NCBI GenBank assembly: GCA_041640035.1
Contig: JBEQBC010000003.1
Span: 44,945 to 108,944, forward strand
Origin: Candidatus Nanohaloarchaea archaeon
GTDB taxonomy: Archaea; Nanohalarchaeota; Nanosalinia; Nanosalinales; Nanosalinaceae
Direction of reading: 5' to 3'
DNA length: 64,000 nucleotides
Shown here one piece after another: positions 1 to 64,000 of the stretch. Made by a program: the position numbers and the translations under genes. The notes under the pieces were generated by a model, which ran no database searches, had not been told where the DNA came from, and saw nothing but the letters and a program-made list of their open reading frames with translations. Each line of letters starts with the position of its first letter. Positions within the stretch are counted from its first letter, which is position 1.

Positions 1-478
1 TGTACAGCTTGGAGTTAGGTATAATCACTTTTCTACCGTCGTAGGTTCTGATGTCAGTGGCTCTGATCCGGATGTCCTGAACTGTTCCTTCCTCGCCTCC
101 AGCTTCGATCTGATCACCGATCTTGAAAGGCCGACTGATCAGGATCATCACTCCGGAGATGAAGTTCGCGATCATATCCTGCATCGCGAAGGACAGACCC
201 AGGCCAAGCAGTCCGACAAGGGTGGCCAGCGAACCAAGCGGGACATTATATACGCCGAGCAAGGCTATCAGGGTCAGTCCGTATACCAGGAAGGATGAGA
301 GCTTCGAGGCTGTCTTGTAGACATGTTCGTCTACCTCGGTTCCTACGCTTCTCTTTATCACTCTTTTAACCAGTTTATTTCCTATGTAACCTGCTAGTAT
401 TATCGCTAAGGTAAGTGCAATAGTTTTTGGAGCTATATATTCTGTGATTAGAGAGGTTATCTGCGTAATACTTGTCAT
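1..478 (-). CDS. mscS: Small-conductance mechanosensitive channel, MscS family (runs off the window edge)
   Basis: Not in ORF track. Manual translation from ATG at 478 gives TM helices then GLSFAMQDMIANFISGVMILISRPFKIGDQI...GTVQDIRIRATDIRTYDGRKVIIPNS, the MscS signature region. Confidence 0.92.
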   Translation of the reverse strand, partial: MTSITQITSLITEYIAPKTIALTLAIILAGYIGNKLVKRVIKRSVGTEVDEHVYKTASKLSSFLVYGLTLIALLGVYNVPLGSLATLVGLLGLGLSFAMQDMIANFISGVMILISRPFKIGDQIEAGGEEGTVQDIRIRATDIRTYDGRKVIIPNSKLY

Positions 479-585
479 AATTCGGGTTCGCCCGTACCTC
501 AATTCAACTCTTGGAGTGTTATAAACCTTCAACAGCCAAGAGGTCACTCGATTTAAAAATCAGGTCAACAAACTCTACTTATTCC

Positions 586-1437
586 ATGGATTCAGTCGAG
601 AAATATGTAGAATATGCCGGAGTATTCGCCTTATCACTACTCGCAGTATCAGCAGCCTACATGGTAGAACCCACACAGCCAGCTACTTTCAGCCTACTAC
701 TAACATTCCCACTTCTATACGCGTTCGTGGCCAGCATCTCGACAGAAGAATTCAACAAAGCATCACTCATATCACTACTTTCACTCGTCCTCGCACCAGT
801 AGACCTGTTCATGGCAGCATCAGCAGCATTCATATCATTCACATCAATCACAGTATCATTTTTCTCCGGAGGAAACAGATTCAGGGACTTCTACAGCTCC
901 ACAGCCCTACCACTACTACTCACAGGTCTCTTACTGAGCTCAGGAATATACGCAGTATCCACAATAAACCAGGAGTTCGGATCAACCGTAACAAATACTA
1001 CAGCATCCTTCCTAGGTGGCTCAACCCAGCAAGTGGTCGAGACCACAGGAATAATCAGCATGCAGCAGGAACAACAGGCAAGAATAGTCGAATCAACAAG
1101 CAGAAGCACAGTAACACTTACACAAACAAAAGTCTTGAACGAGACAAAGGGAGAGTTCTCACAGTCACAGCTCCAGACTCTGAACCAGGCATTCGTAAAC
1201 GCTCAGCAGGATATACCGCAGCAGCTTTCATCCAATATCGAGGATCAAGACCTGAACATCGATATAGAGAAACAGGTCGAACAAATAGTAAGTCAAACCT
1301 TCACAGGCAAACTTCTCATACTTCTGATCCCGTTAATCACTCTGGCAGCATTCTCGCTTCAGCCACTGATCGGGCTTGTAACAGCCTTTATGGCTGTGAT
1401 AATCACTCGTTTGATGGACGCCTGGAAAGAGGGTTAA
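586..1437 (+). CDS. Multi-pass membrane protein, unknown function
   Basis: Several hydrophobic segments with a polar Q/T-rich loop; probable start ATG 586 (MDSVEK) downstream of a TTTAAAA box. Confidence 0.7.
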   Translation: MDSVEKYVEYAGVFALSLLAVSAAYMVEPTQPATFSLLLTFPLLYAFVASISTEEFNKASLISLLSLVLAPVDLFMAASAAFISFTSITVSFFSGGNRFRDFYSSTALPLLLTGLLLSSGIYAVSTINQEFGSTVTNTTASFLGGSTQQVVETTGIISMQQEQQARIVESTSRSTVTLTQTKVLNETKGEFSQSQLQTLNQAFVNAQQDIPQQLSSNIEDQDLNIDIEKQVEQIVSQTFTGKLLILLIPLITLAAFSLQPLIGLVTAFMAVIITRLMDAWKEG

Positions 1438-1475
1438 CATAGCTTGTTAAATCTTGGCAACTAGGTGATAATCAA

Positions 1476-4166
1476 ATGCCAGAAATCGCGTTCCACAGTG
1501 AAGAACAGGCCTCTGATGAACTACCAGAAGACTTCCAACCATATGTAAAGGACTGGTTCAACTCCAAATTTGAGTCACTGAGCCCACCACAGAGACACTC
1601 TTTCCAACTCATACATAATGAGGAAAACTCTCTGATCTGTGCGCCAACAGGCTCAGGTAAAACACTGTCCGCATTTCTATCAGGACTAAACGAACTCTTC
1701 CGACTAGGAGAAGAAGACGAACTGGAAGACCAGATCTACATGGTCTATGTATCACCACTAAGAGCACTAAACAACGATATCAAAAGAAACCTGGAAGAAC
1801 CACTTACAGAGATCAAAGAGAAGGCGGAAGAACAGGGATACGATGTACCGGAGGTAAGAAGCGCGGTCCGAACCGGAGATACAACAGATAAAGAGAAATC
1901 AGAAATGCTTGAAAACCCGCCACACATACTAATAACAACTCCAGAAACACTGGGAATTCTTCTCAACTCGCCAAAGTTCCAGAACCACCTCAAAAATGTA
2001 GAGTACACAATCGTGGACGAAATCCATAGCCTATCCGAGAACAAACGCGGGGTACATCTATCATTATCACTTGAAAGATTGGAAGAGATGGCTAACACCT
2101 CGCCGACCCGTATAGGCCTTTCAGCTACACAGGCGCCAATCAAAGAGATAGCCAAATACCTCGTGGGCTTCCAGCCAGAAAACAGAGAAAGCTACATGAA
2201 GGAAACAGAGTACGATGAAATCTCGGCTGATGAAAAGATGCTGGAGGCAGATGAATTCGATACCAGAGGATGCCAGATTGTTGATGTAGCAGCGTCCAAA
2301 GAGATTGATCTAGAAACAGTCTCGCCGGTTAGAGATCTGATACATACTGACCCGGGTGAGATCAGAGAGGCCATGTATGACAAGATACATAACCTGGTTG
2401 AGGAACATGAATCCACGATTATATTCACTAATACTAGAAGCGCAACTGAAAGAGTGGTGAACAATCTGAAGGAGCGGTTCCCGGATTATTACGACGATAA
2501 TATTGGAGCGCATCACTCATCGATGAGCCGTGAAAAAAGACTTACAGTAGAAGAACGGCTCAAGAAAGGCGAACTAGAAGTAGGAGTCACATCAACCTCA
2601 CTGGAACTAGGAGTCGACATCGGAACAGTCGACCTAGTGCTTCAGATTGGTTCTCCTAAAGGAGTGGCCAGAGGTATCCAGAGAATCGGTCGCTCAGGAC
2701 ATAAAATTGGGGAAAAAGCTAAAGGAAAAATGATAGTAACCGACAGAGACGAAGCAGTCGAATGCTCAGTTCTGACAAAATGTGCAAAGGAAGACGAACT
2801 CGACAAGATACAAATACCAAGAAACGCATTAGATGTACTAGCACAGCATGTAGTCGGAATGGCATGTAACCATCGCTGGGACTTCAAAAGAGCTTTCAAC
2901 ACGGTAAAGCAGAGCTATTGCTATCTGAACCTTAGTGAAGAGGACTGGGATAATGTCCTGAAATACCTGTCCGGAGAATACGAGCTTGAGGATCAGAATG
3001 TCTACAGCAAGATATGGATCAACAGAGAGAAAGAACTCTTCGGCCGCTCAGGAAAGATGACCCGTGTAATCTACATGACCAACATAGGGACAATACCTGA
3101 TGAATCCGGATACGAGGTGAAGACCCGTGGAGAAGGTGAGTATGTCGGAACACTGGACGAGGAGTTCCTGGACCGGCTGACCAAAGGCGATATCTTCACT
3201 TTGGGCGGCTCCACATACCAGTTCTCATATGCCAAAGGAATGAAAGTGTTTGTTGATCCGAAGCCTCAGAAGAAGCCGACAGTACCTTCCTGGTACTCGG
3301 AAAGACTACCTCTAAGCTACGACCTAGGTATGAGGATGAGTGATTTCCGGGAAAGCATAGCTGAACAACTTGAGTACGGTGCTGGAGACGACGATATCAT
3401 CCAGTGGATAATGCATAACTACTACCTGGATGAGAACACGGCTAACTCCATCTTCCAGTATGTGAAAGAGCAGTACAGATTCACGGACAAGGTTTCAAAC
3501 AACGAGGATATAGTGGTCGAGAAGTATATCGATGATGATAACCGTCAGAACCTGATCTTCCAGACAACCTACGGCAGAAGAACGCATGACGCTCTTGCCC
3601 GTATAATGGCCAATATCCTCCAGGATAAGCTGAATACTAATATCGGTATGGTTATCGATGACAACGGCTTCATACTATTGACTCCACGCAGACCTATCGA
3701 CCTGGAATGGCTTATCGACAGTCTTGAGAACTGTAATCCTGAGGAAGAGCTGAGGGATGCTGTTTCGAAGACTGAGTTGATGAAGAGGCGTTTCAGGCAT
3801 GTAGCCGGTAGAAGCCTGATGATCCTACGGAACTATCAGGGGGAGTCCAAGACTGTGGGCCAGCAGCAGATGAAAGGTCATTTCCTGCTTTCAACCGTCC
3901 GCAACCGGTATGATGAAGATTTCCCGATGATAAAGGAGACTTACCGGGAGATCATGGAGGACGCGATGGATATCAAACATACACTGGAAGTGATTGAAGG
4001 ATTAAGAGATGATGATATAACATATGAGATGCGGGATACTGATATACCGTCTCCTTTCAGCCACAACCTGCTTCTGCAGAACAGCACCGATGTGGTGAAG
4101 ATGGAGGACCGGAAACAACGGTTGGAGGAACTGCATGAGAAAGTGATGGAGAGGATAGAAGATTAA
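1476..4166 (+). CDS. lhr: Lhr-family ATP-dependent helicase
   Basis: APTGSGKT, DEIH, SAT, HHSSMS, SLELGVDIG, QRIGRSGH, LDVLAQH, GTIPD motifs; AGGTGA SD upstream. Confidence 0.93.
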   Translation: MPEIAFHSEEQASDELPEDFQPYVKDWFNSKFESLSPPQRHSFQLIHNEENSLICAPTGSGKTLSAFLSGLNELFRLGEEDELEDQIYMVYVSPLRALNNDIKRNLEEPLTEIKEKAEEQGYDVPEVRSAVRTGDTTDKEKSEMLENPPHILITTPETLGILLNSPKFQNHLKNVEYTIVDEIHSLSENKRGVHLSLSLERLEEMANTSPTRIGLSATQAPIKEIAKYLVGFQPENRESYMKETEYDEISADEKMLEADEFDTRGCQIVDVAASKEIDLETVSPVRDLIHTDPGEIREAMYDKIHNLVEEHESTIIFTNTRSATERVVNNLKERFPDYYDDNIGAHHSSMSREKRLTVEERLKKGELEVGVTSTSLELGVDIGTVDLVLQIGSPKGVARGIQRIGRSGHKIGEKAKGKMIVTDRDEAVECSVLTKCAKEDELDKIQIPRNALDVLAQHVVGMACNHRWDFKRAFNTVKQSYCYLNLSEEDWDNVLKYLSGEYELEDQNVYSKIWINREKELFGRSGKMTRVIYMTNIGTIPDESGYEVKTRGEGEYVGTLDEEFLDRLTKGDIFTLGGSTYQFSYAKGMKVFVDPKPQKKPTVPSWYSERLPLSYDLGMRMSDFRESIAEQLEYGAGDDDIIQWIMHNYYLDENTANSIFQYVKEQYRFTDKVSNNEDIVVEKYIDDDNRQNLIFQTTYGRRTHDALARIMANILQDKLNTNIGMVIDDNGFILLTPRRPIDLEWLIDSLENCNPEEELRDAVSKTELMKRRFRHVAGRSLMILRNYQGESKTVGQQQMKGHFLLSTVRNRYDEDFPMIKETYREIMEDAMDIKHTLEVIEGLRDDDITYEMRDTDIPSPFSHNLLLQNSTDVVKMEDRKQRLEELHEKVMERIED

Positions 4167-4203
4167 AGAAACTCCCTGACTCAAGTATTGTTAGAGGCAA
4201 CTG

Positions 4204-5796
4204 ATGATACAGCAACTGCAACAGTACTTTCTCAATCCACAGAACCTTATCGCAGCTGCCTCAATCCTTGTACTACTGAGTCTCTACTTACTGAAACCGA
4301 AACCGGAGAAAAAGATGATGCCCTCCGTAATGTTCTTCAGAGAGGAAGAAAACCCGGGCAAACTCAAACAGGGAATAAGAAAACTACTTAACAACAAGTT
4401 CCTGTTCCTACACCTACTGGTATTCTCTCTACTTGCTGTAGCGCTGGCCGACCCATTCGTTAACTCAAGCATGGAGTCGGAAGAAGCCACAATTCTACTG
4501 GACGCAACAGCAAACACGGCAGATAACTTCGAGGACTACAGAGAATACGCAGAGAGCAACCTAGCTCCTACCACAAACCTGGTGGTTGTAGGCGACCAGA
4601 TTGAAACATACACGGATCTGGAGAGATCAACTGCCTCACAGATAATTCAGGAAACAAGTTCAACTGAAATAAAAAGAGACATACAGCCTGTGATATCAGC
4701 AGCAACCAGCTTGGACGGAAACCTGTACATGGCAACCAACATGGCCTCTATAGAGAGCAGCGAAGCAGAAAGAACGATCACTTCAGCATCAAGCCAGAAA
4801 TACCTTGATCTCAAAGAAACAGAGTTCTCAAACAGTCACGGAATCACCGATTACGAAATAAATAATCAGACAGCGACGATCTATGTAAAGAACTACCTTG
4901 AAGAACAGTCAGAAATAACTATACAGACAAATTCAGATAATAGAAAAATCGAACTGGAAGCTTCGGGTCTTGAACCGGTTCAGGTCCAGCTTCAGAGAGG
5001 AAGAAACAATATTACACTTGGTGAAGATGAATACGAAGTCGATAACTCGTTGTACCTCTACAGACCGCAGTCAGACTCCATCCGGGTTAGAATCTCGGAT
5101 AATTTACCGTACTTCAGGGAGGCGGTGAAATCCATTCCGGAAGCGAGGATAAGCGGCTCCGAACCCGATATTGAAGCAGTTTCTGGTTCGGATATTACTG
5201 ATATATCCAGAGAGGAGATAGAGAATGGTCTTGATGTAATTTACTTTTCAGAAACAGGAGTGAACTATCCAGATTATCTTCCGGTAACCTCTCTCTCAGA
5301 GGAAAACGGTGATATCGATATAAACAGGTTTGCTGAGACTACAGTTTACCAGGAGAAATACCTTTCTGGAAACATTGCTCAGGATTCTGGAAACTATACA
5401 GAACCTGCTTCAGCCATAGTAGGCAGAGAGATAGGGCAGGGGACAGTTGTGCAGTATAACCTTCAGGGAACCGGTTTTGAGGAACAACTTGTATACCCTT
5501 TATTCTGGAGAGATGTTTTCAACCAGGTGCAGAATATTAGAACGATCTCAAGTTCAAATCCGGATACAGGATCAGCCCAACTTCAGGAGACAAAGACAGT
5601 TCAGGGATACGAGAGTATCGATGGAGATGTTTACGGTTTTTCAACTGCTGGTGTTTTCGAACCAAAAAGTATAGATATTAAGGAGGGAGATAAAATCGGT
5701 CAGAAGAAACAGTCGGTTTCACAGATGGTAGCATCGCTCATATTTGTGCTTCTAATCCTGGAAACCGTACTGCTTTACAGAGAGAGGTTGATCTGA
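4204..5796 (+). CDS. BatA-like N-terminal double-TM protein with degenerate vWA region
   Basis: LYLLKPKP...PSVMFF...LLAVALADPF N-terminus; C-terminal TM helix LLILET. Confidence 0.7.
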   Translation: MIQQLQQYFLNPQNLIAAASILVLLSLYLLKPKPEKKMMPSVMFFREEENPGKLKQGIRKLLNNKFLFLHLLVFSLLAVALADPFVNSSMESEEATILLDATANTADNFEDYREYAESNLAPTTNLVVVGDQIETYTDLERSTASQIIQETSSTEIKRDIQPVISAATSLDGNLYMATNMASIESSEAERTITSASSQKYLDLKETEFSNSHGITDYEINNQTATIYVKNYLEEQSEITIQTNSDNRKIELEASGLEPVQVQLQRGRNNITLGEDEYEVDNSLYLYRPQSDSIRVRISDNLPYFREAVKSIPEARISGSEPDIEAVSGSDITDISREEIENGLDVIYFSETGVNYPDYLPVTSLSEENGDIDINRFAETTVYQEKYLSGNIAQDSGNYTEPASAIVGREIGQGTVVQYNLQGTGFEEQLVYPLFWRDVFNQVQNIRTISSSNPDTGSAQLQETKTVQGYESIDGDVYGFSTAGVFEPKSIDIKEGDKIGQKKQSVSQMVASLIFVLLILETVLLYRERLI

Positions 5797-7958
5797 TGAT
5801 TGACGCACTGAGCTTCCAGAGACCGCTTGCATTACTGGTCCTAATTCCGCTCGTATCCATGATGGTGTACAGGTTCAGAGAGGAAGCTGGAAGCAACTTC
5901 CTGCAGATAACCCGTCTGATGGTGATGGCAGTAGCTGTAATGGCGATAGCAAATCCCTCAGTTATAATTCCTGAGGTCTCAGGTCAAAAAACAGTTACAT
6001 TACTACAAGATCAGTCGGACTCCTCCCAGATAATTCAGAGACAGCCATTAGATGTACCTGGAGTCGAAATCAGAGAAAGAGAGTTCTCAGGTAGTACGCC
6101 TCAACAAACCACTAAAGCACTGATTTCTACCATGGAAGAGGATACAAATTATCTGATATCATCGGATTTCCAGCTTGCTAAACAGAAGCTGAGCGATGAG
6201 CTAGAGGAGAAAAATGTAACTCTCTACGCACTTAAACAGGATACGAAAAAAGAGTATGCGGTCAGCATTGAAGGACCAGATGAAACATACTTGGAAGCTG
6301 AGAACAGATATCAGGTAGAAATTGATACTTCTACAGCGGATAAGCCTTTACCAGATGTAACAGTGGAAGGGAATCGAGTATCTCTAACGGAAAATGAGGA
6401 AGGATACAGCTTCAACTACACATTTGACTCAGAAGGTACCAAGAAGATTAAAGCAGAAATAAGCAATGATGATCAGTACAACAAGAACAACAGGTTTTAC
6501 CATGTAGTTGATGTGAGGGATAAGCCGGACATCCTCTATGTAGGGGAAAGAGTTCAGGGATCTCACAATAGCTTACTGGATCAAAGCTTTTCTCAAGAGG
6601 CGCCAGATTCTCTGGAGAACTATGACACGGTAGTCACCAACTCTGAAGTTCCATCCCGGCTAAAATCGGAGATAATCTCAGGGCAGTCAGTTCTTCACAC
6701 TGGACCGCTGAAAGAAAGAGAATACCTCCCACTCAAACCGGCTGAACAAGGACAGAGCGATGAATCTACCTTTGATATGGCCAGAGTAGTGATAGTGATA
6801 GATATCTCGGTAAGCAACACAGAGGATATAAGAAATAACAAAGCAATCGCCCTCAACGCAGTTGACGGCCTATCAGCAAGTTCACAGGTGGCTGTAGTAG
6901 CTTATAACGATAATCCTTATCTTCTGTCTGAACTGAGATCTCTTCAGAACAATAGAGAAGAACTGAAGAACACTATCAAATCTATAGAGACAAAAGGACC
7001 GACCGATCATGCTGTAGGACTGAAAGCAGGAGATGACGCCTTAAACGGTCAAGGAAACATGATAATGATTACTGATGGAGGTCTGAAAACCGACGCTCCC
7101 GGAGTTGAGAATGTGAAAGAAAGAACGCTGAGAAAAGCAGCTAACTCGTCTCTCAGGATTAATGTTGTGGATTCCAAGCCTTCCGTCAACCCTGAGTTCC
7201 TCCAAGAGGTAGCACAGCTGACAGACGGTATCTACTCCTCTACCGGTACTGAAGGACCTCTCTCATTCGTATTTGATTCTCAGGAAGCATCCGGTAGAAA
7301 CATGATTACAACAGTTGATAGAACTCATCCTGTAACCCGGCAGTATAGTTCAACTGTTTTCAGAGATATTCCGGGGGCTGAGGAAAAGGAGGGTGCTCAA
7401 ACACTTATGAGATCTGAGCAGGGAACGCCTTACCTGTCCGTCTGGCGATACGGCATCGGAAAAGTCGCAGCGATTAACGACCAGCAAATATCTCTGTCCT
7501 CTCTCACCTCACAGGACCCACAGATTGTTTTGAACACTCTCCAGTGGCTTTCTTCAGGAGGGGAAGACAATAAGACTGTTTTCGAGGGCACAAGGATGCC
7601 TGAGTCTACATATGTCAGTAGCAGCGGTTCCTTTGAAGGAGCTAATAGGCTTTCCCGCAACCGTTATGTGAAAACATTTGATTTCAACCAGACAGGATTC
7701 AAGAATGTAGCTGGGTCGGTAACACCATACAACTATCCTCTTGAAAAACAGAAGATAGGTTACAGTGACGACATGAACGAAGTAGTCTCAGATACAGGTG
7801 GCGAGGTACTGGAAGAGGTAAGAAATGGACAAATTGATCAGATAGCAAACCAGGGTACATCTAAAGACGCGTTATCACTGGAGAATCATCTGCTTGCGAT
7901 ACTTCTCGTCCTCCTCTTGATAGAGATTGGATTTAGGAAGAGAAAACGGATGATGTAA
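5796..7958 (+). CDS. vWA-domain membrane protein
   Basis: Double-TM N-terminus, MIDAS DISVS and ITDGG, VWRYGIGKVAA segment, C-terminal TM with basic tail; start overlaps upstream stop. Confidence 0.8.
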   Translation: MIDALSFQRPLALLVLIPLVSMMVYRFREEAGSNFLQITRLMVMAVAVMAIANPSVIIPEVSGQKTVTLLQDQSDSSQIIQRQPLDVPGVEIREREFSGSTPQQTTKALISTMEEDTNYLISSDFQLAKQKLSDELEEKNVTLYALKQDTKKEYAVSIEGPDETYLEAENRYQVEIDTSTADKPLPDVTVEGNRVSLTENEEGYSFNYTFDSEGTKKIKAEISNDDQYNKNNRFYHVVDVRDKPDILYVGERVQGSHNSLLDQSFSQEAPDSLENYDTVVTNSEVPSRLKSEIISGQSVLHTGPLKEREYLPLKPAEQGQSDESTFDMARVVIVIDISVSNTEDIRNNKAIALNAVDGLSASSQVAVVAYNDNPYLLSELRSLQNNREELKNTIKSIETKGPTDHAVGLKAGDDALNGQGNMIMITDGGLKTDAPGVENVKERTLRKAANSSLRINVVDSKPSVNPEFLQEVAQLTDGIYSSTGTEGPLSFVFDSQEASGRNMITTVDRTHPVTRQYSSTVFRDIPGAEEKEGAQTLMRSEQGTPYLSVWRYGIGKVAAINDQQISLSSLTSQDPQIVLNTLQWLSSGGEDNKTVFEGTRMPESTYVSSSGSFEGANRLSRNRYVKTFDFNQTGFKNVAGSVTPYNYPLEKQKIGYSDDMNEVVSDTGGEVLEEVRNGQIDQIANQGTSKDALSLENHLLAILLVLLLIEIGFRKRKRMM

Positions 7959-8015
7959 ACAGATTTTGACATATGTACTACTAGTTTTATACGACGCCCT
8001 GACTAACTCAGATAT

Positions 8016-8633
8016 ATGTCCAAAGTTCAGGAAAGCTTCTACGAACTAGCTCCCTATCTACTAGATATCACGGTAGATAGTGACGGGAAAAGGATGTATG
8101 AAGGGAGAAGATTCGTTTATTTCCGTACAGGGCTCTTTTCTGAACTTTTCAAAAGTATGAAGGATGTAATAGGACCTGTCGCTAACAGAAAGATAAAGGA
8201 GTTTGGAGTAAACGCCGGTGAAGATATCGCAACAGGTATGGATGAGGCTTTCAAGGACACAGGTCCAATTGAAATAGCGCAGTTGATGCTAGCAACCGGT
8301 TTTGACTACAAAAACATCTTGAACATCAAGCCTACAGATGATCTCTCACAGCTCCACAAGATCTTTGGATATGGCCGTTATGTCGGCTGGATTGGACCTG
8401 TAGAGATACTAGAGTACGAGGAAGAACAAAAGATTGTTGTCGAAGTTAAGAATACTTTCGAATCCTACAGCTACGATATAACAGAAGAAAAACAGTGCAA
8501 ATTCATAACAGGAGTGTTTGAAGGTCTCGTCAAATATTACTGGGAAGCAGAAAACCTTGAATCAGGGGAAATACAGTGTAAATGCGAATCAGAGGACAAC
8601 CAGACCTGTCAGATGAAGGTGACGGCGGAATGA
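8016..8633 (+). CDS. V4R-domain protein
   Basis: GVNAG, GWIG, ESY, QCKFITGVFEG, EIQC...TCQMKV pattern. Confidence 0.75.
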   Translation: MSKVQESFYELAPYLLDITVDSDGKRMYEGRRFVYFRTGLFSELFKSMKDVIGPVANRKIKEFGVNAGEDIATGMDEAFKDTGPIEIAQLMLATGFDYKNILNIKPTDDLSQLHKIFGYGRYVGWIGPVEILEYEEEQKIVVEVKNTFESYSYDITEEKQCKFITGVFEGLVKYYWEAENLESGEIQCKCESEDNQTCQMKVTAE

Positions 8634-9166
8634 AGTTTGACACAGATGAGATAAACAACAGAATATCAGAAAGATTCAACATGCTGAATAAGAACCACGA
8701 TGTGGCAGCCGATGAAAACGGCGATGCTATGATAGGTGCCCACAGGTTCAATATAATGGGAGCTGACTACTTCATGGCAGATATGCTTCATGACCTGAAA
8801 GAAATCTATGGAGATGGAGCTGGAGCCATTATGAAGAGTACAGGACAGAGCTACGGCAAAAACATTCACGGCGTACTTGATGGCGCAGATGATGCATCAG
8901 AAGCACTAGGGTACGATCTTGGGCTTCTAAAATACCTTGGTTACTCGAACATCTCTATAGAAGACGATAAAATAATTGTTGCATCCTCGCCAACAGCTGA
9001 ATCATACAAAAGAAAGTATGATGAAGAGGTCAAGACTTGTTTCTTTCTCTCAGGTGTTTTTCAGTCTCTGATACAGGCGCATAACGAAGATGCATCAGTT
9101 CAAGAAGTGAAATGTCTTGCTGATGGAGCTGAAAAGTGCATATTCAGGGTAGAAACCGGTCAGTAA
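8630..9166 (+). CDS. V4R-domain protein (second)
   Basis: ATGA-coupled start at 8630 with GGTG SD; GQSYG, LGY, TCFFLSGVF, EVKCLADGAEKCIFRV. Confidence 0.8.
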   Translation: MKFDTDEINNRISERFNMLNKNHDVAADENGDAMIGAHRFNIMGADYFMADMLHDLKEIYGDGAGAIMKSTGQSYGKNIHGVLDGADDASEALGYDLGLLKYLGYSNISIEDDKIIVASSPTAESYKRKYDEEVKTCFFLSGVFQSLIQAHNEDASVQEVKCLADGAEKCIFRVETGQ

Positions 9167-9239
9167 TACCGTGGTTAAGCTATAAAAGCCGGTAAAGCCC
9201 AATACGAACTATAACCCAAAAAGGTGTAACAAATACTCA

Positions 9240-9914
9240 ATGAGTTTCTTTGACAATATAAGAGGATCAGTGGAAAAAATAAAGCCAGGCTCCGACTCCA
9301 GCAGCGGTAGTAGTGGGGGAAGCGGTTCTGGAGGCTTCGAAGGTTCAGACTTCGATTCATCATTCGACGGCGGAGACTCAGGTGGCGACGCAGGAAACTC
9401 GTTTGATTCTGACCTAGGAGGAAACTCAGGAGGTCAAGGACCTGATCCTATGGGAGGACAGGGACAGCAGCCTTCAGGTAACGGGCCAGGTCAGCAAGCC
9501 CCACAGGGCGGTCAAAACGACGCCATGGGTGGACAAAGTCCACAGCAGGGTCCTTCACAGCCTGGAAATAACAATAATATGGGCGGTAGAGGAGGACAGC
9601 AACAAGGTAATCAGAATACGCCTTCTGGAATGAAATCAGGTAACCAAGGTCAGGGATTAAATGCTGGCAATGATCAGCAGAACTCTCTGGGCCAGAACAA
9701 CCAGTCCGGAAGTTCGATTGATGCACCTAATCCTCAGGCAGGCAGACCTCAGCAGGGAGGAGATTCACCGCAGGTCAGTCAGCAGACCGAGCAGAAGATG
9801 CAGAATGCGTTAGGCGGCGGTTCAGGCGGTGATTCCGGTGATATGGAGGAGTTGAAGCAGCAGAATCAGCAGATTATCCAGTTGCTTCAGCAGATTTCCA
9901 ACCAGCTTCAATAA
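9240..9914 (+). CDS. G/S/Q/N-rich low-complexity protein with C-terminal coiled coil
   Basis: TATA box and GGTG SD upstream, T-tract downstream; composition; terminal heptads MEELKQQNQQIIQLLQQISNQLQ. Confidence 0.75.
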   Translation: MSFFDNIRGSVEKIKPGSDSSSGSSGGSGSGGFEGSDFDSSFDGGDSGGDAGNSFDSDLGGNSGGQGPDPMGGQGQQPSGNGPGQQAPQGGQNDAMGGQSPQQGPSQPGNNNNMGGRGGQQQGNQNTPSGMKSGNQGQGLNAGNDQQNSLGQNNQSGSSIDAPNPQAGRPQQGGDSPQVSQQTEQKMQNALGGGSGGDSGDMEELKQQNQQIIQLLQQISNQLQ

Positions 9915-9931
9915 ACTTCTTTTTTCCCTCA

Positions 9932-10255
9932 TTAATTCATTATTGTTGATACACTCCAGATGCCTTTTATGACAAGTATGTAGGCCAGGTATATCTTGAA
10001 GTCGGCCAGTATCGGCGGTGTTCCTATGTAAAGTATTCCTGCTGACATTATGTCTGCTCCGCCACCTAGATAGTAGACAGGGGCTGGCAGAGGAAACGGT
10101 TTCACCATGGTTCCGATTCCCTTGAATATAAGGAATGCAGCATGAACTTCTGATATTACATCGGGTACTGCCGAGGCCGTGAATAATAGAAGTATTCCGG
10201 ATATAAGGTCTGCGAGGCCTAGTGGGTCTAGAGGATTTACTGGTCCGGGAATCAT
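9932..10255 (-). CDS. Small membrane protein
   Basis: Hydrophobic 107 aa with internal two-fold repeat (ADLISGIL...FKGI / ADIMSAGIL...IKGI). Confidence 0.65.
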   Translation of the reverse strand: MIPGPVNPLDPLGLADLISGILLLFTASAVPDVISEVHAAFLIFKGIGTMVKPFPLPAPVYYLGGGADIMSAGILYIGTPPILADFKIYLAYILVIKGIWSVSTIMN

Positions 10256-10283
10256 TCCAAGATTTGATTTGAACCTGAGTTAT

Positions 10284-10748
10284 TTATTCCAGTTCCACTA
10301 CTTTGTCAGCTGCATTTCTCAGGGCTGTTGAGAATCCTGGCTCCATACCGATAATCACAGTTTCCTTCCCATGCTCCTTCGCCTTCTGTATAACTGGAAG
10401 AAAGTCTGTGTCTCTGGTTACAAGTACAATTATATCGATATCGTCGTTGAAAACTGCTTCCATGGCGTTTACTGCCATGTATACATCTACATCGCTTTCC
10501 TTGTCTTTCTCTCCGCCCAGACCGAGATCTGCTTCGAATCCCTGTGAAATGATGGCTTCAATTAGCTTATCGGATGCGTACTGGTTGAGAAATACTTTTC
10601 CTATCTTTATCTCTCCAAATTCTGATATCTCTTCTCTCAGGTTATCTAGATCTAGGTCGAACTCTCTTCTAACGACATTAGGACCGTCTACGAATGCTGC
10701 TACATTCGGCTCATTTGAGATTCCTTCTTTTATCCTGTTGAAAACCAT
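10284..10748 (-). CDS. NYN-domain protein (LabA/DUF88, TIGR00288-like)
   Basis: FVDGPN, DVDVYMAVNAME, TRDTDFLP, STALRNAAD; start uncertain (10748 or 10817). Confidence 0.88.
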   Translation of the reverse strand: MVFNRIKEGISNEPNVAAFVDGPNVVRREFDLDLDNLREEISEFGEIKIGKVFLNQYASDKLIEAIISQGFEADLGLGGEKDKESDVDVYMAVNAMEAVFNDDIDIIVLVTRDTDFLPVIQKAKEHGKETVIIGMEPGFSTALRNAADKVVELE

Positions 10749-10813
10749 AGATCTCTTCCACTTACTCCTATCTAAATAATTTGGACGATGCCTTGAAATA
10801 ATGTAGGTCCCGG

Positions 10814-11566
10814 TCACCGCTCAAGGTCAAAAAGTTCACGGCAGTTCCTCGTCGTAACCTCCTTAACCTTTGAAACCGGCACATTCTTGATCTCTGCTAC
10901 TTCTTCCGCGACTTCATCCACGGTTATAGGAGTGTTTCGTTCTCCCTGCTTCAGAAACGGTGAATCGGTCTCAAGAACAAGATTTTCCAGAGGAACAGTC
11001 TCAACAATACTTTGAACTCTGCTGGAGTAAACCACTTGATAGGTCACTCCGACAACCATGTCATCCTCAACAGCTTCTTCAACCTGAGAAACACTTCCGT
11101 TGAAACAGTGCAGGTAGCAGTCAATATCTCTACCTTTCAGCACTTCCAGAACTTGCTTTTCGGCGTTTCTGCTGTGAACAACGACCGGAAGATTAAGCTC
11201 CTCAGCAGTTTCCACCATTTCGATGAAAACCTTTTCTTGCTTCTCACGCATCTCTTCTTCCTCTACATGGTGGTAGTCCATTCCTATTTCACCGACGGCC
11301 CAGAAATTGTGCTTCTCTAACTGTTTCTTGACTTCTTCGACCTGGTCAAAAGCATCGGTATGAGTTGGATGTATTCCTGCAGTAGCATAGATAAAATCAG
11401 AATGATTTCCCTGTAGTGAAAGCGATTCCTGGTTTGTTTCTGGATCTCTTCCGGAGTTAACAACGAGTTCAAGTTCTTCACTGCATTTTTCGATGACTTC
11501 TTCTCTGTCTTCGTCGAAACTGTCGTAGTCTAGGTGGCAGTGGGCGTCCGCAGCCTTTTCGTTCAT
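10814..11566 (-). CDS. tatD: TatD-family deoxyribonuclease
   Basis: DAHCH, GIHP, GEIGMD, VVHSR, LHCF, LETDSP. Confidence 0.95.
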   Translation of the reverse strand: MNEKAADAHCHLDYDSFDEDREEVIEKCSEELELVVNSGRDPETNQESLSLQGNHSDFIYATAGIHPTHTDAFDQVEEVKKQLEKHNFWAVGEIGMDYHHVEEEEMREKQEKVFIEMVETAEELNLPVVVHSRNAEKQVLEVLKGRDIDCYLHCFNGSVSQVEEAVEDDMVVGVTYQVVYSSRVQSIVETVPLENLVLETDSPFLKQGERNTPITVDEVAEEVAEIKNVPVSKVKEVTTRNCRELFDLER

Positions 11567-12147
11567 CTTTTCTCCCTGTCCAGTCTTGCCTCGGTAGCTC
11601 CTTTCTGACCCATGTATTTGGAATCTTTTTTCTCTCCGTAAGGGTTCTCCGCTTCACTTGTCATGGTTTCGATTGCCATTTGGCAGATACGGTCTTCAGG
11701 GTATATCGTGATAGGTACATTTCCAAGGTTCTGGATCTCCAGTGTTATCTGGCCTCTGAAACCGGCGTCGACGAATCCTCCGGCTGCGTGAGGGATTAAT
11801 CCCATTCTTGCGTAGCTGCTTCGTCCTTCAATCCTTGCTACAAGGTCGTTCGGTATGTTCACAGTTTCCAGGGTTGTTCCCAGAACAAATTCTCCTGGAT
11901 GTACCACGATCCCTTCTTCTGGTGTTGCCTTCATATTTTCCTGCAGGTTGCTGTACTGGTCCATGTCTTTAGTATCGAGTGCCTGCACTTTTCGGGTTCT
12001 CAGAAGCCCGAACTCGTATCCTAGTCTGAGATCTATGGAAGAAGGACCAATCTGTAGGTCCTGATCTATTTCTGGTCCCTCGTCTACATATACCGCGTTT
12101 TCCTCCTCTATCACTTTTTTCAGATCCTTGTCTGAAAGTATAGCCAT
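11563..12147 (-). CDS. dcd: dCTP deaminase
   Basis: ILSD, PSSIDLRLG, EGRSSYARMG, VDAGFRGQITLE, RICQ, KYMGQ. Confidence 0.95.
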   Translation of the reverse strand: MAILSDKDLKKVIEEENAVYVDEGPEIDQDLQIGPSSIDLRLGYEFGLLRTRKVQALDTKDMDQYSNLQENMKATPEEGIVVHPGEFVLGTTLETVNIPNDLVARIEGRSSYARMGLIPHAAGGFVDAGFRGQITLEIQNLGNVPITIYPEDRICQMAIETMTSEAENPYGEKKDSKYMGQKGATEARLDREKR

Positions 12148-12209
12148 ATACAGAATACCTGTTCGTCGAAGTTTTTAATCTTCACAACCCATTTATTCAG
12201 TAAAGTTTC

Positions 12210-13706
12210 ATGAAAACCAAAATCTTACTTCTACTCAGTATACTGATGTTGCCTGCTGTGGCAGCACAGGTAAGCTATGATATAGAAACAGAGCCTGATA
12301 ACGCAAATATATCGGTAGAGGTGGTGTTGGACTGTGCTAGATTTAGATGTCCGGAACTTCAATGGGCAAAATCCTCTCACCACCAACTAGTTAATGTAAC
12401 TGACGCAGAAGGTATTATTGAAGATTATGAAGTAACTGATGAATATGTAGTAGTTGATGCTGGTTCTCCGATAAGAGGCCAAGAAAAGGTACTCAAATTG
12501 AACTTTCGGACGGATAAAGATGCTGAAGAAATATATAATGGTCTACATAGAAGAATAATATCTCTCTCAGGTTTTTCGAATGAGTCTATGCAAGGTAAAG
12601 TATACAGCGAAAATCTGGTATCTGGAGATATAGGCTATGGTTTTGAATCATCCTATGAGGACAGCAATTTTAATTTCACTGGCAAGGGACAAGTTAATAT
12701 CTATCTAAACTTCGGTTCGGGCCAGGAAACCGATCACTATATTTTCTTCGGTGAAGATCCCGGATTTGATACTGAAGAGGTATACGAAATCTCGGTCGGA
12801 ACTACAGGGCTTGTGCAGAGATATGAGAAGATACCTGTAGCTATCATGCCTTCAGAAAGGTATAACCGGACACAAACCAAGTGGAGTGCGGGGGAATACA
12901 GTTCTGGCTCAATCAGGCTCCGTGACACTGATGAAAGTTCTCTGAAGGCAACACTTGGCCGTGAAACCGTTCATGCCTTGAATGATGACTTACTTGACTG
13001 GGATGCAACTTCCTCCTCCTACATGGACGAAGGAACTTCCGAATTTGTGGGTTACCTTTTTGAGAGAAGGCAGGTTCCGGTTGATGAGAGAGATGGGAGC
13101 GTGAGGCAGCTTTTTGGCGAACCAGTGACTTTTGATGAGGATCCTACTGATAGGCATTATACCAAGATTTCTTCTAGAGGCAATATAGAGGAATTATGGA
13201 ACTACTATCAGAATGATTTAGATTATATGAAAACTTGGTCTCCGACTGATCAAGAACACAGAAGTTTTGGCTACGCCTACTCACAGCTTATAGTCAGGCA
13301 TAACTTGATTGAAAAGAATATTACTTTGCAGCAACTGTATGATTATCTTGAAGTGGATAGGGAGATCGAAAGCTCCGAGAAAAAATGGCAGGCTCTCTCA
13401 GAAAATCTGGATTTGACGCCGTGCAATTCTGAGAGCCGTGAAGAGTTCGATCAGTGTCTTGAGGAAGCGAACGACCATTCTAACTTTGAATCATTCAGAG
13501 CCGAACCTAACAGAGACCGTGGTAACCTGATAATCAATGAAACTGAGACGCCAGAGTACGACGAGAACAAGTTAAATTATGGCTCAGACAACAGGACGGT
13601 TACCGATGGTGTATCCGGCAGAGAATCCTTCGGCTCTTTCGTTAAAAGCATTCTGGACTTCACTACAGATCTGATAAATTCGCTGCTTCTCAATATCGGT
13701 AAGTGA
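12210..13706 (+). CDS. Secreted protein with degenerate gluzincin-like motif
   Basis: Signal peptide; RETVH followed about 18 residues later by DEG, matching HExxH...EG spacing with first His replaced. Confidence 0.55.
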   Translation: MKTKILLLLSILMLPAVAAQVSYDIETEPDNANISVEVVLDCARFRCPELQWAKSSHHQLVNVTDAEGIIEDYEVTDEYVVVDAGSPIRGQEKVLKLNFRTDKDAEEIYNGLHRRIISLSGFSNESMQGKVYSENLVSGDIGYGFESSYEDSNFNFTGKGQVNIYLNFGSGQETDHYIFFGEDPGFDTEEVYEISVGTTGLVQRYEKIPVAIMPSERYNRTQTKWSAGEYSSGSIRLRDTDESSLKATLGRETVHALNDDLLDWDATSSSYMDEGTSEFVGYLFERRQVPVDERDGSVRQLFGEPVTFDEDPTDRHYTKISSRGNIEELWNYYQNDLDYMKTWSPTDQEHRSFGYAYSQLIVRHNLIEKNITLQQLYDYLEVDREIESSEKKWQALSENLDLTPCNSESREEFDQCLEEANDHSNFESFRAEPNRDRGNLIINETETPEYDENKLNYGSDNRTVTDGVSGRESFGSFVKSILDFTTDLINSLLLNIGK

Positions 13707-13756
13707 AAGGCTATGTTTTGGAATCCTGTTAAATACCTGGAGTATCCAAGATTTGA

Positions 13757-14707
13757 ATGATGGATAGTAAGTACCGTGAATATCTTTCAGTATATCTGAA
13801 AGGTCTAGGAATGGGTACAGCCGACGCAATACCCGGTGTTTCTGGAGGAACGATTGCACTCATCACAGGCATCTATCAGCGACTGATACATGCGATATCA
13901 GCGATTGATGTTTACACAGGCCTGGACATGCTGAAAGCTCTAGGAAGCGGAGATAAAGATAATCTCAAACAGGAAATAGACGATATAGACGGCTACTTCC
14001 TCGTATCACTCGCCGCCGGTATCATGACGGCGCTCTTCTTCGTACTGAACCTGATGCATTACCTACTGGCAAACCACACAGTTATCACCTATGGATTCTT
14101 CTTCGGACTGATAGCAGCCTCAGCCATATTATTATTCAGCCAAGCACAGCTTCAAACACATAGAAGCCGTATAGCAGCTTTAACCGGTTTTTTGACAGCT
14201 TTCCTGCTCTCAGGTTATGGAGCTGCCACGCTTGGAAACAGCTTACCAGTCTTGTTTATTTCGGGCGCGGTTGCTGTCAGCGCGATGCTGCTTCCCGGTA
14301 TCTCCGGATCTCTTATCCTGGTTATTATGGGGCAGTATGATTTCATGACTTCTGCTCTCTCAGACTTCACTGATGCTGTGATAAGTATCGGAGACACAGG
14401 TCTTGATGGAGTTGCTGAATCAGCTCCTCCTATAGTAGTTTTTGTTTTTGGAGCAGTTGTAGGTGTGTTTTCAGTTGCTAATCTGGTTCAGAAAGCGCTT
14501 GATAATTATAGGCAGGCTACGATGGCGTTCCTTGTAAGTATGATTGTTGGAGCGCTTCGTGCACCGGTCGCAGAAGTAAATATCTTCCTTGCAGAACAAT
14601 CAACTACATGGATAACGGTACTTCCGTCCTTCGTGGGCTCAGCGATTTTCGGCGGCTTACTTGTCGGAGCGGTAAGTTTCTTTACTTCAGCGGATCCTAT
14701 ATCTTAG
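13757..14707 (+). CDS. DUF368 membrane protein (polyprenyl-phosphate translocase family)
   Basis: GMGTADAIPGVSGGTIA and AMLLPGISGS twin motifs. Confidence 0.93.
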   Translation: MMDSKYREYLSVYLKGLGMGTADAIPGVSGGTIALITGIYQRLIHAISAIDVYTGLDMLKALGSGDKDNLKQEIDDIDGYFLVSLAAGIMTALFFVLNLMHYLLANHTVITYGFFFGLIAASAILLFSQAQLQTHRSRIAALTGFLTAFLLSGYGAATLGNSLPVLFISGAVAVSAMLLPGISGSLILVIMGQYDFMTSALSDFTDAVISIGDTGLDGVAESAPPIVVFVFGAVVGVFSVANLVQKALDNYRQATMAFLVSMIVGALRAPVAEVNIFLAEQSTTWITVLPSFVGSAIFGGLLVGAVSFFTSADPIS

Positions 14708-15925
14708 GATGGCCGCGATTCCTCCCATGTTCATCAATCTCTGTCCTTCCTCATGATCTGTAGAAATTATCTCTAGCTCTGAGCTCATTTCCTCAGCTTT
14801 CTTACCCAGTACATCGACGATATCTCCCAGTTCTTCTAGAGACATGGATTCTCCGCATTCTGGGCATTCTATCTCGTCAGCTATGTCAGCTTCTTCCTCG
14901 TAAATTCGTTCCTCGTGGCCGTTTTCACATTCGTAGATTGCTTCGTACATGTTGACATCTTCGGATATCAGTACTGTGTCTACAGCTCCGATCTTCATTG
15001 CTTCATGGACCTGGTCTATACCGTACTCTGATTTGCCATTATCTGTTTTCAGGTTCTCATAGAACTTGTTAACGAGGTTGCGCTCCTTGACAACTTGGCT
15101 GTCTTCGATAGATTCTTCTGCTTTGTCGACTAGTCTTGAAAGTCCTGCTTCTCCGGATACATCCAGGGATTTCACATCGATAATTTCGTCCTGCAGTGCC
15201 TGGTGAAGGTGGTCGTCGTCAACAAGTTTGTCCTTCACGAATCCTGGTCCTCCTATTATCAGGCCTAGAAGGTTGCCTTCTCGTGCTTTCTTCATGAATG
15301 CGTTCTTTGCTTTCTCTGCTATTTCGTCAAGGAATGTCTTCAGCATCTCCTCTCTGAGACGGGAGAAACGCTGTGCTGACTGCCCTCCGGCCTTGGTCTT
15401 ACCAGGGACATTAGATTCAAGTGTGTAGACTGTCTTGATACTTGAACCCTGAAGATAACCAATCGCAGCCTCGTTCTTATCAGCAACAATCAGGCCGTAC
15501 ACACGGTCATCAACGACCATCTCTTTCAAGGGTTCGAGTACGAACTCTTTGTCGCACCTGTAGTGCCGGGATTCGATTGGCTGAGGTGGCTGTACCTCCC
15601 ATATCTGGATATCTGGTCGTCCTTCAGTATCTGAAACATTTCCTGCGAAGAAAGCTACTCCGTTCTCAGGTGTGGTCTGCTCTTCCTTCACTTTACGGCC
15701 GATTTTGCCCAGTGCGTCCTGAACATTGGTCCGTGTATGTTTGGACTTGATGTTCTCTGCCTCGGACTGTTCGCTTGTGATGAAGTCCGAGATCTTGGAC
15801 ATATCGTAACCGGCCGGGATGTAGAGTGAGACCAGTTCGGTGTTACGGCCTCTGATATCCTCGAGGTCGCTGATCAGTTTCTTCAATTGGTACTTGTTCA
15901 TTCCGTGGTTTTCGTCTTTGCTCAT
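14687..15925 (-). CDS. prf1: Peptide chain release factor aRF1
   Basis: TELVSLYIP, NIKS, YRCD, GGQS motifs; AAILRY terminus. Confidence 0.97.
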   Translation of the reverse strand: MSKDENHGMNKYQLKKLISDLEDIRGRNTELVSLYIPAGYDMSKISDFITSEQSEAENIKSKHTRTNVQDALGKIGRKVKEEQTTPENGVAFFAGNVSDTEGRPDIQIWEVQPPQPIESRHYRCDKEFVLEPLKEMVVDDRVYGLIVADKNEAAIGYLQGSSIKTVYTLESNVPGKTKAGGQSAQRFSRLREEMLKTFLDEIAEKAKNAFMKKAREGNLLGLIIGGPGFVKDKLVDDDHLHQALQDEIIDVKSLDVSGEAGLSRLVDKAEESIEDSQVVKERNLVNKFYENLKTDNGKSEYGIDQVHEAMKIGAVDTVLISEDVNMYEAIYECENGHEERIYEEEADIADEIECPECGESMSLEELGDIVDVLGKKAEEMSSELEIISTDHEEGQRLMNMGGIAAILRYRIR

Positions 15926-15951
15926 ATCTTTAGATGGCGAAGTGAATTCTT

Positions 15952-16695
15952 TTAACTCAAATCAATCCGTTGACGGGATACCTCAAGGTACTCTTCGTCG
16001 CTGCAGAATATCTCCATACACTTCGTACCCTCGAAATCCGACAGGAATTCCTCGAGCTGGTCAAAGTCTATTTCTCCAACTCCTATCGGAAGGTGAAGAT
16101 CCTCTCCTTCACGAGTATCCTGTAAATGAAGATGTGAGACCTGTTCTCCGTATTCTGCGATGAACATCTCTAGTTCTTCCTGTCCGACTTCAGCGAATCC
16201 GTGTCCGGTGTCCAGACACATTGAGAACTCTTCTTCTCGGCAGATCTCTCCCAGTTCCTGCAGTGTGATTCCGTGTATTGAGCCTACATTAACATTCTCG
16301 AAGCATATCTCAACTCCGTGTTTCTCGCCCAGGCTGTTTATCACCGTCATCTGGTTGACCAGTCCGTCGATCGATTCCTGTATATCTACAGTGTATCGGC
16401 AGTCGACATGGACAACTGCTTTATCAGCTTCAAGCTGTGAAGAGAACTCCAGCAGTCTGTCGAAGTAGTCAACAAGTGCTTCGTCCAGTTCTTCTACGCC
16501 GCTGTAAAGTGGCTGTCGGAAAGGAAGATGTACAATCAGGTCAAGACCTTTATCCTCCAGGTCCTGCCTGATCTGCTGTGCATCCAGTTCCTCTAAAGGT
16601 ACTTCGCCTTCTCCTAGCGACAGCTCCACGAAGTCGTATTTCTCGTCTATTTCCGGGATTCTGTCGGTGTTTGGTCCTATGGAGAGACCGATCAC
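15952..16695 (-). CDS. Sugar phosphate isomerase/epimerase (xylose isomerase-like TIM barrel)
   Basis: VHLPF, CFEN, CLDTGH, HLHLQD, DLHLPIGVG motifs. Confidence 0.85.
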   Translation of the reverse strand: MIGLSIGPNTDRIPEIDEKYDFVELSLGEGEVPLEELDAQQIRQDLEDKGLDLIVHLPFRQPLYSGVEELDEALVDYFDRLLEFSSQLEADKAVVHVDCRYTVDIQESIDGLVNQMTVINSLGEKHGVEICFENVNVGSIHGITLQELGEICREEEFSMCLDTGHGFAEVGQEELEMFIAEYGEQVSHLHLQDTREGEDLHLPIGVGEIDFDQLEEFLSDFEGTKCMEIFCSDEEYLEVSRQRIDLS

Positions 16696-19286
16696 TTGAT
16701 TACCACCAGTATATTCTCTGCTTCGATCATCTCTCCATGTCCGGTGTAAGTTCTTTCCTCTTCAACTTCGTACATCTCCGGCGCCAGGTGTTCGTCTGCT
16801 ACGACGAGTTTACCGGCGTCGATGCTGTACTCATTGTTCTCAAGTGCGTCTTCGATTTCTCCGACTTTGTCTCCGTACTTTGGACCGGCTTTGGAGTAGT
16901 CGAGGCTGATCTCGATAATCTTCTTCTCTGTTTCAGGTTCTCCTTCATGTGTCTCAAGGTTTTTGATATGCATGACTTCCTTGATTGCGTCCTCGAAACC
17001 TGCAATATCTCCATAGATGTGAACTTCTTCCAGTGTCTCGTTCAGACTCATCTGGTTACCAGTCTTGTATTTACGGAGTGCTGAAATTGCTTCCATAGCG
17101 TTCTCTCCTTTGACCGGATCCATCTCGACTTCAAGTGTTTCTGGCCATTCTTCTCTGTGAATGGTCTGGTTCTCGTACATTTCCTGCCAGATCTCCTCTG
17201 TTATGTGTGGCATGATTGGTGCGAACATCTTCAGGAAACTTTTGTGAGCTGCTCTCAGTGTATGTTCTGTCGAACGGTTCTCTTCATCGCTGAGTTTCTG
17301 TTTTGCGATTTCGAGGTAGTCGTCGCAGAAGGTGTTCCAGAACATGTCTCTTAGTTTGTCTCTGGCCTTTGAGAACTCGTATTCCTGGAAGTGTTCTGTG
17401 ACTTCTTCGACTGTTTCATCGAGTTCTGCCAGTATCCACTTGTCGACTGCATCTAGATCCTCTGTTTCGAGGTCGGCATGGTCCATAGCTGTCAGTTCAT
17501 CAACCAGCTTGGAGGCGTTCCACATCTTTCTCAAGAGTTTTTCTCCGGAGATGAGGTCTTTCTCGCTGAAGGCGAGGTCGTCTCCTACGCTGGTTCCTGC
17601 GCTCCAGTATCTTGCGGCGTCGACAGGGTAGTCTTTGATGACATTCTGTGGTAGGACGACATTTCCTCGGCTTTTGCTCATTTTCTCTCGGTTCTCGTCT
17701 AGAACCATTCCGTTGATGGCGACTTCGTCGAAAGGTACTTCTCCGGTGTGTTCAAGGCATTTGACGACTGTGTGGAAAAGCCAGAAGCTGATGATGTCGT
17801 GGCCCTGAGGTCTGAGGTTCATAGGGTAGAGCTCATCTTTCTCCATCTGGTACTCCTCTTCTTCCTCGTCCCAGTGCCATCCAGCGTTGATCAAAGGTGT
17901 CAGTGAGGAAGTTGCCCATGTATCGAATACATCCTCTTCTGCCTCGAAACCGGTTGATCCACATTCTGGGCATTCGTTGACCGGTGGTTCGTCTTCGATT
18001 GGGTCGACAGGTAGTTCTGTCTTGTCTGCGATGATTTCTTCCCCGCAGTCCTCGCAGTACCAGACTGGGAACGGTATTCCGCTGTCTCTCTGCCGGCTGA
18101 TGCACCAGTCCCATTCAAGGCCTTCGATCCAGTGCTCGTACCGTGTAAACATTTTCTCCGGATACCAGTCCAGGTCTTCTCCTGCTTCAAGATATTTATC
18201 CTTCTTGTCGAGCAGTTCGACATACCATTGTTCTTTGACTAGGAACTCGATGCCTGTGTCGCATCTTTCGTGGACTTTGACTGTGTGGTTGATTGCTCTG
18301 CGGTCGATGAGCTTGCCTTCTTCGTCGAGGTCGTCGACTATTTCTTCCCGTGCTTCTTCGGTTGATAGTCCTGAGTATTTGTCTGCTTTGTCTGTCATCT
18401 GTCCGGATTCGTCGATTGCGATCCTCAGGTCTAGGTCGTGTGCTTTGTACCATTCGATATCGGTTTCGTCTCCGAATGTGCAGCACATGACGACTCCTGT
18501 ACCTGTTTCTAGGTCTACTCGGTCGTCTTCGATTATCGGGACCTCGTAGTTGAATAATGGTACTTCTGCTTTCTCTCCAGCTAGGTGGTTGTTTGCTTCA
18601 TCGTCTGGGTGTACGAAGATTGCGACGCATGCTGGAAGTAGTTCTGGTCGTGTTGTTGAGATTATTATTGAGCCGTGTCCGGTGGCGAGGTCGAACTCGA
18701 TGTCGTTGAAGTGTGAGTCTTCGTCCATTCCTTCCATTTCTACTTGGCTGATAGCTGTTTCACATTCTGGGCACCAGATTGCCGGTGCTTTCTCCCGGTA
18801 CTCCAGGTCTTTCTCGTACAGGTCGATGAATGAGAGCTGTGAGACTTTTTGGACTCGTGGTTCTATGGTTTTGTATGTGTTGTTCCAGTCCATGGAGAAC
18901 GCGAACTTCCGCATAATTTCTTGGAAGTCATCTTCGTACTCTTGGCAGACTTCTCTGACTTTTTCTTGGAATTCTCTGCGGCTGAAGTCTTGGTGTCTGA
19001 TGTCAAGTTCTTTTTCTGTTAGTCTTTCGCTTGCGATGCCGTTGTTGTCGTATCCGAACGGGAAGAAGACATCTTTGCCCTGCATTCTCTGGAACCGTGC
19101 CTGGAAATCGGTCAATGTGTTTCCGTAGGTGTGTCCGAAATGCAGACTACCTGATACTGTTGGTGGAGGTGTATCTATGCTGAATACTTCTTTATCTTCG
19201 TCCTCCTGGTATGCGTGTGTCTGATTTTCCTGCCATTTGTGGCGCCATTTGTCTTCGATCTTGTCCGGTGTGTAGTCTCCTTCCAT
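16692..19286 (-). CDS. valS: Valyl-tRNA synthetase
   Basis: DTPPPTVSGSLHFGH, TTRPEL, DWCISRQR, KMSKS. Confidence 0.97.
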   Translation of the reverse strand: MEGDYTPDKIEDKWRHKWQENQTHAYQEDEDKEVFSIDTPPPTVSGSLHFGHTYGNTLTDFQARFQRMQGKDVFFPFGYDNNGIASERLTEKELDIRHQDFSRREFQEKVREVCQEYEDDFQEIMRKFAFSMDWNNTYKTIEPRVQKVSQLSFIDLYEKDLEYREKAPAIWCPECETAISQVEMEGMDEDSHFNDIEFDLATGHGSIIISTTRPELLPACVAIFVHPDDEANNHLAGEKAEVPLFNYEVPIIEDDRVDLETGTGVVMCCTFGDETDIEWYKAHDLDLRIAIDESGQMTDKADKYSGLSTEEAREEIVDDLDEEGKLIDRRAINHTVKVHERCDTGIEFLVKEQWYVELLDKKDKYLEAGEDLDWYPEKMFTRYEHWIEGLEWDWCISRQRDSGIPFPVWYCEDCGEEIIADKTELPVDPIEDEPPVNECPECGSTGFEAEEDVFDTWATSSLTPLINAGWHWDEEEEEYQMEKDELYPMNLRPQGHDIISFWLFHTVVKCLEHTGEVPFDEVAINGMVLDENREKMSKSRGNVVLPQNVIKDYPVDAARYWSAGTSVGDDLAFSEKDLISGEKLLRKMWNASKLVDELTAMDHADLETEDLDAVDKWILAELDETVEEVTEHFQEYEFSKARDKLRDMFWNTFCDDYLEIAKQKLSDEENRSTEHTLRAAHKSFLKMFAPIMPHITEEIWQEMYENQTIHREEWPETLEVEMDPVKGENAMEAISALRKYKTGNQMSLNETLEEVHIYGDIAGFEDAIKEVMHIKNLETHEGEPETEKKIIEISLDYSKAGPKYGDKVGEIEDALENNEYSIDAGKLVVADEHLAPEMYEVEEERTYTGHGEMIEAENILVVIK

Positions 19287-19413
19287 AGTGGTTTAACGGC
19301 CTCGTTTGAATGAATTGAGTTGCGGGTTAAACGGTTTTAACGCTTTAGAAAAACAGTTGCTGACTGTAGTTAGACAGTTCATAGTATAGATTAGAGAAGA
19401 AAACATAGAAATT

Positions 19414-19479
19414 CTAGATAGCAGCTGCTGGCAGTACAAAACATCCACCTTTCGCCTCAATGCCAGCAATCTTTCCCAT
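19414..19479 (-). other. Candidate small transcript: 21-codon leaderless ORF inside a hairpin
   Basis: TTTTAAAC box at 19502-19509, ATG at 19479 (MGKIAGIEAKGGCFVLPAAAI*), TGCTGGCA/TGCCAGCA inverted repeat, T-rich tract after stop. Confidence 0.35.
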
Positions 19480-19520
19480 AGGTGAGTTAGAGGGTTGAAC
19501 TGTTTAAAATATTGTGGCTA

Positions 19521-20300
19521 TCAGAAATCGGTCAGGCTTCGGTCCCCAGGGTACTTCATGCCGTCAGTTGCGAACACTACTTTCTGGTTGATCTCCTCTT
19601 CCAGCCACTCCTTCTGTTCATCTAGATCGGAGTCAAGGAACTTGTAGCCGAAATGCGTAATCACGACAGTTGATACCTCGGTATCCTCTACTATATCGGG
19701 TACATCCCCTAGATGGGTGTGTCCTTTCCATCCTTCGCCTTTCGGACGGGAGCAGTAGATGACCAGTGTATCACAATCATTGTAGAAATCTGTGAGTTCG
19801 TCCGAGTACTCTGTGTCTGTCCAGAAACCGATTTTCTGTTCGTCATCCTCAAGTGTGAAGCCGATGGTCTTGGGATCGGTGTGGAACATCTCCTGTGTCT
19901 CTATCTCCAGGTCTTTAAACTCGTAGCTGTCTCCTTCTTCCATCACTTTCACATCTCTGCAGAGATCGGTGTGGTACTTGGAGACGGCTTTATCCATATC
20001 GCTGTAGCCTTCCAAAGCGGTTTTGTTGCCGATAAGTGTTCCTGGGAAGTCGTTTATCTCGGTCATCTGTTCGATTACTGCGTTTACATCGTTGCTGTGG
20101 TCGATGTGCTTGTGTGAGACCAGTACCGCTTCTGTATCTTCCGGCTTTTCCAGTTCCTGGTTGCTGTAGACCAGTGCTCCGGGTCCTGGGTCTACATGTA
20201 GCTGTGTTTCTTCTGTTTTGACTACTATGCCGGCTGTTCTCCGTCTTTGTTCGCCGGTTACATATCTTCCTCCGCCGGTTCCCAGGAATTTCAGCTTCAT
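19521..20300 (-). CDS. MBL-fold metallo-hydrolase
   Basis: FLGTGGGR, VDPGPG, SHKHIDHSND, TDT, THFG. Confidence 0.9.
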   Translation of the reverse strand: MKLKFLGTGGGRYVTGEQRRRTAGIVVKTEETQLHVDPGPGALVYSNQELEKPEDTEAVLVSHKHIDHSNDVNAVIEQMTEINDFPGTLIGNKTALEGYSDMDKAVSKYHTDLCRDVKVMEEGDSYEFKDLEIETQEMFHTDPKTIGFTLEDDEQKIGFWTDTEYSDELTDFYNDCDTLVIYCSRPKGEGWKGHTHLGDVPDIVEDTEVSTVVITHFGYKFLDSDLDEQKEWLEEEINQKVVFATDGMKYPGDRSLTDF

Positions 20301-20340
20301 ACTTACCTAGTTCTGAAGATAATTTCAAAAAACTGTAGAA

Positions 20341-21255
20341 TCAGAATCTCTCCTCGAACTTTTCCTTCCGCTCTTCCGCCAGTTGAATGTACTCTTCCTC
20401 CTCTTCCCGATCCTTCAGTTTGGCAGCTTTCCTCAAGGCCCAGATAACATCGTTTACTCGGGTAAGTCTTTCTGACTGTCTCAAACCTTCCTCGAGATCT
20501 TCGATACCTGTCTTCTCTCTGTAGATGTCTTTGATCAGTTTGTATCGTTTCTGACTCAGTTTTTCGTGTATGAATAGGTAGGAGAGCATGTTTTCCGGGT
20601 TTCTTGAGAATCTTCCTAGCTCCCAGTCGATGAAGTAGATCTCTCCACCTGCTCTCGTGTTGTTGGCTATATCTCCGTGTGTAAGACCTATATGAGGGTC
20701 TTCGTCCTCTTTAATATTGTCGTTTATTTCCTCTAGTTTGTCTCGGCACCAGTCAAGCAGTTCGTGCTCTATGTTTTCTTCCGCGAACTCCAGTCTGTCG
20801 AAGCCGTATTTCTGGATTGTCTGTTTTAGTGTTTCCGGTTCGCTGTACGAGTAGCCGTTTTCTTCGCAGAATTGTCTGAATTTCTGGAAGTCTAGTCTGT
20901 GTATCTGTACGAGTTTTTCGACCCATTCTTCGAGCAGGTTTTGATCCATTTCTTCCAGTCCGATGTCCTGCTCGCCTACATAGCTGGTTATGTGTGTTTT
21001 TTCGTTTTCATCGTATCTGATTGAGCGAGGAACGAAGCTGATTCCCTGGTTTTCTAGGAATTTAAGTATTTTTCTTTCTTGGTCCAGTCGGTAGGTGCTT
21101 CTTTTCTCTTCAAGGTTTGATCGCAGGACATATTTCTCTCCACTTGATTTGAAGATGAAGTTGTGGTTGCTTTCGCCGGTGAAGTGGTCAAGAATTCTGG
21201 CGTTGTTGAAGCCGTTGTTTTTCAGGTAGTTCCTGGCTTCTTCTTGGTTCTTCAT
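20341..21255 (-). CDS. APH/choline-kinase family phosphotransferase
   Basis: GESNHNF, YVLR, HGDIANN, FIDWE; start reset to MKNQEE to avoid overlap with the divergent HTH gene. Confidence 0.85.
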   Translation of the reverse strand: MKNQEEARNYLKNNGFNNARILDHFTGESNHNFIFKSSGEKYVLRSNLEEKRSTYRLDQERKILKFLENQGISFVPRSIRYDENEKTHITSYVGEQDIGLEEMDQNLLEEWVEKLVQIHRLDFQKFRQFCEENGYSYSEPETLKQTIQKYGFDRLEFAEENIEHELLDWCRDKLEEINDNIKEDEDPHIGLTHGDIANNTRAGGEIYFIDWELGRFSRNPENMLSYLFIHEKLSQKRYKLIKDIYREKTGIEDLEEGLRQSERLTRVNDVIWALRKAAKLKDREEEEEYIQLAEERKEKFEERF

Positions 21256-21339
21256 GGTTGGTGGGTTTCCTCCTATAGCATTTTTTGGTTTCTCTGTTTT
21301 TAGTAGGCTTTTTACTCTTTGAGTTTGAATTTTTGGTTT

Positions 21340-21648
21340 ATGGAGTGTAGTCCGGAGCTTGAGGAACTTCTGAGGGTTGTCTTCGATTTGAATGGTAGGG
21401 AGATAGATGTTTTGATGGTTCTGTGTGATGGTGAGAAGACAGTAAGTGATATCTGTGACCATATTGAATTGGAACGAAGTACTGTTCAGCGGTATCTTTC
21501 TTCTCTCAAGAAGACGGGTTTAGTTAAAACAAGTCGGGATGGCCGGAAACATGTTTATTCTGTGAATCGTGGTGAGCTCAGAGATCAGTTGGATGAGAGT
21601 CTTGATTCGTGGTATGAGGAGAAGAAGGATTCGATCCAACAAATCTAA
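21340..21648 (+). CDS. Winged HTH transcriptional regulator (TrmB/ArsR-like)
   Basis: TVSDICDHIELERSTVQRYLSSLKKTGLV...GRKHVY. Confidence 0.85.
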   Translation: MECSPELEELLRVVFDLNGREIDVLMVLCDGEKTVSDICDHIELERSTVQRYLSSLKKTGLVKTSRDGRKHVYSVNRGELRDQLDESLDSWYEEKKDSIQQI

Positions 21649-21681
21649 ATGTTTAAAAGTGTTCAACATTATTACACACTT

Positions 21682-21927
21682 ATGAGTGAGATAGAAGTAT
21701 TCACGACACCTACCTGTCCGTACTGCACAAAAATCAAGCAGTGGCTGGACGAAAATGACTACGACTACACAGAGCATAATGTAGCCTCGGACCAGCAAAA
21801 GGCCAAGAAAATGATCGAGAAGACCGGTCAGAGAGGAGTTCCACAGACATTTGTAGGAGATGAAGCAATAGTTGGCTTCCAGCCTCAGAAAATAGAGGAA
21901 GCGATCTCAGAAGGGATAGAAGGCTGA
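21682..21927 (+). CDS. Glutaredoxin / NrdH-like redoxin
   Basis: CPYC, GQRGVP, VGF. Confidence 0.93.
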   Translation: MSEIEVFTTPTCPYCTKIKQWLDENDYDYTEHNVASDQQKAKKMIEKTGQRGVPQTFVGDEAIVGFQPQKIEEAISEGIEG

Positions 21928-21995
21928 ACAAATTTCCCCTAAAGTTCAGTTTTTAAATTTCTCTTTAATTGTTCTTTTACAGTGAGAATTTAGCC

Positions 21996-22784
21996 ATGAA
22001 GGTATTTACTAGAGGAGAAGGTACGCCTGAACTGGTCGTAGTAGGCTCTGTTCACGGCGATGAACCCGCAGGCAGAAAAGCAATCAAAAAACTGCTAGAC
22101 CAAGACCTAGAGTTCAGGAAACCAGTCAAATTCATAATCGCAAATGAAGAAGCACTGGACGAAAACGAGAGATATCTGGAAGCGGACCTTAACTCAAGCT
22201 TCCCGGGAGACAGCGGAAGCGAAAAACATGAGGAAAAACTGGCAGCTGAAATAGCAGAACAAGTAAACGGGAAGAGAGTGCTTGATCTTCACACCACTCA
22301 CTCATCCAGAGAACCATTCGCAACACTCAAAGACATAACAAAAGAAGAACTTGAGATGCTTGAATCTACAGCGGTCGAAAACGCAGTATACTTTCCCGGA
22401 ACCTCAGGAGTGCTGATCGAATCAGCAGAACACGGAATCCTAATAGAAACTGGCATCCAGGGAACACAAAAAGCCGCAGAAGACTCTTTTAATATACTCA
22501 AAAACTTTCTGGCATGTGAAGGCGTCATAAGAGGAGAATGCAATCTCACTGACCCTGATATCTATAAGTATACGGAAACAGTCGAAGGAGACTGGGAATT
22601 CAAAGCCAAGAATTTTGAAAAAGTCGAGAAAGGAGAAATGTACGCTGAAAGGGATGGAGAAAAGCTTGTGGCTGATGAAGATTTCTATCCGGCTTTGATG
22701 TCTACGGACGGCTACAACGGTAAACTGGGTTACAAGACCGTGTACATGGCCAAGTCCTCGGAAATAAAGAATAAAGAGAATTAA
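21996..22784 (+). CDS. Succinylglutamate desuccinylase/aspartoacylase family (M14-like)
   Basis: HGDE, DLNSSFPG, LDLHTT, IETG. Confidence 0.88.
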   Translation: MKVFTRGEGTPELVVVGSVHGDEPAGRKAIKKLLDQDLEFRKPVKFIIANEEALDENERYLEADLNSSFPGDSGSEKHEEKLAAEIAEQVNGKRVLDLHTTHSSREPFATLKDITKEELEMLESTAVENAVYFPGTSGVLIESAEHGILIETGIQGTQKAAEDSFNILKNFLACEGVIRGECNLTDPDIYKYTETVEGDWEFKAKNFEKVEKGEMYAERDGEKLVADEDFYPALMSTDGYNGKLGYKTVYMAKSSEIKNKEN

Positions 22785-22793
22785 AGTACTTTT

Positions 22794-23030
22794 TTACTCT
22801 TCAGCTGTGTTCATTCCCAATGCAGAGTAAATTGCACATTTCCTGAAGTACCCAGTCGCCAGTAGAATCAGAGCGACTACTCCTAGAACGGGTGAAACAA
22901 TTTCAGGTACGGGAACTACAGCTGAAACAAGGTTCAATGACTGAGCAAGTACTACAAGGGAGAGAAGCCCCAGTACTGCGCCCAGGCCGATACGGACCTT
23001 CCGATCCATCACGCCTACATTCGTTTCCAT
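22794..23030 (-). CDS. DUF2892 (YgaP-like) membrane protein
   Basis: NVGVMDRKVR...TGYFRKCAIYSALGMNT. Confidence 0.9.
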   Translation of the reverse strand: METNVGVMDRKVRIGLGAVLGLLSLVVLAQSLNLVSAVVPVPEIVSPVLGVVALILLATGYFRKCAIYSALGMNTAEE

Positions 23031-23126
23031 GGACTATATTGTAGGTTTTTATTGTATAACTCTCTTGGTACAGTAATCCAAAAAACCAAAACAAATTTAA
23101 AGTGTTGTTACTAATTAGTAAACATA

Positions 23127-23243
23127 ATGATGGCTGTTGAAAACGAATACGAACAACTAGTTTCAAAGTCGGGTTCAGAGCTTGCAGATGATCTGACTCA
23201 ACCAAAACCTGAATTTGAACAGATAAAGATAAACACTAAGTGA
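23127..23243 (+). CDS. Putative 38-aa acidic small protein
   Basis: Below ORF-track cutoff: MMAVENEYEQLVSKSGSELADDLTQPKPEFEQIKINTK; TTTAAA about 30 nt upstream; stop 6 nt before next ATG. Confidence 0.5.
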   Translation: MMAVENEYEQLVSKSGSELADDLTQPKPEFEQIKINTK

Positions 23244-23249
23244 AGTATT

Positions 23250-23813
23250 ATGCCAAAGATACCAGTGGAAGAAAGAGAAGAAGAGAACCTGTCAGAAGTA
23301 GTAGAAAGTCTCAGAGATAATGAACTAGATTTCGGGGATACCAGAGAAGAGTTCCTGGCAGCAGGTCAGAGAGCACACGAAAAGATGAATCCCAACTGGA
23401 ATAATAGCTCGGATCAGATTAAAGGACTACAGATAGGAGAACCGGAAGAAAGCCACGTTGAAGAACTTTATCCTGATGCAGCAGACGACAGTATCGAAGT
23501 ATACCAGTGGGGAGAAGGAGAAGAAGCAGAAACATTTGTACTTGAAGACACCCACGGAATGGAAGGAGAAGACAAGGCATACCGAAGCAGAAAAATCGTC
23601 TCAGAGAACGCAGAATACCACCTAGTTCAAGAAAAAGTAGATGGCGACACATACATCGAACTTGAAGTAGAAGGAGAACCTATGTTCGGCGTCAATAGCC
23701 AAGGCGACTTTGAAGACAAATGGCAGGAACTCAGGGGTAACGATTCAGAAATCGCAAGCTTATCTGCATTTGATGAAGAATACGCAGCTAGTGGTGACGA
23801 ATACCGAGAATAA
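23250..23813 (+). CDS. Hypothetical acidic protein
   Basis: 187-aa ORF with native composition; T-tract after stop. Confidence 0.7.
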   Translation: MPKIPVEEREEENLSEVVESLRDNELDFGDTREEFLAAGQRAHEKMNPNWNNSSDQIKGLQIGEPEESHVEELYPDAADDSIEVYQWGEGEEAETFVLEDTHGMEGEDKAYRSRKIVSENAEYHLVQEKVDGDTYIELEVEGEPMFGVNSQGDFEDKWQELRGNDSEIASLSAFDEEYAASGDEYRE

Positions 23814-23895
23814 AAATATTTTTCTTCTTAATATTTCTTCTCTTTGGGCAGGAAGAAACCCAACCTTTTTATGTTGTTATGAGTAAGTAACAATT

Positions 23896-24639
23896 ATGAG
23901 ATTTGAAGCTTCACAAAACAACTCTTACGAAAATGTAGAATCCAGGAGACAGGATGGCGTTTGGACCGACCATACCACACAGGTGAATCGGTATGATGAT
24001 CTTCTGGAGGCAATAGGCGAAAGATCAAACTACGATGGAGATTTAGAGTTAGATATACTAGATGTAGGCTGTTCTACAGGAGAAGCAGCAAATTACTTCG
24101 CAGAGGAGCTTGAAGACCGATACGGAGTAACAGTAAATGTTGTAGGAGTAGATATAGGTGATGAAGTAGTAGATGAAGCAGGCCAGGTGCTGGATGAAGC
24201 ATATCAGGGTAAGGCACAGAACCTAGACTTTGAGACAGATAGATTTGATATCGTAACCTCTAAGACACTTCTCTCAAGGATCGGACCTGAAGATCAAACA
24301 GACGCAATGAATGAAATAAACAGAGTTGTAGATGACGATGGTTATGCAGCCGTAGAAGTCGATCCGGAAGGAGAAGATCGGGTATTCAAAGGCACAAGCT
24401 ATGTAATGACCGGAGAAGAGATGACAGAAGTCTCTCAGGAGACCGAAGGATTCTCAGACTACTCGATCGCAGAGGAACTAGAACCTTACAAAGCAGTGGA
24501 CTTCCACCAAGAGAAAGAAAAACCAGATGATGTAGAGAAACATAACGAAGGAGAATTCCTAGGAACCACTAGACATGTAGCAGAACAAGCAGGTCAGGAA
24601 CAAGAAGGAAGCGGTGACGACGATATCATCGTCGCCTAA
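23896..24639 (+). CDS. Class I SAM-dependent methyltransferase
   Basis: ILDVGCSTG, VVGVDI, FDIV, EINRVV..DG. Confidence 0.85.
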   Translation: MRFEASQNNSYENVESRRQDGVWTDHTTQVNRYDDLLEAIGERSNYDGDLELDILDVGCSTGEAANYFAEELEDRYGVTVNVVGVDIGDEVVDEAGQVLDEAYQGKAQNLDFETDRFDIVTSKTLLSRIGPEDQTDAMNEINRVVDDDGYAAVEVDPEGEDRVFKGTSYVMTGEEMTEVSQETEGFSDYSIAEELEPYKAVDFHQEKEKPDDVEKHNEGEFLGTTRHVAEQAGQEQEGSGDDDIIVA

Positions 24640-24647
24640 AAAATTTT

Positions 24648-26711
24648 TTACTTAATCAAACTTCCTACATCCATCTCCTGATCTGTATCCAGAAGTGATA
24701 CATTTCCTTCTTCGTCTTCAGCTGCCAGCATCATACATTCACTGACTTCTCCACGCAGCTCTGCAGGCTCAAGGTTAGCCAGTACAACTACTTTCCGTCC
24801 CTCGAGTTCCTCTTTATTGTAGTGGTTCTTCAGTCCTGCACAGGTCTGCAAGGTGGTTCCGCCCACATCTACCTGTACTTTATACAGTTTATCTGCGTTC
24901 GGATGCTCTTCTACTTCAAGAACCTGACCTACACGGATATCCATGTCTCCGAACTCCTCAAAGCTGACGGTATCTGTGTTCAGCTCTGTTTCTTCCTCAA
25001 TCTCTTCTTCCTCCTGTTCTACATCGATCTTCTCGAACAGGATCTCTCTTTCACCTAGTTCTGAGCCACCTGCGATTCCGCCGATGAGCGCATCCGTGAA
25101 CTCGCTGTCACCTTCCTCTGTATGGATTTCGGTTTGAAGCATCTCCTGGATCTTCTCGGATGTATCCGGCGTGAAAGGATACATCGTGACGGCCAGTCCT
25201 CTGATTATCTGGATCGAGACCTGTATTACCGGTTCTCTTCTCTCCTCATTGTTCCATGGTTCTTCCTCGCTCAAGTAACGGTCTCCGAGCCGTGCGAGTT
25301 CAAGTGCTTTGTCCAGTGCTTCACGCAGTTCATGTCTCTCGAAAGCGTCCTGATAATCGTCGATTATGTCTTCTGCTTCGCTGATTATCTCTCTGTCCTC
25401 ATATTCGAGTTCTGCGGCCGGTACCTTATTGTCGAACCATTTCTCTGACAGGCTGAGAGTCCGGTTGACGAAGTTTCCGACTGTGTCGTTGAGTACATTA
25501 TTGATTGTGGATTCAAAGTCGTCCCATGAGAACTTGGTATCGTGATCCTCCGGAATGTTCTTCGCCAGATAGAAACGCCAGTAATCCGGTGGATGCATGT
25601 CCAGTGCATCCTCTGTACGCAGTCCTTTTCCACGGGATTTAGAGAACTTGGTATCCTCGGCCAAGAGGTACTGCTGAATGAACTCGTAATGCGGCAGTGC
25701 GTAGTCCTTCTCCTCTGTGGAGCTCCCAATCAGCATAGAAGGCCAGATAACTGTATGGAACACTGTGTTGTCCTTCCCGATGGAGTAGTACACATCCGCG
25801 TCACCGGTCCAGTAATCCGTCCACTCATCGTCATCCTCGAAAAGTTCACGGGTAAAGCCGATGTAACCAATCGGAGCATCAAACCAGACATACAAGACTT
25901 TATCGCTATAACGCTCCTGGTCCAATTTCTGGACCTCTACGCCTTCTTCTTCGATCCGTTCGTTTACTCTTTCTACTGGTATATCGAATCCCCAGTCTAT
26001 ATCACGGGTGATACAGCGGTCCTCAAGCTCATCTATAGTATTCATAACCTCTTTCTTGCTTGAGTCAGGGATCGGTTGTGGATCGGCGTCTTCCAGCCAG
26101 TCACGTAGTTCATCCTCGAACTGAGGTAAATCCAGGAAGAGATGTGTGGTTTCCTTGAACTCTACATCGTTTCCGCCACATATCTGGCATTCGATTTCGT
26201 CCAGTTCTTCCGGTTCAACCAGTTTTCCGCAGTCGTCGCACTGGTCTCCTCGGGCTAGTCCGCCGCAGTGCGGGCAGGTTCCTTCTATGTACCGGTCTGG
26301 TAGGAATCTTTCGTCGTTGTTGCAGTATGCTAGTGTTTGTTCTTTTTCTTTGATGTACCCGTTCAGGTACAGTTCTGTGAACATGTCGTGTGTCTGTTTC
26401 TTGTTGTATTCGCTGTGTGTCTCGGAGTAGATGTCGAAATCCATGTTGAAGTCGTTGAGTACTTTTTTGACTTTCTCATGGTTCTTCTCTTTCAGTTCTT
26501 CGACATCCATTCCCTGTTCAAGTGCTTCTAGCTCTAGAGGTGTACCGTGGACATCGCTTCCACATACGAACCGGTGGTCTGTGCCTTTCAGATCGTTGTA
26601 TCTGTTGAATATATCAGCTGGAAGCAGGCTTCCTACAATATTTCCTAGATGTGGTACTCCGTGGATATACGGTAGTGCAGAAGTAATCGTAACTTTTTGG
26701 TCGTCAGTAAT
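24648..26711 (-). CDS. metG: Methionyl-tRNA synthetase with C-terminal tRNA-binding domain; probable ATT start
   Basis: Frame continues upstream of the ORF-track ATG (26510) through TSALPYIHGVPHLGN and GSDVHG; zinc knuckles, YVWFDAPIGY, KFSKS, HPNADKL. Product is secure; start codon is inferred. Confidence 0.93.
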   Translation of the reverse strand: MTDDQKVTITSALPYIHGVPHLGNIVGSLLPADIFNRYNDLKGTDHRFVCGSDVHGTPLELEALEQGMDVEELKEKNHEKVKKVLNDFNMDFDIYSETHSEYNKKQTHDMFTELYLNGYIKEKEQTLAYCNNDERFLPDRYIEGTCPHCGGLARGDQCDDCGKLVEPEELDEIECQICGGNDVEFKETTHLFLDLPQFEDELRDWLEDADPQPIPDSSKKEVMNTIDELEDRCITRDIDWGFDIPVERVNERIEEEGVEVQKLDQERYSDKVLYVWFDAPIGYIGFTRELFEDDDEWTDYWTGDADVYYSIGKDNTVFHTVIWPSMLIGSSTEEKDYALPHYEFIQQYLLAEDTKFSKSRGKGLRTEDALDMHPPDYWRFYLAKNIPEDHDTKFSWDDFESTINNVLNDTVGNFVNRTLSLSEKWFDNKVPAAELEYEDREIISEAEDIIDDYQDAFERHELREALDKALELARLGDRYLSEEEPWNNEERREPVIQVSIQIIRGLAVTMYPFTPDTSEKIQEMLQTEIHTEEGDSEFTDALIGGIAGGSELGEREILFEKIDVEQEEEEIEEETELNTDTVSFEEFGDMDIRVGQVLEVEEHPNADKLYKVQVDVGGTTLQTCAGLKNHYNKEELEGRKVVVLANLEPAELRGEVSECMMLAAEDEEGNVSLLDTDQEMDVGSLIK

Positions 26712-26773
26712 TATTGGTACACCTCTACCACAGATTTCAAGTTCTGAAGCTTTAAAGTCTAATCCGCCGACCT

Positions 26774-27544
26774 TTAGACGATCCTGCGCTTCAAACGGTT
26801 CAGGTTTGACAACCCGAAATCAGGCTCCTCCATGCCCTCAAGGTCGGAAAGCTCATCGCGACTTAACTCTCCTGTCATGATGGCAGCGGTCTTCAGACCA
26901 AGCCGGTTACCTAGTTCGACATCAACCTTTCTGTCTCCTACAAGTAGTGTTTTCTCGTTGAAGTAGCTGAAGTACCTTTTGAAGTACCGTCTGAAAACAG
27001 GTGAAGGCTTACCGATATTCTGAGGCTCTGCGTACTCCGATAAAGCGTTGTTCACTGCTTTCTGGTGAGGCATAGCTTTTTTCGAAGTATGGAAAGTTCT
27101 TTCTGTACTGCAGACATACAGGTCGCCGCCTTCATCAAGTATATTGAAAGCTCTACGCAGTTTATCATAGTTGAACTGACGGTCAAAACCTACTACAACT
27201 GTATCAGCCTCATCACTTACACGGATATCCTCGTCCTCCAGTTCATCGATCAAACCGGATTCGCCGATCACATAAGCTTCGTTAACATCTTCTTCTGCTA
27301 GTTTCTGAGCTGCAACATAACCAGAGGTAATGACATCTTCTTTATCGGTATCTAGTCCCATAGAGGTCAGTTTCTCTGCGTATCCTTGTCTGGAAAGTCT
27401 TGTATTATCTGTAAAGTATTTTACATCGATATCGCTGCTTTTTAGGCTTTGAATCACTTCATCTGCTGGGAACACAAAGTCGTCCCAGTTCCAGACTGTC
27501 CTGTCCAGATCCAGAAAAACTGTTCTCAGTTCGTTGAAATCCAT
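26774..27544 (-). CDS. HAD-IIA hydrolase (NagD-like)
   Basis: DLDRT, TDN, GKPS, VGDRKVD. Confidence 0.88.
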   Translation of the reverse strand: MDFNELRTVFLDLDRTVWNWDDFVFPADEVIQSLKSSDIDVKYFTDNTRLSRQGYAEKLTSMGLDTDKEDVITSGYVAAQKLAEEDVNEAYVIGESGLIDELEDEDIRVSDEADTVVVGFDRQFNYDKLRRAFNILDEGGDLYVCSTERTFHTSKKAMPHQKAVNNALSEYAEPQNIGKPSPVFRRYFKRYFSYFNEKTLLVGDRKVDVELGNRLGLKTAAIMTGELSRDELSDLEGMEEPDFGLSNLNRLKRRIV

Positions 27545-27659
27545 GCATACAAATTGGAGGTGAAATCTAATAATGGTTGAGTTAGTCCGAATACATGGTA
27601 CAGCAGTCTAAAACCTTCAGCCTCTCTTTTATTTGAAGAAGAAGAATACTAAACCTGAG

Positions 27660-30182
27660 ATGAACTGCAAAAAAATCTTTGTTCTCATCTTACTAATCCT
27701 GATGTCCTCTCAAGTTATGGGTTACACTAACTGGGACGGCGGAGAGCCAAATGATGCAGGAGATGGAGAGGACTGCGCTGAGGCGAACTGGAACGGTGAC
27801 AGATGGAATGATATCGGCTGTAATGATGATCATCCAGGCATATGTGAGTATCAAGATGGTACATATGATACTACTTCTTCGATGGACTTCTCTGCGGCAC
27901 GTAATGAGTGCCAGTCTCGAGGAGGACATCTCGTAGTCATGAATAGTGCGAGCGAAAACGACTACATATACAATAATTTCGGTAACGGTTGGCTGGGCTA
28001 TTATCAGCCACCAGGTTCTTCAGAACCGGCCGGAGGCTGGACCTGGGTAGAAACTAACGAACCTCCTGTCATCAATCCGGATGGTAACACAGATAATGAT
28101 CCAAATCCGGCAGAGGTCACGGGAACCAGTCCCAGTAATGGTCCTAATCCTACTCTTTCAGTTGATGTTTCTGATCCTAACGATGAACCCTTAAATGTAG
28201 AGTTTTACCGTGACTCATCAAGCTGGAACACTGTTCTGTCTGAATCTTTCTCTGGTGGAACTTCCGGATGGTCCTCAGAGACAGGTAATCTAGAAACAAG
28301 AACCTCTTCAAATGGTGATCAGTGGCTAGCACCGCAATGCACCACCGCTGTACAGACTAACAGAATATCCGAAACAATAAATGATGGTGGAATGACTTAT
28401 GACCGTGTGAGATATGATGTTGAGGTAGGGGCTCTTGACAGTTGGGATAATGAGTATCTAAGATTGCAGTTGAAGACTGATGGCTCGTGGACCACGGTAG
28501 AGTCAAGAACGCCTCACTACGGTGGAAGCGAAGCCTTCCCCGATATGCAGTGTTATAATGATTTTGACAGTCCTGGAAGATACAGTTTCACTGGTGAGAT
28601 ATCTACAGACGATATATCGGGAGTTAGAGTGTTGACAGGCTTGAATCAGGATGACGATGATGAATCTGTCGCAATAAATAATGTGGATATCGAAGTCAGA
28701 AGAACTCAGACGCTTATAGGTACTGATGGATCTGTTGATGGAGCAGGAGATGTAGCAACTCAAGAATGGAACGGTTTAACATGTGGTGCATCATATGACT
28801 GGTTCGTTAAAGCTATAGAAGAAGATGGTGAAGCCTCCACCACCAGTAATGTCTGGAGCTTCGATGTAGACTGTAACGAGCCTCCTCAAATCTCAATTGT
28901 AGAGCCTGCCGAATCCACAGATACAGGCCTAGTAACTTCTACATCCCCTCAATTAAGGTTATCAGTCTCTGATCCAGACGACTCAAGTCTCGATGTAACA
29001 TTCTATGATAACGACGGAAATGTGATTGAAACGAAAAATGATGTATACTCTGATGTCAATGCAGAATGGACTGGTCTCACGAAGGGAAATCAATACTCGT
29101 GGTCTGCTGAAGTCTGTGATGACGGAGGCGAATGTGATACATCCTCCACAGCAACTTTCACAGTAAACACCCCTCCAGAGGAACCTGAGTCACCAAATCC
29201 GAGTGACGGTGTTGAGGGAATCGATCACAACTCAGTCACCCTCTCCTCATATGTTGAAGATCGGGACGGCGACAACATGCAAGTTACCTTCTCAGGAGAT
29301 TCTGGAACAGATTCTTTCTCGAAGTCTACTGATGTTTCAGGCTCTGGAACTGCTTCGGTTTCTGTCACCGGGCTTCAGCCAGGTACGCAGTATGACTGGG
29401 ATGTAACCGTGGAGGACGAACATGGAGCCTCCACAACAGGTGAAACTTGGAGCTTCACCACTAACTATTTGCCCGCTATAAGAAATCCTCAACCGCAGAA
29501 CGGAGGATTCATCAGTTCTGATTCTGTTGACCTCAGTGTTGATGTTTCGGACGATGATGGAGATATGACTAATGTCCGGATCTATGATGATTCCGGCGCT
29601 CAGATCGGAAGTGGTTCAACTTCTGACGGATCTGAGGTCACTGTTGATGCGGATTATACAGGGTTGACATATGGAGAGACCTATGATTGGACTGTTGAAG
29701 CAGAGGATGCTTACGGTACCAACTCGAAGACATTCAGTTTCAATGTGATAGGCGGTGGAAGCTTCCGGACTGAATCGGGTATAGACTACGAGTACAGTTC
29801 TGTGGTGAAGTCAGGCAGTCAGACACGATTCATCGAATACGAGGTCACGAACAGGAATGTGAATGATAAGGAACTGGAGACAGGTATTTCAGGTCCTGAA
29901 GCCTCTTTCTCTCAGTACTCTGGCGATACACATGCCTATACTTTGGGAGGTGGCGAGACGAAGACTTTCAGAATCCAGATTACGGAAAGCCAGCCAGGCG
30001 ACTATGATTTACAGGTTGTAACCGAGAACCAGGAGCTCGGTATTCAAAATGCAGATACTATACCGGTACTGGTTCGAGAATACCCGGCTTCCGGTGTTGA
30101 ACGGGTCCCGGGTATAGGGATGCTTCATGTCGTGATACTGATTGCCAGCGGCTTAGTGATAACTGTTTTCGGATCTGTGTAA
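27660..30182 (+). CDS. Large surface protein: permuted C-type lectin head, Ig/FN3-like repeats, C-terminal VPG-TM anchor
   Basis: Signal peptide; GEPND..EDC..WND..C..ICE and ARNEC..GGHLV..END..WLG segments; repeats with L.VDVSD.D...YDW.V.A; terminal VPGI plus TM. Confidence 0.8.
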   Translation: MNCKKIFVLILLILMSSQVMGYTNWDGGEPNDAGDGEDCAEANWNGDRWNDIGCNDDHPGICEYQDGTYDTTSSMDFSAARNECQSRGGHLVVMNSASENDYIYNNFGNGWLGYYQPPGSSEPAGGWTWVETNEPPVINPDGNTDNDPNPAEVTGTSPSNGPNPTLSVDVSDPNDEPLNVEFYRDSSSWNTVLSESFSGGTSGWSSETGNLETRTSSNGDQWLAPQCTTAVQTNRISETINDGGMTYDRVRYDVEVGALDSWDNEYLRLQLKTDGSWTTVESRTPHYGGSEAFPDMQCYNDFDSPGRYSFTGEISTDDISGVRVLTGLNQDDDDESVAINNVDIEVRRTQTLIGTDGSVDGAGDVATQEWNGLTCGASYDWFVKAIEEDGEASTTSNVWSFDVDCNEPPQISIVEPAESTDTGLVTSTSPQLRLSVSDPDDSSLDVTFYDNDGNVIETKNDVYSDVNAEWTGLTKGNQYSWSAEVCDDGGECDTSSTATFTVNTPPEEPESPNPSDGVEGIDHNSVTLSSYVEDRDGDNMQVTFSGDSGTDSFSKSTDVSGSGTASVSVTGLQPGTQYDWDVTVEDEHGASTTGETWSFTTNYLPAIRNPQPQNGGFISSDSVDLSVDVSDDDGDMTNVRIYDDSGAQIGSGSTSDGSEVTVDADYTGLTYGETYDWTVEAEDAYGTNSKTFSFNVIGGGSFRTESGIDYEYSSVVKSGSQTRFIEYEVTNRNVNDKELETGISGPEASFSQYSGDTHAYTLGGGETKTFRIQITESQPGDYDLQVVTENQELGIQNADTIPVLVREYPASGVERVPGIGMLHVVILIASGLVITVFGSV
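29165..30115 (+). repeat. Diverged duplication, copy 1 (stalk/anchor region; copy 2 at about 34498-35445)
   Basis: Near-identical protein blocks; identical 29-mer TACGAGTACAGTTCTGTGGTGAAGTCAGG at 29787-29815 and 35119-35147. Confidence 0.9.
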
Positions 30183-30219
30183 ACGATTTAAGTTAGAGAC
30201 CTCTAAATTCATTAATAGA

Positions 30220-30648
30220 ATGACGGAGAATGAGGAAGTGGAGAAATCTTTCGCAGAAAAATTTAATTTCTTGACTCGCTTTGACAAACGAGACTATGCG
30301 ATAGGTTTTCTAACTGCTTTACTTATCGCCAGTCTTGGCCTGAATGTTTTTCAGATGCATGGTGATTCGGATAAATATGTAGAACCGGAAGAAGCAGGTA
30401 ATCTAACTGTGAATGCTGTAAATGATAATATACTGTATCCTTCACCGAACAATGTTACTGCGACTCTTGTGAATGTGACTGAAGATGATCAGTACGGTTT
30501 AGATAACTTCTACCGTGTCAGGATGAATGTAACCAATCCTGCCGGCAGCCAGATAACAAGTGTATATACCAAGAAAGATGGTTCAGTTGCGTTCCTGCAG
30601 TTCCCACGGAGATTAAGCGGAAGCTTTGAAGAAGGGAGGTATCACTGA
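30220..30648 (+). CDS. Membrane-anchored hypothetical protein
   Basis: Single TM helix and several NxT sequons. Confidence 0.65.
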   Translation: MTENEEVEKSFAEKFNFLTRFDKRDYAIGFLTALLIASLGLNVFQMHGDSDKYVEPEEAGNLTVNAVNDNILYPSPNNVTATLVNVTEDDQYGLDNFYRVRMNVTNPAGSQITSVYTKKDGSVAFLQFPRRLSGSFEEGRYH

Positions 30649-31184
30649 TGAACTGGAAGATACCGATATTAACCTTGATTCTGGTTATCGGGGGGACAGC
30701 AGGTTACTACGAATTCTTCGGAGACAGCGAAACCTATGAAGGGGTAACGGAGATGGTGCCAATCGTAGGAGACCAGGAACCAGAGAACAAGATGTATGTT
30801 TCTTATACTGGTTCTGAAGAGTACGGAGATATTCAGGTGACTCCAGAGTACCTTAAACTAGCTAACTCGACTACGGGAGATGTGCAGAGAACTTATGATG
30901 GTGTAAACGAGACATTTTCTCTCAGTGAACTGGATAGAACACCTGTTTTCAGCTTTCCAGCTTTTGAAGAGTACGATATACTGGTCAGCTTTGATGTAAA
31001 TGATCCTCAGAACAGATCACTGCTTTACAACGAACTGAATCAGATGAGGTACAGGAATTCGATTGACTTTGGTTCTCGTGACAGTTTCAACATCACAGTT
31101 GATGTGAAAGGAGCTGAAACCGGTGATCAGCTTGTCTACTCCCCTGAACTTGATTATCAAAGTCCTTCAAGAGACTTCAACTGA
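30648..31184 (+). CDS. Membrane-anchored or secreted hypothetical protein
   Basis: N-terminal hydrophobic helix; start overlaps upstream stop. Confidence 0.65.
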   Translation: MNWKIPILTLILVIGGTAGYYEFFGDSETYEGVTEMVPIVGDQEPENKMYVSYTGSEEYGDIQVTPEYLKLANSTTGDVQRTYDGVNETFSLSELDRTPVFSFPAFEEYDILVSFDVNDPQNRSLLYNELNQMRYRNSIDFGSRDSFNITVDVKGAETGDQLVYSPELDYQSPSRDFN

Positions 31185-32126
31185 ATGAATTCCTTCTATA
31201 ACCGCTGTTTTATCGAGAGCGAATTCAGAATTCTTAATCAGGTACAAGCGAGATTTCTCGATATCTCCAGCTACCAGATATTCGCTGTTCTTATCCAATA
31301 GACTGGTGAAGTAAGGTTCGCTTCTTGGCTCTAGAGCAATTTCTTCGACCCTTTCTCCTCGTTCAAGATCGACTAGGGCTACTTTCCCATCTACCATGTT
31401 AGTTACTGCGACTTTATCTTCACTTGTTCTCTGTATACCATGTGGTACAAATGTGGTTGGGAGCAGAACTGTACTGTTCTCTTTATCTTTGATTTCTGAC
31501 ACAAATCCTTTCGTCACAGTATGTATATGTCCTGAAGTATTGACCTGTAATCTTTTTCTTCCCGCTACATAGATATTTTTGTTGTTTACAGAGAAAGAGC
31601 CCATCCAGCTTCCGGTTTTGATATCTCTTTCAGCCTTTAGATTTTCGTTAAATACTTGAATGCTGCCGTTTATGTTACCGGCGTAAAGACTGTTCTCTTT
31701 ATAGATTAGTTGATGAGGGCTTCTTCCGGTCTTTATCTCATCTAGCGTCTCTCCGTCTCTCGTTATCTTGACTATTTTACCTGAGTTCTCATAAGCAAGG
31801 AAAATCGCTTCTTCTGAGACAGCGAAGCCATGAAAACTCTGATTTGAGGAATAAATCCTATCCGTATTCTCTTCTACCCTGTAAATCGATGAATTATTAC
31901 CTGACTGGGTAGAAGCAAATACTGTTTCCTCTGATCTCTTTATTTCATGAACAACGCCTTCAAGATCTGCTATCTGACTGGTCTCACCTCCTTCAAAAGA
32001 TACTATCCTTCCATCATCTGTCCCAGCCAGTATATCTTCTTCACTACTTGGAGCAACTGAAAGTAAACCCAGTACCACAGTCAGAGCTGTTAAGGATGAG
32101 ATCAGAATCTTACTGCGTCTTTCCAT
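31167..32126 (-). CDS. Secreted beta-propeller protein (YVTN/YncE-like)
   Basis: N-terminal TM; blade-like repeats (TGRSPHQL, VPHGI...VAVTNMVDGKVALVD). Confidence 0.7.
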   Translation of the reverse strand: MERRSKILISSLTALTVVLGLLSVAPSSEEDILAGTDDGRIVSFEGGETSQIADLEGVVHEIKRSEETVFASTQSGNNSSIYRVEENTDRIYSSNQSFHGFAVSEEAIFLAYENSGKIVKITRDGETLDEIKTGRSPHQLIYKENSLYAGNINGSIQVFNENLKAERDIKTGSWMGSFSVNNKNIYVAGRKRLQVNTSGHIHTVTKGFVSEIKDKENSTVLLPTTFVPHGIQRTSEDKVAVTNMVDGKVALVDLERGERVEEIALEPRSEPYFTSLLDKNSEYLVAGDIEKSRLYLIKNSEFALDKTAVIEGIHSVEVS

Positions 32127-32184
32127 CTATCTACTGTATAGGACAGGGTCACCAATAAAAGCTAGATTTAAGAAGTATTTACCA

Positions 32185-35100
32185 ATGCGGTTGAAACTAT
32201 CCGTTTACACCTTGATTTTTCTAGCACTTTTATCTGCCGCAGTATCTCATCCCAGCGGTGACACTGGTTCAAACGGTTACACTGTTTCAGACGATGCTAT
32301 TGAAAGCTCTGTAGATTTTACTGATCTTGAACAGGAATGGAAGTACACTCAGGAAATCAACATGCAGCAGAACTGGGACGGCAACCTGGCGTGGGAGGGA
32401 ACACACAAGGTCTTCTCAGTGCAGGTCAACACGAAGAAACTTATTGAGGAAGGTAAGATGAGGGAGGACTGCGCGGACCTCAGAATGTCCTGGAACGAGA
32501 AAATAGTGCCTTCCAGAGTCCAGGCAGGTGACTGCGGTTCAGAGGATACATGGGTATACTTTTCAAACGCCAGAGAAGACAGAGAAATGCTTTTCGACCC
32601 ACAGAAAGAAGTAGAATCGATTAAATTATACTACGGTAACTCCGATCCCGGCAGAAGACATGAATCCGTATCTCCCTCAAATGATAACCAAGCGACCTAT
32701 GTGCATCCTGAAGGTCCTATCGAGATGTACTACGGAACACATCAGACCACAACATATGTCAATGACGATACTGACATGACCAACGAAGGGGTTTCAGGAG
32801 GAGAAGGTTACCAGACCTGGGAAGTTGATTTCCAGAGCAGTAGCTATGGAGATCAACCACCAGACTTCATCAGCATATCAGACAACGACGGGAACCGTGC
32901 AACCGTGGATAGTCCTGGTGATTCGTACACTATAAACGGAAATGATTACAACTGGATAGATGAAGGAGAGCCAATATCTGTCTATTTCGAAGTGTGGGAT
33001 GTTGAATCCTCAACTGTTACGAATGACTGGCCTGTCACTAATAGGGCACCTAATCAGCCTAGTAATCCTGATCCTGCGGAGACCACAGGTACCTCTCCTG
33101 TCTACAGTACTTCTCCAATGCTCAATATAGATGTATCCGATCCTGACAGCTCGGATGATCTGAATGTTGATTTCTTCAGCGGGATTTCAGAGACATGGAA
33201 CTTCGGTACATGCGGCTCAACAGGAAGCAGCGGTCCTTCCCAGAGCCAGTGTGACTCATCTTATTCGGGAACTACTTTGGATGGACAGGTAAATATAGTG
33301 AATCCGGGTATTCAGGAATGGACAGTTCCTCGTGATGGAGTTTACAGGATAAGAGCAGCGGGTGCAGAAGGAGGCCTGGGAGATGGCGCAGTTATGCAAG
33401 GAAAATTCAACCTGAATCAAGGACAGACAATACAGATACTAGTAGGTCAGCAGGGATCAAATGACGGAGGATCTGGAGGCTCTTTCGTAGCAACCGGAGG
33501 CTCCCATACATCAGCTAATCCACTGGTTGTCGCTGGTGGAGGAGCTGGAGGAGATCAGAGCTACCAAAGCTACACAGATGGTTCAGACAGTACACCTGGC
33601 GAGGACTCCCAGAACTCAGGCGGAGGAAACAATGGATATGGTGGAGGTGCTGGTGACGGAGGAGGTGGAGGAGGCTTCTACGGTGACGGTGCTGACGGTA
33701 CAGCCGGTCCAGGAGGATTCGCCTTCAGAAACGGTGGCTCGGGAGCCACTAATGGAAATACCGCTGGTGGTTTCGGTGGTGGAGGAGCTACCGAAGACGG
33801 CGGTGACGAAGCCGGTGGAGCAGGTGGATACTCTGGTGGAGCCGGAGCAGACGATGGATCAAATAATGGAGAAAATGAGATAGCTGCTGGAGGAGGAAGC
33901 TTTATAGACTCCTCAGCTAATTCAGCAGCCACTCATACCGGCAGCTTTGGCGATAGCTCTACTAATGATAACGGTTACTCTGGAACAGTAGATGATCTCG
34001 GCGGTATGAATACTGGACAGGGATATGTAACTATTGAGGCAGAAGGCCGGCAGCTAGGAGAGGATAACAATGTTGGAAACGGTAACACAGCACAGTTCGA
34101 ATGGAGTGGTTTGACTGAAGGTCAGACATATGAGTGGTCAGCTAGAGCTTGTGACCCAAGTGGGCTGTGCACTACATCTCCTTCCTACAGTTTTGATGTG
34201 AGTGAGGGTCCTCGTCAACCTGATAATCCTGATCCTGCGGATGGAGATACTGTGTATGCTCCTTCCGGTGATGTGAGTCTTTCAGCCAGGTACAGACATA
34301 CAGGCGGTACTTCAGGAGAGCCTGGAACATTAACTTTCTACAATCAAGATGGTTCTCAGATCGGTAGCTGCCAGGCAGATCACAACGAAAGATGTTCCGT
34401 TAATAAGAATGTGAATAATGGCCAGAGGTATGACTGGTATGTGGTAGCGGAGTATAATGGTCAGACAGCAACTAGCTCCGACTGGTACTTTAGAACAAAT
34501 ACCCCTCCAGATCAGCCTAATAATCCATCACCTACGGATGGGGCTTCCTCTGTTGATTACAACAGTGTAACTCTGACAGCTGATGTAAATGATGCTGACG
34601 GGGATGATATGGATGTTACATTCAGTGGTAGTTCGCCATCCGATTCTTTCAGTGAGACGACAACTGTGTCCGGAAGCGGTGAAGCACAGGTAACTGTAAA
34701 CAATCTAGCTGAAGGAGAATCCTATGACTGGACTGCTGAAGCGGAGGATGTGTACGGTGCGACTACGACCAGTGACACATGGATTTTCACTACTAATTAT
34801 CTTCCTACGATCGATAATCCGGAACCTCAGGATGGTGCGTACTTGAGTTCGGATGAGACTGAACTGAATATTGATGTCTCGGACTTTGACGGCGATATGA
34901 CCAATGTCCGTATTTACGATGAATCAGGTGCTCAGATCGGAAGCGGATCAACATCTGACGGATCAGAAGTTACAGTGGATGCAGATTATACAGGACTAAG
35001 TTACGGTAATACCTATGATTGGACGGTTGAGGCCGAGGATGCATACGGTACTAATTCTCGTACCTTCAGTTTCAGCGTGATAGGAGGAGCAAGTTTCAGA

Positions 35101-35511
35101 ACTACATCTGGAATTGATTACGAGTACAGTTCTGTGGTGAAGTCAGGTGGCCAGACACGGTTCATTGAGTACGAGGTTTCAAACAATAATGTTGGGGATA
35201 AACAGTTGGAGACCCGGCTTTCCGGTGTCGACGCAACATTTTCCCAGTATTCCGGTGATACACATACTTACACGTTGAACGGTGGTACCACCGAGACATT
35301 TAGAATCGGTATTGAAGAAGATCAGATCGGTGAGCATGAACTTAGTGTTACTACTGAGGATTTAGAATTAGGTGTTGAGAACACTGATACTATTCCTGTG
35401 CTTGTTAGAGAGTATCCTGCGTCCGGTGTAGAAAGGGTTCCTGGATTGATGTGGGTCCAGGTACTGTTCCTTGTAGCCGGAGCTACAGTTCTTTATTCTG
35501 CTTTACTCTGA
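32185..35511 (+). CDS. Large surface protein: DUF2341-like domain, ALK/LTK-like glycine-rich domain, Ig/FN3-like repeats, VPG-TM anchor
   Basis: Signal peptide; DCADLR..LYYGN; FGTCGSTG..GPSQSQC..GIQEWTVP..ILVGQQG..GGFGGGG..GGYSGG; C-terminal part paralogous to 27660-30182. Confidence 0.8.
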   Translation: MRLKLSVYTLIFLALLSAAVSHPSGDTGSNGYTVSDDAIESSVDFTDLEQEWKYTQEINMQQNWDGNLAWEGTHKVFSVQVNTKKLIEEGKMREDCADLRMSWNEKIVPSRVQAGDCGSEDTWVYFSNAREDREMLFDPQKEVESIKLYYGNSDPGRRHESVSPSNDNQATYVHPEGPIEMYYGTHQTTTYVNDDTDMTNEGVSGGEGYQTWEVDFQSSSYGDQPPDFISISDNDGNRATVDSPGDSYTINGNDYNWIDEGEPISVYFEVWDVESSTVTNDWPVTNRAPNQPSNPDPAETTGTSPVYSTSPMLNIDVSDPDSSDDLNVDFFSGISETWNFGTCGSTGSSGPSQSQCDSSYSGTTLDGQVNIVNPGIQEWTVPRDGVYRIRAAGAEGGLGDGAVMQGKFNLNQGQTIQILVGQQGSNDGGSGGSFVATGGSHTSANPLVVAGGGAGGDQSYQSYTDGSDSTPGEDSQNSGGGNNGYGGGAGDGGGGGGFYGDGADGTAGPGGFAFRNGGSGATNGNTAGGFGGGGATEDGGDEAGGAGGYSGGAGADDGSNNGENEIAAGGGSFIDSSANSAATHTGSFGDSSTNDNGYSGTVDDLGGMNTGQGYVTIEAEGRQLGEDNNVGNGNTAQFEWSGLTEGQTYEWSARACDPSGLCTTSPSYSFDVSEGPRQPDNPDPADGDTVYAPSGDVSLSARYRHTGGTSGEPGTLTFYNQDGSQIGSCQADHNERCSVNKNVNNGQRYDWYVVAEYNGQTATSSDWYFRTNTPPDQPNNPSPTDGASSVDYNSVTLTADVNDADGDDMDVTFSGSSPSDSFSETTTVSGSGEAQVTVNNLAEGESYDWTAEAEDVYGATTTSDTWIFTTNYLPTIDNPEPQDGAYLSSDETELNIDVSDFDGDMTNVRIYDESGAQIGSGSTSDGSEVTVDADYTGLSYGNTYDWTVEAEDAYGTNSRTFSFSVIGGASFRTTSGIDYEYSSVVKSGGQTRFIEYEVSNNNVGDKQLETRLSGVDATFSQYSGDTHTYTLNGGTTETFRIGIEEDQIGEHELSVTTEDLELGVENTDTIPVLVREYPASGVERVPGLMWVQVLFLVAGATVLYSALL
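34498..35445 (+). repeat. Diverged duplication, copy 2
   Basis: Paralogous to about 29165-30115; many differences are at synonymous positions. Confidence 0.9.
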
Positions 35512-35674
35512 CAATATATCCAGCGACTCGGTTACGCAGTCTCTTGGAATTGAACTCTTCTGTCTCCTTGAGTTCCTCTTTGTTCTCGTCGAAGTCCTCG
35601 GAGAACTTTTCTTCATCTGCGTTTACAAGGTCGCGTGCAAGTCTTTTGACATAGGTCTGTCTTACTCTTCCCAT
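35483..35674 (-). CDS. rps17e: 30S ribosomal protein S17e
   Basis: MGRVRQTYVKR..FSEDFDENK..SKRLRNRVAGYI. Confidence 0.96.
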   Translation of the reverse strand: MGRVRQTYVKRLARDLVNADEEKFSEDFDENKEELKETEEFNSKRLRNRVAGYIVRVKQNKEL

Positions 35675-35755
35675 GGTATCTGTTAAAATCGGTATAAAGT
35701 TTATTAAACCCTGCCGCTTCACAACGCTGAAACCGCCCAGTTTACATCTCTCAGT

Positions 35756-36712
35756 TCACTGAAGATAGCCCAGATCTCTGAGTATCTGCTCTTGATCAGA
35801 ATTAGTCTCCTCAACACTTCTATCAGGGTCATAGGTTTCAAGGTCTTCTGCACTGGTTTCAATCCAGGGTACTTCTCGGAGTGCATCGACCGCTATCTTT
35901 CTTTCATGGCCGTGAACACCCATCTCTTCCCTGTTGAGTCTTCCGAGCGCGTTTCCGTGGTCGGCTGTGATAACGGTTTTCTCCGCGTCTATATTGTCCA
36001 GTAGAATTTCGACCTCATCCATCACGGTTCTCAAGTTATCTCTGTAGAGCGGCCAGACCTCATCTCTCGTAGTTTCGCCCAGCAGTATCTCATCCCATGG
36101 GTCTCTTCCCGGGTTCTCACCCCATGTTTCAGGATTGACATCTGTACCTAGCTCAGGTTTATCCAGAAAAGGATAATGTGGCTGCATATAATGCACTACC
36201 AGTCTGTCCTCATTCATCTGCCGTGAGAGGTCTATGGCCGCATCGGTGATCGGCCGTGGCATGATAGCTCCTTTCTCGCTGTCGTGAGCGTATCTCCAGG
36301 CTTCCTCCATGTGAAGAAAATCTTCGCCTTCAAGGTAGTCCTCCGAAAACCCGTTTCCGGTAACCATCAAAGTGTCTTGTTTTTCATCGCTGAATTCGTC
36401 GGAGAAATTTCTTCTCATCCATTCATCTGAAGCACCAGCCCAGGAATAGAAGGTATCGAAGTCCTCATCCACAAAATCATATTCCTCTACAACCTCTTGC
36501 ATGAGGTCAGGTCGACATGCATCAAGAACAATCATCGCATCCCAGTCCTGATCGTATACAGGTTCTCCCTGATGGGTTTTACCTGTCAACTGGTGGAGCC
36601 CCTTCAGTGCGGAAGAGTAGCCGAAGTAGGATGCGCGGATTGCTGTATCTCTCAGTCCGTCTTCCTGAAGGCTTTCTATACCTGCCTCTAGAACTTTTCC
36701 AGTATAACTCAC
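35756..36712 (-). CDS. Alkaline phosphatase/sulfatase superfamily protein
   Basis: IVLDACRPD, HYMQPHYPF, ITADHG, HGH, REVPW; probable GTG start at 36712. Confidence 0.8.
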   Translation of the reverse strand: MSYTGKVLEAGIESLQEDGLRDTAIRASYFGYSSALKGLHQLTGKTHQGEPVYDQDWDAMIVLDACRPDLMQEVVEEYDFVDEDFDTFYSWAGASDEWMRRNFSDEFSDEKQDTLMVTGNGFSEDYLEGEDFLHMEEAWRYAHDSEKGAIMPRPITDAAIDLSRQMNEDRLVVHYMQPHYPFLDKPELGTDVNPETWGENPGRDPWDEILLGETTRDEVWPLYRDNLRTVMDEVEILLDNIDAEKTVITADHGNALGRLNREEMGVHGHERKIAVDALREVPWIETSAEDLETYDPDRSVEETNSDQEQILRDLGYLQ

Positions 36713-36797
36713 AGTGTTGTTACCCCTGTAAAATAATTTAACGGTTTGCTGTAGAGCCATCATGACTCATATAACCTTCGTACACCAGTCAGTTATT

Positions 36798-37517
36798 ATG
36801 ACTGACCTACTTTACTATCCGGGAAACGAGTACGAGAAAGAGTTCAAAGCTGAAGTAACGAAGACGAAAGAGGCTGACGGATATGTATGCCTGGATCAAA
36901 CCTTGTTCTACAAGGAAGGTGGTGGACAGCCCGCGGATCACGGAAGAATTTCCTGGGATGGCGGAAAAGCACAGGTAACAGATGTACAGAAAGAACACGG
37001 CGAAATAAGACATTATATCGAAGGAGATATCCCAGAACCTGATACTGAAGTACACGGCAGAATCGATTGGGATCGCAGATACAAACACATGAGAATGCAT
37101 ACCGCCCAGCACATCCTGTCATGGGTCGTACTCAACATGTACGATGCATCCACAGCAGGAAACCAAATACACGAAGATTACAGTCGTATCGATTTCGAAC
37201 CAGCTGACTTCACAGATGAAGAGGTCGAGAAGATTGAGAAAGCAGCTAACGCACTTATCGAGAAAGAGCTAGAAGTTGAGAAGAAGGAGATGGATCGGGA
37301 ACTTGTAGAGGAAAGAGTTCAGGAAGGAAGAACCAATCTGGATATCATCCCTGACAACATAGACCCTCTGAGAGTGGTCATCATCGGCTCAGAAGACCTG
37401 TGTCCTTGCGGCGGTACACATGTTGATAACTTGAAGGAGATAGGAAAGATCAGGATCAAGAACAGAAAGAGTAAAGGCTCAGATGTAGAAAGATTAGAGT
37501 TCGAACTTGAAGATTAA
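36798..37517 (+). CDS. alaXM: Alanyl-tRNA editing protein AlaX-M
   Basis: GGGQPAD, MRMHTAQH, CPCGGTH. Confidence 0.93.
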   Translation: MTDLLYYPGNEYEKEFKAEVTKTKEADGYVCLDQTLFYKEGGGQPADHGRISWDGGKAQVTDVQKEHGEIRHYIEGDIPEPDTEVHGRIDWDRRYKHMRMHTAQHILSWVVLNMYDASTAGNQIHEDYSRIDFEPADFTDEEVEKIEKAANALIEKELEVEKKEMDRELVEERVQEGRTNLDIIPDNIDPLRVVIIGSEDLCPCGGTHVDNLKEIGKIRIKNRKSKGSDVERLEFELED

Positions 37518-37525
37518 AGATTTTT

Positions 37526-38251
37526 TTAATCTATTTTTTCTTCTATAAAACTGTTTCTATACCATTCTTCGACAAGAGCTGAAGTATTGGGCTTTTCTCC
37601 GTATGCTTCAGGCCAGTCCCAGTAACGAAAACCGTTACTATTGAATTCTACCTGTTCAAAGACCTGATCTACAGGTAGTACCAGTTCTCCTACCAAAGCT
37701 GATTCAACAGGCTCCATTTCTGTTCCTTCGTTCACATTTTCTACTGGTACGGGCAGTTTCTGTCTTTCATCGTCCGTGAACGAGCTTCTCGGGTAATGTA
37801 CAACTGTGTGAAGCAGTGCGTCCTGTTCTGCCAGTTTTTTCATCGATTCCTCTCTCATGTAGATTCCTCCCGGCCTTGAATACCATCTTCCTTTTCCATC
37901 TTCGCCTTGACTGGCGAGAATTGCTGCTCCTTTGGCCTGGACGGGTACATCCTCGAATACTCCGTCTGTTACTACAAGGTCTACTTCTCCGTCGTTCACT
38001 CTTTCCATGTGGTAGGTGTCTTCAAGGTAGTCTTCCACCATGTTTCCTATATCGTCGGTATATCTTCCGAGATGTGGTCTTCCCCAGCTTTCTCTCTTGT
38101 CCTCAGGTCTCTGATCCAGAGGATCTACCGCTTCTTCAGCACGACTGTTCATGGAGAAATGTGGGTGGTAAGGTCTTTTCTCGCCTCCAAGCGCTTCATA
38201 AACGGACCAAATAGTTTCTATATCCGAAGAAGTTTCTTCTAATTGCTCCAT
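37526..38251 (-). CDS. Putative PD-(D/E)XK-like nuclease, paralog A
   Basis: IGNMVE...VDLVV...PVQAKGAA; similar to adjacent ORF. Confidence 0.5.
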   Translation of the reverse strand: MEQLEETSSDIETIWSVYEALGGEKRPYHPHFSMNSRAEEAVDPLDQRPEDKRESWGRPHLGRYTDDIGNMVEDYLEDTYHMERVNDGEVDLVVTDGVFEDVPVQAKGAAILASQGEDGKGRWYSRPGGIYMREESMKKLAEQDALLHTVVHYPRSSFTDDERQKLPVPVENVNEGTEMEPVESALVGELVLPVDQVFEQVEFNSNGFRYWDWPEAYGEKPNTSALVEEWYRNSFIEEKID

Positions 38252-38255
38252 ATGT

Positions 38256-39014
38256 CTAGTACCTCGTTAGGTCATGGCTTGGATCGTATCCTTGTTCTTC
38301 CATGCTCCGTCTTCTCAGCAGCTGGTATACAGGGCTTTCCCATGGCTGGTCGCCAAATACTTCGTCCCAGCCAAGTTCGTATAAATCGTTTTTGTACCAT
38401 GCTGAGTCCGGATCTTCCGGAGGTGAAGAAAGATCTGCGTCTATACTTTCCTCCAGAACCTGTTTAGGTACCAACATCTTGCCATGAAGCTCCAAGAACA
38501 TCTCGTTGACCCGTCCATCTTCATCTTCCTCCAGATGCAGAGTATCGAAACCATTCTCCTGAGGCTGGTGAGCGGGATTGTATATGTTGAAGTCGATTAA
38601 TGATCTTTCCGGTAAGTCATCGTAGTTGTCATGTCTTAATTTGAATGCGCCTTTCCTGTAGTCCGGGTTTCCATCCTTGTCTGTTCCTCTCTTAGTATAA
38701 AGTGCTGCAGATTTGACCTGTACAGGCCAGCCTTCCGCACGGTCGCTGAACCCTATCCTGATATCTACAGCGCCGTTGTCTTCCAGTTGAGCTCCGTAGT
38801 CGTTTGCTGCGTATCTTTCAAATATGTTTCCGATCTTTTTCACGCCGTCTCGGTTGATGTGCGCTCGGTCCGTTGATTCCTCTCCGGATACCTGTGCAGC
38901 TTGGACGGGATGCCAGTGTAGTATGTCGCTTCCGGCTAGTTCTGCGAAGTCGGATGGTTCCTCAACTTTGTCGCCGTTCAAGAATTTAGTTACTGCGTCT
39001 CCCCATTCCCCCAT
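38256..39014 (-). CDS. Putative PD-(D/E)XK-like nuclease, paralog B
   Basis: IGNIFE...VDIRI...PVQVKSAA. Confidence 0.5.
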   Translation of the reverse strand: MGEWGDAVTKFLNGDKVEEPSDFAELAGSDILHWHPVQAAQVSGEESTDRAHINRDGVKKIGNIFERYAANDYGAQLEDNGAVDIRIGFSDRAEGWPVQVKSAALYTKRGTDKDGNPDYRKGAFKLRHDNYDDLPERSLIDFNIYNPAHQPQENGFDTLHLEEDEDGRVNEMFLELHGKMLVPKQVLEESIDADLSSPPEDPDSAWYKNDLYELGWDEVFGDQPWESPVYQLLRRRSMEEQGYDPSHDLTRY

Positions 39015-39052
39015 ACAGGTGTAGTAGAATGTAAAGTTAAATTTGGTTCGAC

Positions 39053-39493
39053 TCAGCGAATTTCGCTTAGGTCTCTATTTTCCAGGTACTTTTCAAGCCG
39101 TTGAACTGAGGGTATACTGTAAGCTGAGTGGTAATGGAATTCCTGTTCGCCATATTCCTTTGGCTTCACCCATTTGATCCTGTCGTGTTCATGTGATGCT
39201 GGTTTGGCATCCGAATCTTCTGTCTCGGTGTAAACTATGTACGCGTTGGCACATCCGTTCTCATCTTCAATCTCTACTCTTGCCAGATCCACAAATTTGT
39301 CTGCATCAAGACTTGTTTCTTCTCTCAGTTCTCTTGAGGCAGCTTCAAAGCGGTCTTCGTCTTCTTCTATTTTTCCTCCTGGAAGCTCCCATTTCTGCAT
39401 CTCTTCTTTCCTGCATAGCAGTACTTTTCCACCGTTTCTTCTTGCTACTACACGGACTACCGGTGTTCTGTCATCGCTGTAATCCAGTTTCAT
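39053..39493 (-). CDS. Nudix hydrolase
   Basis: WELPGGKIEEDEDRFEAASRELREETSL Nudix box. Confidence 0.92.
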   Translation of the reverse strand: MKLDYSDDRTPVVRVVARRNGGKVLLCRKEEMQKWELPGGKIEEDEDRFEAASRELREETSLDADKFVDLARVEIEDENGCANAYIVYTETEDSDAKPASHEHDRIKWVKPKEYGEQEFHYHSAYSIPSVQRLEKYLENRDLSEIR

Positions 39494-39505
39494 ATCTGTA
39501 TCATC

Positions 39506-39955
39506 TCAGTATATTTTGTCTTTGTCAAGGTATTCCTCTAGATACATCATAGGTACGATATCGTAGCCTGCATCGCTGTGCCAGTCCATCTCTAAGAATT
39601 CTTCCGGACTAACCCATTTGAACTCGCTGTGATGACCTTTCTCGCCTATCTCCGGTTCTCCTTCAAAGTCCTTGAAATGTACTATATAGCACGATACCAG
39701 GTGGTCGGATTCGACCTCTATCCGGACTACATCCTCGGAATTGGAGGGTTCGATTTTTATTTCTTCTTTAACCTCTCTTCTGGCTGCTTCGAACCGGTCT
39801 TCGTCTACTTTTACTCTTCCTCCGGGTAGTTCCCATTTTCCGGCTGTTTCCTTTTCTCTGTCTTCTGCTTCTCTGACTACTAGGAACTCTCCTTTCTGGT
39901 TCTGTACCAGTGCTTTGCTTACTACTATTTTTTGTCCGGAGATGTCCTCGGTCAT
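39506..39955 (-). CDS. Nudix hydrolase (tandem paralog)
   Basis: WELPGGRVKVDEDRFEAARREVKEEIKI Nudix box. Confidence 0.92.
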   Translation of the reverse strand: MTEDISGQKIVVSKALVQNQKGEFLVVREAEDREKETAGKWELPGGRVKVDEDRFEAARREVKEEIKIEPSNSEDVVRIEVESDHLVSCYIVHFKDFEGEPEIGEKGHHSEFKWVSPEEFLEMDWHSDAGYDIVPMMYLEEYLDKDKIY

Positions 39956-40013
39956 CTGTAAGCTGTGGTTGGGGTAACTACACTTTTAGATTTTGACTTC
40001 GCTGGTCATTATT

Positions 40014-40370
40014 ATGTCTGAAGCTATCGAAAGAGACGAGGATCTTGATGACTGGGAGAGTGTCCGTGATTCACTCAATGAAGTTGATACAGATTATGTG
40101 ATGGATCAGCTCGATGTAATGGGCAAAGCTGAACTTACCTATTCGGATGGTAAAACCTCTGAATGGAATGAAGATATCGCTGAAAAATATCAACAGCTGG
40201 TGAAAGGCTTTGGGGGAGAGGAACAGGTCTCACAGTACCTTGAGATAGGAGGAAAAGGAGTAGCTGTTGCCGTGGAGTACGATGATGAACCGATTTTCAC
40301 GGTTAAGGCTCTTGAACCTCATTATATGAACTTGGAGGGGCCTGATACGGATTTGGATACCGCTCTCTGA
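40014..40370 (+). CDS. Hypothetical acidic protein
   Basis: ORF from ATG 40014 with native composition; T-tract after stop. Confidence 0.6.
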   Translation: MSEAIERDEDLDDWESVRDSLNEVDTDYVMDQLDVMGKAELTYSDGKTSEWNEDIAEKYQQLVKGFGGEEQVSQYLEIGGKGVAVAVEYDDEPIFTVKALEPHYMNLEGPDTDLDTAL

Positions 40371-40374
40371 TTTT

Positions 40375-41307
40375 TTAATTTAGCTCAAATTCGATACCAG
40401 TTAACTCTTCGCTTACAGCCCAGAGCTTCTCAGCAGTTTCCTCATCGTAGGATCTTTCGGAGCTTTCCTGCTTTACAGGGTAGCCACGCATGTTCTTGAA
40501 ACCGCCGGGACCTATATAATCTCCGCTTTTAGCTTTCTGACTTGTAGCTGCGTAGATCATAGGTAGTGCTCCTTTTTCCGCGCTTTGGGCCAGTGCCTTG
40601 TTCATCGCTTTCATGAAGTATTTCTTAACGGTGGAACCTTCTTTCTCCGGTCCGCGTGTCTGGAGGTTGGTTGCGGCATATCCGGGGTGAACAGAAATTG
40701 ATTTCATCTCCAGACCTTCTTCCTTGATCTTTCTGTCCAGTTCGTAGGTGAAAAGTATGTTTGCCAGTTTGGAGTCAGCGTAGACCTGCATAGGTTCGTA
40801 GCTTTCCTCATGCATCAGGTCATCGAAGTCTATTTCTCCCCTGGTATGAACTCCTGAGCTCTGATTCACAATCCGCGGTTCATCAGAGTCTTTCAGTACA
40901 GGTATCAATAGAGATGTGAGTGCGAAGTGGCCGAGATGGTTTACGCCTAACTGTTTCTCGAATCCATCTTCTGTCTCCTCCCGTGGAATAGCCATAACTC
41001 CTGCGTTGTTGCACAGGATATCTAGCTTCTGATTATTGGCTTTGAATTCCTCGGCGAAATCTCTGACTGATTCAAGACTGGCAAGATCCAGCTTCTTGAC
41101 CTCCAGATCTGGGTCTTCTAACTCTTTCTCTATATCTTCTTTGGCCTCTTTTCCGCGTTCAATGCTTCTGCAAGCCATCACAACCTCTGCATTTTTCTCA
41201 GCAAGTAGTTTGGTGCCTTCGAATCCTATCCCGGAGTTGGCTCCGGTGACTATAGTGGTTTTTCCTTCTAGATCTGGTATATCTTCAGCTGTCCATTTAG
41301 AACTCAT
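40375..41307 (-). CDS. Short-chain dehydrogenase/reductase (retinol dehydrogenase-like)
   Basis: TGANSGIG, NNAG, VNHLGHF, YADSK, VHPG. Confidence 0.93.
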   Translation of the reverse strand: MSSKWTAEDIPDLEGKTTIVTGANSGIGFEGTKLLAEKNAEVVMACRSIERGKEAKEDIEKELEDPDLEVKKLDLASLESVRDFAEEFKANNQKLDILCNNAGVMAIPREETEDGFEKQLGVNHLGHFALTSLLIPVLKDSDEPRIVNQSSGVHTRGEIDFDDLMHEESYEPMQVYADSKLANILFTYELDRKIKEEGLEMKSISVHPGYAATNLQTRGPEKEGSTVKKYFMKAMNKALAQSAEKGALPMIYAATSQKAKSGDYIGPGGFKNMRGYPVKQESSERSYDEETAEKLWAVSEELTGIEFELN

Positions 41308-41325
41308 AGATAGAAAATGTAGGTT

Positions 41326-41583
41326 TTATTCTTGTAGATGTTTCGGTTCCAGTGCCTCGCCATTAAGGATGATTTCTGCATCTTCTTGCATCATAAGTGA
41401 GAACTCGTTCTGGAAAAGGCCTAGTAGCTGGCAGTTCTTCCACTCCAAGTCTTCTCTTTTCATCTCTTTCTCCAGCCTCTCTTCCGGATCTTCTGCCTCG
41501 GATACTTCTTCCATATCCAAGTCTGGCTTTATGAAAACTATGTCGTCGTCCCCACGGCTGAAATCTATCTGTTCTCTTTCCAT
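41326..41583 (-). CDS. Hypothetical protein
   Basis: 85-aa acidic ORF between co-oriented genes with short spacers. Confidence 0.55.
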   Translation of the reverse strand: MEREQIDFSRGDDDIVFIKPDLDMEEVSEAEDPEERLEKEMKREDLEWKNCQLLGLFQNEFSLMMQEDAEIILNGEALEPKHLQE

Positions 41584-41590
41584 AGATCTA

Positions 41591-43381
41591 TCATTTCTCG
41601 TAGTATTCGCCTTTCTGGCGTTGTTCCCGGTCTTTCTGGCTGTCAGGTTTGTTGGCTCTTGGACGGCCTGTATCCGGGTCTTTCCTGAATGTGATATCCA
41701 CTTCTTCCAGGAAGCTGTTCATGGCGTCGCCGATCTTTACCGGTTCTGCTGCTACGCCTTCTTCTCCTGGTTCTCCTTTGAAAACCATTCCCCGGTCTGC
41801 TATGTAGTCAAGAAGCAGCAGGTCGTGGTCGATTACCATCAATGGTTTTTCGGATTTACGGGCGAACCGTTTCAGCATTCTTCCAAGCTCTACTCGGGCC
41901 TCTACATCCAGGTATGCGGATGGTTCGTCCAGGAGGTAGACATCTGCGTCGCGTGAGAGACATATAGCGATTCCGACTCGCTGAAGTTCTCCTCCTGAAA
42001 GCTCTTTCAGATCCTGTTCATATAGTTCTTCCAGGTTTAACGGGTTCCCGATCCGGTTCTCGAATCTCTTGCTTTCCGGGTTCGCGTGTTCTGAGATAGC
42101 TTCTTTTACCGTTGCTTTGCTGGCTTCTAGGTACTGTGGTTTGTATGAGATTGAGAGGTCGCTGGATTCTCCTTCATCCGGTTCTATTCCGCCGGCTAGC
42201 ATCTTGGCGAACACGGTTTTTCCAAGCCCGTTCTCTCCGAAGATTGCAAGTATCTCTTCCTCGTGAAGTTTTCCGGGCTTGGTTTCTAGGCTGAATTCGT
42301 CTTCTCCAAAGTCTTTCTTGAACCCTGGGAAGCTAAGTACTACCGGTTTGTTCTCTACCTGGCTTCTCTTGGTGCGGTCGAACTTGATCTTGTTGCTTCT
42401 GAATCTTACATTGTCTGATGGCAGGTAGCCGTCCAGGTAGTTGTTGATTCCTTCTTTGGTGGACTGTGCGTCGGATACCATTCCGTAACTTCCTGGTTCT
42501 CCGTAGAAGATATGGATTCCATCCGCTATCAGATCAAGTGTTGCCAGATCGTGCTCTACAGCCATAGCTTTCTCTTCTTCACCCAGGCTTCTGATCTCTC
42601 CTCCAGCTTTCAAACGCTGTTTTACATCTAGAAAGGAGCTTGATTCGTCGAATACATAGAAGTCCGCGTCCTTGAGTAGTGTTGCTGCGATAGATACGCG
42701 CTGGAGTTCTCCTCCGGAGAGATGTTCTATTTCTCTATCCAACAAGTGTTTGATGTCGAGTTTTTCTGCGGTTTCCTCCAGATTGTCTTTCTGGTCGGCC
42801 TGTTCCAGTAGTTCTTGTACTTTTCCTTCGTATTTTTCTGGTATTCTTTCGACCTGCTGCGGTTTGTATGCTTGATCGATTCCTTCGCTTTCAAGTTTCT
42901 GGAAATGGTTCTGGAGCCCGGTTCCTCGGTACTTCTTCAGTATTTCGTCCCATTCCGGCGGGTTCTGCCAGTCTCCTAGGTTGGGTTTGATGTCTCCTGC
43001 CAGTATTTTGAGTGATACTGATTTTCCGATTCCATTCTCTCCAATCAGTCCAACTACGCGACCTTCTTCCGGTGCTGGTAGATCGTAAAGTCGGAAGCTG
43101 TTCTCACTGAACTGGTGTACTTTTTCTCCTTCTTCTGCAGGTAGCTGGATCATCTTGATGGCATCTTCGTACGGGTATTTGTTGATTGCCATCTTGTGCG
43201 CTTCCATTACATCTTCGTCATTGATGTGGAGTTCTTCCTCTTCGTTGATGTAGAAGCCTCCTTCTTTTCCTGCCCGGTTCAGGGGGTCGTAGTTGATCAC
43301 TGTTTCCCTTGCCAGGTCTGGTTCGATCTTGTCCTGGTCGATCACCACGATGTACTTGTCGGAGTTTTTACCTGTTGCCAT
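41591..43381 (-). CDS. rli: Ribosome recycling ATPase ABCE1/RLI, Fe-S cysteines absent
   Basis: Two ABC domains (GENGIGKS, GENGLGKT, LSGGELQRV twice), YKPQ, ITFRKD..GRPRANK..SQKD..Q...GEYY hinge. Confidence 0.95.
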   Translation of the reverse strand: MATGKNSDKYIVVIDQDKIEPDLARETVINYDPLNRAGKEGGFYINEEEELHINDEDVMEAHKMAINKYPYEDAIKMIQLPAEEGEKVHQFSENSFRLYDLPAPEEGRVVGLIGENGIGKSVSLKILAGDIKPNLGDWQNPPEWDEILKKYRGTGLQNHFQKLESEGIDQAYKPQQVERIPEKYEGKVQELLEQADQKDNLEETAEKLDIKHLLDREIEHLSGGELQRVSIAATLLKDADFYVFDESSSFLDVKQRLKAGGEIRSLGEEEKAMAVEHDLATLDLIADGIHIFYGEPGSYGMVSDAQSTKEGINNYLDGYLPSDNVRFRSNKIKFDRTKRSQVENKPVVLSFPGFKKDFGEDEFSLETKPGKLHEEEILAIFGENGLGKTVFAKMLAGGIEPDEGESSDLSISYKPQYLEASKATVKEAISEHANPESKRFENRIGNPLNLEELYEQDLKELSGGELQRVGIAICLSRDADVYLLDEPSAYLDVEARVELGRMLKRFARKSEKPLMVIDHDLLLLDYIADRGMVFKGEPGEEGVAAEPVKIGDAMNSFLEEVDITFRKDPDTGRPRANKPDSQKDREQRQKGEYYEK

Positions 43382-43465
43382 AATATCGTTACTGAGTGGG
43401 TTATCTACTTAATTCCTAGTTTGGAGTTGGTAGAAAAGTAGAATAAGAAAGAGGGATAGAGAAAT

Positions 43466-43969
43466 TTATTCGAAGGATAGTTCGTATTCTTCGCCTGTTA
43501 CTTCTTCGACGACATGTTCGAACTCTTCGTTGCTCATGTTGATCTTTCCTTCGTATTCCTCGCTTACAACGATCTTTTTGCTCTGTCCGTCAGGCTTGAA
43601 GACTGTATTGATTGACTGGATCTCTGCCGGGCTTAGAAGTCCTTGGATTACTTCTCTGTTGTCTTCTGATTTCTCGACTATCCGGATTGATTTGTCTACC
43701 TGGCTTGCGATTTCTTTTACGATTTCTCCGCCTTTTCCTACGACCTTGGCTCCGTCTCCTTCTGCTGTTACTATTACGATGACATTTTCTGTGTCGATTG
43801 CTTTGATTATTTCGCTGTCGCGGAGTGATCCGTATTCGTTGCTGAGGTCGTGGAGTATCCTTGAGATTTTTATGTCGAGTTCTGTTATCTCGCCCTCGTC
43901 GAGCTTTTCCTGGCATCCGCTGCACAGGACATCGCTCTTTAGACATACATTACATATTGGTGCCTTCAT
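43466..43969 (-). CDS. NusA-like KH-domain protein with N-terminal Cys cluster
   Basis: PICNVC..LCSGC; VVGKGG KH motif; IRIVE. Confidence 0.8.
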   Translation of the reverse strand: MKAPICNVCLKSDVLCSGCQEKLDEGEITELDIKISRILHDLSNEYGSLRDSEIIKAIDTENVIVIVTAEGDGAKVVGKGGEIVKEIASQVDKSIRIVEKSEDNREVIQGLLSPAEIQSINTVFKPDGQSKKIVVSEEYEGKINMSNEEFEHVVEEVTGEEYELSFE

Positions 43970-44031
43970 GTATAGAAAGAAGTTAGTGAAAAATTAAATA
44001 CCTGAGCCATCTACATGTTTTAATCTCCGTT

Positions 44032-44544
44032 TCAGATTCTCGACCTTAACTCCAGTGGTTCAGCAATTAAAGCAATTTCCTGGTACACTGCAAGCATCAG
44101 TAGAAGAGCTGAGCCGTAGAAACCGAAGTAACTATTGATTCCGGATAGTAGAACAGTCAGAGATGCGGCTAGACCGAACTCTACCGGTCCAAATGTCAGT
44201 TCGTATGTGTGGTTCAGTTTTTCTTTCAAACTTAACTCGGTTAGAAGCAGTAAGGCAAAAATCGATAGAGCTGAGATACTGAGATATTTAGGCACTGATT
44301 GAATATTGACTGCGAGGGCGGCCAGTGTTAGGAAAACCGTGTTTTTCAGCAAAGGTACCGTGACTTTTCTCTTGCGGTTCATTCCTTCCCGATTTGCTTT
44401 TCTTGAGGTTCTCAGGTAGCTGAACACTGACAGTAGACCGAGTAGGCCGGATGCTATTAGAAGGCCTCTTACTGATGTTATTGCTGTTACTAGAAGTAGT
44501 GCAAATGTTGATAGATAGAGTGTTTTGAAACCTGGTTCTCTCAT
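44032..44544 (-). CDS. Membrane protein, unknown function
   Basis: Multiple hydrophobic helices. Confidence 0.6.
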   Translation of the reverse strand: MREPGFKTLYLSTFALLLVTAITSVRGLLIASGLLGLLSVFSYLRTSRKANREGMNRKRKVTVPLLKNTVFLTLAALAVNIQSVPKYLSISALSIFALLLLTELSLKEKLNHTYELTFGPVEFGLAASLTVLLSGINSYFGFYGSALLLMLAVYQEIALIAEPLELRSRI

Positions 44545-44627
44545 CTAGTTATTACTTGTGAGTTAAACCTAATAACAGTTGTGCTGAGAACTTGGTAGTT
44601 GTAGTAAAAAAGAAATGTGAAAAACCT

Positions 44628-44726
44628 CCAGGTGGAGGAGAACAGGACTCTTGCTCTAGTCGAAAGGGGGGGGAGGGGAGTTTTCGATTTAGCAAGAGTT
44701 TGAGAGTCCCACTCTCTTCCACCTGG
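44628..44726 (-). ncRNA. Long structured element downstream of ftsZ (3' UTR or sRNA) with C-rich loop
   Basis: Nested inverted repeats CCAGGTGGA/TCCACCTGG, ACTCTTGCT/AGCAAGAGT, TCGAAA/TTTCGA around CTCCCCTCCCCCCCC; U-rich tract follows on minus strand. Confidence 0.6.
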
Positions 44727-44747
44727 TAGCATTAATTACTAGGCGCT

Positions 44748-45818
44748 TTACTCAAGCACCTCTAAGCCTAGGTCGTTTACATCGCCGGTGACTTCTGTTT
44801 CTTCATCTTCCTCGATATCACCGAGTACATATGGGCTTTCTACACCAGTGACGATGGATATAACTTGTAGCTTTCCTTCTAGTTCGTCCTTGATTCTTGC
44901 ACCCCAGATTACCTGTGCTGAGGTGTCAAGTTTCTGCTTGACTCTCTGTCCTACATCGTTGATCTCGTTGAGTGTAAGGTCTTGTCCTCCGGCTACATGA
45001 AGGAGTGCTCCATTCGCTCCGTCGAATTCTACATCGAGGAGTGGGTTGCTTAGTGCTTCGTGGATTGCTTCTTCTCCTTTGTTGTTGGTGTCGCTTTCTC
45101 CGTATCCTACTACTGCGACTCCTCCTTCGTTCATGATTGCCTGGACATCTGCGTAATCAAGGTTGACTAGTGAAGGTTTGCTGATTGTTTCTGTAATTCC
45201 CTGGATCATTGTTGTGATCAGTTCGTCTGCTACTCCGAATGCCTGATCCAGTGGCATGTCTCCTGCAATATCGAGTAGTTTGTCGTTTTCGATTACGATT
45301 GCGGTGTCGACATGCTGTCTTAGTTTGTAAAGTCCTTCTTCTGCTTTGCTCATTCGTGCGCCTTCAATCTCGAAAGGCATCGTTACTGTTCCGATTACTA
45401 TACATCCTTCTTTCTTTGCGATCTCTGCTAGGACTGGTGATACTCCTGTTCCGGTTCCTCCTCCAAGTCCTGCTGTGAGGAATACCATGTCTGCGTCTTT
45501 AAACAGGTTTCTTAGCTCTGCACGGTTTTCTTCTGCTGCCCGTGCTCCTTTTTCTGGGTGTCCTCCTGCTCCGAGTCCCTTTGTCAGGTCTCGGCCGACC
45601 AGTATTTTACGGTCTGCGGAAGACATTTTCAGGTGCTGCTTGTCAGTGTTGATAGCGACAGTTTCAGCTCCCTCTACTTCCTTATTCTGGATCCGGGTGA
45701 TCTGATTGTTACCAGCTCCCCCAGCTCCTACTACTAGGATTTTAGCATCTTTTACATCTTCGAGACTTTGTTTGTCAGCCTCTTCTTCTTGACCAGCGTT
45801 ATCGATTATGGATTCCAT
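44748..45818 (-). CDS. ftsZ: Cell division protein FtsZ (FtsZ2-like by eye)
   Basis: GAGGAGNN, INTD, GLGAGG, GGGTGTG, NLDYAD, IWGAR. Confidence 0.97.
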   Translation of the reverse strand: MESIIDNAGQEEEADKQSLEDVKDAKILVVGAGGAGNNQITRIQNKEVEGAETVAINTDKQHLKMSSADRKILVGRDLTKGLGAGGHPEKGARAAEENRAELRNLFKDADMVFLTAGLGGGTGTGVSPVLAEIAKKEGCIVIGTVTMPFEIEGARMSKAEEGLYKLRQHVDTAIVIENDKLLDIAGDMPLDQAFGVADELITTMIQGITETISKPSLVNLDYADVQAIMNEGGVAVVGYGESDTNNKGEEAIHEALSNPLLDVEFDGANGALLHVAGGQDLTLNEINDVGQRVKQKLDTSAQVIWGARIKDELEGKLQVISIVTGVESPYVLGDIEEDEETEVTGDVNDLGLEVLE

Positions 45819-45889
45819 TGTAAGTATCAGCCTGCGGTGTAGTTGCACCTAACCTTTTTAAGTCGGCATAGGTAATTCTAACCTAGAAC

Positions 45890-46056
45890 AAATCGAACTC
45901 GTCTTGCCCAAGACGAAAACTTACATGATTCACTTCGAGTTTGCCCAAACTCGAACTTGCCCGACTTTGATTCGACCTGTTTCAACTCGTGCCCGCGAGT
46001 CGAAAGGTCAACGAACCTCAGATCATGTGCCCGCATGATCGAAGTTCAATCGAGCT
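45890..46056 (-). ncRNA. Multi-hairpin array with five GGGCA motifs, upstream of ftsZ
   Basis: Four clear stems of different sequence and one weak one, each centred on GCCC (plus strand 45906, 45943, 45959, 45991, 46029). Strand is inferred. Confidence 0.65.
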
Positions 46057-46087
46057 ATCTTCTATACTAACTTATACTTGAAGCCTG

Positions 46088-46132
46088 TTTATAAATGTTT
46101 CCTTGAAGTAGTTACTGTTCACGACTGTTCAC
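46088..46132 (-). promoter_or_regulatory. TATA box with BRE-like purines and a 9-bp direct repeat
   Basis: Minus strand GGAAACA-TTTATAAA at 46088-46102; ACTGTTCAC twice at 46114-46122 and 46124-46132. Confidence 0.55.
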
Positions 46133-46217
46133 TGCACTCGAAAACAACATTCTCACGGATTCAACCCCTGGTATTCAGTAAGTTGTTTAAAGAAAACCCT
46201 CCTCAAACTTATCTGCC

Positions 46218-46496
46218 ATGGTAGACACTGAAGAAGTCGAGGAAGTAGCAGAGAACGCCAGAATAGAACTTGAAGAAGGAGAAGCAGAAGAGTTCGCAGA
46301 AGAATTCGAAGATATACTAGAGATGTTCGAGACCCTCGACGATGTAGGCACCGAAGATGTAGAACCCTCCTTCCACCCTGTAGAAGTATCACCAACAACC
46401 AGGGAAGACGAAGTAGAGGAAACACTCGACGAGAACCAAGTTTTCAAGAACACCGATAACGAGGAAGATGGTTTCTTCAAAGGACCGTCAGCTTAA
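46218..46496 (+). CDS. gatC: Asp/Glu-tRNA amidotransferase subunit C
   Basis: VAENARIEL, ILEMFETL, REDE, DGFFKGP. Confidence 0.92.
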   Translation: MVDTEEVEEVAENARIELEEGEAEEFAEEFEDILEMFETLDDVGTEDVEPSFHPVEVSPTTREDEVEETLDENQVFKNTDNEEDGFFKGPSA

Positions 46497-46529
46497 ACTT
46501 TCTAATTAACTATTCACTAAATACTTATC

Positions 46530-47036
46530 ATGAAGATAGGTCTAGTTTCCGATACGCACGATAACCTCGAAAGAGCCAAACTCGCAGCAGACTTCTTCGA
46601 ACAAAGATCCGTGGAAGAGGTAATCCACTGTGGTGACCTGGTTGCACCTTTCACCGCCGAGATATTCGACCGCAGCTTCAACTTCTACTATGTAAGAGGG
46701 AACAACGACGGCGAATGGAACCTCAAACAGAAAATAAACGAATTCGGACACTTTCATAATAACATCGCAGAACTAGAATTCGACACTGAAACATTCGCAG
46801 TATACCACGGTACCGAGGAAGAGATAGTCGAATCACTTGTCGAATCAGAGAACTACGACTATGTGATCAGGGGCCACACCCACAAAAGAAAGAAAAGAGA
46901 CTACGGAAAGACCAGAGAGATCAATCCCGGCGGTATCAAAATTGGTGAAGATGGGGAAGAGTTCTCAGTAGCAGTGCTGGAAACTGAAACGGGTGAAGTA
47001 CATTTCTACGAGGAGGAGAAACTGAGAGAACTATGA
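46530..47036 (+). CDS. Metallophosphoesterase (YfcE/MJ0936 family)
   Basis: SDTHDN, HCGD, GNND, YHG, GHTH, NPG. Confidence 0.93.
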   Translation: MKIGLVSDTHDNLERAKLAADFFEQRSVEEVIHCGDLVAPFTAEIFDRSFNFYYVRGNNDGEWNLKQKINEFGHFHNNIAELEFDTETFAVYHGTEEEIVESLVESENYDYVIRGHTHKRKKRDYGKTREINPGGIKIGEDGEEFSVAVLETETGEVHFYEEEKLREL

Positions 47037-47161
47037 AACTGGAATGCCCGGAATGCGGCGGCGAAATGTCCTTCGACGGATACCGACCATTATTCCCTAC
47101 ATGCACGGAATGCAGTGAAACCTTTCATGTCGATGACTGCATCCAGAAAAACTCCGACTGA
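47033..47161 (+). CDS. 42-aa CPxCG zinc-finger microprotein
   Basis: Below ORF-track cutoff: MKLECPECGGEMSFDGYRPLFPTCTECSETFHVDDCIQKNSD; ATGA overlap with upstream stop. Confidence 0.75.
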   Translation: MKLECPECGGEMSFDGYRPLFPTCTECSETFHVDDCIQKNSD

Positions 47162-47192
47162 TTTTTAAGATTCCTCAAACGAAAACAGTTCT

Positions 47193-48566
47193 ATGACTGT
47201 GGAAAAAGTCGTTAAGAGCGAAAAAGACATAGATAAGGAAAAAATTCAGGAACAACTGAAACAGGCAGAACAGGAATTCAACCTTCTCAGAGAATACAAA
47301 AAAGGAGAACCACAGAACGGCGAACTCAACAACATACCTTTCGTAGCCAAAGACGCCATCTGCACAAAAAATGTAACCACAAGCGCAGGAAGCAAAATAC
47401 TAGAAGACTACAAACCAGTATTCGACGCCACAGTCATACAAAAACTGAAAAACGCAGGCGCACAGTTCTACGGAAAAACAGAACAGGACGAATTCGGATT
47501 CGGAACCTTCTCCACCAACAACGCATTTACAACACCGAAAAACCCTCACGACCCTGAAAGAGTAGTCGGAGGAAGCAGCGGTGGAGCAGGAGCAATAGTA
47601 GCAGCAGTAGACCAACCAATAATTTCTCTGGGAGAAAGCACAGGAGGATCAATTACAAACCCGGCAGCATATAACGGAGTCGTAGGAATAACACCTACAT
47701 ACGGACGAGTATCACGGTACGGACTTGTAGACTACGCAAACAGCCTGGACAAGATAGGAGTACTAACACAGAATGTCTACGGAGCAGCCAAAGGACTAGA
47801 AATCATCGCAGGACACGATGAAAACGATCAAACAACAGCAGACCGTGAAGTACCTGAATACGCAGAGAACCTGGAAGGAACCCAAGGTAAACTGGCTGTA
47901 CCTGAACAGTACCTTGAGCTAGACGGTGTAGAGGAAGGAGTGATGGAGAACTTTCTTGAATCGATTGAAGAACTGAAAGAGATGGGATACGAGGTTGAGG
48001 AAGTTGATATGCCTCTGCTATCGGCTGATGTAGCAGTACCAGCATACTATGTACTGGCGGTAAGCGAAGCATCGACCAACCTAGCCAAGATGAGCGGGAT
48101 GCGTTACGGACTGGAGTTCGACCCGGAAAACTATGAAGACTTCAACGATTACTTCTCAGCAGTTAGAAGCGAAGGATTCGGAGAAGAAGCCAAAAGAAGA
48201 ATACTACTAGGAACATACACAAGACAGGCAGGATACCGAGACCAGTACTACATCAAAGCAGCCAAAGTAAGAACCAAAATAATCAATCAGTATAAAGAAG
48301 TGTTCGAGGAGTATGATGCAGTGATTTCGCCATCCATGCCGAACATAGCTCCAAAAATCGAAGAAGCCGAAGAGATGAAACCTTCAGAAATCTACGCCAT
48401 GGACACACTGACCGTCGGTCCAAACCTGGCAGGAATGCCAATGATCTCAGTGCCGAATGGAACCAGTCAGGAGATGCCGACCGGACTGCATATTGTAGGA
48501 AACCATTTCGAGGAGCAGAAAATACTTGATATCGCATACAGCTATGAAAGAGGTGAGGAAGAATGA
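47193..48566 (+). CDS. gatA: Asp/Glu-tRNA amidotransferase subunit A
   Basis: AKDAI, GGSSGG, ESTGGSI, PTYGRVSRYG, EAKRRILLG. Confidence 0.95.
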   Translation: MTVEKVVKSEKDIDKEKIQEQLKQAEQEFNLLREYKKGEPQNGELNNIPFVAKDAICTKNVTTSAGSKILEDYKPVFDATVIQKLKNAGAQFYGKTEQDEFGFGTFSTNNAFTTPKNPHDPERVVGGSSGGAGAIVAAVDQPIISLGESTGGSITNPAAYNGVVGITPTYGRVSRYGLVDYANSLDKIGVLTQNVYGAAKGLEIIAGHDENDQTTADREVPEYAENLEGTQGKLAVPEQYLELDGVEEGVMENFLESIEELKEMGYEVEEVDMPLLSADVAVPAYYVLAVSEASTNLAKMSGMRYGLEFDPENYEDFNDYFSAVRSEGFGEEAKRRILLGTYTRQAGYRDQYYIKAAKVRTKIINQYKEVFEEYDAVISPSMPNIAPKIEEAEEMKPSEIYAMDTLTVGPNLAGMPMISVPNGTSQEMPTGLHIVGNHFEEQKILDIAYSYERGEEE

Positions 48567-49981
48567 GTGAAGAAACAGAAGTCATGATCGGACTGGAAAC
48601 ACATGTACAACTCGATACAAATACAAAGCTTTTCTGCGGCTGCCCAAACCAGCCGGATGCAGAATCCAACACAAATGTATGTGAAACCTGCCTCGGCCAT
48701 CCTGGCAGCAAACCACAGATGAACGAAAAAGTAGTTAAACAAGCTGTCAAGGTTTCAGAAGCCCTGCAGTGCGATGTAAACAGAGATATATTCTTCTCAC
48801 GGAAGACCTACTTCTACCCGGACATGAGCAAGAACTACCAGATCACACAGTACGAGATACCGGTAGGAGAACACGGCGATATGGAAGTCAAGATCGGAGA
48901 CAGGAAGAAAGACATCGGAATCACCAGGCTGCATATCGAAGAGGATCCAGCGAAGACAGAGCACTCCGGTGGCTCAATACAGGACTCCGCATACACCAAG
49001 GTAGACTACAACCGTGCAGGAACACCACTTCTCGAGATCGTAACCGATCCAGACTTTGAATCACCGAAGGAAGCTAGAGAATACCTTAAGCAACTGGTTC
49101 AGACACTGGAATACCTGGGTGTCTACAGCTCGGAATCAGAGTACGCGATTAAGTCCGATGCAAACATCTCGATTGAAGGCGGAGAAAAGGTAGAGGTAAA
49201 GAATATCACAGGTACAGCAGGGATTGAGAAAGCACTCAGCTACGAGATCACAAGGCAGAAACAGTTGAAGAAGAGAGGCCGTGAAGTCGAACAACAGACC
49301 CGGAACTACGATGCCAATCAGGAGATTACTACTAAACTTCGAGAGAAGGAAACTGAAGAAGACTACGGGTACATCTTTGACCCTGACCTGACACGGCAGG
49401 AGATCGATCAGGAGTACCGGAAACGGTTGAAGAAAGAAGTACCAGAGCTTCCGCACGAGAAGTTTGAACGGTTCCAAGAGGAATACGGGCTTTCCGAGAA
49501 AGCTGTCGAAGCACTGATCGTTGAACCACAGCTCGCAGATGACTTCGAGGAACTGGCAGAAAACCATGAAACACAGCTAGTATCCTCAATCCTGACCGGC
49601 GAGATGAGAAAAGTACTCAACTACAACAACCTAACCTACACAGCATTTGACGCACCGATCAAATGGATCGAATATGTAGTCGAACTGGTAGAAGAGGACA
49701 AGATTTCAGATAGAAACATGGAGATGGTCCTCCGTGAAATGGTCGGAGAAGACCGAGACCCAAGAGATATAGTCGAAGAAGAGGATTTACTGAAGGCTGA
49801 GGACGATGAAATTGATCAATTCGTTGAACGGGTTATAGATGAGAATCCTGACGCTGTAGAAGACTATAACTCCGGTGAGGAAGAAGCAGTCAACTTCCTC
49901 GTTGGACAGGTCATGCAGCAAAGCCAGGGTAAGGCAGATCCCAGGACCGCTAGAGAGAAAATCCTTGAAGAACTGGACTGA
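48563..49981 (+). CDS. gatB: Asp/Glu-tRNA amidotransferase subunit B
   Basis: IGLETHVQL, RKTYFYPD, HIEED, DYNRAGTPLLEIVT, NFLVGQVM. Confidence 0.97.
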   Translation: MSEETEVMIGLETHVQLDTNTKLFCGCPNQPDAESNTNVCETCLGHPGSKPQMNEKVVKQAVKVSEALQCDVNRDIFFSRKTYFYPDMSKNYQITQYEIPVGEHGDMEVKIGDRKKDIGITRLHIEEDPAKTEHSGGSIQDSAYTKVDYNRAGTPLLEIVTDPDFESPKEAREYLKQLVQTLEYLGVYSSESEYAIKSDANISIEGGEKVEVKNITGTAGIEKALSYEITRQKQLKKRGREVEQQTRNYDANQEITTKLREKETEEDYGYIFDPDLTRQEIDQEYRKRLKKEVPELPHEKFERFQEEYGLSEKAVEALIVEPQLADDFEELAENHETQLVSSILTGEMRKVLNYNNLTYTAFDAPIKWIEYVVELVEEDKISDRNMEMVLREMVGEDRDPRDIVEEEDLLKAEDDEIDQFVERVIDENPDAVEDYNSGEEEAVNFLVGQVMQQSQGKADPRTAREKILEELD

Positions 49982-49997
49982 GTACATTTAAACAAAG

Positions 49998-50900
49998 ATG
50001 AAAGCAGACAAAGTGCTCGACAACCTCGGAATAGAGTATGAAGAAGTTGTTCAAGATCAGCCGACCAAAAGTTGTGATGATGCAGCCAGGGAAAGAGGAC
50101 TGGAAACACGGCAGATCGTTAAATCTCTTATAATCGAGTCAGAAGGCCAGAAGTACCACATCCTTTTGCCGGGCGACCGAACGCTTTCTGAAAGCAAGTT
50201 CGGAGCCGAATACCGAATGGTACCGCCCGCAGAATCTAAAGAACTCACAGGTTTCGAATCAGGTACGGTGCACCCGTTCTCAACCCAGCTCAAACATGTA
50301 GTTGACGAGAGAATATTTGAAAACGACAGGGTATCGCACACAGTAGGTGAGAAGAAACGAGGTATAATAACATCTGCTGATAATCTCCGTGAAGCATTAG
50401 GGAGTTCGGATTTCGATTTTGAAGTCCGTGATATAGCTGTTTCCGAGGATGAAGATTATGAACAGGTTCAGAGCGACGGGATAGATGAGGAAGATGCAAA
50501 GTTCATAGTTGACAACGGTTTCCGCAGAGACTTCCTGGCGTTGAAAGATGATTTCACAGGTTCTTCCGTTCTGAATCTTCTCAAGGAGTTCAACCGTGAA
50601 GACCTGACTGTTGACAGAGAGGTCTCCAGAGAGATACTTGAAAGATCTGAAAGCCTGACCCATACACAGAGACTGGTTGAACACTACGCCGGAAACGGTG
50701 AGCTTCCGGAGGAACAGGAGTTTGACCTCGAGCAGGAGGTAAAAACTGTGTTGGATGAAAATCCGGATGCCGTAGAGGATTTCCGGTCTGGCAGAGACTC
50801 CGCTCTGAACTATTTGATCGGTCAGCTTATGCAGAGGACAAGTGGCAAGGCTGAGGCCAGAGAAGCCCGGAAAATTATGAAGGAGGATCTCTCCGAATGA
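49998..50900 (+). CDS. YbaK/prolyl-tRNA editing domain fused to a GatB/YqeY-like tail
   Basis: QIVKSL, TGFESGTVHPF N-terminal domain; C-terminus VLDENPDAVEDFRSG..ALNYLIGQLMQRTSGKA resembles the GatB tail. Confidence 0.82.
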   Translation: MKADKVLDNLGIEYEEVVQDQPTKSCDDAARERGLETRQIVKSLIIESEGQKYHILLPGDRTLSESKFGAEYRMVPPAESKELTGFESGTVHPFSTQLKHVVDERIFENDRVSHTVGEKKRGIITSADNLREALGSSDFDFEVRDIAVSEDEDYEQVQSDGIDEEDAKFIVDNGFRRDFLALKDDFTGSSVLNLLKEFNREDLTVDREVSREILERSESLTHTQRLVEHYAGNGELPEEQEFDLEQEVKTVLDENPDAVEDFRSGRDSALNYLIGQLMQRTSGKAEAREARKIMKEDLSE

Positions 50901-51601
50901 CCAGTATCTCCGAGGAGTTCGTACAGGAACAGGTTCAGGAGATCAAAGAGAGGGAAGATGTTAAAGGGGTCGCGGTTTTCGGCAGTTACGCTCGTGAACC
51001 AGAGGCCGACCACAACGATCTTGATATCTATATCATAGTTGAAGATGACTACCGTAAGCGCGTCACCGAGGAAATCGATGGAGTAGTGGTGGAGAAATTC
51101 TATAATTCAGTTAACTGGGTTGAAGATTATATTGCGGATGAAGGTGAGTGGTGGAAATGCTATCACTGGTTCAAAAACGGTGATATCCGGTACGATCCGG
51201 AGAAGGTGTTTGAAGATTTTCTGGAGCAGCTTGAAGATGTTAAGGAAGAAAGATTGGAGCTCTCCGAGCAAAAGAAGAAAGAGATAAGCTATTACATCTG
51301 GGATTTCCAGCAGGATCTGGACTCTGATGATGTGGCGCAGAAAAGATTCATGATGAACCAACTCTTCCAATACCTCCTCGAAAAACATTACCTCTTGAAA
51401 GGAGAGGTTCCTGTTAAGAAGAATTACAGGCTCAAGAAGCTGAAAAAGTTCGATGGGTACATGTACAAGCTTTCACAGGATTTTCTGAATTCTTCTTCAA
51501 CTTTGGAAAAGGAGAGAAAGCTTGAGAAAATGGTTGAACATGTTTCAAAGAAGCTGCCGGAGATAGATCCTGAATGGAAGACAGATAAAGAGAAAAAATA
51601 A
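50897..51601 (+). CDS. Nucleotidyltransferase-domain protein (Pol-beta superfamily)
   Basis: FGSYAR...NDLDIYII; helical C-terminal domain. Confidence 0.82.
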   Translation: MTSISEEFVQEQVQEIKEREDVKGVAVFGSYAREPEADHNDLDIYIIVEDDYRKRVTEEIDGVVVEKFYNSVNWVEDYIADEGEWWKCYHWFKNGDIRYDPEKVFEDFLEQLEDVKEERLELSEQKKKEISYYIWDFQQDLDSDDVAQKRFMMNQLFQYLLEKHYLLKGEVPVKKNYRLKKLKKFDGYMYKLSQDFLNSSSTLEKERKLEKMVEHVSKKLPEIDPEWKTDKEKK

Positions 51602-51609
51602 TTATTGGG

Positions 51610-51822
51610 TTATTCTTCTTCCTGTTTAGGGAACTTCACAGCGATCTCAAGACCTGAGTCATCTGAGAAAACCCTTGCGAAAATCTTGTCGGATAGTTCC
51701 TGGTAAACCTTCCAGTCATCCCCATCAAGTCCGACTTCGCCGTCCTCAACAGAATCTGCTAGGTCTCTCAGGAATTCTGCTGTAGCCTCTTCATCCATCC
51801 TGAACTGTCTATCAACCATCAA
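51610..51822 (-). CDS. Amphi-Trp-like small protein
   Basis: ATAEFLRDLADSVEDG..LEIAVKF pattern. Confidence 0.6.
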   Translation of the reverse strand: MMVDRQFRMDEEATAEFLRDLADSVEDGEVGLDGDDWKVYQELSDKIFARVFSDDSGLEIAVKFPKQEEE

Positions 51823-51830
51823 GTATCACT

Positions 51831-53063
51831 TTATGCGAACATTTCGTTCGGATGCTTGGCTTCGTCCGATAGGAAGTCCTTCTCCATTCCTACATTTCCT
51901 TCTTTCAGGTCCTTGACTGCTTCGATGAAGTCCTCCAGACCTACGACTGCCTGCTCAGGTTCTGTGGCGTTATCAATTGCGTTGATTGCTGCCTGCTTGA
52001 CGATTTGTTTGATGTCTCTTCCTGTGAAGCCTTCTTCGAACTCTTCGACTACTGCATCGAAGTCAATACCATCTTCCAGGTCAAGCTGCCGTGTGTGTAC
52101 CTTGAGAATCTGTTTCTTGGCTTCTCGGTCCGGTACCGGTACTTCAAGTGCTGAACAACGGTTCAGGATCGCTGGATCCATTACATCCGGTTTATTCGTT
52201 GCGAAGATGCTGATTACATTCGAGTTTTTGCCGGTGTCCAGTCCGTCAAGTTCGCTGAGTAACTGGCTCATCGTTCTTTCGACTTCTTCTCCGCCGTGTC
52301 TGCGGTCATCAAGCCGCTTCTTGGCTATTGCGTCGATCTCATCGATGAATACTATTGCTGGTTTATCGCTTTCTCTTGCCTGTTCGTAAAGTCTCTTGAC
52401 TTTCTTGGCTCCTTCTCCGATGAATTTTTCGACCAGCTGCGGTCCGTTGATCATGAACATGTCAGCGTCGTATTCGTTGCTGACTGCCTTGACCATGTGT
52501 GTTTTTCCGGTTCCAGGCTTTCCTACTAGTAGTATACTTTTATCGAGGTCCATACCCCATTCCTGGATTTTCTCTCTTTTGTCGGCCTCTAGTTGTGCGC
52601 CTACATTTGATCTTAGGCTTTTGATTACATGTTCTAGTCCTCCGACATCTGAGAATGTTACATCGGTGTCTATGGAGTCGAATTCTGCGTCTTTTCCTTT
52701 GCTTACGATATCTGTTACTTTGAAGCTGTTAGGGTCCAGTGCTACTTCTGTTCCTGGCTGGAACTCTTCTGGATTGTATCCGTCTGGTACTTCTACTCCG
52801 TATCTTCCTTTCATGTTTCCGCTGGCTTCAACCCATACACGGTCGCCGTCGAATTCTGATACGACTACGCCTCTGATTACAGGTGTCTTGAGGTTGGTGC
52901 CGTTGGGATTGTCGTTTCCAGCGCGTTTTTTCTGCTGGAAGTACTGTGGGAACTGTACTTTCTGGCTCTTCCCGTCTTTTTCCTGTTTCTTCTCTTTTTG
53001 CTCCTTACCTTTCTGGGACTCGTCTTCTTCATTATTTTTTTCTGAGAAATCTTCTTCAGTCAT
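51831..53063 (-). CDS. PAN-like AAA+ ATPase (divergent)
   Basis: OB-like domain (PGTEVAL), DVGGL, GKPGTGKT, KFIGEGA, FIDEIDA, EVERT, ATN, C-terminal MFA; start 53063 (GGTG SD) or 53126. Confidence 0.8.
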   Translation of the reverse strand: MTEEDFSEKNNEEDESQKGKEQKEKKQEKDGKSQKVQFPQYFQQKKRAGNDNPNGTNLKTPVIRGVVVSEFDGDRVWVEASGNMKGRYGVEVPDGYNPEEFQPGTEVALDPNSFKVTDIVSKGKDAEFDSIDTDVTFSDVGGLEHVIKSLRSNVGAQLEADKREKIQEWGMDLDKSILLVGKPGTGKTHMVKAVSNEYDADMFMINGPQLVEKFIGEGAKKVKRLYEQARESDKPAIVFIDEIDAIAKKRLDDRRHGGEEVERTMSQLLSELDGLDTGKNSNVISIFATNKPDVMDPAILNRCSALEVPVPDREAKKQILKVHTRQLDLEDGIDFDAVVEEFEEGFTGRDIKQIVKQAAINAIDNATEPEQAVVGLEDFIEAVKDLKEGNVGMEKDFLSDEAKHPNEMFA

Positions 53064-53236
53064 TTGAACCACCCAGCGAACAGCCCTGTCCAGCAGTTTT
53101 CGAAGTTTGGCTATTAGGGCATTCACTGTATCGGGGAATAATGTTTCTTATCTTTATAAATCAATTTCAACCGGGCTCTAAAGGAAACCGTTTTTAAGGC
53201 TACAAAAATTAATGAGGAAAGGTAGGTTTTGAAAAT

Positions 53237-54649
53237 ATGAAGCATACTAAAATTGTATCGACAATCGGCCCTGCAAGCAACTCAAAGAAAAAGATAGAGC
53301 AACTTGTAGACGCAGGAGTAAATGTATTCCGACAGAACTTCTCACATGTCGACCACGAAACACACGGCGAAATATACGACCGCATCAGAGATGTAACAGA
53401 AAAAACAGCTATCATGGTAGACACCAAAGGACCAGAAATCCGGCTCAGACAAGTCCAGGAAAACACCGTACTCAAAGACGACCGCACAGTAAAACTGACA
53501 ACCGAAGAAATCGGAGGAGACGAAGAAAAACTATCAGTCAACTTCCCTGACTTCATCGAAAACATCTCGGTAGGAGACGAAATCAGGATTGACGACGGTA
53601 AACTTGAACTAGAAGTAATAGAGATACAGAACGGTGAAGCTGAATGCAACATCATACACGGAGGACCGGTCTCAAGCCGAAAAGCAGTAAATGTACCCGG
53701 GAAAGATGTAGGTCTATCCGCACCAACAGACAAAGACCGTAAAGATATCGAATTTGCTGCAGAAAAAGGCTACGACTTCGTATCCCTCTCATTCGTCAAA
53801 AAAGCCGAAGATATACACCAGGTCAGAGAAATACTAGAAGAAAAAGACTCCGAGATGCATATAATCTCCAAGATCGAACACAAAAAAGCAGTAGAAAACT
53901 TCGATGAAATACTGGAAGCTTCGGACGGTATCATGGTGGCAAGAGGAGATCTAGGAGTCGAGCTATCACCTTCACGCCTACCGATGCTTCAGAAAGAAAT
54001 GATCAATGAATCCAATAAGGCAGGCAAGCCTGTGATTACAGCTACCCAGATGCTTGAATCGATGACAGAGAACCCGACAGCAACCCGTGCAGAGATCTCA
54101 GATGTCGCAAACGCAGTAATGGACGGAAGCGACGCAGTCATGCTCTCCGGAGAAACAGCAATAGGAGAATACCCAGTAAACACAGTAGAATTCATGTCCA
54201 ACATCATAGAAGAAGCTGAATCAGAGATAAAAGAAAGAACACACCACACTATCAAGGATGAACCACAGAACACTCGTGAAGTAATTACAAAAAGTGTTTG
54301 GCAGGCATCAAGAGATAGTGAAGCAGAATATATCGTAGCACATACAACTTCCGGTAGCACAGCTCGGAACATCTCAAAGCATCGCCCTGAAACACCGATC
54401 ATAGCTTTCACGGACAGAGAAATTGTTGAAAGACAGTTACAGCTGGCTTGGGGTGTAAAGTCTTACTACGAGGAGTTCCCTGATGATGTAGAGGGTATGA
54501 TGGAGACTACCGCTCAGAGAATGAAGAACCTGGATCTAGCTGAAGATAGCACCGAGATGGTTCTATCCGCTGGTATCCCTACCTCTGTCACAGGTACCAC
54601 CAACATGATGCAGATAAGAACTGTGGAAAGCATCATGAAGCATGACTGA
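53237..54649 (+). CDS. pyk: Pyruvate kinase
   Basis: TKIVSTIGPAS, DTKGPEIR, SKIE, MVARGDLG, ATQMLESM, MLSGETA. Confidence 0.97.
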   Translation: MKHTKIVSTIGPASNSKKKIEQLVDAGVNVFRQNFSHVDHETHGEIYDRIRDVTEKTAIMVDTKGPEIRLRQVQENTVLKDDRTVKLTTEEIGGDEEKLSVNFPDFIENISVGDEIRIDDGKLELEVIEIQNGEAECNIIHGGPVSSRKAVNVPGKDVGLSAPTDKDRKDIEFAAEKGYDFVSLSFVKKAEDIHQVREILEEKDSEMHIISKIEHKKAVENFDEILEASDGIMVARGDLGVELSPSRLPMLQKEMINESNKAGKPVITATQMLESMTENPTATRAEISDVANAVMDGSDAVMLSGETAIGEYPVNTVEFMSNIIEEAESEIKERTHHTIKDEPQNTREVITKSVWQASRDSEAEYIVAHTTSGSTARNISKHRPETPIIAFTDREIVERQLQLAWGVKSYYEEFPDDVEGMMETTAQRMKNLDLAEDSTEMVLSAGIPTSVTGTTNMMQIRTVESIMKHD

Positions 54650-54700
54650 AATTATTCGAAGGGTTGAAATTAGTTGAAGTCGGAAATGTCTGGTAAGTGA

Positions 54701-55258
54701 ATGGTTGATACTGAGGAAAGAGACCTAGAACTGGACTGGCAGAAAATCAGGGACGATGAAGTATTCAAGTACGGCGGTCTCGGTGTAGGTACTGTTTTCC
54801 AGTTCGCTGAACATTCACCGGAAAAAGTGGAGGAGTTTACCGGTATAGATGTACCCAGTTCTCTTTTTGAAGAGGTATTCAATCCTTGGGAGATAGATAA
54901 GGGCGTTCATTTTGCTTTCTCGTACTCAGCTGCTACAGCGATGCTGGAAACCATGGAGAAAACAGATCGAAGAGTTTTGTATCCAAGTAAAGTTCTCACG
55001 GTGAACATGGCGACTCTGATAGGTGGATCGGCGAAAGAACTTACTGATAATTGGTATGATCCGATGGATATGGCAGCGAACTTCGCAGGCTCCAACACCG
55101 CACTCATACACCATAAATCCAGATTGGAAAACAAGTATGAGAACAGTTTAGGTATCGAAATAGAAGACTACAGCGATTTTTCCGTCGCGGAGGAACTACA
55201 TTACCATGATCAACAGGATGACTTTGATGTGGAAGAGTACCTTCAGGAAGCTGATTAG
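54701..55258 (+). CDS. Hypothetical protein with DKxxH...KE..D...DxxAN motif (VanZ/YfiM-like)
   Basis: DKGVHF, KELTD, DMAANFAG. Confidence 0.5.
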   Translation: MVDTEERDLELDWQKIRDDEVFKYGGLGVGTVFQFAEHSPEKVEEFTGIDVPSSLFEEVFNPWEIDKGVHFAFSYSAATAMLETMEKTDRRVLYPSKVLTVNMATLIGGSAKELTDNWYDPMDMAANFAGSNTALIHHKSRLENKYENSLGIEIEDYSDFSVAEELHYHDQQDDFDVEEYLQEAD

Positions 55259-55275
55259 AAAAAGTTAAGGTGTAG

Positions 55276-55350
55276 CGAGCTCGTAGGGATTTGAACCCTA
55301 GACCTAGCGGTCCGAAGCCGCTCGCTCTGTCCAAGCTGAGCTACGAGCCC
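55276..55350 (-). tRNA. tRNA-Arg(TCG)
   Basis: Cloverleaf GGGCTCG/CGAGCTC, anticodon arm AGCGG-CTTCGGA-CCGCT, TTCAAAT T-loop; no encoded CCA. Confidence 0.96.
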
Positions 55351-55457
55351 TCTACGAATGTATTACCAGGTTGGTGCTGGAATTCTTTTATACCTGAAAT
55401 ATTTCTTCAACTGATTTCCGCAGGATTATTATTCAGGCTTCTAAAATAACTGTACTT

Positions 55458-57047
55458 ATGAGCCGTTCAGTAGCATACTTTTCGATGGAGATAGGGATAA
55501 AACCAGAGATAAAAACCTTCAGCGGCGGACTAGGAGTTCTCGCAGGAGACACCTTGAAAGCTGCAGCAGACCATGACCTCGATTTCACTGCAGTCACACT
55601 CCTATACAGAAACGGATACTTCAAACAGGTAATAAAAGATAAACAGCAAGAAGAAAAACCTGAAGACTGGAACTACCAGGAAATACTCGAAGATACCGGA
55701 AAAACGGTCGAGCTCGAGATAAGAGGAAGAAATGTCGAAGTCAAGATCTGGGAATACACCTACGAAGGAGCAGACGGACAAGTCGAAATCTACTTCCTAG
55801 ATACCGGCTTGGACTCCAACCACGAAAAGGATAGAGAGCTTACATCACAGCTCTACATGGGCGGCCAGGAAACAAGGCTGGCACAGGAAGCAGTACTAGG
55901 TATCGGCGGAACCAGAGCACTAAATGAACTAGGTATCGAAATCGACTACTTCCACATGAACGAAGGACACTCATCACTTCTCACAACAGAGGCAGAAGGA
56001 GAGAAAGTATTCACCACTCATACACCTGTAGCAGCAGGACACGATACATTCAGCAGAGAACTGGTCGAGAAAGTTCTCCCACATTCCAAGATAGAGCAGA
56101 TGGACTTTGGAGACACGCTTAACATGACAGAACTGGCCTTGAAGCATTCAAGCTATACCAACGGTGTATCGGATAAACATGCTGAAGTATCAAGAGAGAT
56201 GTTCCCGGAATACGAGTTTGACGCAGTTACAAACGGTGTTCACTCCGCTACATGGACAGCAAAACCATACGAAAAACTATACGATGAAAATATTACGAAA
56301 TGGCGTATCGATCCTGCAAGACTGACCAAAGTCGCCGGTATATCCGACAGCGAAATCTGGCAGGCAAAGAAAAAGTGCAAAACAGAACTGAAACAGTTGA
56401 TCGAAAACGAACATGACACCGAGTTTGATACAGAAGTATTTACAATCGGTTTCGCCCGCCGAAGCACAGGTTACAAACGACCAACTCTTATTTTCAAGGA
56501 TGTCCAGCGGCTGGAGAATCTGGCGGATACATACAACGGTCTTCAGATAGTATTCGGAGGTAAAGCCCATCCGAACGATCAACAGGGTAAGGAGCTGATT
56601 AGCCAGGTACTGAAGTACTCTGAGATGCTTGAAAATGTCGATGTATACTTCATAGAAGATTACGGTATGGAGGAAGCATTGGAGATGCTTGCAGGATCAG
56701 ATCTATGGCTCAACAACCCGGTCAGAGGAAAGGAAGCTTCAGGTACTTCCGGTATGAAGGCAGCTCACAACGGCACACCTCAGCTATCCACACCGGATGG
56801 CTGGTGGCTTGAAGGCCATATCAACGATATCACCGGCTGGAATATCGGCGAGGACTATGTTGAGGGAGAAGATGAGGATAGGTTTGACAGTGTTTCACTG
56901 TACGAGGAACTTGCTCATATCCTGGCGATGTATCATAACGACAGGAAGCAGTGGATTGAAGTTATGAAGCACTCTATAACACTGAACGCGTCACATTTCA
57001 ACACTGACAGGATGCTGAAAGAGTACCTTGCCAAAGCCTATACATAG
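55458..57047 (+). CDS. glgP: Alpha-glucan (glycogen/maltodextrin) phosphorylase, short form
   Basis: YFSME, SGGLGVLAGD, MNEGH, FTTHTP, TNGVH, ARR..YKR, EASGTSGMK. Confidence 0.93.
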   Translation: MSRSVAYFSMEIGIKPEIKTFSGGLGVLAGDTLKAAADHDLDFTAVTLLYRNGYFKQVIKDKQQEEKPEDWNYQEILEDTGKTVELEIRGRNVEVKIWEYTYEGADGQVEIYFLDTGLDSNHEKDRELTSQLYMGGQETRLAQEAVLGIGGTRALNELGIEIDYFHMNEGHSSLLTTEAEGEKVFTTHTPVAAGHDTFSRELVEKVLPHSKIEQMDFGDTLNMTELALKHSSYTNGVSDKHAEVSREMFPEYEFDAVTNGVHSATWTAKPYEKLYDENITKWRIDPARLTKVAGISDSEIWQAKKKCKTELKQLIENEHDTEFDTEVFTIGFARRSTGYKRPTLIFKDVQRLENLADTYNGLQIVFGGKAHPNDQQGKELISQVLKYSEMLENVDVYFIEDYGMEEALEMLAGSDLWLNNPVRGKEASGTSGMKAAHNGTPQLSTPDGWWLEGHINDITGWNIGEDYVEGEDEDRFDSVSLYEELAHILAMYHNDRKQWIEVMKHSITLNASHFNTDRMLKEYLAKAYT

Positions 57048-57092
57048 AAAAATATAGATAAGAGAAGGGATTTTTCTCCCTTTAAAATTTTT

Positions 57093-58229
57093 TTAGAAGG
57101 TGTTGATTTCGTCGTTGAGGCATTTCTCGGTGATTGAGTCGATATTCTGAAGATGTCTTTCAACGATTTCCTCGAACTCTTCTTTCTCTGCCGGTGTCTC
57201 AACTTCAACCAGCTTAGGATCATCGATTGGTTCTCCGATCTGAGAGAGAAGCTTGACGCCTGCGTACTCCCCGGTCTCCTCATGGATGCTTTTCGCAATC
57301 TCACGAGCCAGAAGGTTATAGATCTTTCCGATATGAGTTACAGGATTCTTACCGGATGCTGCCTCCATACTCATGGAACGGTGAGGGGTTATCAATCCGT
57401 TTACACGGTTTCCTCTACCTACTGAGCCATCGTCACCCATCTCGGCTGAAGTACCGGTAACAGTGAGATAAACTTCCTCTTCATCAATATCGTCAGCTGT
57501 ATTCACATATATATCAGCTTCAAGGCCATGCTTGCTTACAACTTCCTCAGCGGTCTGTTCAACTTCATCCACATGTTCACGGTATTCTTCTACCGAGTCG
57601 ATTCTTGATGCGATCCCTGCTGCGGCTACGGTTACTGTCAGGGTGTCTTCTTCTCTTGATCCCATGACTTTGACATCTTCTCCACAGCTTTCCAGTTCTC
57701 TGACCTTCTCCTCGATCTTTTTTACAGCTTTTTCTGCTGGTGAGAGCGGTGCGTGTCCTACTCCGAAGCTTGTATCGTTGGAAAGTCTTCTATCTCTATC
57801 ATAGACTGCTTCCAAGTCAGTGGATGTCTCTCCGATCCTTGATTCGAACTCTATCTGTGAGGTATCCAGCTCCTTGAAGTTCTCGCTTATGTACTCTTTT
57901 GCTGCGTTCAAGGCGATCTTGTCTACAGGTATTTCCTCGCCGTTGAACTCTTTGGTAGCTCTACCGGTTAGAAGTATGTATATTGGTTCGATGACTTCTC
58001 CTGATCCAAAGCCAGGATTGGATTCTCCTGCTACGAGCTGTACCTCGTCGGTGTTGTGGTGGAGAATGTGGCCGAACCTGTCGCGGTATTCTCTTGATAG
58101 TTCTCTAGATACCTTTTCAGCGATCCCGTCTGAGATGCTGTCAGGGTGTCCGATGCCTTTACGCTCTACGAGTTCGGTTTTTCTCTGCTTTACAGGGTCT
58201 TTATCTACTTCGTGCCGTGAAATATTCAT
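57093..58229 (-). CDS. mat: S-adenosylmethionine synthetase, archaeal type
   Basis: ELVERKGIGHPD, HHNTD, NDTS, GEDVKVMG, GRGNR, GKNPVTHIGK. Confidence 0.96.
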   Translation of the reverse strand: MNISRHEVDKDPVKQRKTELVERKGIGHPDSISDGIAEKVSRELSREYRDRFGHILHHNTDEVQLVAGESNPGFGSGEVIEPIYILLTGRATKEFNGEEIPVDKIALNAAKEYISENFKELDTSQIEFESRIGETSTDLEAVYDRDRRLSNDTSFGVGHAPLSPAEKAVKKIEEKVRELESCGEDVKVMGSREEDTLTVTVAAAGIASRIDSVEEYREHVDEVEQTAEEVVSKHGLEADIYVNTADDIDEEEVYLTVTGTSAEMGDDGSVGRGNRVNGLITPHRSMSMEAASGKNPVTHIGKIYNLLAREIAKSIHEETGEYAGVKLLSQIGEPIDDPKLVEVETPAEKEEFEEIVERHLQNIDSITEKCLNDEINTF

Positions 58230-58340
58230 ATTCAGTCTATTACACCTTTTATCTAAAAAAGCCTCTCATACCGGTACAGATTCTGTGTAAATCAGTGGAT
58301 TTTAAGTCTAGGAGAAACCAAGTATTTGGTGAACTGTATC

Positions 58341-59105
58341 ATGTCTGATCAAGAGTTGCCGGATCCAGAGGAACTAGTAGAAGGAACAGTGAAAGAGGTC
58401 AAATCTCAGCTGAAAGACGCAGAGGATCCGGACTACCAAGAAATTCTGGAAGCAGAAAAACAGAATAAGGACCGAGTAACACTGAAACGCTTCTTAGAAA
58501 AACATATCGACTCCCAAGAAGATTCTGAAAACTCTGAAACAGAAGAGGAAGACGACAGCGAAGAAGAATCAGATAAAAAAGAACAGAAAGACGAAGAAGA
58601 AACAACTTCTGAAGATGAAGACGAGTCAGAGAAGGAATCTGAAGAAGATTCAGAACCAGACGAACAACATGAAGAGGATGAATCCGAAGAAAAAGAAGAA
58701 GACGCGGATGAGGATTCGGATAGCTCAAGTTCGTCAGCAGGCAAAGGAAAAGAACAGAAACTGAACGAGGTACTGGATGACCTGCATGAGGTGCAAAGTG
58801 TTAGAGGTGCTGCAGTCGTCCGTAGAGATGGACTTCTTATTGCTTCCAACTTCAGTCAGACCTTCGATGAGAACCAGGTCGGCGCGATGACCGCGTCCAC
58901 CGTAGGTTCCGGAGAGACAGCCAGCAACGCACTCAACATGGGAGAGGTGAACGAAGTAACCATCGAATCACAGGATGGAAAACTGATTTCAACAGGAGCC
59001 GGAGAGGAAGGTGTACTCGCCGTTATGACCGACGCAGATGTCAACATGGGACTGATCAAGGTCGAAATGGAGAACGCTACCGAAAAGATAAAACGAGTTA
59101 TTTGA
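58341..59105 (+). CDS. Roadblock/LC7-domain protein with helical N-domain and very acidic linker
   Basis: VRGAAVVRRDGLLIAS, GAMTA, NMGLI C-terminal domain; E/D/S-rich middle. Confidence 0.88.
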   Translation: MSDQELPDPEELVEGTVKEVKSQLKDAEDPDYQEILEAEKQNKDRVTLKRFLEKHIDSQEDSENSETEEEDDSEEESDKKEQKDEEETTSEDEDESEKESEEDSEPDEQHEEDESEEKEEDADEDSDSSSSSAGKGKEQKLNEVLDDLHEVQSVRGAAVVRRDGLLIASNFSQTFDENQVGAMTASTVGSGETASNALNMGEVNEVTIESQDGKLISTGAGEEGVLAVMTDADVNMGLIKVEMENATEKIKRVI

Positions 59106-59117
59106 TTACTTCTGAAT

Positions 59118-60098
59118 TCAAGGAGTTTCTTTCTTGATTCTCTCTACGATGTTGTTTCTCATTTCAGAATGTTCCTCCTGATTAAACTTAGAGCCCCAGT
59201 TGGCGAACCCTGCGGCCAGCCATGCGGTTGTAGCGTACCTGTAAATCTGTTTTCTCTCCTCAAAATCTTCTGCAATAGTATTGTTCTGTTTGTATCCCTC
59301 ATACAGACTTTTCCTAAAAGATTCTTTTGCTTCGACATCCTTGAAATCTAAATCCCAGTCTATCAAAAGGTACTCTGCTCTCACCAGATCATATTCGCTA
59401 TGACCGGTCCTTGGATGACTCCAGTCAAGAAATCCTGTTATTTCATTTCCCTTAATCAACAGGTTATCAAGCCGTTTATCTGAGTGAATAAGAACAGGTC
59501 TGGGTTCTGCAGGTATATTCTCTCTTATTTTTCTCTCAGGTATCTTTAGTTCGACAGGATCCTCCCATTTATCCTGAACTATATCTGACCATGATTCGAT
59601 AGCGCCTTGGATTGACCAAGTCCATCTATCCGCGCTCTCAGTGGTATTCAAGCCCTCTTTCTTGCCTGAAAGAAAGCCATAATCGTCAAATTCAGGAGAA
59701 AAATCGTATATATTCCCTAGAATTTTTCCATACTGGTAGAGAATATTATTTAGTTTTTCATCAGAAATCTCTTTCTTCTTTTTGTCAGGATTTTCTCCCG
59801 GCATTTTCTCCAATATGTAGAAGAAGTCGTCAATCTTATCTTCTGAGAAATCTCTGTAAATTACCTCTGGAGAAGGTAAATCTGTGTTTTCAGCTAATAA
59901 ATCATATATTTTGGGTTCTGCTGTAAACCACTCTATCTTGTTCTCTTCATTAGTATGTACCTTGATTATAAAGCTCTTATCATCTGCTTCAAGCCTGTAA
60001 ATAGTATTCAAACCCTCATCCACTGGAATCCATTCAAGATCCTGATCAAACTCGTTCTTGACTATATCTTTCAGACATTCCAGTTCCGAATCATCCAT
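59118..60098 (-). CDS. APH-family phosphotransferase
   Basis: GLNTIY, IIKV, LIHSDKRLDNLL, FLDW. Confidence 0.85.
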   Translation of the reverse strand: MDDSELECLKDIVKNEFDQDLEWIPVDEGLNTIYRLEADDKSFIIKVHTNEENKIEWFTAEPKIYDLLAENTDLPSPEVIYRDFSEDKIDDFFYILEKMPGENPDKKKKEISDEKLNNILYQYGKILGNIYDFSPEFDDYGFLSGKKEGLNTTESADRWTWSIQGAIESWSDIVQDKWEDPVELKIPERKIRENIPAEPRPVLIHSDKRLDNLLIKGNEITGFLDWSHPRTGHSEYDLVRAEYLLIDWDLDFKDVEAKESFRKSLYEGYKQNNTIAEDFEERKQIYRYATTAWLAAGFANWGSKFNQEEHSEMRNNIVERIKKETP

Positions 60099-60146
60099 GT
60101 AGTATCCTTGAAAGACCGGGAATAAAAATTTGTCAAAATTTCAGAG

Positions 60147-60276
60147 TGGACTCTCCGGGATTTGAACCCGGGGCCTCCTGCTATTCCGCATTCGAAAAAC
60201 TGGTTTTTTCTCTGACTCACTCTACTATGAGTAAGTGTTGCGAAGCAGGCGTTCCGCCAAGCTGAACTAAGAGCCC
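60147..60276 (-). tRNA. tRNA-Ala(CGC) with 56-nt intron at 37/38 (60183-60238)
   Basis: Acceptor GGGCTCT/AGAGTCC with G3:U70; CCTGC-TTCGCA|...|A-GCAGG; BHB helix TTCG/CGGA. Confidence 0.92.
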
Positions 60277-60281
60277 GAGTA

Positions 60282-60364
60282 TGCGGAGGGCAGGATTCGA
60301 ACCTGCGAACTCCTAAGAGACAGCGCCCTGAACGCTGCGCCTTTGACCACTCGGCAACCTCCGC
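60282..60364 (-). tRNA. tRNA-Leu(CAG)
   Basis: GCGGAGG/CCTCCGC acceptor, CAGCG-TTCAGGG-CGCTG, long variable arm; 5 nt upstream of tRNA-Ala. Confidence 0.96.
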
Positions 60365-60434
60365 AGGCTTCAACTGGTACTTTGAAAACAATATTTTTTC
60401 AATAAGGTGGATAGGAAGTGTACCAGAAACTGTC

Positions 60435-61202
60435 ATGACAGATTATCAAAAAATACAGGACGAGATAACAGATTTTCTAAACGAAAAACTCAGTGAATCA
60501 GGTCAGAACGGGTTTATTGTGGGAGTAAGCGGTGGAATAGACTCGGCAGTAACCCTGAAACTTGCAGTTGAGACAGTCGGTGCAGAGAATGTAACAGCTC
60601 TCATCACACCTGGCGCATCCAGCAAAGAAGAGAACATGAGTGACGCAGAACAACTGGTCGAAAACCTAGGTGTTGAATACTACAGAATCGATATACAGCC
60701 GGCAGTAGAAGCCATAGAGAAACAGGTTCCGCATGAAATCGACAGTGTTTCCCGAGGAAATATCAGAGCCCGTACAAGGATGATCTACGAGTACCTTGAA
60801 GCAAATGAAGAAGATAAGATAGTACTGGGTACAGGTAACCGTTCAGAACTCCTTCTCGGGTACTTCACGAAGCATGGTGATGGCGCAGCGGATCTTCTGC
60901 CGGTAGCTGACTTGTACAAAACACAGGTACGGGAACTAGCCAAGCATCTCGGCCTCGACAGGAATTTCATAGAGAAAAAACCTACAGCAGGACTATGGGA
61001 CGGACAGACAGATGAAGACGAACTTGGTGCATCCTACAGCACTATTGATCCGATACTGAGAAAACTGGTCGATGAGGGAAGAACTGTAGAGAAGACAGTT
61101 GAAGAGCTTGAAGCAGATCTTGAAACAGTGAAGCGGCTGGATTCAATGTATGAAGGCTCTCATCACAAGAGGGAGATGCCTACATCCCCTGAATTAAGAT
61201 AA
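60435..61202 (+). CDS. nadE: NH3-dependent NAD+ synthetase
   Basis: GVSGGIDSAV, NIRARTRM, GTGNRSE, GYFTKHGDG, PTAGL, QTDE. Confidence 0.96.
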   Translation: MTDYQKIQDEITDFLNEKLSESGQNGFIVGVSGGIDSAVTLKLAVETVGAENVTALITPGASSKEENMSDAEQLVENLGVEYYRIDIQPAVEAIEKQVPHEIDSVSRGNIRARTRMIYEYLEANEEDKIVLGTGNRSELLLGYFTKHGDGAADLLPVADLYKTQVRELAKHLGLDRNFIEKKPTAGLWDGQTDEDELGASYSTIDPILRKLVDEGRTVEKTVEELEADLETVKRLDSMYEGSHHKREMPTSPELR

Positions 61203-61213
61203 CAATTATTTTA

Positions 61214-61329
61214 CGGACCTGAAGGGATTTGAACCCTCGACATCTCGGCATCTCCAACCTTGGACGCACCATTGTTTACCTTTCCCGGTTCTAGGAACCG
61301 AGTGCTCTTTCCAGCTGAGCTACAGGCCC
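61214..61329 (-). tRNA. tRNA-Arg(CCT) with 42-nt intron at 37/38 (61250-61291)
   Basis: GGGCCTG/CAGGTCC acceptor; CTCGG-TTCCTA|...|G-CCGAG; BHB with TTCC/GGAG and AACC/GGTT helices. Confidence 0.92.
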
Positions 61330-61396
61330 GAAAGACTAGGTAATCACTTATCGGCCAACATTATAATAAGCTTAGAGGTAGAAATACTGGTTCTGT

Positions 61397-62056
61397 ATGA
61401 GAGATGGTTTTGAAGGTGTAAATGTACTCGGCCAGAGAAGAGAAAAAGAAATACTGGAAGAACAGGAAGAAAGACTTCTTACAAGAGCTGAAAGACGGGG
61501 TCTCGACCTACTGGATGAGAGAAGCCGTGGATTCGAGCTCCTGGATCAGCCAGTCAACATGGAAGATGAAGAAGATGTCGAAAAGTATCTTGACGGAGCG
61601 AAAGAACTCCGGACAGCTGAACTAGTTCTCAGAGGAGAAGATGGACGGACTGAAAGACCAAGACAGCTCAGAGAAGACATCCCAATACACTTAAAATTCG
61701 ATAACGACAGATTCATCCAGCTCTACGATCAAGCCACGGAAGAACTGGATATAGGCTCTGCAGCATTCAGCTTTGTAGGATACGGTGATTCCGCAGTAGA
61801 AGCATACGGTGAGGCTGCACCAGCCATGGCTTTCAGACTAGAAGGAGATGAACAAACCGGTTTCACAGCCAGTTACAGAGATGGTCAAACCGTTGTAGAA
61901 GCAATCAAGGCCGATGATAAGAAAGATTTCAGAGAAATATATGATACACTTCGGAATACGGATGCGGTTTACCGTGGAGCAGTACTTGAGGGAGAAGACG
62001 AAGGCGAATGGATTGTCTCCGACTACGGAGCAGAAGATCTCTCAGAGGTAAGATAA
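61397..62056 (+). CDS. Hypothetical acidic protein
   Basis: 219-aa ORF with native composition; TTATAA about 30 nt upstream. Confidence 0.65.
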   Translation: MRDGFEGVNVLGQRREKEILEEQEERLLTRAERRGLDLLDERSRGFELLDQPVNMEDEEDVEKYLDGAKELRTAELVLRGEDGRTERPRQLREDIPIHLKFDNDRFIQLYDQATEELDIGSAAFSFVGYGDSAVEAYGEAAPAMAFRLEGDEQTGFTASYRDGQTVVEAIKADDKKDFREIYDTLRNTDAVYRGAVLEGEDEGEWIVSDYGAEDLSEVR

Positions 62057-62060
62057 GCAA

Positions 62061-62300
62061 TCATTCATCGTCTTTGAATTCGTCATCGATGACATCTTCA
62101 ATCTGATATGTTTTCTGGCACTGAGGGTATCCTTCACATCCCCAGAAGAATCCGTACCGTCCTTCCTTGATCTTCATAGGCATACCGCATTCCGGACAGG
62201 CAACATCCTTCGGATCTTTCTTCCTATGCTTACTGCATACCGGCTGTCCTTCCTGGTTCTTGGTGGTAGCGCTCTCTCCACAGAAAACGCATTTTGTCAT
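62061..62300 (-). CDS. Small zinc-ribbon protein (topoisomerase C4-type finger)
   Basis: CVFC..CSKH then CPECG.PM..GRYGFFWGCEGYPQC. Confidence 0.82.
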   Translation of the reverse strand: MTKCVFCGESATTKNQEGQPVCSKHRKKDPKDVACPECGMPMKIKEGRYGFFWGCEGYPQCQKTYQIEDVIDDEFKDDE

Positions 62301-62413
62301 CTTGGTTTCTTTAGGCATAAACAAGTGAACCGTGAGGAACCTTTTTTACTCATTACTTCCCTCGAGGTGTTCGGTCGGAAGATTTAACCTCTGGAACTTC
62401 AATAATGTACTCT

Positions 62414-63031
62414 ATGAACATACTGATCTTCGGGGACAGCATAGCAAGAGGGCTGTGGGATGAAGAAGGAGGCTGGCCACACCACCTCAAGAAAAAAGTA
62501 CATGGGAAAACAGTCGACAGAGAGGAGTACAGAGAAGTATACAACCTCGGTGTCTCCGGAGAAACTTCCTTCGATCTAATCAACCGTTTTGAGGACGAAC
62601 TGCAGAGAAGAGTATCCGAAGATCCGGTTATAACAGTTTTCCAGGTAGGAATGAATGACTCACAGGTAGAAATTGACTCAGGTGAACATGTAACCTCGAA
62701 GGAAATATTCAGAGGGAATATCCGTGAACTGGTCTCTAAATCAAGCCGTTACTCCAAACAGACATACTTTATAGGTCTCACACCGGTGAACGAAAGAGAG
62801 GTCGATCCGATGCCCTGGAAGGAAACACATGCGTACAGAAACGAGGACATCAGGAAATACGATAATGTGATATCTTCTATCGTCAAGAGATCATCTGCCC
62901 GGTACATACCGCTTTTCGACCAGTTAAGAGATGATAGCTGGAATGAAATGCTGTGGGATGGGGTACATCCCGATACAGATGGCCACAGAAAGATTTATAG
63001 GATACTGAAGGATGAGTTAAGGTTTATCTAG
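62414..63031 (+). CDS. SGNH/GDSL hydrolase
   Basis: FGDSI, NLGVSG, GMND, DGVHP. Confidence 0.92.
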   Translation: MNILIFGDSIARGLWDEEGGWPHHLKKKVHGKTVDREEYREVYNLGVSGETSFDLINRFEDELQRRVSEDPVITVFQVGMNDSQVEIDSGEHVTSKEIFRGNIRELVSKSSRYSKQTYFIGLTPVNEREVDPMPWKETHAYRNEDIRKYDNVISSIVKRSSARYIPLFDQLRDDSWNEMLWDGVHPDTDGHRKIYRILKDELRFI

Positions 63032-63953
63032 TTCTCTTCCGATTTTTTTGCTTCACATATTCTGATGCGTTAAGTGCTGCGTCGCAGCCCTGTCCTGCGG
63101 AGACAACTAGTTGCTGTGCGCCCATGTCGTTTACATCGCCGGCTGCGTATAGTCCTTCTACTCCTGTGTTCATCTCGCGGTCGACCTTGATTTTTCCTGA
63201 GTCATCCTTTTCTACTAGGTCTGTTATATCGGAGTTAGGTACTGTTCCGATTTCGATGAAGGCGCCTGGTACTTCTAGTTCTTCGACTTCGTCCTTGTGT
63301 GCGTACCGTACTGTTTCGAGGAGTTGGTCTCCTTCGAAGCTTTCTACTTCGGCCTCTTTCAGGACTTCGACATTTTCATCATTTTCTACTTTGTTGATGG
63401 TGATTTCTTCTCCTGTGAGGTTGCCTGAGCGGCTGAGCAGGTATACATGTTCGGCTACATCTGATAGGTAGTCTGCTGCTTCTGTTCCTGCGTATCCTCC
63501 TCCGATAACTGCTACTTCGTCTCCCTGGTACAGGGGTCCGTCACATACTGCGCAGTATGCTACTCCTTTGTTCCGGTATTCTTCCTCTCCTTCTACATTC
63601 AGCCGTCTTCGGGATCCGCCCGTTGCTATAATTACTCCATGTGATTGGAATTCGTCTCCTGACTCTGTCTCAACTGTGAATATATCATCGTCTTTTCTGA
63701 CATCTACTGCTTTTTCTCCGTGTTGTTCGTCTACTTCGTATTCTCTCATGTGTTCAGTGAATTTTTCTGCCAGGTCCGGCCCTGAGATGGACTTGGTTCC
63801 AAGCCAGTTCTCAACTACATCGGTGTTGTTGATCTGTCCTCCGTATTCGTCGGCTATCACCAGTACATCCATGCCTGCTCTCTTTGCATAGATTGCTGCT
63901 GACTGTGCTGCTGATGCTCCGCCGATGATTATTATGTCACGAACCTTGCTCAT
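63024..63953 (-). CDS. trxB: Thioredoxin reductase family flavoprotein
   Basis: GGQI, IATG, YCAVCDG, IGGG, AAGD. Confidence 0.92.
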   Translation of the reverse strand: MSKVRDIIIIGGASAAQSAAIYAKRAGMDVLVIADEYGGQINNTDVVENWLGTKSISGPDLAEKFTEHMREYEVDEQHGEKAVDVRKDDDIFTVETESGDEFQSHGVIIATGGSRRRLNVEGEEEYRNKGVAYCAVCDGPLYQGDEVAVIGGGYAGTEAADYLSDVAEHVYLLSRSGNLTGEEITINKVENDENVEVLKEAEVESFEGDQLLETVRYAHKDEVEELEVPGAFIEIGTVPNSDITDLVEKDDSGKIKVDREMNTGVEGLYAAGDVNDMGAQQLVVSAGQGCDAALNASEYVKQKNRKRTR

Positions 63954-64000
63954 ATAGAGTAATCTTTGAGGGTCAAGATTAAAACATGCTAGATTACCCG

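What the first reader, a model, noticed from the sequence alone, without database searches (positions are those of the whole stretch)
27723..28050. Circularly permuted C-type lectin domain with EPN/WND motifs at the tip of a surface protein
Seen: after the signal peptide comes YTNWDGGEPND..EDCAE..WNDIGC..GICE, and only then FSAARNEC..GGHLVVMNSASENDYI..WLG..WTWV. Established: in canonical C-type lectin domains the A...C...GHL...EN...WIG...W.W half precedes the NW..EPN..C..WND..C..CE half, the termini lie close together, and EPN plus WND binds Ca2+ and mannose/glucose/GlcNAc-type sugars. Inference: a natural circular permutant that keeps all four core cysteines, and a candidate adhesin for host S-layer glycans.
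Basis: partly seen in the sequence, partly recalled or inferred. Interest (0 to 1): 0.8.

Follow-up and report, generated by a model that had tools for sequence, protein, structure and literature searches.

The report
Circularly permuted C-type lectin domain
A surface protein of a tiny salt-loving archaeon that lives on other archaea starts with a well-known sugar-binding module (C-type lectin) whose two halves are wired in swapped order, a conserved natural rearrangement of this fold that I could not find described in print.

Summary
Gene 27633..30182 (+, 849 aa) encodes a signal peptide followed by a Lectin_C domain. Its halves are in swapped order: aa 31-72 match Pfam profile positions 68-106, and aa ~83-142 match positions 2-61. 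Each half alone passes Pfam's cut-off.

It is not an assembly artefact. Contigs from other sequencing runs are collinear, with no joints. The same C-then-N module occurs in 20 distinct proteins or ORFs at 34-98% identity, in 4 of 70 genomes of the class. A 98% relative lies in a Nanohaloarchaea MAG.

The domain is under purifying selection, dN/dS 0.045. It keeps all four core cysteines and the EPN, Glu and WND calcium/sugar ligands. AlphaFold2 folds it as one compact domain, pLDDT 82 and pTM 0.78. All 50 listed structural matches are C-type lectins, but each aligns only to the N-half. A permutation-aware superposition could not be run.

The permuted units form one clade, sister to a canonical nanohaloarchaeal domain. 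Tandem C-N-C-N forms suggest an origin by duplication and trimming.

Sugar binding and a host-adhesin role remain inferred. Six literature searches found no report.

The parts
27633..30182 (+). Whole gene: 849-aa surface protein (TTG at 27633; the ATG at 27660 is the likelier start, since the 839-aa relative P0152 is 10 residues shorter and the permuted unit begins at residue 19 there against 28 here)
27660..27722 (+). Signal peptide MNCKKIFVLILLILMSSQVMG (read from the sequence; no predictor was run)
   Evidence: relatives have the same layout
27723..27848 (+). C-half of the C-type lectin domain (aa 31-72): long-loop region with EPN (27744-27752), Glu46, WND (27804-27812), Cys48, Cys63, Cys71; predicted strands beta3, beta4, beta5
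   Evidence: Pfam profile 68-106, E 4.2e-08; PDB alignments; AF2 secondary structure; residue conservation
27849..27860 (+). New 4-residue connection YQDG that joins the old C-terminus (beta5) to the old N-terminus (beta1) as a hairpin
   Evidence: the gap between the halves is 2-6 residues in the single-unit relatives
27861..28049 (+). N-half of the C-type lectin domain (aa 77-139): beta1, alpha1 (Cys93), alpha2, beta2 (WLG), W-T-W
   Evidence: Pfam profile 2-61, E 1.2e-06; VIA-align: all 50 listed rows are C-type lectin domains aligned to model 47-50..111-118, rmsd 1.4-3.2 A over 57-68 residues
28050..28160 (+). Pro/Asn/Asp-rich linker leaving the domain at the new C-terminus
   Evidence: pLDDT below 50 for model residues 115-122
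28161..30104 (+). Stalk of Ig/FN3-like repeats (Pfam Big_13 aa 432-513, Ig_Rha78A_N/fn3 aa 548-612, Big_10 aa 633-704, weak CARDB aa 764-800). The first repeat appears interrupted by a ~170-aa insert (aa ~200-370) with no family hit
   Evidence: the ESM Atlas gives only leads (FN3, Cleaved_Adhesin, MAM; scores 0.83-0.88)
30105..30179 (+). C-terminal VPGIG + hydrophobic helix (membrane anchor, PGF-CTERM-like in shape only)
   Evidence: similar C-termini in P0010, P0018, P0037, P0045; no PGF-CTERM model hit; no archaeosortase TIGR04125 found in G000, 89% complete

Best explanation
The gene encodes a cell-surface protein of a nanohaloarchaeon. Its membrane-distal head is a genuine circular permutant of a canonical, animal-type C-type lectin carbohydrate-recognition domain. 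The chain starts in the long-loop region (Y-x-N-W, EPN, Glu, WND) and runs through beta3-beta4-beta5. It then turns through a 4-residue hairpin directly into beta1, continues through alpha1, alpha2 and beta2, and leaves the domain after W-x-W. The halves pack within one chain into a single domain. The Cys71-Cys93 pair (the canonical C4-C1 disulfide) ties beta5 to alpha1, and Cys48-Cys63 corresponds to C2-C3. All of Ca2+ site II lies in the first half and is intact. The most likely activity is therefore Ca2+-dependent binding of sugars with equatorial 3- and 4-OH groups (mannose, glucose, GlcNAc, fucose type). The domain is displayed on an Ig/FN3-like stalk for attachment to glycans of the haloarchaeal host surface or of polysaccharides. 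The form probably arose once in Nanohaloarchaeota from a resident canonical domain, by tandem duplication followed by loss of the outer half-domains, and then spread as a module with the new boundaries. Shown here: swapped order, conservation, purifying selection, module mobility, and a confident single-domain prediction. Inferred: disulfide pairing, Ca2+ and sugar binding, the ligand, and the host-adhesion role. My odds: real permutant 0.97; folds as one lectin domain 0.85; binds sugar through Ca2+ 0.55; target is host S-layer or envelope glycan 0.35.
For: - **Swapped order.** Each half passes the Pfam cut-off on its own, and PDB sequence alignments agree.
- **Independent assemblies.** A 4226-nt contig of a run from another study spans all of 27400-28400 collinearly, with 75 substitutions, no indel and no joint. 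Zero-difference contigs of run X1 bridge both domain boundaries and the half-junction.
- **Relatives.**
  - A 98% relative lies in a second genome of the genus. The record title of locus L012 names it a Candidatus Nanohaloarchaea MAG.
  - A 51% relative lies at the syntenic position, next to the same HAD gene, in a single-contig genome of another genus (L005).
  - Full-length matches to the permuted profile occur in 4 of 70 genomes of the class.
  - An exhaustive HMMER search of 1.84 billion representatives plus a word-index search gave further members.
- **Order test.** Half-by-half phmmer on 162 sequences found 21 with C first and N last. Of these, 19 are the short-linker type; adding P0095 gives 16 single units and 4 tandem C-N-C-N proteins.
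- **Module positions.** The module has the same boundaries after a signal peptide, inside proteins at about residues 320-450, near the C-terminus of proteins over 2000 aa, and inside an 8891-aa open frame.
- **Conservation in 19 aligned units.** C1 and C4 19/19. C2 and C3 17/19, lost together in the same two units. W of WND 19/19, N 18/19, D 19/19. E of EPN 17/19, P 19/19, N 16/19. Glu46 18/19. W of WIG 19/19.
- **Ligand spacing.** The distance from EPN-Glu to the next ligand Glu is +8, as in bovine mincle E168/E176 (figure legend read in PMC7618208).
- **Selection.** dN/dS against L012 is 0.045 in the domain, with 15 synonymous and 3 non-synonymous differences. Of 26 listed differences to the run X3 contig within 27723-28080, 21 fall on third codon positions (counted by hand from table 3).
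- **AlphaFold2 on the 19-row alignment.** pLDDT 82.2, pTM 0.78. Element order is beta3, beta4, beta5, beta1, alpha1, beta1', alpha2, beta2.
- **Structure search.** VIA-align against 48,161 chains: all 50 listed rows are C-type lectin-like domains, matching model residues 47-50..111-118 to the N-terminal half of the target (Z 3.7-4.9). Foldseek aligns 33 columns to the CD23 lectin domain at rmsd 1.7-1.8 A.
- **Phylogeny.** A tree of concatenated half-alignments puts the 21 permuted-type units in one clade (support 0.80-0.88). The canonical nanohaloarchaeal domain of G003 is sister to it (0.80).
Against: - **No whole-domain structural match.** Foldseek found nothing at E <= 0.001, and the best VIA Z is only 4.9. 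This is expected for sequential aligners on a permutant, but the mutual packing of the halves rests on the AlphaFold2 model alone. That model came from only 19 related rows.
- **No coordinates.** No model coordinates were available for a permutation-aware alignment.
- **Tandem fold failed.** The fold meant to show which halves pair gave pLDDT 48 and says nothing.
- **Ligand drift.** The ligand motif changes in some members (EPS in L005, VPD in P0043, QPD/WHD in L010), so specificity, or binding itself, is not uniform.
- **Patchy distribution.** The permuted form was found in 4 of 70 class genomes searched, which argues against an essential role.
- **No expression data.** No RNA run was listed, and there is no biochemical datum.
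- **Tree support is moderate.** The canonical units in the tree were a chosen subset.
Confidence: 0.7

Rival explanations
1. The two halves do not pair within one chain. The C-half of one molecule pairs with the N-half of another (a domain-swapped dimer or chain), so the permuted wiring serves oligomerisation of the surface protein.
For: Some C-type-lectin-fold families swap segments (the PASS2 outlier table lists 'segment swapping' for the C-type lectin-like superfamily; passage read in PMC3779223). Tandem C-N-C-N relatives exist, in which alternative pairings are geometrically possible.
Against: beta5 and beta1 are neighbouring antiparallel strands in the canonical fold (PMC7618208). A 4-residue turn therefore suffices for pairing within the chain. 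AlphaFold2 predicts exactly that hairpin, with pLDDT 91-96 across it and pTM 0.78 for the monomer.
Confidence: 0.07
2. It is a properly folded permuted C-type-lectin-like domain, but it is not a Ca2+-dependent host-glycan adhesin. It might bind free polysaccharide (chitin, glycogen-like or exopolysaccharide), the cell's own envelope, or a protein ligand.
For: Many C-type-lectin-like domains bind non-sugar ligands (PMC7618208, passages read). A cultured nanohaloarchaeon-host pair is organised around polysaccharide use (abstract and passages of PMC7443923). The sugar motif varies among family members. The distribution is patchy, 4 of 70 genomes.
Against: All five Ca2+ site II ligands are present here with canonical spacing and are kept in 16-19 of 19 units. 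Domains that have given up sugar binding usually lose them (PMC7618208: group V domains lack the Ca2+ motifs).
Confidence: 0.2
3. It is an artefact: a mis-assembly, or the decaying remnant of two adjacent canonical domains with no function.
For: The same C-then-N order arises trivially at the junction of tandem canonical domains. Most of the 150 best database hits are such multi-domain proteins.
Against: The signal peptide directly precedes the C-half and a linker follows the N-half. The layout is collinear in contigs of other runs and in other genomes. dN/dS is 0.045. The link between halves is 2-6 residues, against the longer, gapped alignments of tandem canonical proteins.
Confidence: 0.02

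Closest known systems
Canonical Ca2+-dependent C-type lectin carbohydrate-recognition domains (Pfam PF00059; SP-D, mannose-binding proteins, langerin, mincle, CLEC10A)
   Same: Sequence motifs of both halves, four core cysteines, WIG(L), EPN + Glu + WND with the same spacing. The C-half aligns with SP-D (chain 4m17_A) at 40.1 bits. The predicted secondary-structure elements are the same.
   Different: Order of the halves. [quoted passage not shown] The old termini are joined by a 4-residue hairpin. The stalk therefore leaves the domain near the loop region, not from the lower lobe where canonical termini meet (PMC7618208, on the 'loop-out' orientation). The organism is an archaeon.
Canonical-order C-type lectin domain in a nanohaloarchaeal surface protein (G003, locus L007)
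   Same: Same organism group, same kind of Ig-rich surface protein, EPN and WND present. It is 43% (C-half) and 37% (N-half) identical to the window's halves and is sister to the permuted clade.
   Different: Normal N-then-C order with the extra N-terminal cysteine pair of 'long-form' domains.
Tandem C-N-C-N relatives (G043 locus L006, P0015, P0017, P0095)
   Same: Start with a C-half right after the signal peptide and end with an N-half. Same motifs; they fall in the same clade.
   Different: Two units. This layout is what the duplication-then-trimming route to a circular permutant predicts as an intermediate. Which halves pair is unknown, because the fold failed.
FGE-sulfatase-type C-type-lectin-fold variable proteins of diversity-generating retroelements in DPANN archaea
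   Same: C-type-lectin superfold on surface proteins of nanohaloarchaea, thought to mediate host contact (PMC7443923, passages read).
   Different: A different family with no EPN/WND Ca2+ site. Here there is no Pfam hit to that family, and I did not look for a retroelement.
Known lectin or CBM circular permutants (concanavalin A versus other legume lectins, recalled; Ca2+-dependent carbohydrate-binding modules, Montanier et al. 2010, seen only as a reference-list entry in PMC4444583)
   Same: A sugar-binding domain whose halves are swapped while fold and site are kept.
   Different: Unrelated beta-sandwich folds. In concanavalin A the swap is post-translational (recalled).

Membership tests
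C-type lectin domain (Pfam PF00059 Lectin_C) | Significant match to the family profile | tested here: met
   55.2 bits against a cut-off of 22.6. The halves alone score 34.3 and 29.6 bits.
C-type lectin domain (Pfam PF00059 Lectin_C) | Collinear order beta1-alpha1-alpha2-beta2 then long loop-beta3-beta4-beta5 | tested here: not met
   Profile 68-106 comes before profile 2-61. The order is the same in 20 proteins or ORFs. It is a permuted variant, not a standard member.
C-type lectin domain (Pfam PF00059 Lectin_C) | Four core cysteines (C1-C4, C2-C3) | tested here: met
   Cys93, Cys48, Cys63 and Cys71 are present. C1 and C4 are kept in 19/19 units; C2 and C3 in 17/19, lost as a pair. The bonding itself was not testable.
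C-type lectin domain (Pfam PF00059 Lectin_C) | Ca2+ site II ligands: EPN/QPD, Glu, WND | tested here: met
   E38-P39-N40, E46, W58-N59-D60. Spacing is as in mincle.
C-type lectin domain (Pfam PF00059 Lectin_C) | Whole-domain double-loop alpha/beta fold | tested here: inconclusive
   The AlphaFold2 model is compact, pTM 0.78. The N-half superposes on 50 of 50 listed lectin domains at rmsd 1.4-3.2 A. A 33-column stretch aligns to the CD23 lectin domain at rmsd 1.7-1.8 A. No permutation-aware superposition was possible.
C-type lectin domain (Pfam PF00059 Lectin_C) | Ca2+-dependent carbohydrate binding | not testable with these tools
   Needs protein and a glycan array with and without EDTA.
PGF-CTERM / archaeosortase A substrates | PGF-CTERM model hit and an archaeosortase in the genome | tested here: not met
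   No such NCBIfam hit at E <= 1. TIGR04125 was not found in G000, which is 89% complete; the control genomes rang.

The most novel reading that the evidence does not exclude
The permutation is adaptive rather than neutral. Moving the chain exit from the lower lobe to the edge of the long-loop region turns the Ca2+/sugar site relative to the stalk and leaves a free N-terminus beside it. This would create a new presentation geometry that nanohaloarchaea use, singly, in tandem, or embedded in giant SPEARE-like proteins, as a host-recognition determinant. EPN, QPD and other variants would then tune which haloarchaeal surface glycans, and hence which hosts, are bound. It would be the first natural circular permutant of the canonical C-type lectin domain and a handle on host specificity in a DPANN symbiosis.
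Probability: 0.25. Interest if true: 0.8.

Novelty: new variant of a known kind. Interest (0 to 1): 0.6.

Why it matters
The C-type lectin domain is one of the most studied sugar-binding folds. Its adjacent termini are thought to fix a common 'loop-out' orientation relative to the membrane (PMC7618208).

A conserved natural permutant shows that the fold tolerates re-wiring at the beta2/long-loop junction. It offers a natural test of how chain topology affects folding and presentation of the Ca2+ site. It also explains why standard annotation reports two partial Lectin_C hits.

Biologically, it marks a small set of nanohaloarchaeal surface proteins, some of them giant, as candidate glycan-recognising host-contact proteins. 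These can be tested with a ~115-residue fragment.

Two earlier notes of this scan (e1-2719401, e1-2719711) describe the same module in other genomes. Within the scan this is therefore a further member rather than a first sighting.

Tried and rejected
- **Tandem fold.** AlphaFold2 on the C-N-C-N relative (L006 aa 19-253, 3-row alignment A2) was meant to show which halves pair. It gave pLDDT 48.1 and pTM 0.39, too poor to use, and I ran no fold search on it.
- **Homodimer test.** Two copies of the domain with alignment A1: score 0.00, verdict 'no answer'. This is neither for nor against binding.
- **Foldseek against PDB.** No match at E <= 0.001, only partial lectin alignments.
- **VIA-align wide.** Z is below 5 for all rows because only one half aligns.
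- **Model coordinates.** None are laid in the script box, so I could not do my own non-sequential alignment.
- **The search for related loci.** The single protein then gave one true relative and two weak bacterial partial hits.
- **RNA evidence.** No RNA holder was listed among 9 runs.
- **Anchor.** No PGF-CTERM hit and no archaeosortase found.
- **ESM Atlas for aa 150-430.** Scores of 0.83-0.88 are leads only (FN3, Cleaved_Adhesin, MAM).
- **Earlier findings.** Look-ups by place and by sequence returned nothing.
- **Literature.** None of these searches returned a permuted or an archaeal EPN-type C-type lectin:
  - 'circular permutation' + 'C-type lectin': 8 papers. I read passages in 3 and saw only the listing for the rest.
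  - 'circularly permuted' + 'CTLD': 0 papers.
  - 'circularly permuted' + 'C-type lectin': 15 papers, listing only.
  - 'permuted' + 'C-type lectin-like': 15 papers, listing only.
  - 'C-type lectin' + 'archaea' + 'EPN': 8 papers, listing only.
  - 'Nanohaloarchaeota' + 'lectin': 17 papers, passages read in 2.
  - Subscription-journal reviews of the fold (for example Zelensky and Gready 2005, recalled) are not in the library, and supplements were closed.
Full report
**What is there**

The + strand ORF 27633..30182 encodes 849 residues. The likelier start is the ATG at 27660. After a signal-peptide-like segment (MNCKKIFVLILLILMSSQVMG) the mature protein opens with YTNWDGGEPNDAGDGEDCAE...WNDIGC...GICE. 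A four-residue link (YQDG) follows, then TYDTTSSMDFSAARNEC..GGHLVVMNSASENDYI..WLG..WTWV.

Pfam Lectin_C hits the protein at 55.2 bits (cut-off 22.6) in two stretches. Scanned separately, aa 31-74 match profile positions 68-106 (E 4.2e-08) and aa 75-149 match positions 2-61 (E 1.2e-06). phmmer against PDB sequences gives the same picture. The last 43-45 residues of SP-D and mannose-binding proteins align to the start of the domain. The first ~68 residues of CLEC10A align to its second part. The swap is not a chance resemblance.

**The rest of the protein and its setting**

A Pro/Asn/Asp-rich linker follows the lectin unit. Then come Ig/FN3-like repeats (Big_13, Ig_Rha78A_N/fn3, Big_10, weak CARDB) and a C-terminal VPGIG-plus-hydrophobic-helix anchor. 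The anchor has no PGF-CTERM model hit, and no archaeosortase was found in the 89%-complete genome.

Neighbouring genes are housekeeping: MetRS, a HAD hydrolase and a methyltransferase. Another large Ig-domain protein lies at 32185..35511.

The genome is 0.98 Mb in 24 contigs. The proteins in the window are rich in acidic residues. A 98% relative of the domain lies in a record titled as a Candidatus Nanohaloarchaea MAG (L012). The runs that hold the stretch are mostly hypersaline-lake metagenomes.

**Not an artefact**

- A 4226-nt contig from a run of a different study spans 27400-28400 in one collinear piece. It has 75 substitutions, no indels and no joints.
- Zero-difference contigs of run X1 bridge the signal-peptide/C-half boundary, the half-junction and the N-half/linker boundary.
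- The same arrangement is present in a second genome of the genus (98% identity).
- It is also present at the syntenic position, next to the same HAD gene, in a single-contig genome of another genus (51% identity, L005).
- It occurs inside an 8891-aa open frame of that same genome (L010, with QPD and WHD in place of EPN and WND).
- It occurs twice in tandem in a genome of another family (L006).

**How widespread**

With the 19-row profile, full-length permuted matches occur in 4 of 70 genomes of the class. These belong to 3 genera and 2 families. A fifth genome (G003) carries a canonical-order domain that matches as two pieces in reversed profile order.

An exhaustive HMMER search of 1.84 billion representatives gave 4493 hits at E <= 0.001. 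Most of the best 150 are multi-domain proteins with many canonical units, in which the query aligns across domain junctions. I sorted these out by searching the window's two halves separately against 162 sequences (156 stored proteins and 6 locus ORFs):

- 21 sequences begin with a C-half and end with an N-half.
- Two of these (P0052, P0134) are long multi-unit proteins with incomplete detection.
- The other 19, plus P0095, are the short-linker type.
- That makes 16 single units and 4 tandem C-N-C-N proteins.

In every case with a complete N-terminus, the C-half directly follows the signal peptide or another domain, and the N-half is followed by a linker or another domain. The module sits at N-termini, internally at about residues 320-450, near the C-terminus of proteins over 2000 aa, and inside a giant protein. 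It thus behaves as a mobile domain with the permuted boundaries.

**Is it one working domain?**

In the 19 aligned units (A1) conservation is as follows:

- The cysteines that in canonical domains tie alpha1 to beta5 (C1, C4) are invariant.
- C2 and C3 are kept in 17 units and lost together in the same two.
- The W and D of WND, the P of EPN and the W of WIG are invariant.
- The E and N of EPN, Glu46 and the N of WND are kept in 16-18 units.

The Glu-to-Glu spacing (+8) equals that of the mincle Ca2+ site II ligands E168/E176 (figure legend in PMC7618208).

Against the 98% relative, the domain has 15 synonymous and 3 non-synonymous differences, dN/dS 0.045. The next 191 codons give 0.098. Of 26 listed differences to the run X3 contig within the domain, 21 fall on third codon positions (hand count).

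AlphaFold2 on A1 gives one compact domain: mean pLDDT 82.2, pTM 0.78, and block means of 88-96 for model residues 31-100. The elements run in the order beta3, beta4, beta5, hairpin, beta1, alpha1, beta1', alpha2, beta2. This is the canonical set started at a different point. The new connection is a beta5-beta1 hairpin, which fits because these strands are antiparallel neighbours in the canonical fold (PMC7618208).

Sequential structure aligners behave as expected for a permutant:

- Foldseek finds nothing at E <= 0.001. It aligns 33 columns to the CD23 lectin domain at rmsd 1.7-1.8 A.
- VIA-align against 48,161 chains lists 50 rows, all C-type-lectin-like domains. All match model residues 47-50..111-118 to the first half of the target, with rmsd 1.4-3.2 A over 57-68 residues and Z 3.7-4.9.

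I could not superpose both halves at once, because no coordinates are available. That is the main gap.

**Origin**

I built a tree of separately aligned and then concatenated halves. It held 21 permuted-type units, 44 canonical units and 3 canonical nanohaloarchaeal units. The 44 canonical units are what remained of 45 chosen as the best unit per protein, from 105 units that passed a 75% coverage filter; the 45th, from P0095, proved to be permuted-type and is counted among the 21. The permuted units form one clade (SH-like support 0.88 without the nanohaloarchaeal canonical units, 0.80 with them). The canonical domain of G003 is its sister (0.80).

Together with the C-N-C-N proteins, this fits the classical route: tandem duplication of a resident canonical domain, then loss of the outer halves. 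Support is moderate, and the alignment has only about 160 columns.

**Function**

Established knowledge on the fold (passages read in PMC7618208):

- EPN with WND and a further Glu coordinates Ca2+ at site II and binds mannose-, glucose- and fucose-type sugars.
- QPD switches this to galactose-type sugars.
- Domains without these motifs do not bind sugar in this way.

All of these residues are present here. I therefore favour Ca2+-dependent sugar binding by a membrane-distal head on an Ig-like stalk.

Reports on cultured nanohaloarchaea propose lectin-like and Ig-fold surface proteins as host-attachment factors (passages read in PMC7443923, and 10.1101/2023.02.24.529834). They do not mention this domain. 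The link to host S-layer glycans is thus inference.

One consequence of the permutation deserves a test. The stalk now leaves the domain beside the long-loop region instead of from the lower lobe, so the sugar site should be oriented differently from the 'loop-out' geometry of canonical receptors.

**Comparison and novelty**

It works like, and descends from, canonical C-type lectin CRDs, but it fails their collinear topology. I file it as a permuted variant of that family.

Six literature searches gave no report of a permuted C-type lectin domain or of an archaeal EPN-type one. The library lacks most subscription reviews, and supplements were closed.

Two earlier notes of this scan describe the same module in other nanohaloarchaeal genomes (e1-2719401, e1-2719711). 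I re-tested their main claims here, and my results agree.

**Verdict**

Single-domain folding is predicted with good confidence but was not verified by a permutation-aware comparison. The ligand and the biological role are inferred.

Noticed in passing
window 24648-26819 (- strand): The MetRS ORF called from its first ATG (26510) starts at Pfam profile position 62 of tRNA-synt_1g. The frame is open upstream to 26819 and encodes the HIGH-type motif (..HGVPHLGN..). No ATG, GTG or TTG lies in that upstream part, so the gene probably uses a non-standard start codon and overlaps the 3' end of the HAD gene.
   Followed up: partly
window 28230-28740 (aa ~200-370 of the same protein): The first FN3-like repeat (PTLSVDVSDPNDEPLNVEFY ... 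GLTCGASYDWFVKAIEEDG..WSFDV) seems interrupted by a ~170-residue insert with no Pfam or NCBIfam hit. The ESM Atlas gives only leads (Cleaved_Adhesin or MAM-type beta-sandwich with FN3, scores 0.83-0.88).
   Followed up: partly
window 30105-30179; also the C-termini of P0010, P0018, P0037, P0045 and the L008 ORF: Shared C-terminal (V/A)PG(I/L/V)(G/x) + hydrophobic helix. It resembles a PGF-CTERM sorting signal, yet there is no model hit and no archaeosortase A was found in this 89%-complete genome. It may be a lineage-specific anchor or sorting signal.
   Followed up: partly
L010 (G020:C1:269799-273122, - strand): A permuted unit with QPD and WHD that lacks the C2/C3 cysteines. It sits inside an 8891-aa open frame (a giant surface protein) of a single-contig nanohaloarchaeal genome.
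   Followed up: partly
P0037, P0045, P0153, P0154, P0156 (about 1030-1060 aa): In these proteins the permuted lectin unit lies between copies of a repeated ~150-residue domain (..GF.PDY.EF..AQQI.S.N...). That repeat also occurs in P0018 and I did not identify it.
   Followed up: no
window 32185-35511 (+): A second large (1108-aa) Ig-domain (Big_10) protein lies 2 kb downstream, probably another surface protein.
   Followed up: no

Follow-up and report, generated by a model that had tools for sequence, protein, structure and literature searches.

The window, 64,000 nt of a contig of Candidatus Nanohaloarchaea archaeon, a very small halophilic symbiont, contains two large open reading frames (ORFs) on the forward strand that encode modular surface proteins. 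ORF A (27660..30182; ORF list, Pfam) has the orthologues P0003 (98%) and P0004 (77%). It encodes a lectin-headed protein. Read from the ATG at 27660, in agreement with the start of P0004, the protein has 840 aa; from the upstream TTG at 27633 it has 849 aa, and the residue numbers of A follow this longer reading. ORF B (32185..35511; ORF list, Pfam, orthologue P0005) encodes 1108 aa. On the left, the two genes are flanked by those for methionyl-tRNA synthetase (MetRS) and a HAD-IIA phosphatase (24648..27544, reverse strand), and on the right by that for an AlaX-like editing protein (36762..37517, forward strand). MetRS/HAD and/or AlaX lie beside the family gene or genes at 19 of the 20 loci fetched from relatives, and all three are present at 11. 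The A/B genes lie in a variable island, bounded by MetRS/HAD and AlaX, that is conserved across the nanohaloarchaeal family. Single-protein searches found the family in 22 of 24 same-family genomes, and the locus holds one or two copies per genome.

Three ORFs lie between A and B, as an earlier sequence-only reading had stated; its additional claims, i.e. that all three are membrane-anchored or secreted and that one is a beta-propeller, held only in part. The first, g142 (30220..30648, forward, 142 aa), has an N-terminal hydrophobic helix; no family was found for it, and it was not seen in the 20 fetched loci. The start of the second, g178 (30648..31184, forward, 178 aa), overlaps the g142 stop. 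No family was found for g178, and its hydrophobic N-terminal stretch is visible by eye only, the 19-residue hydropathy scan having given none. The third, g319 (31167..32126, reverse, 319 aa), has an N-terminal hydrophobic segment, and all its propeller-like Pfam matches are sub-threshold (WD40_like, 19 bits versus 40). Of 41 genomes, just two have it, namely G000 and G002 of the same genus. Because the three genes are not conserved in relatives, they are outside any family-wide system.

Protein A starts with a hydrophobic signal segment (27660..27722, from hydropathy and sequence reading), followed by a C-type lectin domain (27723..28052). The Pfam Lectin_C score of 55.2 bits, versus a cut-off of 22.6, bears out the lectin head proposed earlier. 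The best stretch aligns residues 27–72 with profile positions 67–106. In BLASTP, A31-76 matches residues 83–129 and A62-138 matches residues 5–76 of the canonical lectin of P0043. The alignments thus place the C-terminal half first, indicating a circular permutation. The halves are also swapped in a homologue from G020, while P0043 and a G013 protein have the canonical order. EPN and WND can be read in the sequence, and we take them to be C-type lectin motifs. The head is followed by the N-terminal half (strands A–C) of a fibronectin type III (FN3)-like repeat (28053..28208), an inserted domain (28209..28706), the C-terminal half of the same repeat (28707..28874) and three uninterrupted FN3/Ig-like repeats (28875..29744; repeat HMM E values of 1e-35 to 1e-40; Pfam Ig_Rha78A_N, fn3 and Big_10). 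The insert is predicted to be a beta jelly roll of the CBM/MAM/Eph-LBD type. Its block-mean AF2 pLDDT is mostly 73–95, with one block at 65, and model range 60–216 superimposes on CBM22 (4xup) with a VIA Z of 12.8 and an rmsd of 3.1 Å over 137 residues; Foldseek gave E 7.8e-6. A Pfam search with the insert gave no match, and only 19 representatives were found at E<=0.001 among 1.84 billion sequences. Its sequence family is rare and unnamed.

The head of B (32248..33039) is probably a relative of the DUF2341 module. A Pfam search with it gave no match; hhalign linked it to the DUF2341-bearing region of a relative's protein (probability 92%, E 5.8e-7), and a weak Atlas lead to DUF2341 was obtained (0.79). 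The earlier label "DUF2341-like" is therefore plausible but unproven. Only four homologues of this head appeared in a word-based search, and its AF2 confidence is low to moderate, mostly below 60 pLDDT. The first repeat of B is again split into halves (33040..33177, pLDDT about 82, and 34051..34200), and three uninterrupted FN3/Ig-like repeats follow (34201..35076). The insert (33178..34050), previously described simply as glycine-rich, proved to resemble the TNF-like plus glycine-rich (TG) domain of ALK and LTK. Phmmer against the PDB gave E 1.1e-12 for ALK (7lrz) and 2e-12 for LTK (7nx0), and Foldseek gave E 1e-15 with a TMt of 0.64 for ALK (7nx3). Many of its 363 homologues carry PF12810, while hmmscan gave no PF12810 match on B itself. 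The full AF2 models of the two proteins are of moderate quality, with mean pLDDT values of 75 and 60, and the glycine-rich core reaches only 32–47.

Proteins A and B are distally unrelated but have a C-terminal stalk in common. BLASTP aligned A351-843 with B615-1103 at 56% identity over 496 aa. The last 314 aa are 70% identical, in line with the shared C-terminus of about 320 residues reported before. By domain, the identities are 47% for the C-terminal half of repeat 1, 25%, 57% and 81% for repeats 2, 3 and 4 (fn2, fn3 and fn4), and 75% for the conserved C-terminal domain (Cdom). An HMM built from seven intact repeats matched A in two complementary pieces, A155-~192 (hmm 8–58) and A359-411 (hmm 47–98), and B likewise (B286-~331 and B615-671, the latter on hmm 40–98). 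In both proteins, repeat 1 is interrupted by a complete foreign domain after the strand LNVEFY or LNVDFF. Both the shared loop and the insert boundaries read from the sequence (28209–28705 and 33184–34041) agree with this result. Repeat 1 is predicted to re-form one sandwich from its flanking halves, as had been proposed as a check: when the B halves were modelled as two chains, the ipSAE was 0.70, versus 0.00 for the best control. About 180 contacts, a partner pLDDT of 86 and a contact agreement between runs of at least 97% were obtained, with strand pairs 290-295/614-618 and 306-310/630-635. Of 80 solved complexes, 58 attain this ipSAE mark, as do 2 of 110 mismatched pairs. Because the test was run on our own alignment and the FN3 fold has been solved before, the good score may stem from likeness.

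Both stalks end in the Cdom, the family hallmark (29745..30104 in A, 35077..35436 in B; alignment and profile search). The tail alignment adds VPGIG, a hydrophobic helix, a short tail and the stop in A (30105..30182), a putative archaeosortase sorting signal, and VPGLM, a hydrophobic helix and the stop in B (35437..35511). Judged from their sequences, all family members finish with this domain, followed by VPGxG and a transmembrane helix; of 23 tails from relatives, 22 have PG ahead of the helix. A Cdom profile search matched 47 of 50 family genomes, or 22 of the 23 of high quality. A 192-aa ORF of the same genome, unlinked to the A/B locus (contig C1), scores above the cut-off of the exosortase/archaeosortase signature TIGR04178 (37 bits versus 23), and its copies in relatives score 46.8 and 45.1. 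It reaches none of the named-subfamily cut-offs, and that of ArtA is exceeded in 0 of 26 family genomes. This small enzyme probably processes the C-terminal cassette of A and B. Neither protein contains an N-X-S/T sequon, versus expectations of 11.1 and 14.1, which is unusual for archaeal surface proteins. Two other secreted-looking ORFs of the genome are sequon-rich (25 versus 10.2 expected, with an N-terminal signal, and 24 versus 12.3) and are better glycoprotein candidates.

Tabulation of homologues, another check proposed earlier, showed that the architectures are not fixed. Among proteins with a B-type head, the slot is empty and repeat 1 intact in P0006 and P0177, it holds the glycine-rich domain in B, P0005, P0007 and P0009, and an unrelated insert of ~170 aa in P0008. 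The slot of P0043 comprises ~690 aa, i.e. a glycine-rich domain, a canonical C-type lectin and three repeats. PA14/GLEYA occupies it in G005 and G015, and about 100 aa in G010. Overall, a break at hmm positions ~45–53 is present in 15 of the 39 rows for the family, or in 14 of 38 because P0010 and L025 are apparently one protein. Same-locus proteins of relatives carry VWA, LamG, PA14, Lectin_C, DUF2341 and PF12810. These data support a scaffold for surface display whose content varies at two positions, the N-terminus and one loop of repeat 1, as the sequence-only reading had suggested. Over moderate divergence the architecture is steady: P0004 and P0005, apparently on one contig (69,605 bases), keep the A and B layouts.

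The same reading had also proposed shuffling by recombination through the stalk DNA, which the data support weakly. The diversity could instead stem from rare ancient insertions and losses in old, vertically inherited composites, with stalk likeness kept through purifying selection alone and without active exchange; we regard this as possible, at somewhat less than even odds. The stalk DNA of A and B is 71% identical over 673 nt, with a longest exact match of 29 nt. Synonymous sites are saturated (dS about 2.7), versus a dN of 0.14–0.20 in fn4 and Cdom, and the four-taxon site count (A, B, P0004 and P0005) gave 108 orthology, 1 concerted and 1 crossed pattern. G017 and G019, which belong to distant genera, also carry the glycine-rich domain at this loop. 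A strain about 94% identical has unchanged layouts, and no internal joints were seen in the contigs of four runs. In contrast, proteins with the same B-type head have unlike slots, and the lectin is the head in A and slot content in P0043. In addition, across residues 739–807 all five differences between A and P0003 equal the B residue, versus 0 of 7 elsewhere, suggestive of one short B-to-A conversion-like tract in the sister strain, and a matching loose end occurs in contigs of X2 and X3. In each of the three genomes with two full-length copies, the Cdoms are sisters in the tree (supports 100/99, 100/100 and 100/99). The underlying observation is confirmed, and its interpretation is partly supported.

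Several known systems share features with A and B. RTX adhesins such as Vibrio cholerae FrhA and an Aeromonas adhesin, as described in sections of PMC12077191 and PMC10865825, likewise have Ig-like beta-sandwich stalks, binding domains that emerge from a distal "split" sandwich, and module sets that vary by species. However, they are bacterial and type I-secreted, contain calcium-binding RTX repeats and are kept in the outer membrane by their N-terminus, whereas A and B are archaeal, Sec-type and C-terminally anchored, with no RTX match in Pfam. According to part of PMC9608196, TG domains bind ligands or receptors in animals and phages and form the receptor-recognising tip of tail fibres (Pam3 gp24, S16 gp38). 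The TG-type insert of B differs in that an archaeal FN3-like repeat encloses it, and its polyglycine core is modelled at low confidence. The head of A differs from animal-type C-type lectins (PF00059) in its swapped halves. With the PGF-CTERM/archaeosortase A system, A and B share a tripartite C-terminal signal on large acidic Ig-domain proteins and a matching enzyme family in the genome; the differences are VPG[I/L/P/M]G versus PGF, an enzyme below the ArtA cut-off and the lack of sequons. Large, secreted or anchored, strain-specific nanohaloarchaeal proteins with LamG/ConA-lectin and PKD domains have been proposed for attachment (PMC7443923, PMC10266531), as have lectin-like surface proteins for attachment to the host (PMC7443923, bioRxiv 10.1101/2023.02.24.529834). 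Neither this locus nor its split-repeat slot, glycine-rich domain or VPGxG tail is described in the portions of PMC7443923 and PMC10266531 considered here; family members may be listed in their supplements under other names.

Our preferred reading, with a probability of about 0.6, is that A and B are paralogous anchored adhesin-like proteins with modules at the tip and in a nested loop, host attachment being their most likely, putative role. They might alternatively be structural S-layer (major envelope) proteins: the domains nearest the membrane would then build or anchor the lattice, and viruses rather than host binding would be the main force diversifying the outer modules. The near-universal occurrence at a fixed housekeeping locus would fit, as would the acidic Ig-like chains with an archaeosortase-type signal, reminiscent of the S-layer glycoprotein of Haloferax, which is the classic substrate of ArtA. 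Small Cdom-only proteins adjoin large ones in G005, G007 and G024, and an S-layer exists in nanohaloarchaea according to part of bioRxiv 10.1101/2023.02.24.529834. However, A and B lack the sequons in which two other secreted-looking ORFs are rich, the distal modules are typical of ligand binders, and Cdom plus tail also end other large ORFs (2–4 matches per genome, ORFs up to 3761 aa), so that the cassette is a general anchor and not a lattice signature; we consider a lattice role unlikely. A role in nutrition, with the lectin, CBM-like and PA14 modules capturing at the cell surface glycans that are free or released by the host, appears very unlikely. The best structural matches of the jelly roll are the xylan-, mannan- and glucan-binding CBM22/16/4 modules, the lectin motifs are readable, and cultivated nanohaloarchaea live on polysaccharides, as a section of PMC7443923 reports. 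Yet fold likeness does not fix ligand specificity, glycine-rich, VWA and DUF2341 modules are atypical of glycan harvest, and no glycoside hydrolase or transporter was found in or beside the island.

As anchored adhesins, A and B would each be exported via an N-terminal signal and held at the membrane by the C-terminal cassette of beta-sandwich domain, VPGxG motif and hydrophobic helix. The FN3/Ig-like chain would form a stalk whose distal end presents ligand-binding modules at two sites, i.e. the permuted lectin (A) or the DUF2341-like module (B) at the N-terminus, and the jelly roll (A) or the TNF-like/glycine-rich domain (B) within repeat 1, in the loop that follows strand C. The nested module would jut sideways from the sandwich re-formed by the half-repeats. 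Across the family, the anchor cassette of the locus is kept while the binding modules vary. With differing binding modules on a conserved anchored stalk, A and B are therefore good candidates for host-cell recognition; the modules may bind glycans or proteins of the haloarchaeal host envelope and thereby aid the specificity of attachment.

Nanohaloarchaea are obligate symbionts of haloarchaea. The organism is assigned to them by the source names of its homologues (Candidatus Nanohaloarchaea archaeon), by its strongly acidic proteins, and by DNA near-identical to the window, which was found chiefly in hypersaline-lake metagenomes. The genome under study (0.98 Mb in 24 contigs, 89% complete) encodes here two large, strongly acidic proteins (both with a pI of 4.05), i.e. 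ORF A (27633 or 27660, depending on the start, to 30182, + strand) and ORF B (32185–35511, + strand). Residues A351–843 and B615–1103 are 56% identical, and the last 314 residues 70%. The identity climbs toward the membrane end of the stalk, with values of 25% for repeat 2, 57% for repeat 3, 81% for repeat 4, and 75% for the C-terminal domain.

Pfam detected FN3- or Ig-like repeats in A and B (Ig_Rha78A_N, 39.6 vs. 27.4; fn3, 25.5 vs. 25; Big_10, 24.9 vs. 22.9). An HMM of seven uninterrupted repeats matched three intact repeats in each protein as well as complementary half-repeats on either side of an insert, i.e. A155 to ~192 with A359–411, and B286 to ~331 with B615–671. In both proteins the break lies at HMM positions ~45–53, immediately past the LNVEFY or LNVDFF strand. 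The sequence-only reading had proposed inserts at this loop, and the half-matches show that its coordinates were right to within a few bases.

It had also assumed that the two flanking segments form a single domain, and three lines of evidence say that the half-repeats do re-form one. In P0006 and P0177, two homologues with a B-type head, the repeat is unbroken at the orthologous place, and P0006 spans the entire B insert as a gap in alignment A3. The AF2 model of B22–680 has a pLDDT of ~80 for both half-repeats. When the half-repeats of B were modelled as separate chains, the ipSAE was 0.70 in three runs vs. 0.00 for the best of three controls (the mark applied is attained by 58 of 80 solved complexes and by 2 of 110 mismatched pairs), with ~180 contacts, a partner pLDDT of 86 and a contact agreement of at least 97%. 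The strand pairings 290–295/614–618 and 306–310/630–635 correspond to the B–E and C–F pairs of an FN3-type sandwich. Because FN3 is a well-known fold, so that a pass may reflect memory of FN3 structures, and because the alignment was our own, the outcome of this modelling is read as likeness to the FN3 fold rather than as independent proof.

The B insert (33178–34050, + strand) is of the ALK/LTK glycine-rich (TG) domain type. By sequence it resembles the ligand-binding ectodomain of human ALK and LTK: phmmer against the PDB retrieved eight distinct ALK/LTK sequences (E 1.1e-12 to 2e-12), the significant stretch covering query residues 6–95 against ALK and 4–157 against LTK. The first 20 ranks of a Foldseek search with the insert model were all ALK/LTK (best 7nx3_F, E 1e-15, TMt 0.64, 27% identity). 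The insert thus has the same fold, a TNF-like sandwich with a glycine-rich lattice, of which only the TNF-like part is well modelled; the pLDDT of the glycine-rich part is 32–47. Pfam and NCBIfam gave no match for the insert, and hmmscan found no PF12810 match in B at E ≤ 1; the homologue from a relative, G019, just exceeds the PF12810 cut-off (24.6 vs. 24.5 bits). A word-based search retrieved 363 proteins at E ≤ 0.001, many of them surface proteins of bacteria in which T9SS, cadherin or PKD domains occur alongside a precomputed PF12810 assignment, and the ends of the B insert coincide with the domain ends in the bacterial homologues. A TNF-like and a glycine-rich domain are likewise paired in the tail fibre of a cyanophage, where they are described as recognising the host receptor (PMC9608196); a literature search on PF12810 returned nothing related.

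The A insert (28209–28706, + strand) is modelled by AF2 as a beta jelly roll, with block-mean pLDDT values mostly of 73–95 and one block of 65. Structural searches (VIA, Foldseek) placed it nearest to CBM22, CBM16 and CBM4, with the MAM and Eph ligand-binding domains close behind. The VIA matches had Z scores of 12.8–12.0 for CBM22/CBM16 and 11.8 for LAST-MAM, with rmsd values of ~3.1 Å over 131–138 residues (best match: Z 12.8, 3.1 Å, 137 residues). The insert shares the jelly-roll fold with CBM22, CBM16, CBM4 and MAM, but belongs to none of these families by sequence. Neither Pfam nor NCBIfam matched it, and the Atlas returned unnamed clusters only. Its relatives amount to 19 representatives among 1.84 billion proteins, in most of which the domain lies at or near the C-terminal end. 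Nine relatives were scanned with Pfam: PKD repeats occur in five and the N-terminus of an archaeal pilin in two, and in none of the nine does a named domain cover the jelly-roll region. The model suggests that the A insert may work like a CBM-type binder outside any named CBM family.

The head of A is a C-type lectin (PF00059, 55.2 bits vs. 22.6, in two stretches) and a circular permutant (27723–28052, + strand). Aligned to the canonical lectin of P0043, another family member, A31–76 matches the C-terminal half and A62–138 the N-terminal half, i.e. the half with the EPN and WND motifs comes first and the canonical order of elements is reversed. EPN/WND is the mark of calcium-dependent, mannose-type sugar binding. 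The homologue from G020 has a permuted lectin head like that of A, with its best Pfam stretch likewise at profile positions 67–106; in P0043 and the G013 protein the order is canonical. A diversity-generating retroelement acting on the lectin was considered and rejected: a blastn search of the genome with the island returned the 673 nt common to A and B but neither a further copy nor a template repeat. For the head of B, Pfam and NCBIfam gave no match and hmmscan none to DUF2341 (PF10102). The Atlas gave DUF2341 as a lead (0.79), and hhalign aligned the B head to the G015 protein with a probability of 92%; part of the aligned stretch lies within the PF10102 match of that protein.

The family is widespread among relatives. 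The C-terminal 320 residues of A have matches in 22 of 24 same-family genomes and 29 of 41 relatives overall; a C-terminal profile has matches in 47 of the 50 family genomes, and in 22 of the 23 that are of high quality. In 19 of 20 fetched loci, the family gene or genes adjoin MetRS/HAD and/or AlaX, as in the window; all three markers are present in 11 of the 20, and L044 lies at a different place. Between the fixed flanks are one or two large proteins and sometimes (G005, G007, G024) a small protein that consists of the C-terminal domain only. These small proteins adjoin a large family member, have 160–176 aa and carry the VPGxG tail (L029:5763–6242, − strand; L030:6730–7251 and L038:7898–8425, + strand). 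A mobile island was rejected, since no tRNA gene lies in 15000–45000, the GC content is unremarkable, and the flanks are housekeeping genes.

The three small genes between A and B were not found in the 20 fetched loci. One of them, encoding 319 aa, was found only in this genome and in G002 of the same genus (2 of 41 genomes), where it lies, at 96% identity, on a 2.2-kb contig (G002:C54, L046). No adhesin stalk was matched in the G002 assembly, a hint that the adhesin genes on either side were missed in assembly. A further ORF of 335 aa lies between B and AlaX (35756–36763, − strand); it has no Pfam or NCBIfam match and was not found by BLAST in the relatives' loci. Pfam and NCBIfam also returned nothing for the small ORFs.

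As had been anticipated, head and insert combinations vary among the C-terminal homologues. The repeat is split at the same HMM position in 15 of 39 tabulated family rows, or 14 of 38 if P0010 and the G001 protein, apparently the same, are counted once; this count leaves out G016 (gap of ~82 aa, below the threshold) and G015 (cut by the contig end). The slot contains the jelly roll in A and its orthologues P0003 and P0004, and the glycine-rich domain in B, its orthologue P0005, P0007, P0009, and the proteins of G001, G017 and G019. It holds an unrelated insert of ~170 aa in P0008, a PA14/GLEYA-containing insert of ~340 aa in G005 and also in G015, and ~100 aa in G010. In P0043, ~690 aa comprising the glycine-rich domain, the canonical C-type lectin and three further repeats are inserted before the repeat resumes, and in P0006 and P0177 the slot is empty. 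Therefore, a lectin is the head in one protein and lies inside the slot in another. The binding modules at the relatives' loci include PA14/GLEYA, VWA, LamG, C-type lectin, DUF2341 and PF12810.

The proposal that these modules are shuffled by recombination through the shared stalk DNA is weakly supported; the modules may be actively exchanged or may differ through old events. On the DNA level, A and B are 71% identical over 673 nt, with a longest exact match of 29 nt. In the conserved part dS is saturated at ~2.7 and dN is 0.14–0.20, indicating purifying selection. Site patterns among A, B, P0004 and P0005 follow orthology at 108 positions, with one concerted and one crossed, and a strain ~94% identical, seen in two runs, has the same layout as the window. 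These results speak against ongoing exchange between A and B; others favour some exchange. P0003, from a sister strain, is an orthologue of A with 98% identity. Twelve positions of the shared region differ between the two, and P0003 has the B residue at all five within A739–807 and at none of the seven elsewhere. Contigs of the sequencing runs X2 and X3 end at 29846/29864 with letters encoding the same B-like patch. To judge from its residues, this patch in the C-terminal domain resembles a short tract of gene conversion between the paralogues. In addition, the copies within G020, within G018 and within this genome (with G001) are sisters in a C-terminal domain tree (100/99, 100/100 and 100/99), of which the bootstrap is unsettled and most deep forks are unresolved; the distal parts of these paired copies differ. 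In the covered parts, reads and contigs contained no joint inside A or B. Run X1 has two joints that skip ~8 kb (27505 to 35542 and 27508 to 35505), but their shorter sides have just 26–27 letters, not enough for them to be counted. In one contig of X2, 35444 is joined back to 30152, with 39 other letters; this may be a misassembly caused by the shared domain.

The C-terminus of every family member comprises a domain of ~120 aa and, after a short linker, VPG[I/L/P/M]G followed by a hydrophobic helix. Of 23 tails from relatives, 22 contain PG, and A and B likewise carry VPG[I/L/P/M]. A short motif, a helix and a short tail are the arrangement of archaeosortase substrates, with a motif that differs from PGF, and its conservation is suggestive of a sorting signal. 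When the ORFs of this genome with 150 aa or more were scanned for the pattern, the tail was found on A, B, one other large surface protein and two doubtful short ORFs. That third protein (C1:197642–201388; L050:643–4392, + strand) has 1249 aa, one FN3-like repeat, a cysteine-rich middle, an IPGIM plus helix tail, and 3 N-X-S/T sequons vs. 14.3 expected. A 192-aa ORF on the same contig (C1:166474–167052; L049:1474–2052, + strand) carries the exosortase/archaeosortase signature TIGR04178 (37 bits vs. 23) and is below the cut-off of every named subfamily, including ArtA. The PF09721 search of the genome was negative (score 22.3 vs. 25.7), and the gene was found with a relative's protein as query. 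The ArtA model TIGR04125 exceeded its cut-off in none of 26 family genomes, with five sub-threshold matches, and relatives carry the same archaeosortase-family gene. In this genome, the 192-aa ORF and a gene for a FlaK-like prepilin peptidase are convergent. The product of the ORF probably processes the VPGxG tails. The literature on archaeosortases in nanohaloarchaea yielded passing mentions only.

Nanohaloarchaea need cell contact with their host. We consider it fairly probable (roughly 60%) that A and B are anchored adhesins, the variable modules of which would bind host envelope glycans or proteins. This reading is based on the types of ligand-binding modules, the RTX-like scaffold, the need for host contact, and published proposals of lectin-like proteins. 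Such surface proteins have been put forward for host recognition in nanohaloarchaea (PMC7443923, PMC10266531, bioRxiv 10.1101/2023.02.24.529834), and a split-domain display like that of A and B is described for bacterial RTX adhesins (PMC12077191, PMC10865825). The latter likeness is functional only; Pfam found neither RTX calcium-binding repeats nor a type I secretion signal in A and B.

A structural role in the S-layer appears unlikely. Searches on domain insertion, fibronectin type III and adhesins in archaea found nothing on the A/B family, members of which may be listed as S-layer glycoproteins in the supplements of PMC7443923 and PMC10266531. The N-glycosylation sequons of archaeal S-layer glycoproteins are missing: N-X-S/T is absent from both A (11.1 expected) and B (14.1 expected), and the close orthologues have 0–3. 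The genome-wide ratio of observed to expected sequons is 1.04, and no depletion is seen in more distant members of the family. Sequons are strongly enriched in two other secreted-looking ORFs, one with an N-terminal signal (C2:37777–39576, − strand, L051; 25 vs. 10.2 expected) and one at C1:184869–187640 (L052; 24 vs. 12.3), and from their composition these are possible major envelope glycoproteins. The absence from A and B together with the enrichment elsewhere speaks against a role of A and B as the S-layer glycoprotein. That they serve in polysaccharide capture seems quite improbable.

With anchored adhesins as the preferred reading, the observations can tentatively be joined into a wider one, which is rather less probable. 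The MetRS/HAD–AlaX island would be the family's host-recognition locus, encoding a plug-in scaffold that may take any module, from none to ~690 aa, at the N-terminus and in the first FN3-like repeat, at the loop that follows strand C. Duplication or gene conversion would keep the anchor cassette uniform within each genome, and the previously unclassified small archaeosortase would read the VPGxG tail. In this genus, sequons would have been purged, sparing the proteins from being bound by the organism's own lectins.

To our knowledge, what sets which haloarchaeon a DPANN symbiont attaches to is an open question, for which the literature names only broad lectin-like classes. The island is one concrete locus, recognisable by its synteny, with a natural allele series at the slot (empty, glycine-rich domain, jelly roll, PA14, composite) and module boundaries defined well enough for each module to be expressed and tested. 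It also points to a pair of an unclassified archaeosortase and its sorting signal in a genome of ~1 Mb. The principle of split-domain display, described for the RTX adhesins of bacteria, is extended to archaea, and an ALK/LTK-type ligand-binding domain is now placed in an archaeal adhesin-like protein.

Follow-up and report, generated by a model that had tools for sequence, protein, structure and literature searches.

A conserved array of hairpins before ftsZ, most likely an undescribed RNA that regulates cell division in Nanohaloarchaeota and Woesearchaeota

The spacer upstream of ftsZ in the window (the whole 64,000-nucleotide stretch of nanohaloarchaeal DNA that was analysed) holds an array of hairpins with different stems and a common loop, and this array is clearly a conserved, single-copy structure under selection. 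In both the Nanohaloarchaeota and the Woesearchaeota it most likely serves as a regulatory RNA of cell division that has not been described before. The regulation of FtsZ-based division in archaea is known only through the haloarchaeal proteins CdrS and CdrL, and the array offers a specific candidate, open to experiment, for how division is controlled in host-dependent archaea with reduced genomes. If this reading is correct, it would add a new structured RNA family to those of archaea. Since the recognition loop is simple and repeated, pull-down of a partner would be straightforward.

The preliminary description had placed four hairpins in this spacer, and in the plus strand of the window all 4 were found where it had put them (Table 1). 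The spacer spans 45819-46217, and the ftsZ start codon, in its corrected position, lies at 45818-45816. Hairpins with a GCCC/GGGC loop and stems of at least 5 bp occur only 7 times in the 978,572-bp assembly, and 4 of the 7 are those of the array, within 142 bp; a looser scan of the same assembly returned 75 scattered matches and no second cluster. Folding of both strands, which had been suggested as a check, gave predicted structures more stable than those of shuffled sequences for the plus strand (-52.0 kcal/mol, z -4.48, equalled by 0 of 200 shuffles) as well as the minus strand (-66.6 kcal/mol, z -4.04, equalled by 1 of 200). The hairpins are therefore confirmed as real and far from chance. 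In H2 the AA that is conserved 3' of the loop is paired in the window sequence, and the H3 stem can be extended through one A.C on the plus strand (a G.U on the minus strand) and a 2-nt bulge. The common loop was originally given as GGGCA/UGCCC; that it is shared held up, but from the relatives its constant part is better written as GCCCAA/GCCCR on the plus strand, which is UUGGGC/YGGGC on the ftsZ-sense strand.

Table 1. Coordinates in the window of ftsZ, the hairpin array and the elements around it
Feature	Position	Strand	Description
ftsZ	44748-45818	minus	356 aa, non-FtsZ1 paralogue; Pfam Tubulin and FtsZ_C
Conserved block, 43 nt	45847-45889	.	holds the proximal TATA and CTAGAAC
Proximal TATA	45855-45861		TTTTTAA on plus; TTAAAAA toward ftsZ
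CTAGAAC	45883-45889		GTTCTAG in sense
H1	45899-45916	minus (ftsZ sense)	7-bp stem, loop GCCC; inverted repeat I6
H2	45934-45955	minus	9-bp stem, loop GCCC; inverted repeat I2
Unpaired motif copy CTTGCCCGAC	45956-45965	minus	GCCC at 45959-45962
H3	45975-46009, core 45985-46000	minus	conserved 5-bp stem ACTCG/CGAGT, loop TGCCCG
H4	46021-46040	minus	7-bp stem, loop TGCCCG on plus, CGGGCA in sense RNA
Distal promoter (putative)	46088-46102	minus	TTTATAAA at 46088-46095 and purine-rich GGAAACA at 46096-46102
Two direct ACTGTTCAC boxes	46114-46132	.	direct repeat D4, 10 bp apart

Each of the 32 ftsZ-gatC spacers taken from the family contains 3-6 hairpins whose stems differ and whose loops are of the GCCCAA type, and every hairpin-loop copy reported by a CCC-anchored scan lay on the strand opposite ftsZ in 32/32. 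H1 is restricted to some genera among these spacers, and its stem is compensated between genera, for example TCGTCTT/AAGACGA versus GAGTCTT/AAGACTC. Relatives also carry 1-3 unpaired GCCCAA copies, located on the same side of the array as the unpaired copy of the window. RNAalifold on a plain MAFFT alignment recovered H3 only; a structure given by hand and a covariance model (R1) were then used. R1 found one copy per genome in 47 of the 70 genomes of the phylum, the exception to the single copy being G049. Among genomes missed by the model, 5 of 5 have motif hairpins upstream of the ftsZ orthologue; 4 of these were found by script, and at the model-missed L075 hairpins with CGCCAA loops were seen by eye. 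Across the alignment fitted to the model, 87.0% of the cells assigned to pairs were paired, compared with 19.4-43.4% when the partners were slid, and 20 of the 23 base pairs change on both sides: 8 of 9 in helix 1 (H2), 5 of 7 in helix 2 (H3), where the other 2 are invariant, and all 7 in helix 3 (the H4 orthologue). The covariation score of 0.468 compares with 0.171 in shuffles, none of 500 reaching the observed value. The suggestion that the stems differ yet stay paired around a fixed loop was thus borne out in the 32 family spacers, in the R1 alignment and in the hairpins of the Woesearchaeota.

The array is non-coding, and no conserved ORF was found in the 32 family spacers; a 52-aa ORF at 45878-46036 on the minus strand was dismissed as it is not conserved among them. 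Nor does the array belong to a known RNA family. The proposed Rfam covariance search (Rfam 15) of 45500-46500 returned only snoZ30a, inside ftsZ, at 14.9 bits (gathering threshold 80; E 3.2), and eight loci from both phyla gave no match at E <=0.1. A CRISPR array was rejected since the stems vary from hairpin to hairpin and the loop alone is shared.

The array accompanies ftsZ and not gatC, whatever lies upstream. In G030, G067 and G027, gatC has been replaced or displaced by genes on the ftsZ strand, and the boxes, the TATA element and the array all remain at ftsZ. The second FtsZ paralogue is without an array in 5 of 5 genomes. In an unrooted tree the array-bearing FtsZ, possibly an FtsZ2 orthologue, groups apart from the FtsZ1-type clade. 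A replication origin was considered and rejected: orc1/cdc6 is on another contig in G000 and ~395-560 kb from the array in four complete genomes (~1.0-1.1 Mb), GC skew tracks the coding strand only, and no ORB-like repeat was recognised.

The same organisation is found in the Woesearchaeota: of 29 usable ftsZ loci, 22 carry one or more hairpins and 8 carry three, at positions -100 to -260 from ftsZ. The loops read UUGGCG on the ftsZ-sense strand; among 40 hairpins with at least 5 Watson-Crick pairs, the loop is exactly TTGGCG in 24, on stems that are mostly different. Other TTGGCG pairs in these genomes appear scattered, with no other site having more than 2 copies. A distal element, AGAAATA-TTTAWATA by a strict pattern, is present in sense orientation at 15 of 21 loci, with a median of 41 nt from its TATA to the first motif; the corresponding median in the Nanohaloarchaeota is 43.5 nt. 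The upstream gene is co-directional with ftsZ at 13 of the 21 array-bearing Woesearchaeota loci and at 3 of 5 model-found Nanohaloarchaeota loci from other families, which means that at those loci the distal TATA cannot serve a divergent gene.

The elements that flank the array are also conserved. In the putative distal promoter, TTTATAAA is unchanged in 32/32 family spacers and the adjoining 7-mers are purine-rich; in the window this is GGAAACA, directly upstream of TTTATAAA in minus-strand reading, which we take to match the archaeal BRE consensus. Still further upstream, as read toward ftsZ, are the ACTGTTCAC boxes. In relatives the TGTTCA boxes number 2-4 and may be direct or inverted, and they are kept in loci of other families that do not have gatC as a neighbour; the ACTGTTCAC/TGTTCA boxes are candidate sites for a transcription factor. 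On the ftsZ side of the array, the 43-nt block, part of a non-coding spacer, is 80-91% identical across genera, and a metagenome scan with the conserved block matched 7 long DNA contigs. Since no covariation within the block was seen by eye in the family alignment, it probably acts at the sequence level, through protein binding or as a promoter. A stem around the proximal TATA (ACCTA...TAGGT) and a closing helix CTTAGAA/TTCTAAG flanking the array were both discarded, as by eye the variants of the former are uncompensated within the family and the right-hand copy of the latter varies without compensation. A TTCTWAG-like box follows the array at 25 of 32 Nanohaloarchaeota and 13 of 21 Woesearchaeota loci. 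The proximal TATA is at a median of 43 nt from the ATG (range 36-60, 32 loci), and from this fixed distance it may be the real ftsZ promoter, in which case the array would lie upstream of the core promoter and outside the mRNA made from it. On the sense strand of the Nanohaloarchaeota the array is not followed by a T-run, so a discrete sRNA end is not evident there.

The strand on which the array would be transcribed has to be judged from several lines of evidence. A search for sequencing runs listed no RNA run that contains the stretch. The preliminary description took the TATA at 46088-46095 to point to the minus strand, and it most likely does belong to the array and ftsZ and fire toward that gene, as it stays with ftsZ when gatC is replaced and has a sense-oriented equivalent in the Woesearchaeota. 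The G-U pairs that had been offered as further evidence for the minus strand did not prove useful. The stems are almost purely Watson-Crick in both phyla; the inner stem pairs in the Nanohaloarchaeota include 10 A.C (G.U if minus), 9 G.T (G.U if plus) and 18 other mismatches, and on the sense strand of the Woesearchaeota 9 A.C versus 1 G.T if anything favours the antisense strand, so that the counts favour neither strand and are contradictory between the phyla. The predicted unpaired probability of the motif core is higher in the plus RNA than in the sense RNA in 32/32 (means 0.95 vs 0.76), an excess that is partly an effect of composition, and the unpaired motif copies tend to be sequestered in the predicted fold of the sense RNA. 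With a weight matrix built from the 36 tRNA promoters of the genome, the proximal TATA scores higher toward ftsZ at 14 of 32 loci and the distal TATA scores higher away from ftsZ at 20 of 32, and the matrix orients neither of them.

We propose that the array forms the core of a non-coding RNA of the ftsZ strand, with loops that are read by a factor and with an action on ftsZ in cis, an explanation to which we give an even chance. The transcript, on the minus strand of the window, would have the array as its structured core and would start at about 46062-46066, ~25 nt past the distal TTTATAAA, from a promoter that is probably controlled via the TGTTCA boxes upstream. On its course toward the proximal ftsZ promoter, the RNA would display H4, H3, the unpaired copy, H2 and H1 in this order, the loops exposing single-stranded UUGGGC/YGGGCA (UUGGCG in the Woesearchaeota). 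It would thereby offer 3-8 copies of one short recognition sequence to a sequence-specific factor, most likely an RNA-binding protein. An action in cis is the most likely one, since in two phyla the unit stays at ftsZ regardless of the upstream neighbour. Whether the loops are occupied would then determine if the upstream transcript stops near the GTTCTWAG box or reads into ftsZ to give an mRNA with a long leader, and this choice would set the level of the array-bearing FtsZ. It is possible, though we suggest it only tentatively, that the array is an ancient division riboregulator common to at least two DPANN phyla, a promoter-driven array with a fixed UUGG(G)C loop in the place of cdrS, its loops read by a factor or by a convergent antisense copy of the array, which sets the level of an FtsZ2-like protein. 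If so, it would be the first example of a conserved RNA that controls archaeal division in cis, and would give a handle on the timing of division in host-dependent archaea.

Several other explanations have to be weighed against this proposal. The functional RNA could instead be on the plus strand, with loops GCCCAA/CGCCAA, if the proximal TATA directs transcription away from ftsZ, or both strands could be transcribed from convergent promoters to give a leader and a cis-antisense RNA whose hairpins meet loop to loop. We consider this somewhat unlikely. The plus strand has the more accessible motif cores noted above, is poor in G over the array region (A 1598, C 1494, T 1484, G 943) and is the one favoured by the 9:1 ratio of the Woesearchaeota; at 11 of 21 Woesearchaeota loci and, by eye, at 3 of 10 Nanohaloarchaeota loci outside the main set, the proximal TATA has a CGAAA-like element next to it toward ftsZ; and near-pure Watson-Crick stems would be expected if both strands fold. 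A conserved T-rich CATTTTCTA is found at the would-be plus end, just before the distal TATA, but the T-run is absent in the window's own genus. Moreover, a plus-strand RNA would leave the distal TATA, the best-conserved element, without a role where no plus-strand gene follows, and the proximal TATA looks like an ordinary ftsZ promoter, both in its fixed 36-60 nt from the ATG and in reading TTAAAAA toward ftsZ, the form of most tRNA promoters in the genome. A cis-antisense pair would also have no need for one loop in every hairpin. It is improbable that the array works as DNA, whether as cruciforms or single-strand hairpins under transcription-driven supercoiling or as GCCCAA/TTGGCG copies bound by a DNA-binding factor. 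The absence of a G-U bias on either strand of the near-pure Watson-Crick stems, the presence of stemless copies of the motif and the position of the array, which in both phyla precedes a plausible core promoter of ftsZ, would all fit this idea. However, a factor binding double-stranded DNA needs no co-varying inverted repeats around its site, and the hairpin-loop copies of the CCC-anchored scan would not be expected to lie opposite ftsZ in all 32 spacers. Stems of 5-9 bp are short for cruciform extrusion, and those of the array, with loops of 4-8 nt, are of that length, some being extended only via bulges or mismatches. The distance to orc1/cdc6 in the four complete genomes also speaks against a function in DNA.

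The preliminary description left a choice between a protein-sponge sRNA and an ftsZ leader. A free, trans-acting sponge of the CsrB/RsmZ type that is merely encoded beside ftsZ is very improbable, even though many copies of one short motif in loops and unpaired stretches are what such an RNA would have. CsrA (PF02599) was not found in 5 genomes (G000 being 89% complete), with positive controls in E. coli, B. subtilis and T. maritima, and the loops are GGGC, UUGGGC and UUGGCG in sense and GCCC(AA) on the other strand, none containing GGA, so that membership of the CsrB/RsmZ group was rejected. There is no clear terminator in the Nanohaloarchaeota. Furthermore, the array never leaves ftsZ in two phyla although the other neighbour changes, which is unexpected for a trans-acting gene; such strict linkage argues for regulation in cis rather than free titration, and of the two original options it is the sponge that has been weakened. 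The remaining explanation, in which the palindromes arose by chance, through a mobile or repeat element or from faulty assembly, has only the initial impression in its favour that spacers often contain short palindromes, and can be regarded as refuted. The concentration of 4 of the 7 genome-wide hairpins within 142 bp with no second cluster, the compensation in all 32 spacers, the single model match per genome and the presence of the array in a second phylum leave it virtually no probability, and they equally dispose of a dispersed REP/MITE-like repeat, which had been named as an outcome that would overturn the original interpretation.

For our preferred explanation, in which the loops are read by a factor, one candidate partner was considered. 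In 5 of 5 complete Nanohaloarchaeota genomes, a Zn-ribbon KH protein is encoded in synteny downstream of ftsZ (NusA-like, NF005013; 159.7 bits, with a cut-off of 175 that it does not reach). The same query did not detect it in 5 genomes of the Woesearchaeota, in which the genes downstream of ftsZ are unrelated, and it was rejected. The sequence TTTGGCGG presumably resembles eukaryotic E2F sites. The E2F profile PF02319 matched in none of 5 genomes, and likewise in none of the control genomes, which makes the search uninformative on E2F.

The proposed RNA can be compared with several known regulatory systems. In CsrB/RsmZ, GGA-containing loops are repeated many times and titrate a protein. The array is alike in repeating a short G-rich motif in hairpin loops and between hairpins, but it is archaeal, without a GGA core or, in the 5 genomes, CsrA, and is linked in cis to one gene. 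In the bacterial leaders read by proteins (TRAP-trp, PyrR, HutP and the LicT/SacY RAT leaders), protein occupancy chooses between termination and read-through. Here too, recognition sequences that are repeated or displayed by hairpins lie between a promoter and a gene; unlike in these leaders, transcription is archaeal, no homologous protein or terminator-antiterminator pair has been identified and a second promoter separates the array from the gene. Kissing-loop antisense systems such as ColE1 RNA I/RNA II and R1 CopA/CopT do not need the same loop in each hairpin. They share with the array several short stem-loops, possible convergent promoters and Watson-Crick stems that can fold on both strands, whereas the array repeats one loop.

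The titles and abstract openings of the literature on non-coding RNAs and transcriptomes of Nanohaloarchaea and on FtsZ do not describe the array. From a halite community, stranded metatranscriptomics (Gelsinger et al. 2020, PMC7002113) has yielded a conserved, structured intergenic sRNA of 266 nt, STRG.4577.1, which was assigned to Nanohaloarchaea and whose length is near the distance from the distal promoter to ftsZ. A further parallel is the cdrS-ftsZ2 module. There, cdrS is reported to be co-transcribed with ftsZ2 (PMC7439475; PMC8406309) and CdrS to be undetected in DPANN (PMC7439475). The earlier statement that cdrS lies upstream of haloarchaeal ftsZ2 agrees with PMC7439475 and with our own observation of an RHH ORF (cdrS) directly upstream of ftsZ at the loci examined, from a Haloferax sp., a Marine Group IV MAG and Methanoculleus. 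A CdrS query against 5 Nanohaloarchaeota genomes gave weak RHH matches only, none beside ftsZ. In both cases a regulatory unit is found immediately upstream of, and linked to, a non-FtsZ1 FtsZ gene, but here the slot contains ~180 nt of hairpins instead of an ORF. The array would thus fill, as RNA, the regulatory slot that cdrS holds upstream of ftsZ2 in other archaea.

The divergent ftsZ and gatC genes are separated by a 399-nt spacer holding four hairpins with a common loop, which were found exactly at the coordinates reported in the preliminary description. The array is a genuine structured element that is single-copy and under strong selection, and it is new relative to the libraries and literature searched. 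The original observation is confirmed, while the reading placed on it is supported in part only. When folded, both strands scored better than dinucleotide shuffles (z -4.48 for plus, z -4.04 for minus), and the array region had no match in Rfam. Only seven hairpins with a GCCC/GGGC loop and a stem of at least 5 bp occur in the whole assembly (G000; 978,572 bp, 24 contigs, 45% G+C) and four of these form the array; no second cluster was found in the assembly, where a looser scan gave 75 scattered matches. The GCCC/GGGC tetramer itself seems to be depleted about 2.7-fold (1834 occurrences in the 978,572 bp, ~5000 expected from base composition). Since TTTAAAG is found at 46186-46192, with the ATG of gatC ~30 nt further on, and the relatives have similar A-rich TATA boxes, the sequence suggests that gatC is leaderless or near-leaderless and has its own promoter, independent of TTTATAAA at 46088.

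Features of the ftsZ-gatC locus (window coordinates) and elements shared by related loci
Feature	Position	Strand	Details
ftsZ	44748-45818	minus	Pfam Tubulin and FtsZ_C
Hairpin H1	45899-45916		inverted-repeat search and reading
Hairpin H2	45934-45955		inverted-repeat search and reading
Motif copy without stem	45959-45962		GCCC
Hairpin H3	45985-46000		
Hairpin H4	46021-46040		
Distal TATA	46088-46095		TTTATAAA in Nanohaloarchaeota; TTTAWATA in Woesearchaeota
gatC	46218-46496	plus	
TTCTWAG box			after array; 25/32 Nanohaloarchaeota loci, 13/21 Woesearchaeota loci
Proximal TATA			median distance to ATG 43 nt (32/32 Nanohaloarchaeota), 71 nt (11/21 Woesearchaeota, by pattern)
SD-like purine run			before ftsZ; by eye in printed sequences

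The divergent arrangement and its spacer were supplied by 32 loci of the same family. All 32 spacers contain 3-6 hairpins with the loop GCCCAA or a near variant (TGCCCG, CGCCCAAA or, in two genera, TCCCAA/TCCCAC), together with 1-3 stemless motif copies on the ftsZ side, and no conserved ORF was found in them. In 32/32 spacers the copies that the scan reported in hairpin loops are all on the opposite strand to ftsZ, and the stems differ in sequence between hairpins and between genera, bearing out the earlier claim of varying stems around a fixed loop. The spacers were re-aligned with R1, a covariance model of 95 positions and 23 pairs built on three shared hairpins. In this alignment, which favours the structure since it was fitted to the model, 87.0% of cells were paired, compared with 19.4-43.4% when the 3' partners were slid by 1-3 columns in the same alignment. 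Changes on both sides were seen in 20/23 pairs, and the proposed check for covariation in relatives gave a score of 0.468 against 0.171 in shuffles, with 0/500 shuffles reaching 0.468. A 43-nt block of non-coding spacer (45847-45889) shows 80-91% identity across genera and at the DNA level is conserved far more strongly than the adjoining N-terminal part of ftsZ; no covariation is evident by eye in this block, which is probably promoter and putative protein-binding DNA.

R1 matched 47/70 genomes of the order, and a phylum-level search brought up the same 70 genomes. There was one match per genome except in G049, where the element is present on contigs C12 and C63 (E 2.9e-10 and 3.4e-8), which may reflect strain mixture or contamination and not duplication. 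Among the genomes lacking an R1 match, five from four families were looked at; in four of them a script found hairpins bearing the motif in the region upstream of the ftsZ orthologue, and in the fifth, the A+T-rich L075, three hairpins with CGCCAA loops were seen by eye in the sequence. No array was present upstream of the second FtsZ (~50% identity, one per genome) in 5/5 genomes examined. In G030, G067 and G027 the gene beyond TTTATAAA is an ftsZ-strand gene and not gatC, yet the TGTTCA boxes, TATA and array all remain with ftsZ, and therefore this unit belongs to ftsZ. In the four complete relatives G008, G019, G020 and G012, ftsZ lies ~0.40-0.44 of the chromosome from the single orc1/cdc6 (4/4, sizes rounded), a fairly constant location approaching the opposite side of the circular chromosome. 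A NusA-like Zn-ribbon and KH protein is encoded at 43466-43969 (minus; NF005013, 159.7 bits, cut-off 175), and its gene is downstream of ftsZ in 5/5 complete relatives, each of which also has a further, less similar KH-domain match (24-31% identity) at another place in its genome. A search with the same protein as query did not find it in 5 Woesearchaeota genomes.

A blind scan for at least three hairpins with a common loop 4-mer was positive for 28/32 Nanohaloarchaeota spacers compared with 5/80 other FtsZ loci, fetched across archaea and bacteria via an FtsZ alignment. Among those five was one Woesearchaeota locus, whose loops carry TGGC. Read on the ftsZ-sense strand, the Woesearchaeota loops are UUGGCG or UUGGGCG, the complement of the Nanohaloarchaeota CGCCAA and GCCCAA. 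FtsZ was present in 58 of 61 genomes of the Woesearchaeota order sampled; 30 loci were fetched and 29 had usable upstream sequence, with at least one hairpin in 22, at least two in 14 and three in 8, all at ~-100 to ~-260 from the start codon. The identical loop TTGGCG occurs in 24/40 of these hairpins (at least 5 Watson-Crick pairs) on mostly different stems, and the loci had no Rfam match. L085, among the four initial examples, comes from a genome flagged unpublished, and the conclusion is independent of it. L084, a MAG labelled Methanosarcinales, has an FtsZ falling inside the Woesearchaeota clade, so its contig may be mis-binned.

In both phyla the order toward ftsZ is distal TATA, array, TTCTWAG box, proximal TATA and SD-like purine run, the first array motif following the distal TATA by a median of 43.5 nt (Nanohaloarchaeota) or 41 nt (Woesearchaeota). 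Directly before the distal TATA is a purine-rich element (CAGAAGA or GGAAACA types in Nanohaloarchaeota, AGAAATA in Woesearchaeota), which may resemble an archaeal BRE. In Nanohaloarchaeota the region behind the distal TATA holds TGTTCA boxes, which look like a candidate transcription-factor operator; ACTGTTCAC occurs twice at 46114-46132, 10 bp apart, and relatives have 2-4 boxes, direct or inverted (TGTTCA-N7-TGAACA), kept even in other families. The upstream gene is co-directional with ftsZ in 13/21 array-bearing Woesearchaeota loci, according to a crude ORF finder that works from stop to stop and requires at least 90 aa. Since the distal TATA there, as in G030, G067 and G027, has no divergent gene to serve, mainly for this reason the distal promoter would appear to fire toward the array and ftsZ. 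A matrix from 36 tRNA promoters of G000 (TTTAAAA, AATT, TACA ~26 nt on) oriented neither TATA. In Woesearchaeota L166-L194 a further conserved element, GGAA(A/C)ATATAT, follows the middle TATA at ~20-28 nt, with the TATATAAAYATTTCGG element on one side of it and the SD on the other; it is possibly the actual promoter of ftsZ, arranged back to back with an antisense one.

As the most likely mechanism, to which we give an even chance, the regulated distal promoter would produce a cis-linked upstream RNA presenting repeated UUGG(G)C loops to a putative factor, whose binding there would tune the FtsZ2-like gene. The preliminary description had leaned toward this strand because of G-U pairs and the TATA box while leaving the strand unsettled; the stems are in fact almost pure Watson-Crick, with inner pairs in Nanohaloarchaeota of A.C 10, G.T 9 and other mismatches 18. 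This, and the Woesearchaeota sense-strand count of A.C 9 vs G.T 1, counts against a simple sense-strand RNA. Furthermore, ensemble folds leave the motif cores more accessible on the plus-strand (antisense) RNA (0.95 vs 0.76, higher in 32/32), the array is G-poor on the plus strand, a CGAAA-like element lies on the ftsZ side of the proximal TATA in 11/21 Woesearchaeota loci and, on inspection by eye, in three loci from other Nanohaloarchaeota families, and a T-rich stretch occupies the expected end of a plus-strand RNA. A convergent scheme in which both strands are transcribed, or one with only an antisense RNA, is therefore a serious rival to the sense RNA, though we think it rather unlikely. 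A role of the array at the DNA level is a lesser rival and would be quite improbable.

The Csr/Rsm system was rejected for the array, since its loops lack a GGA core and CsrA was not found in 5 genomes; this weakens the CsrB/RsmZ-like sponge idea first suggested. A conserved 266-nt intergenic sRNA of Nanohaloarchaea, which might correspond to this element, is mentioned by Gelsinger et al. (PMC7002113). An unrooted maximum-likelihood tree places the paralogue that lacks an array together with haloarchaeal and methanogen FtsZ (support 100/99), in a clade taken to be FtsZ1-type; L094, a MAG with a Nanohalarchaeota lineage label, also groups with this paralogue. That clade excludes both a cdrS-linked clade (Haloferax, Marine Group IV, Methanoculleus) and, in either phylum, the genes that bear the array; the latter are called FtsZ2-like only, strict orthology being beyond such a tree. 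The position of cdrS upstream of ftsZ2 given in the preliminary description was borne out by a 58-61-aa RHH ORF directly upstream of ftsZ in the loci of these three groups. A CdrS query of 5 Nanohaloarchaeota genomes gave only weak RHH matches, none adjoining ftsZ. According to the passages of Darnell et al. (PMC7439475) that deal with it, cdrS-ftsZ2 co-occurrence is detectable in all archaeal clades but DPANN. Since the RHH ORF lies upstream of ftsZ elsewhere and not beside it here, the array holds, in two DPANN phyla, the slot that cdrS has in other archaea.
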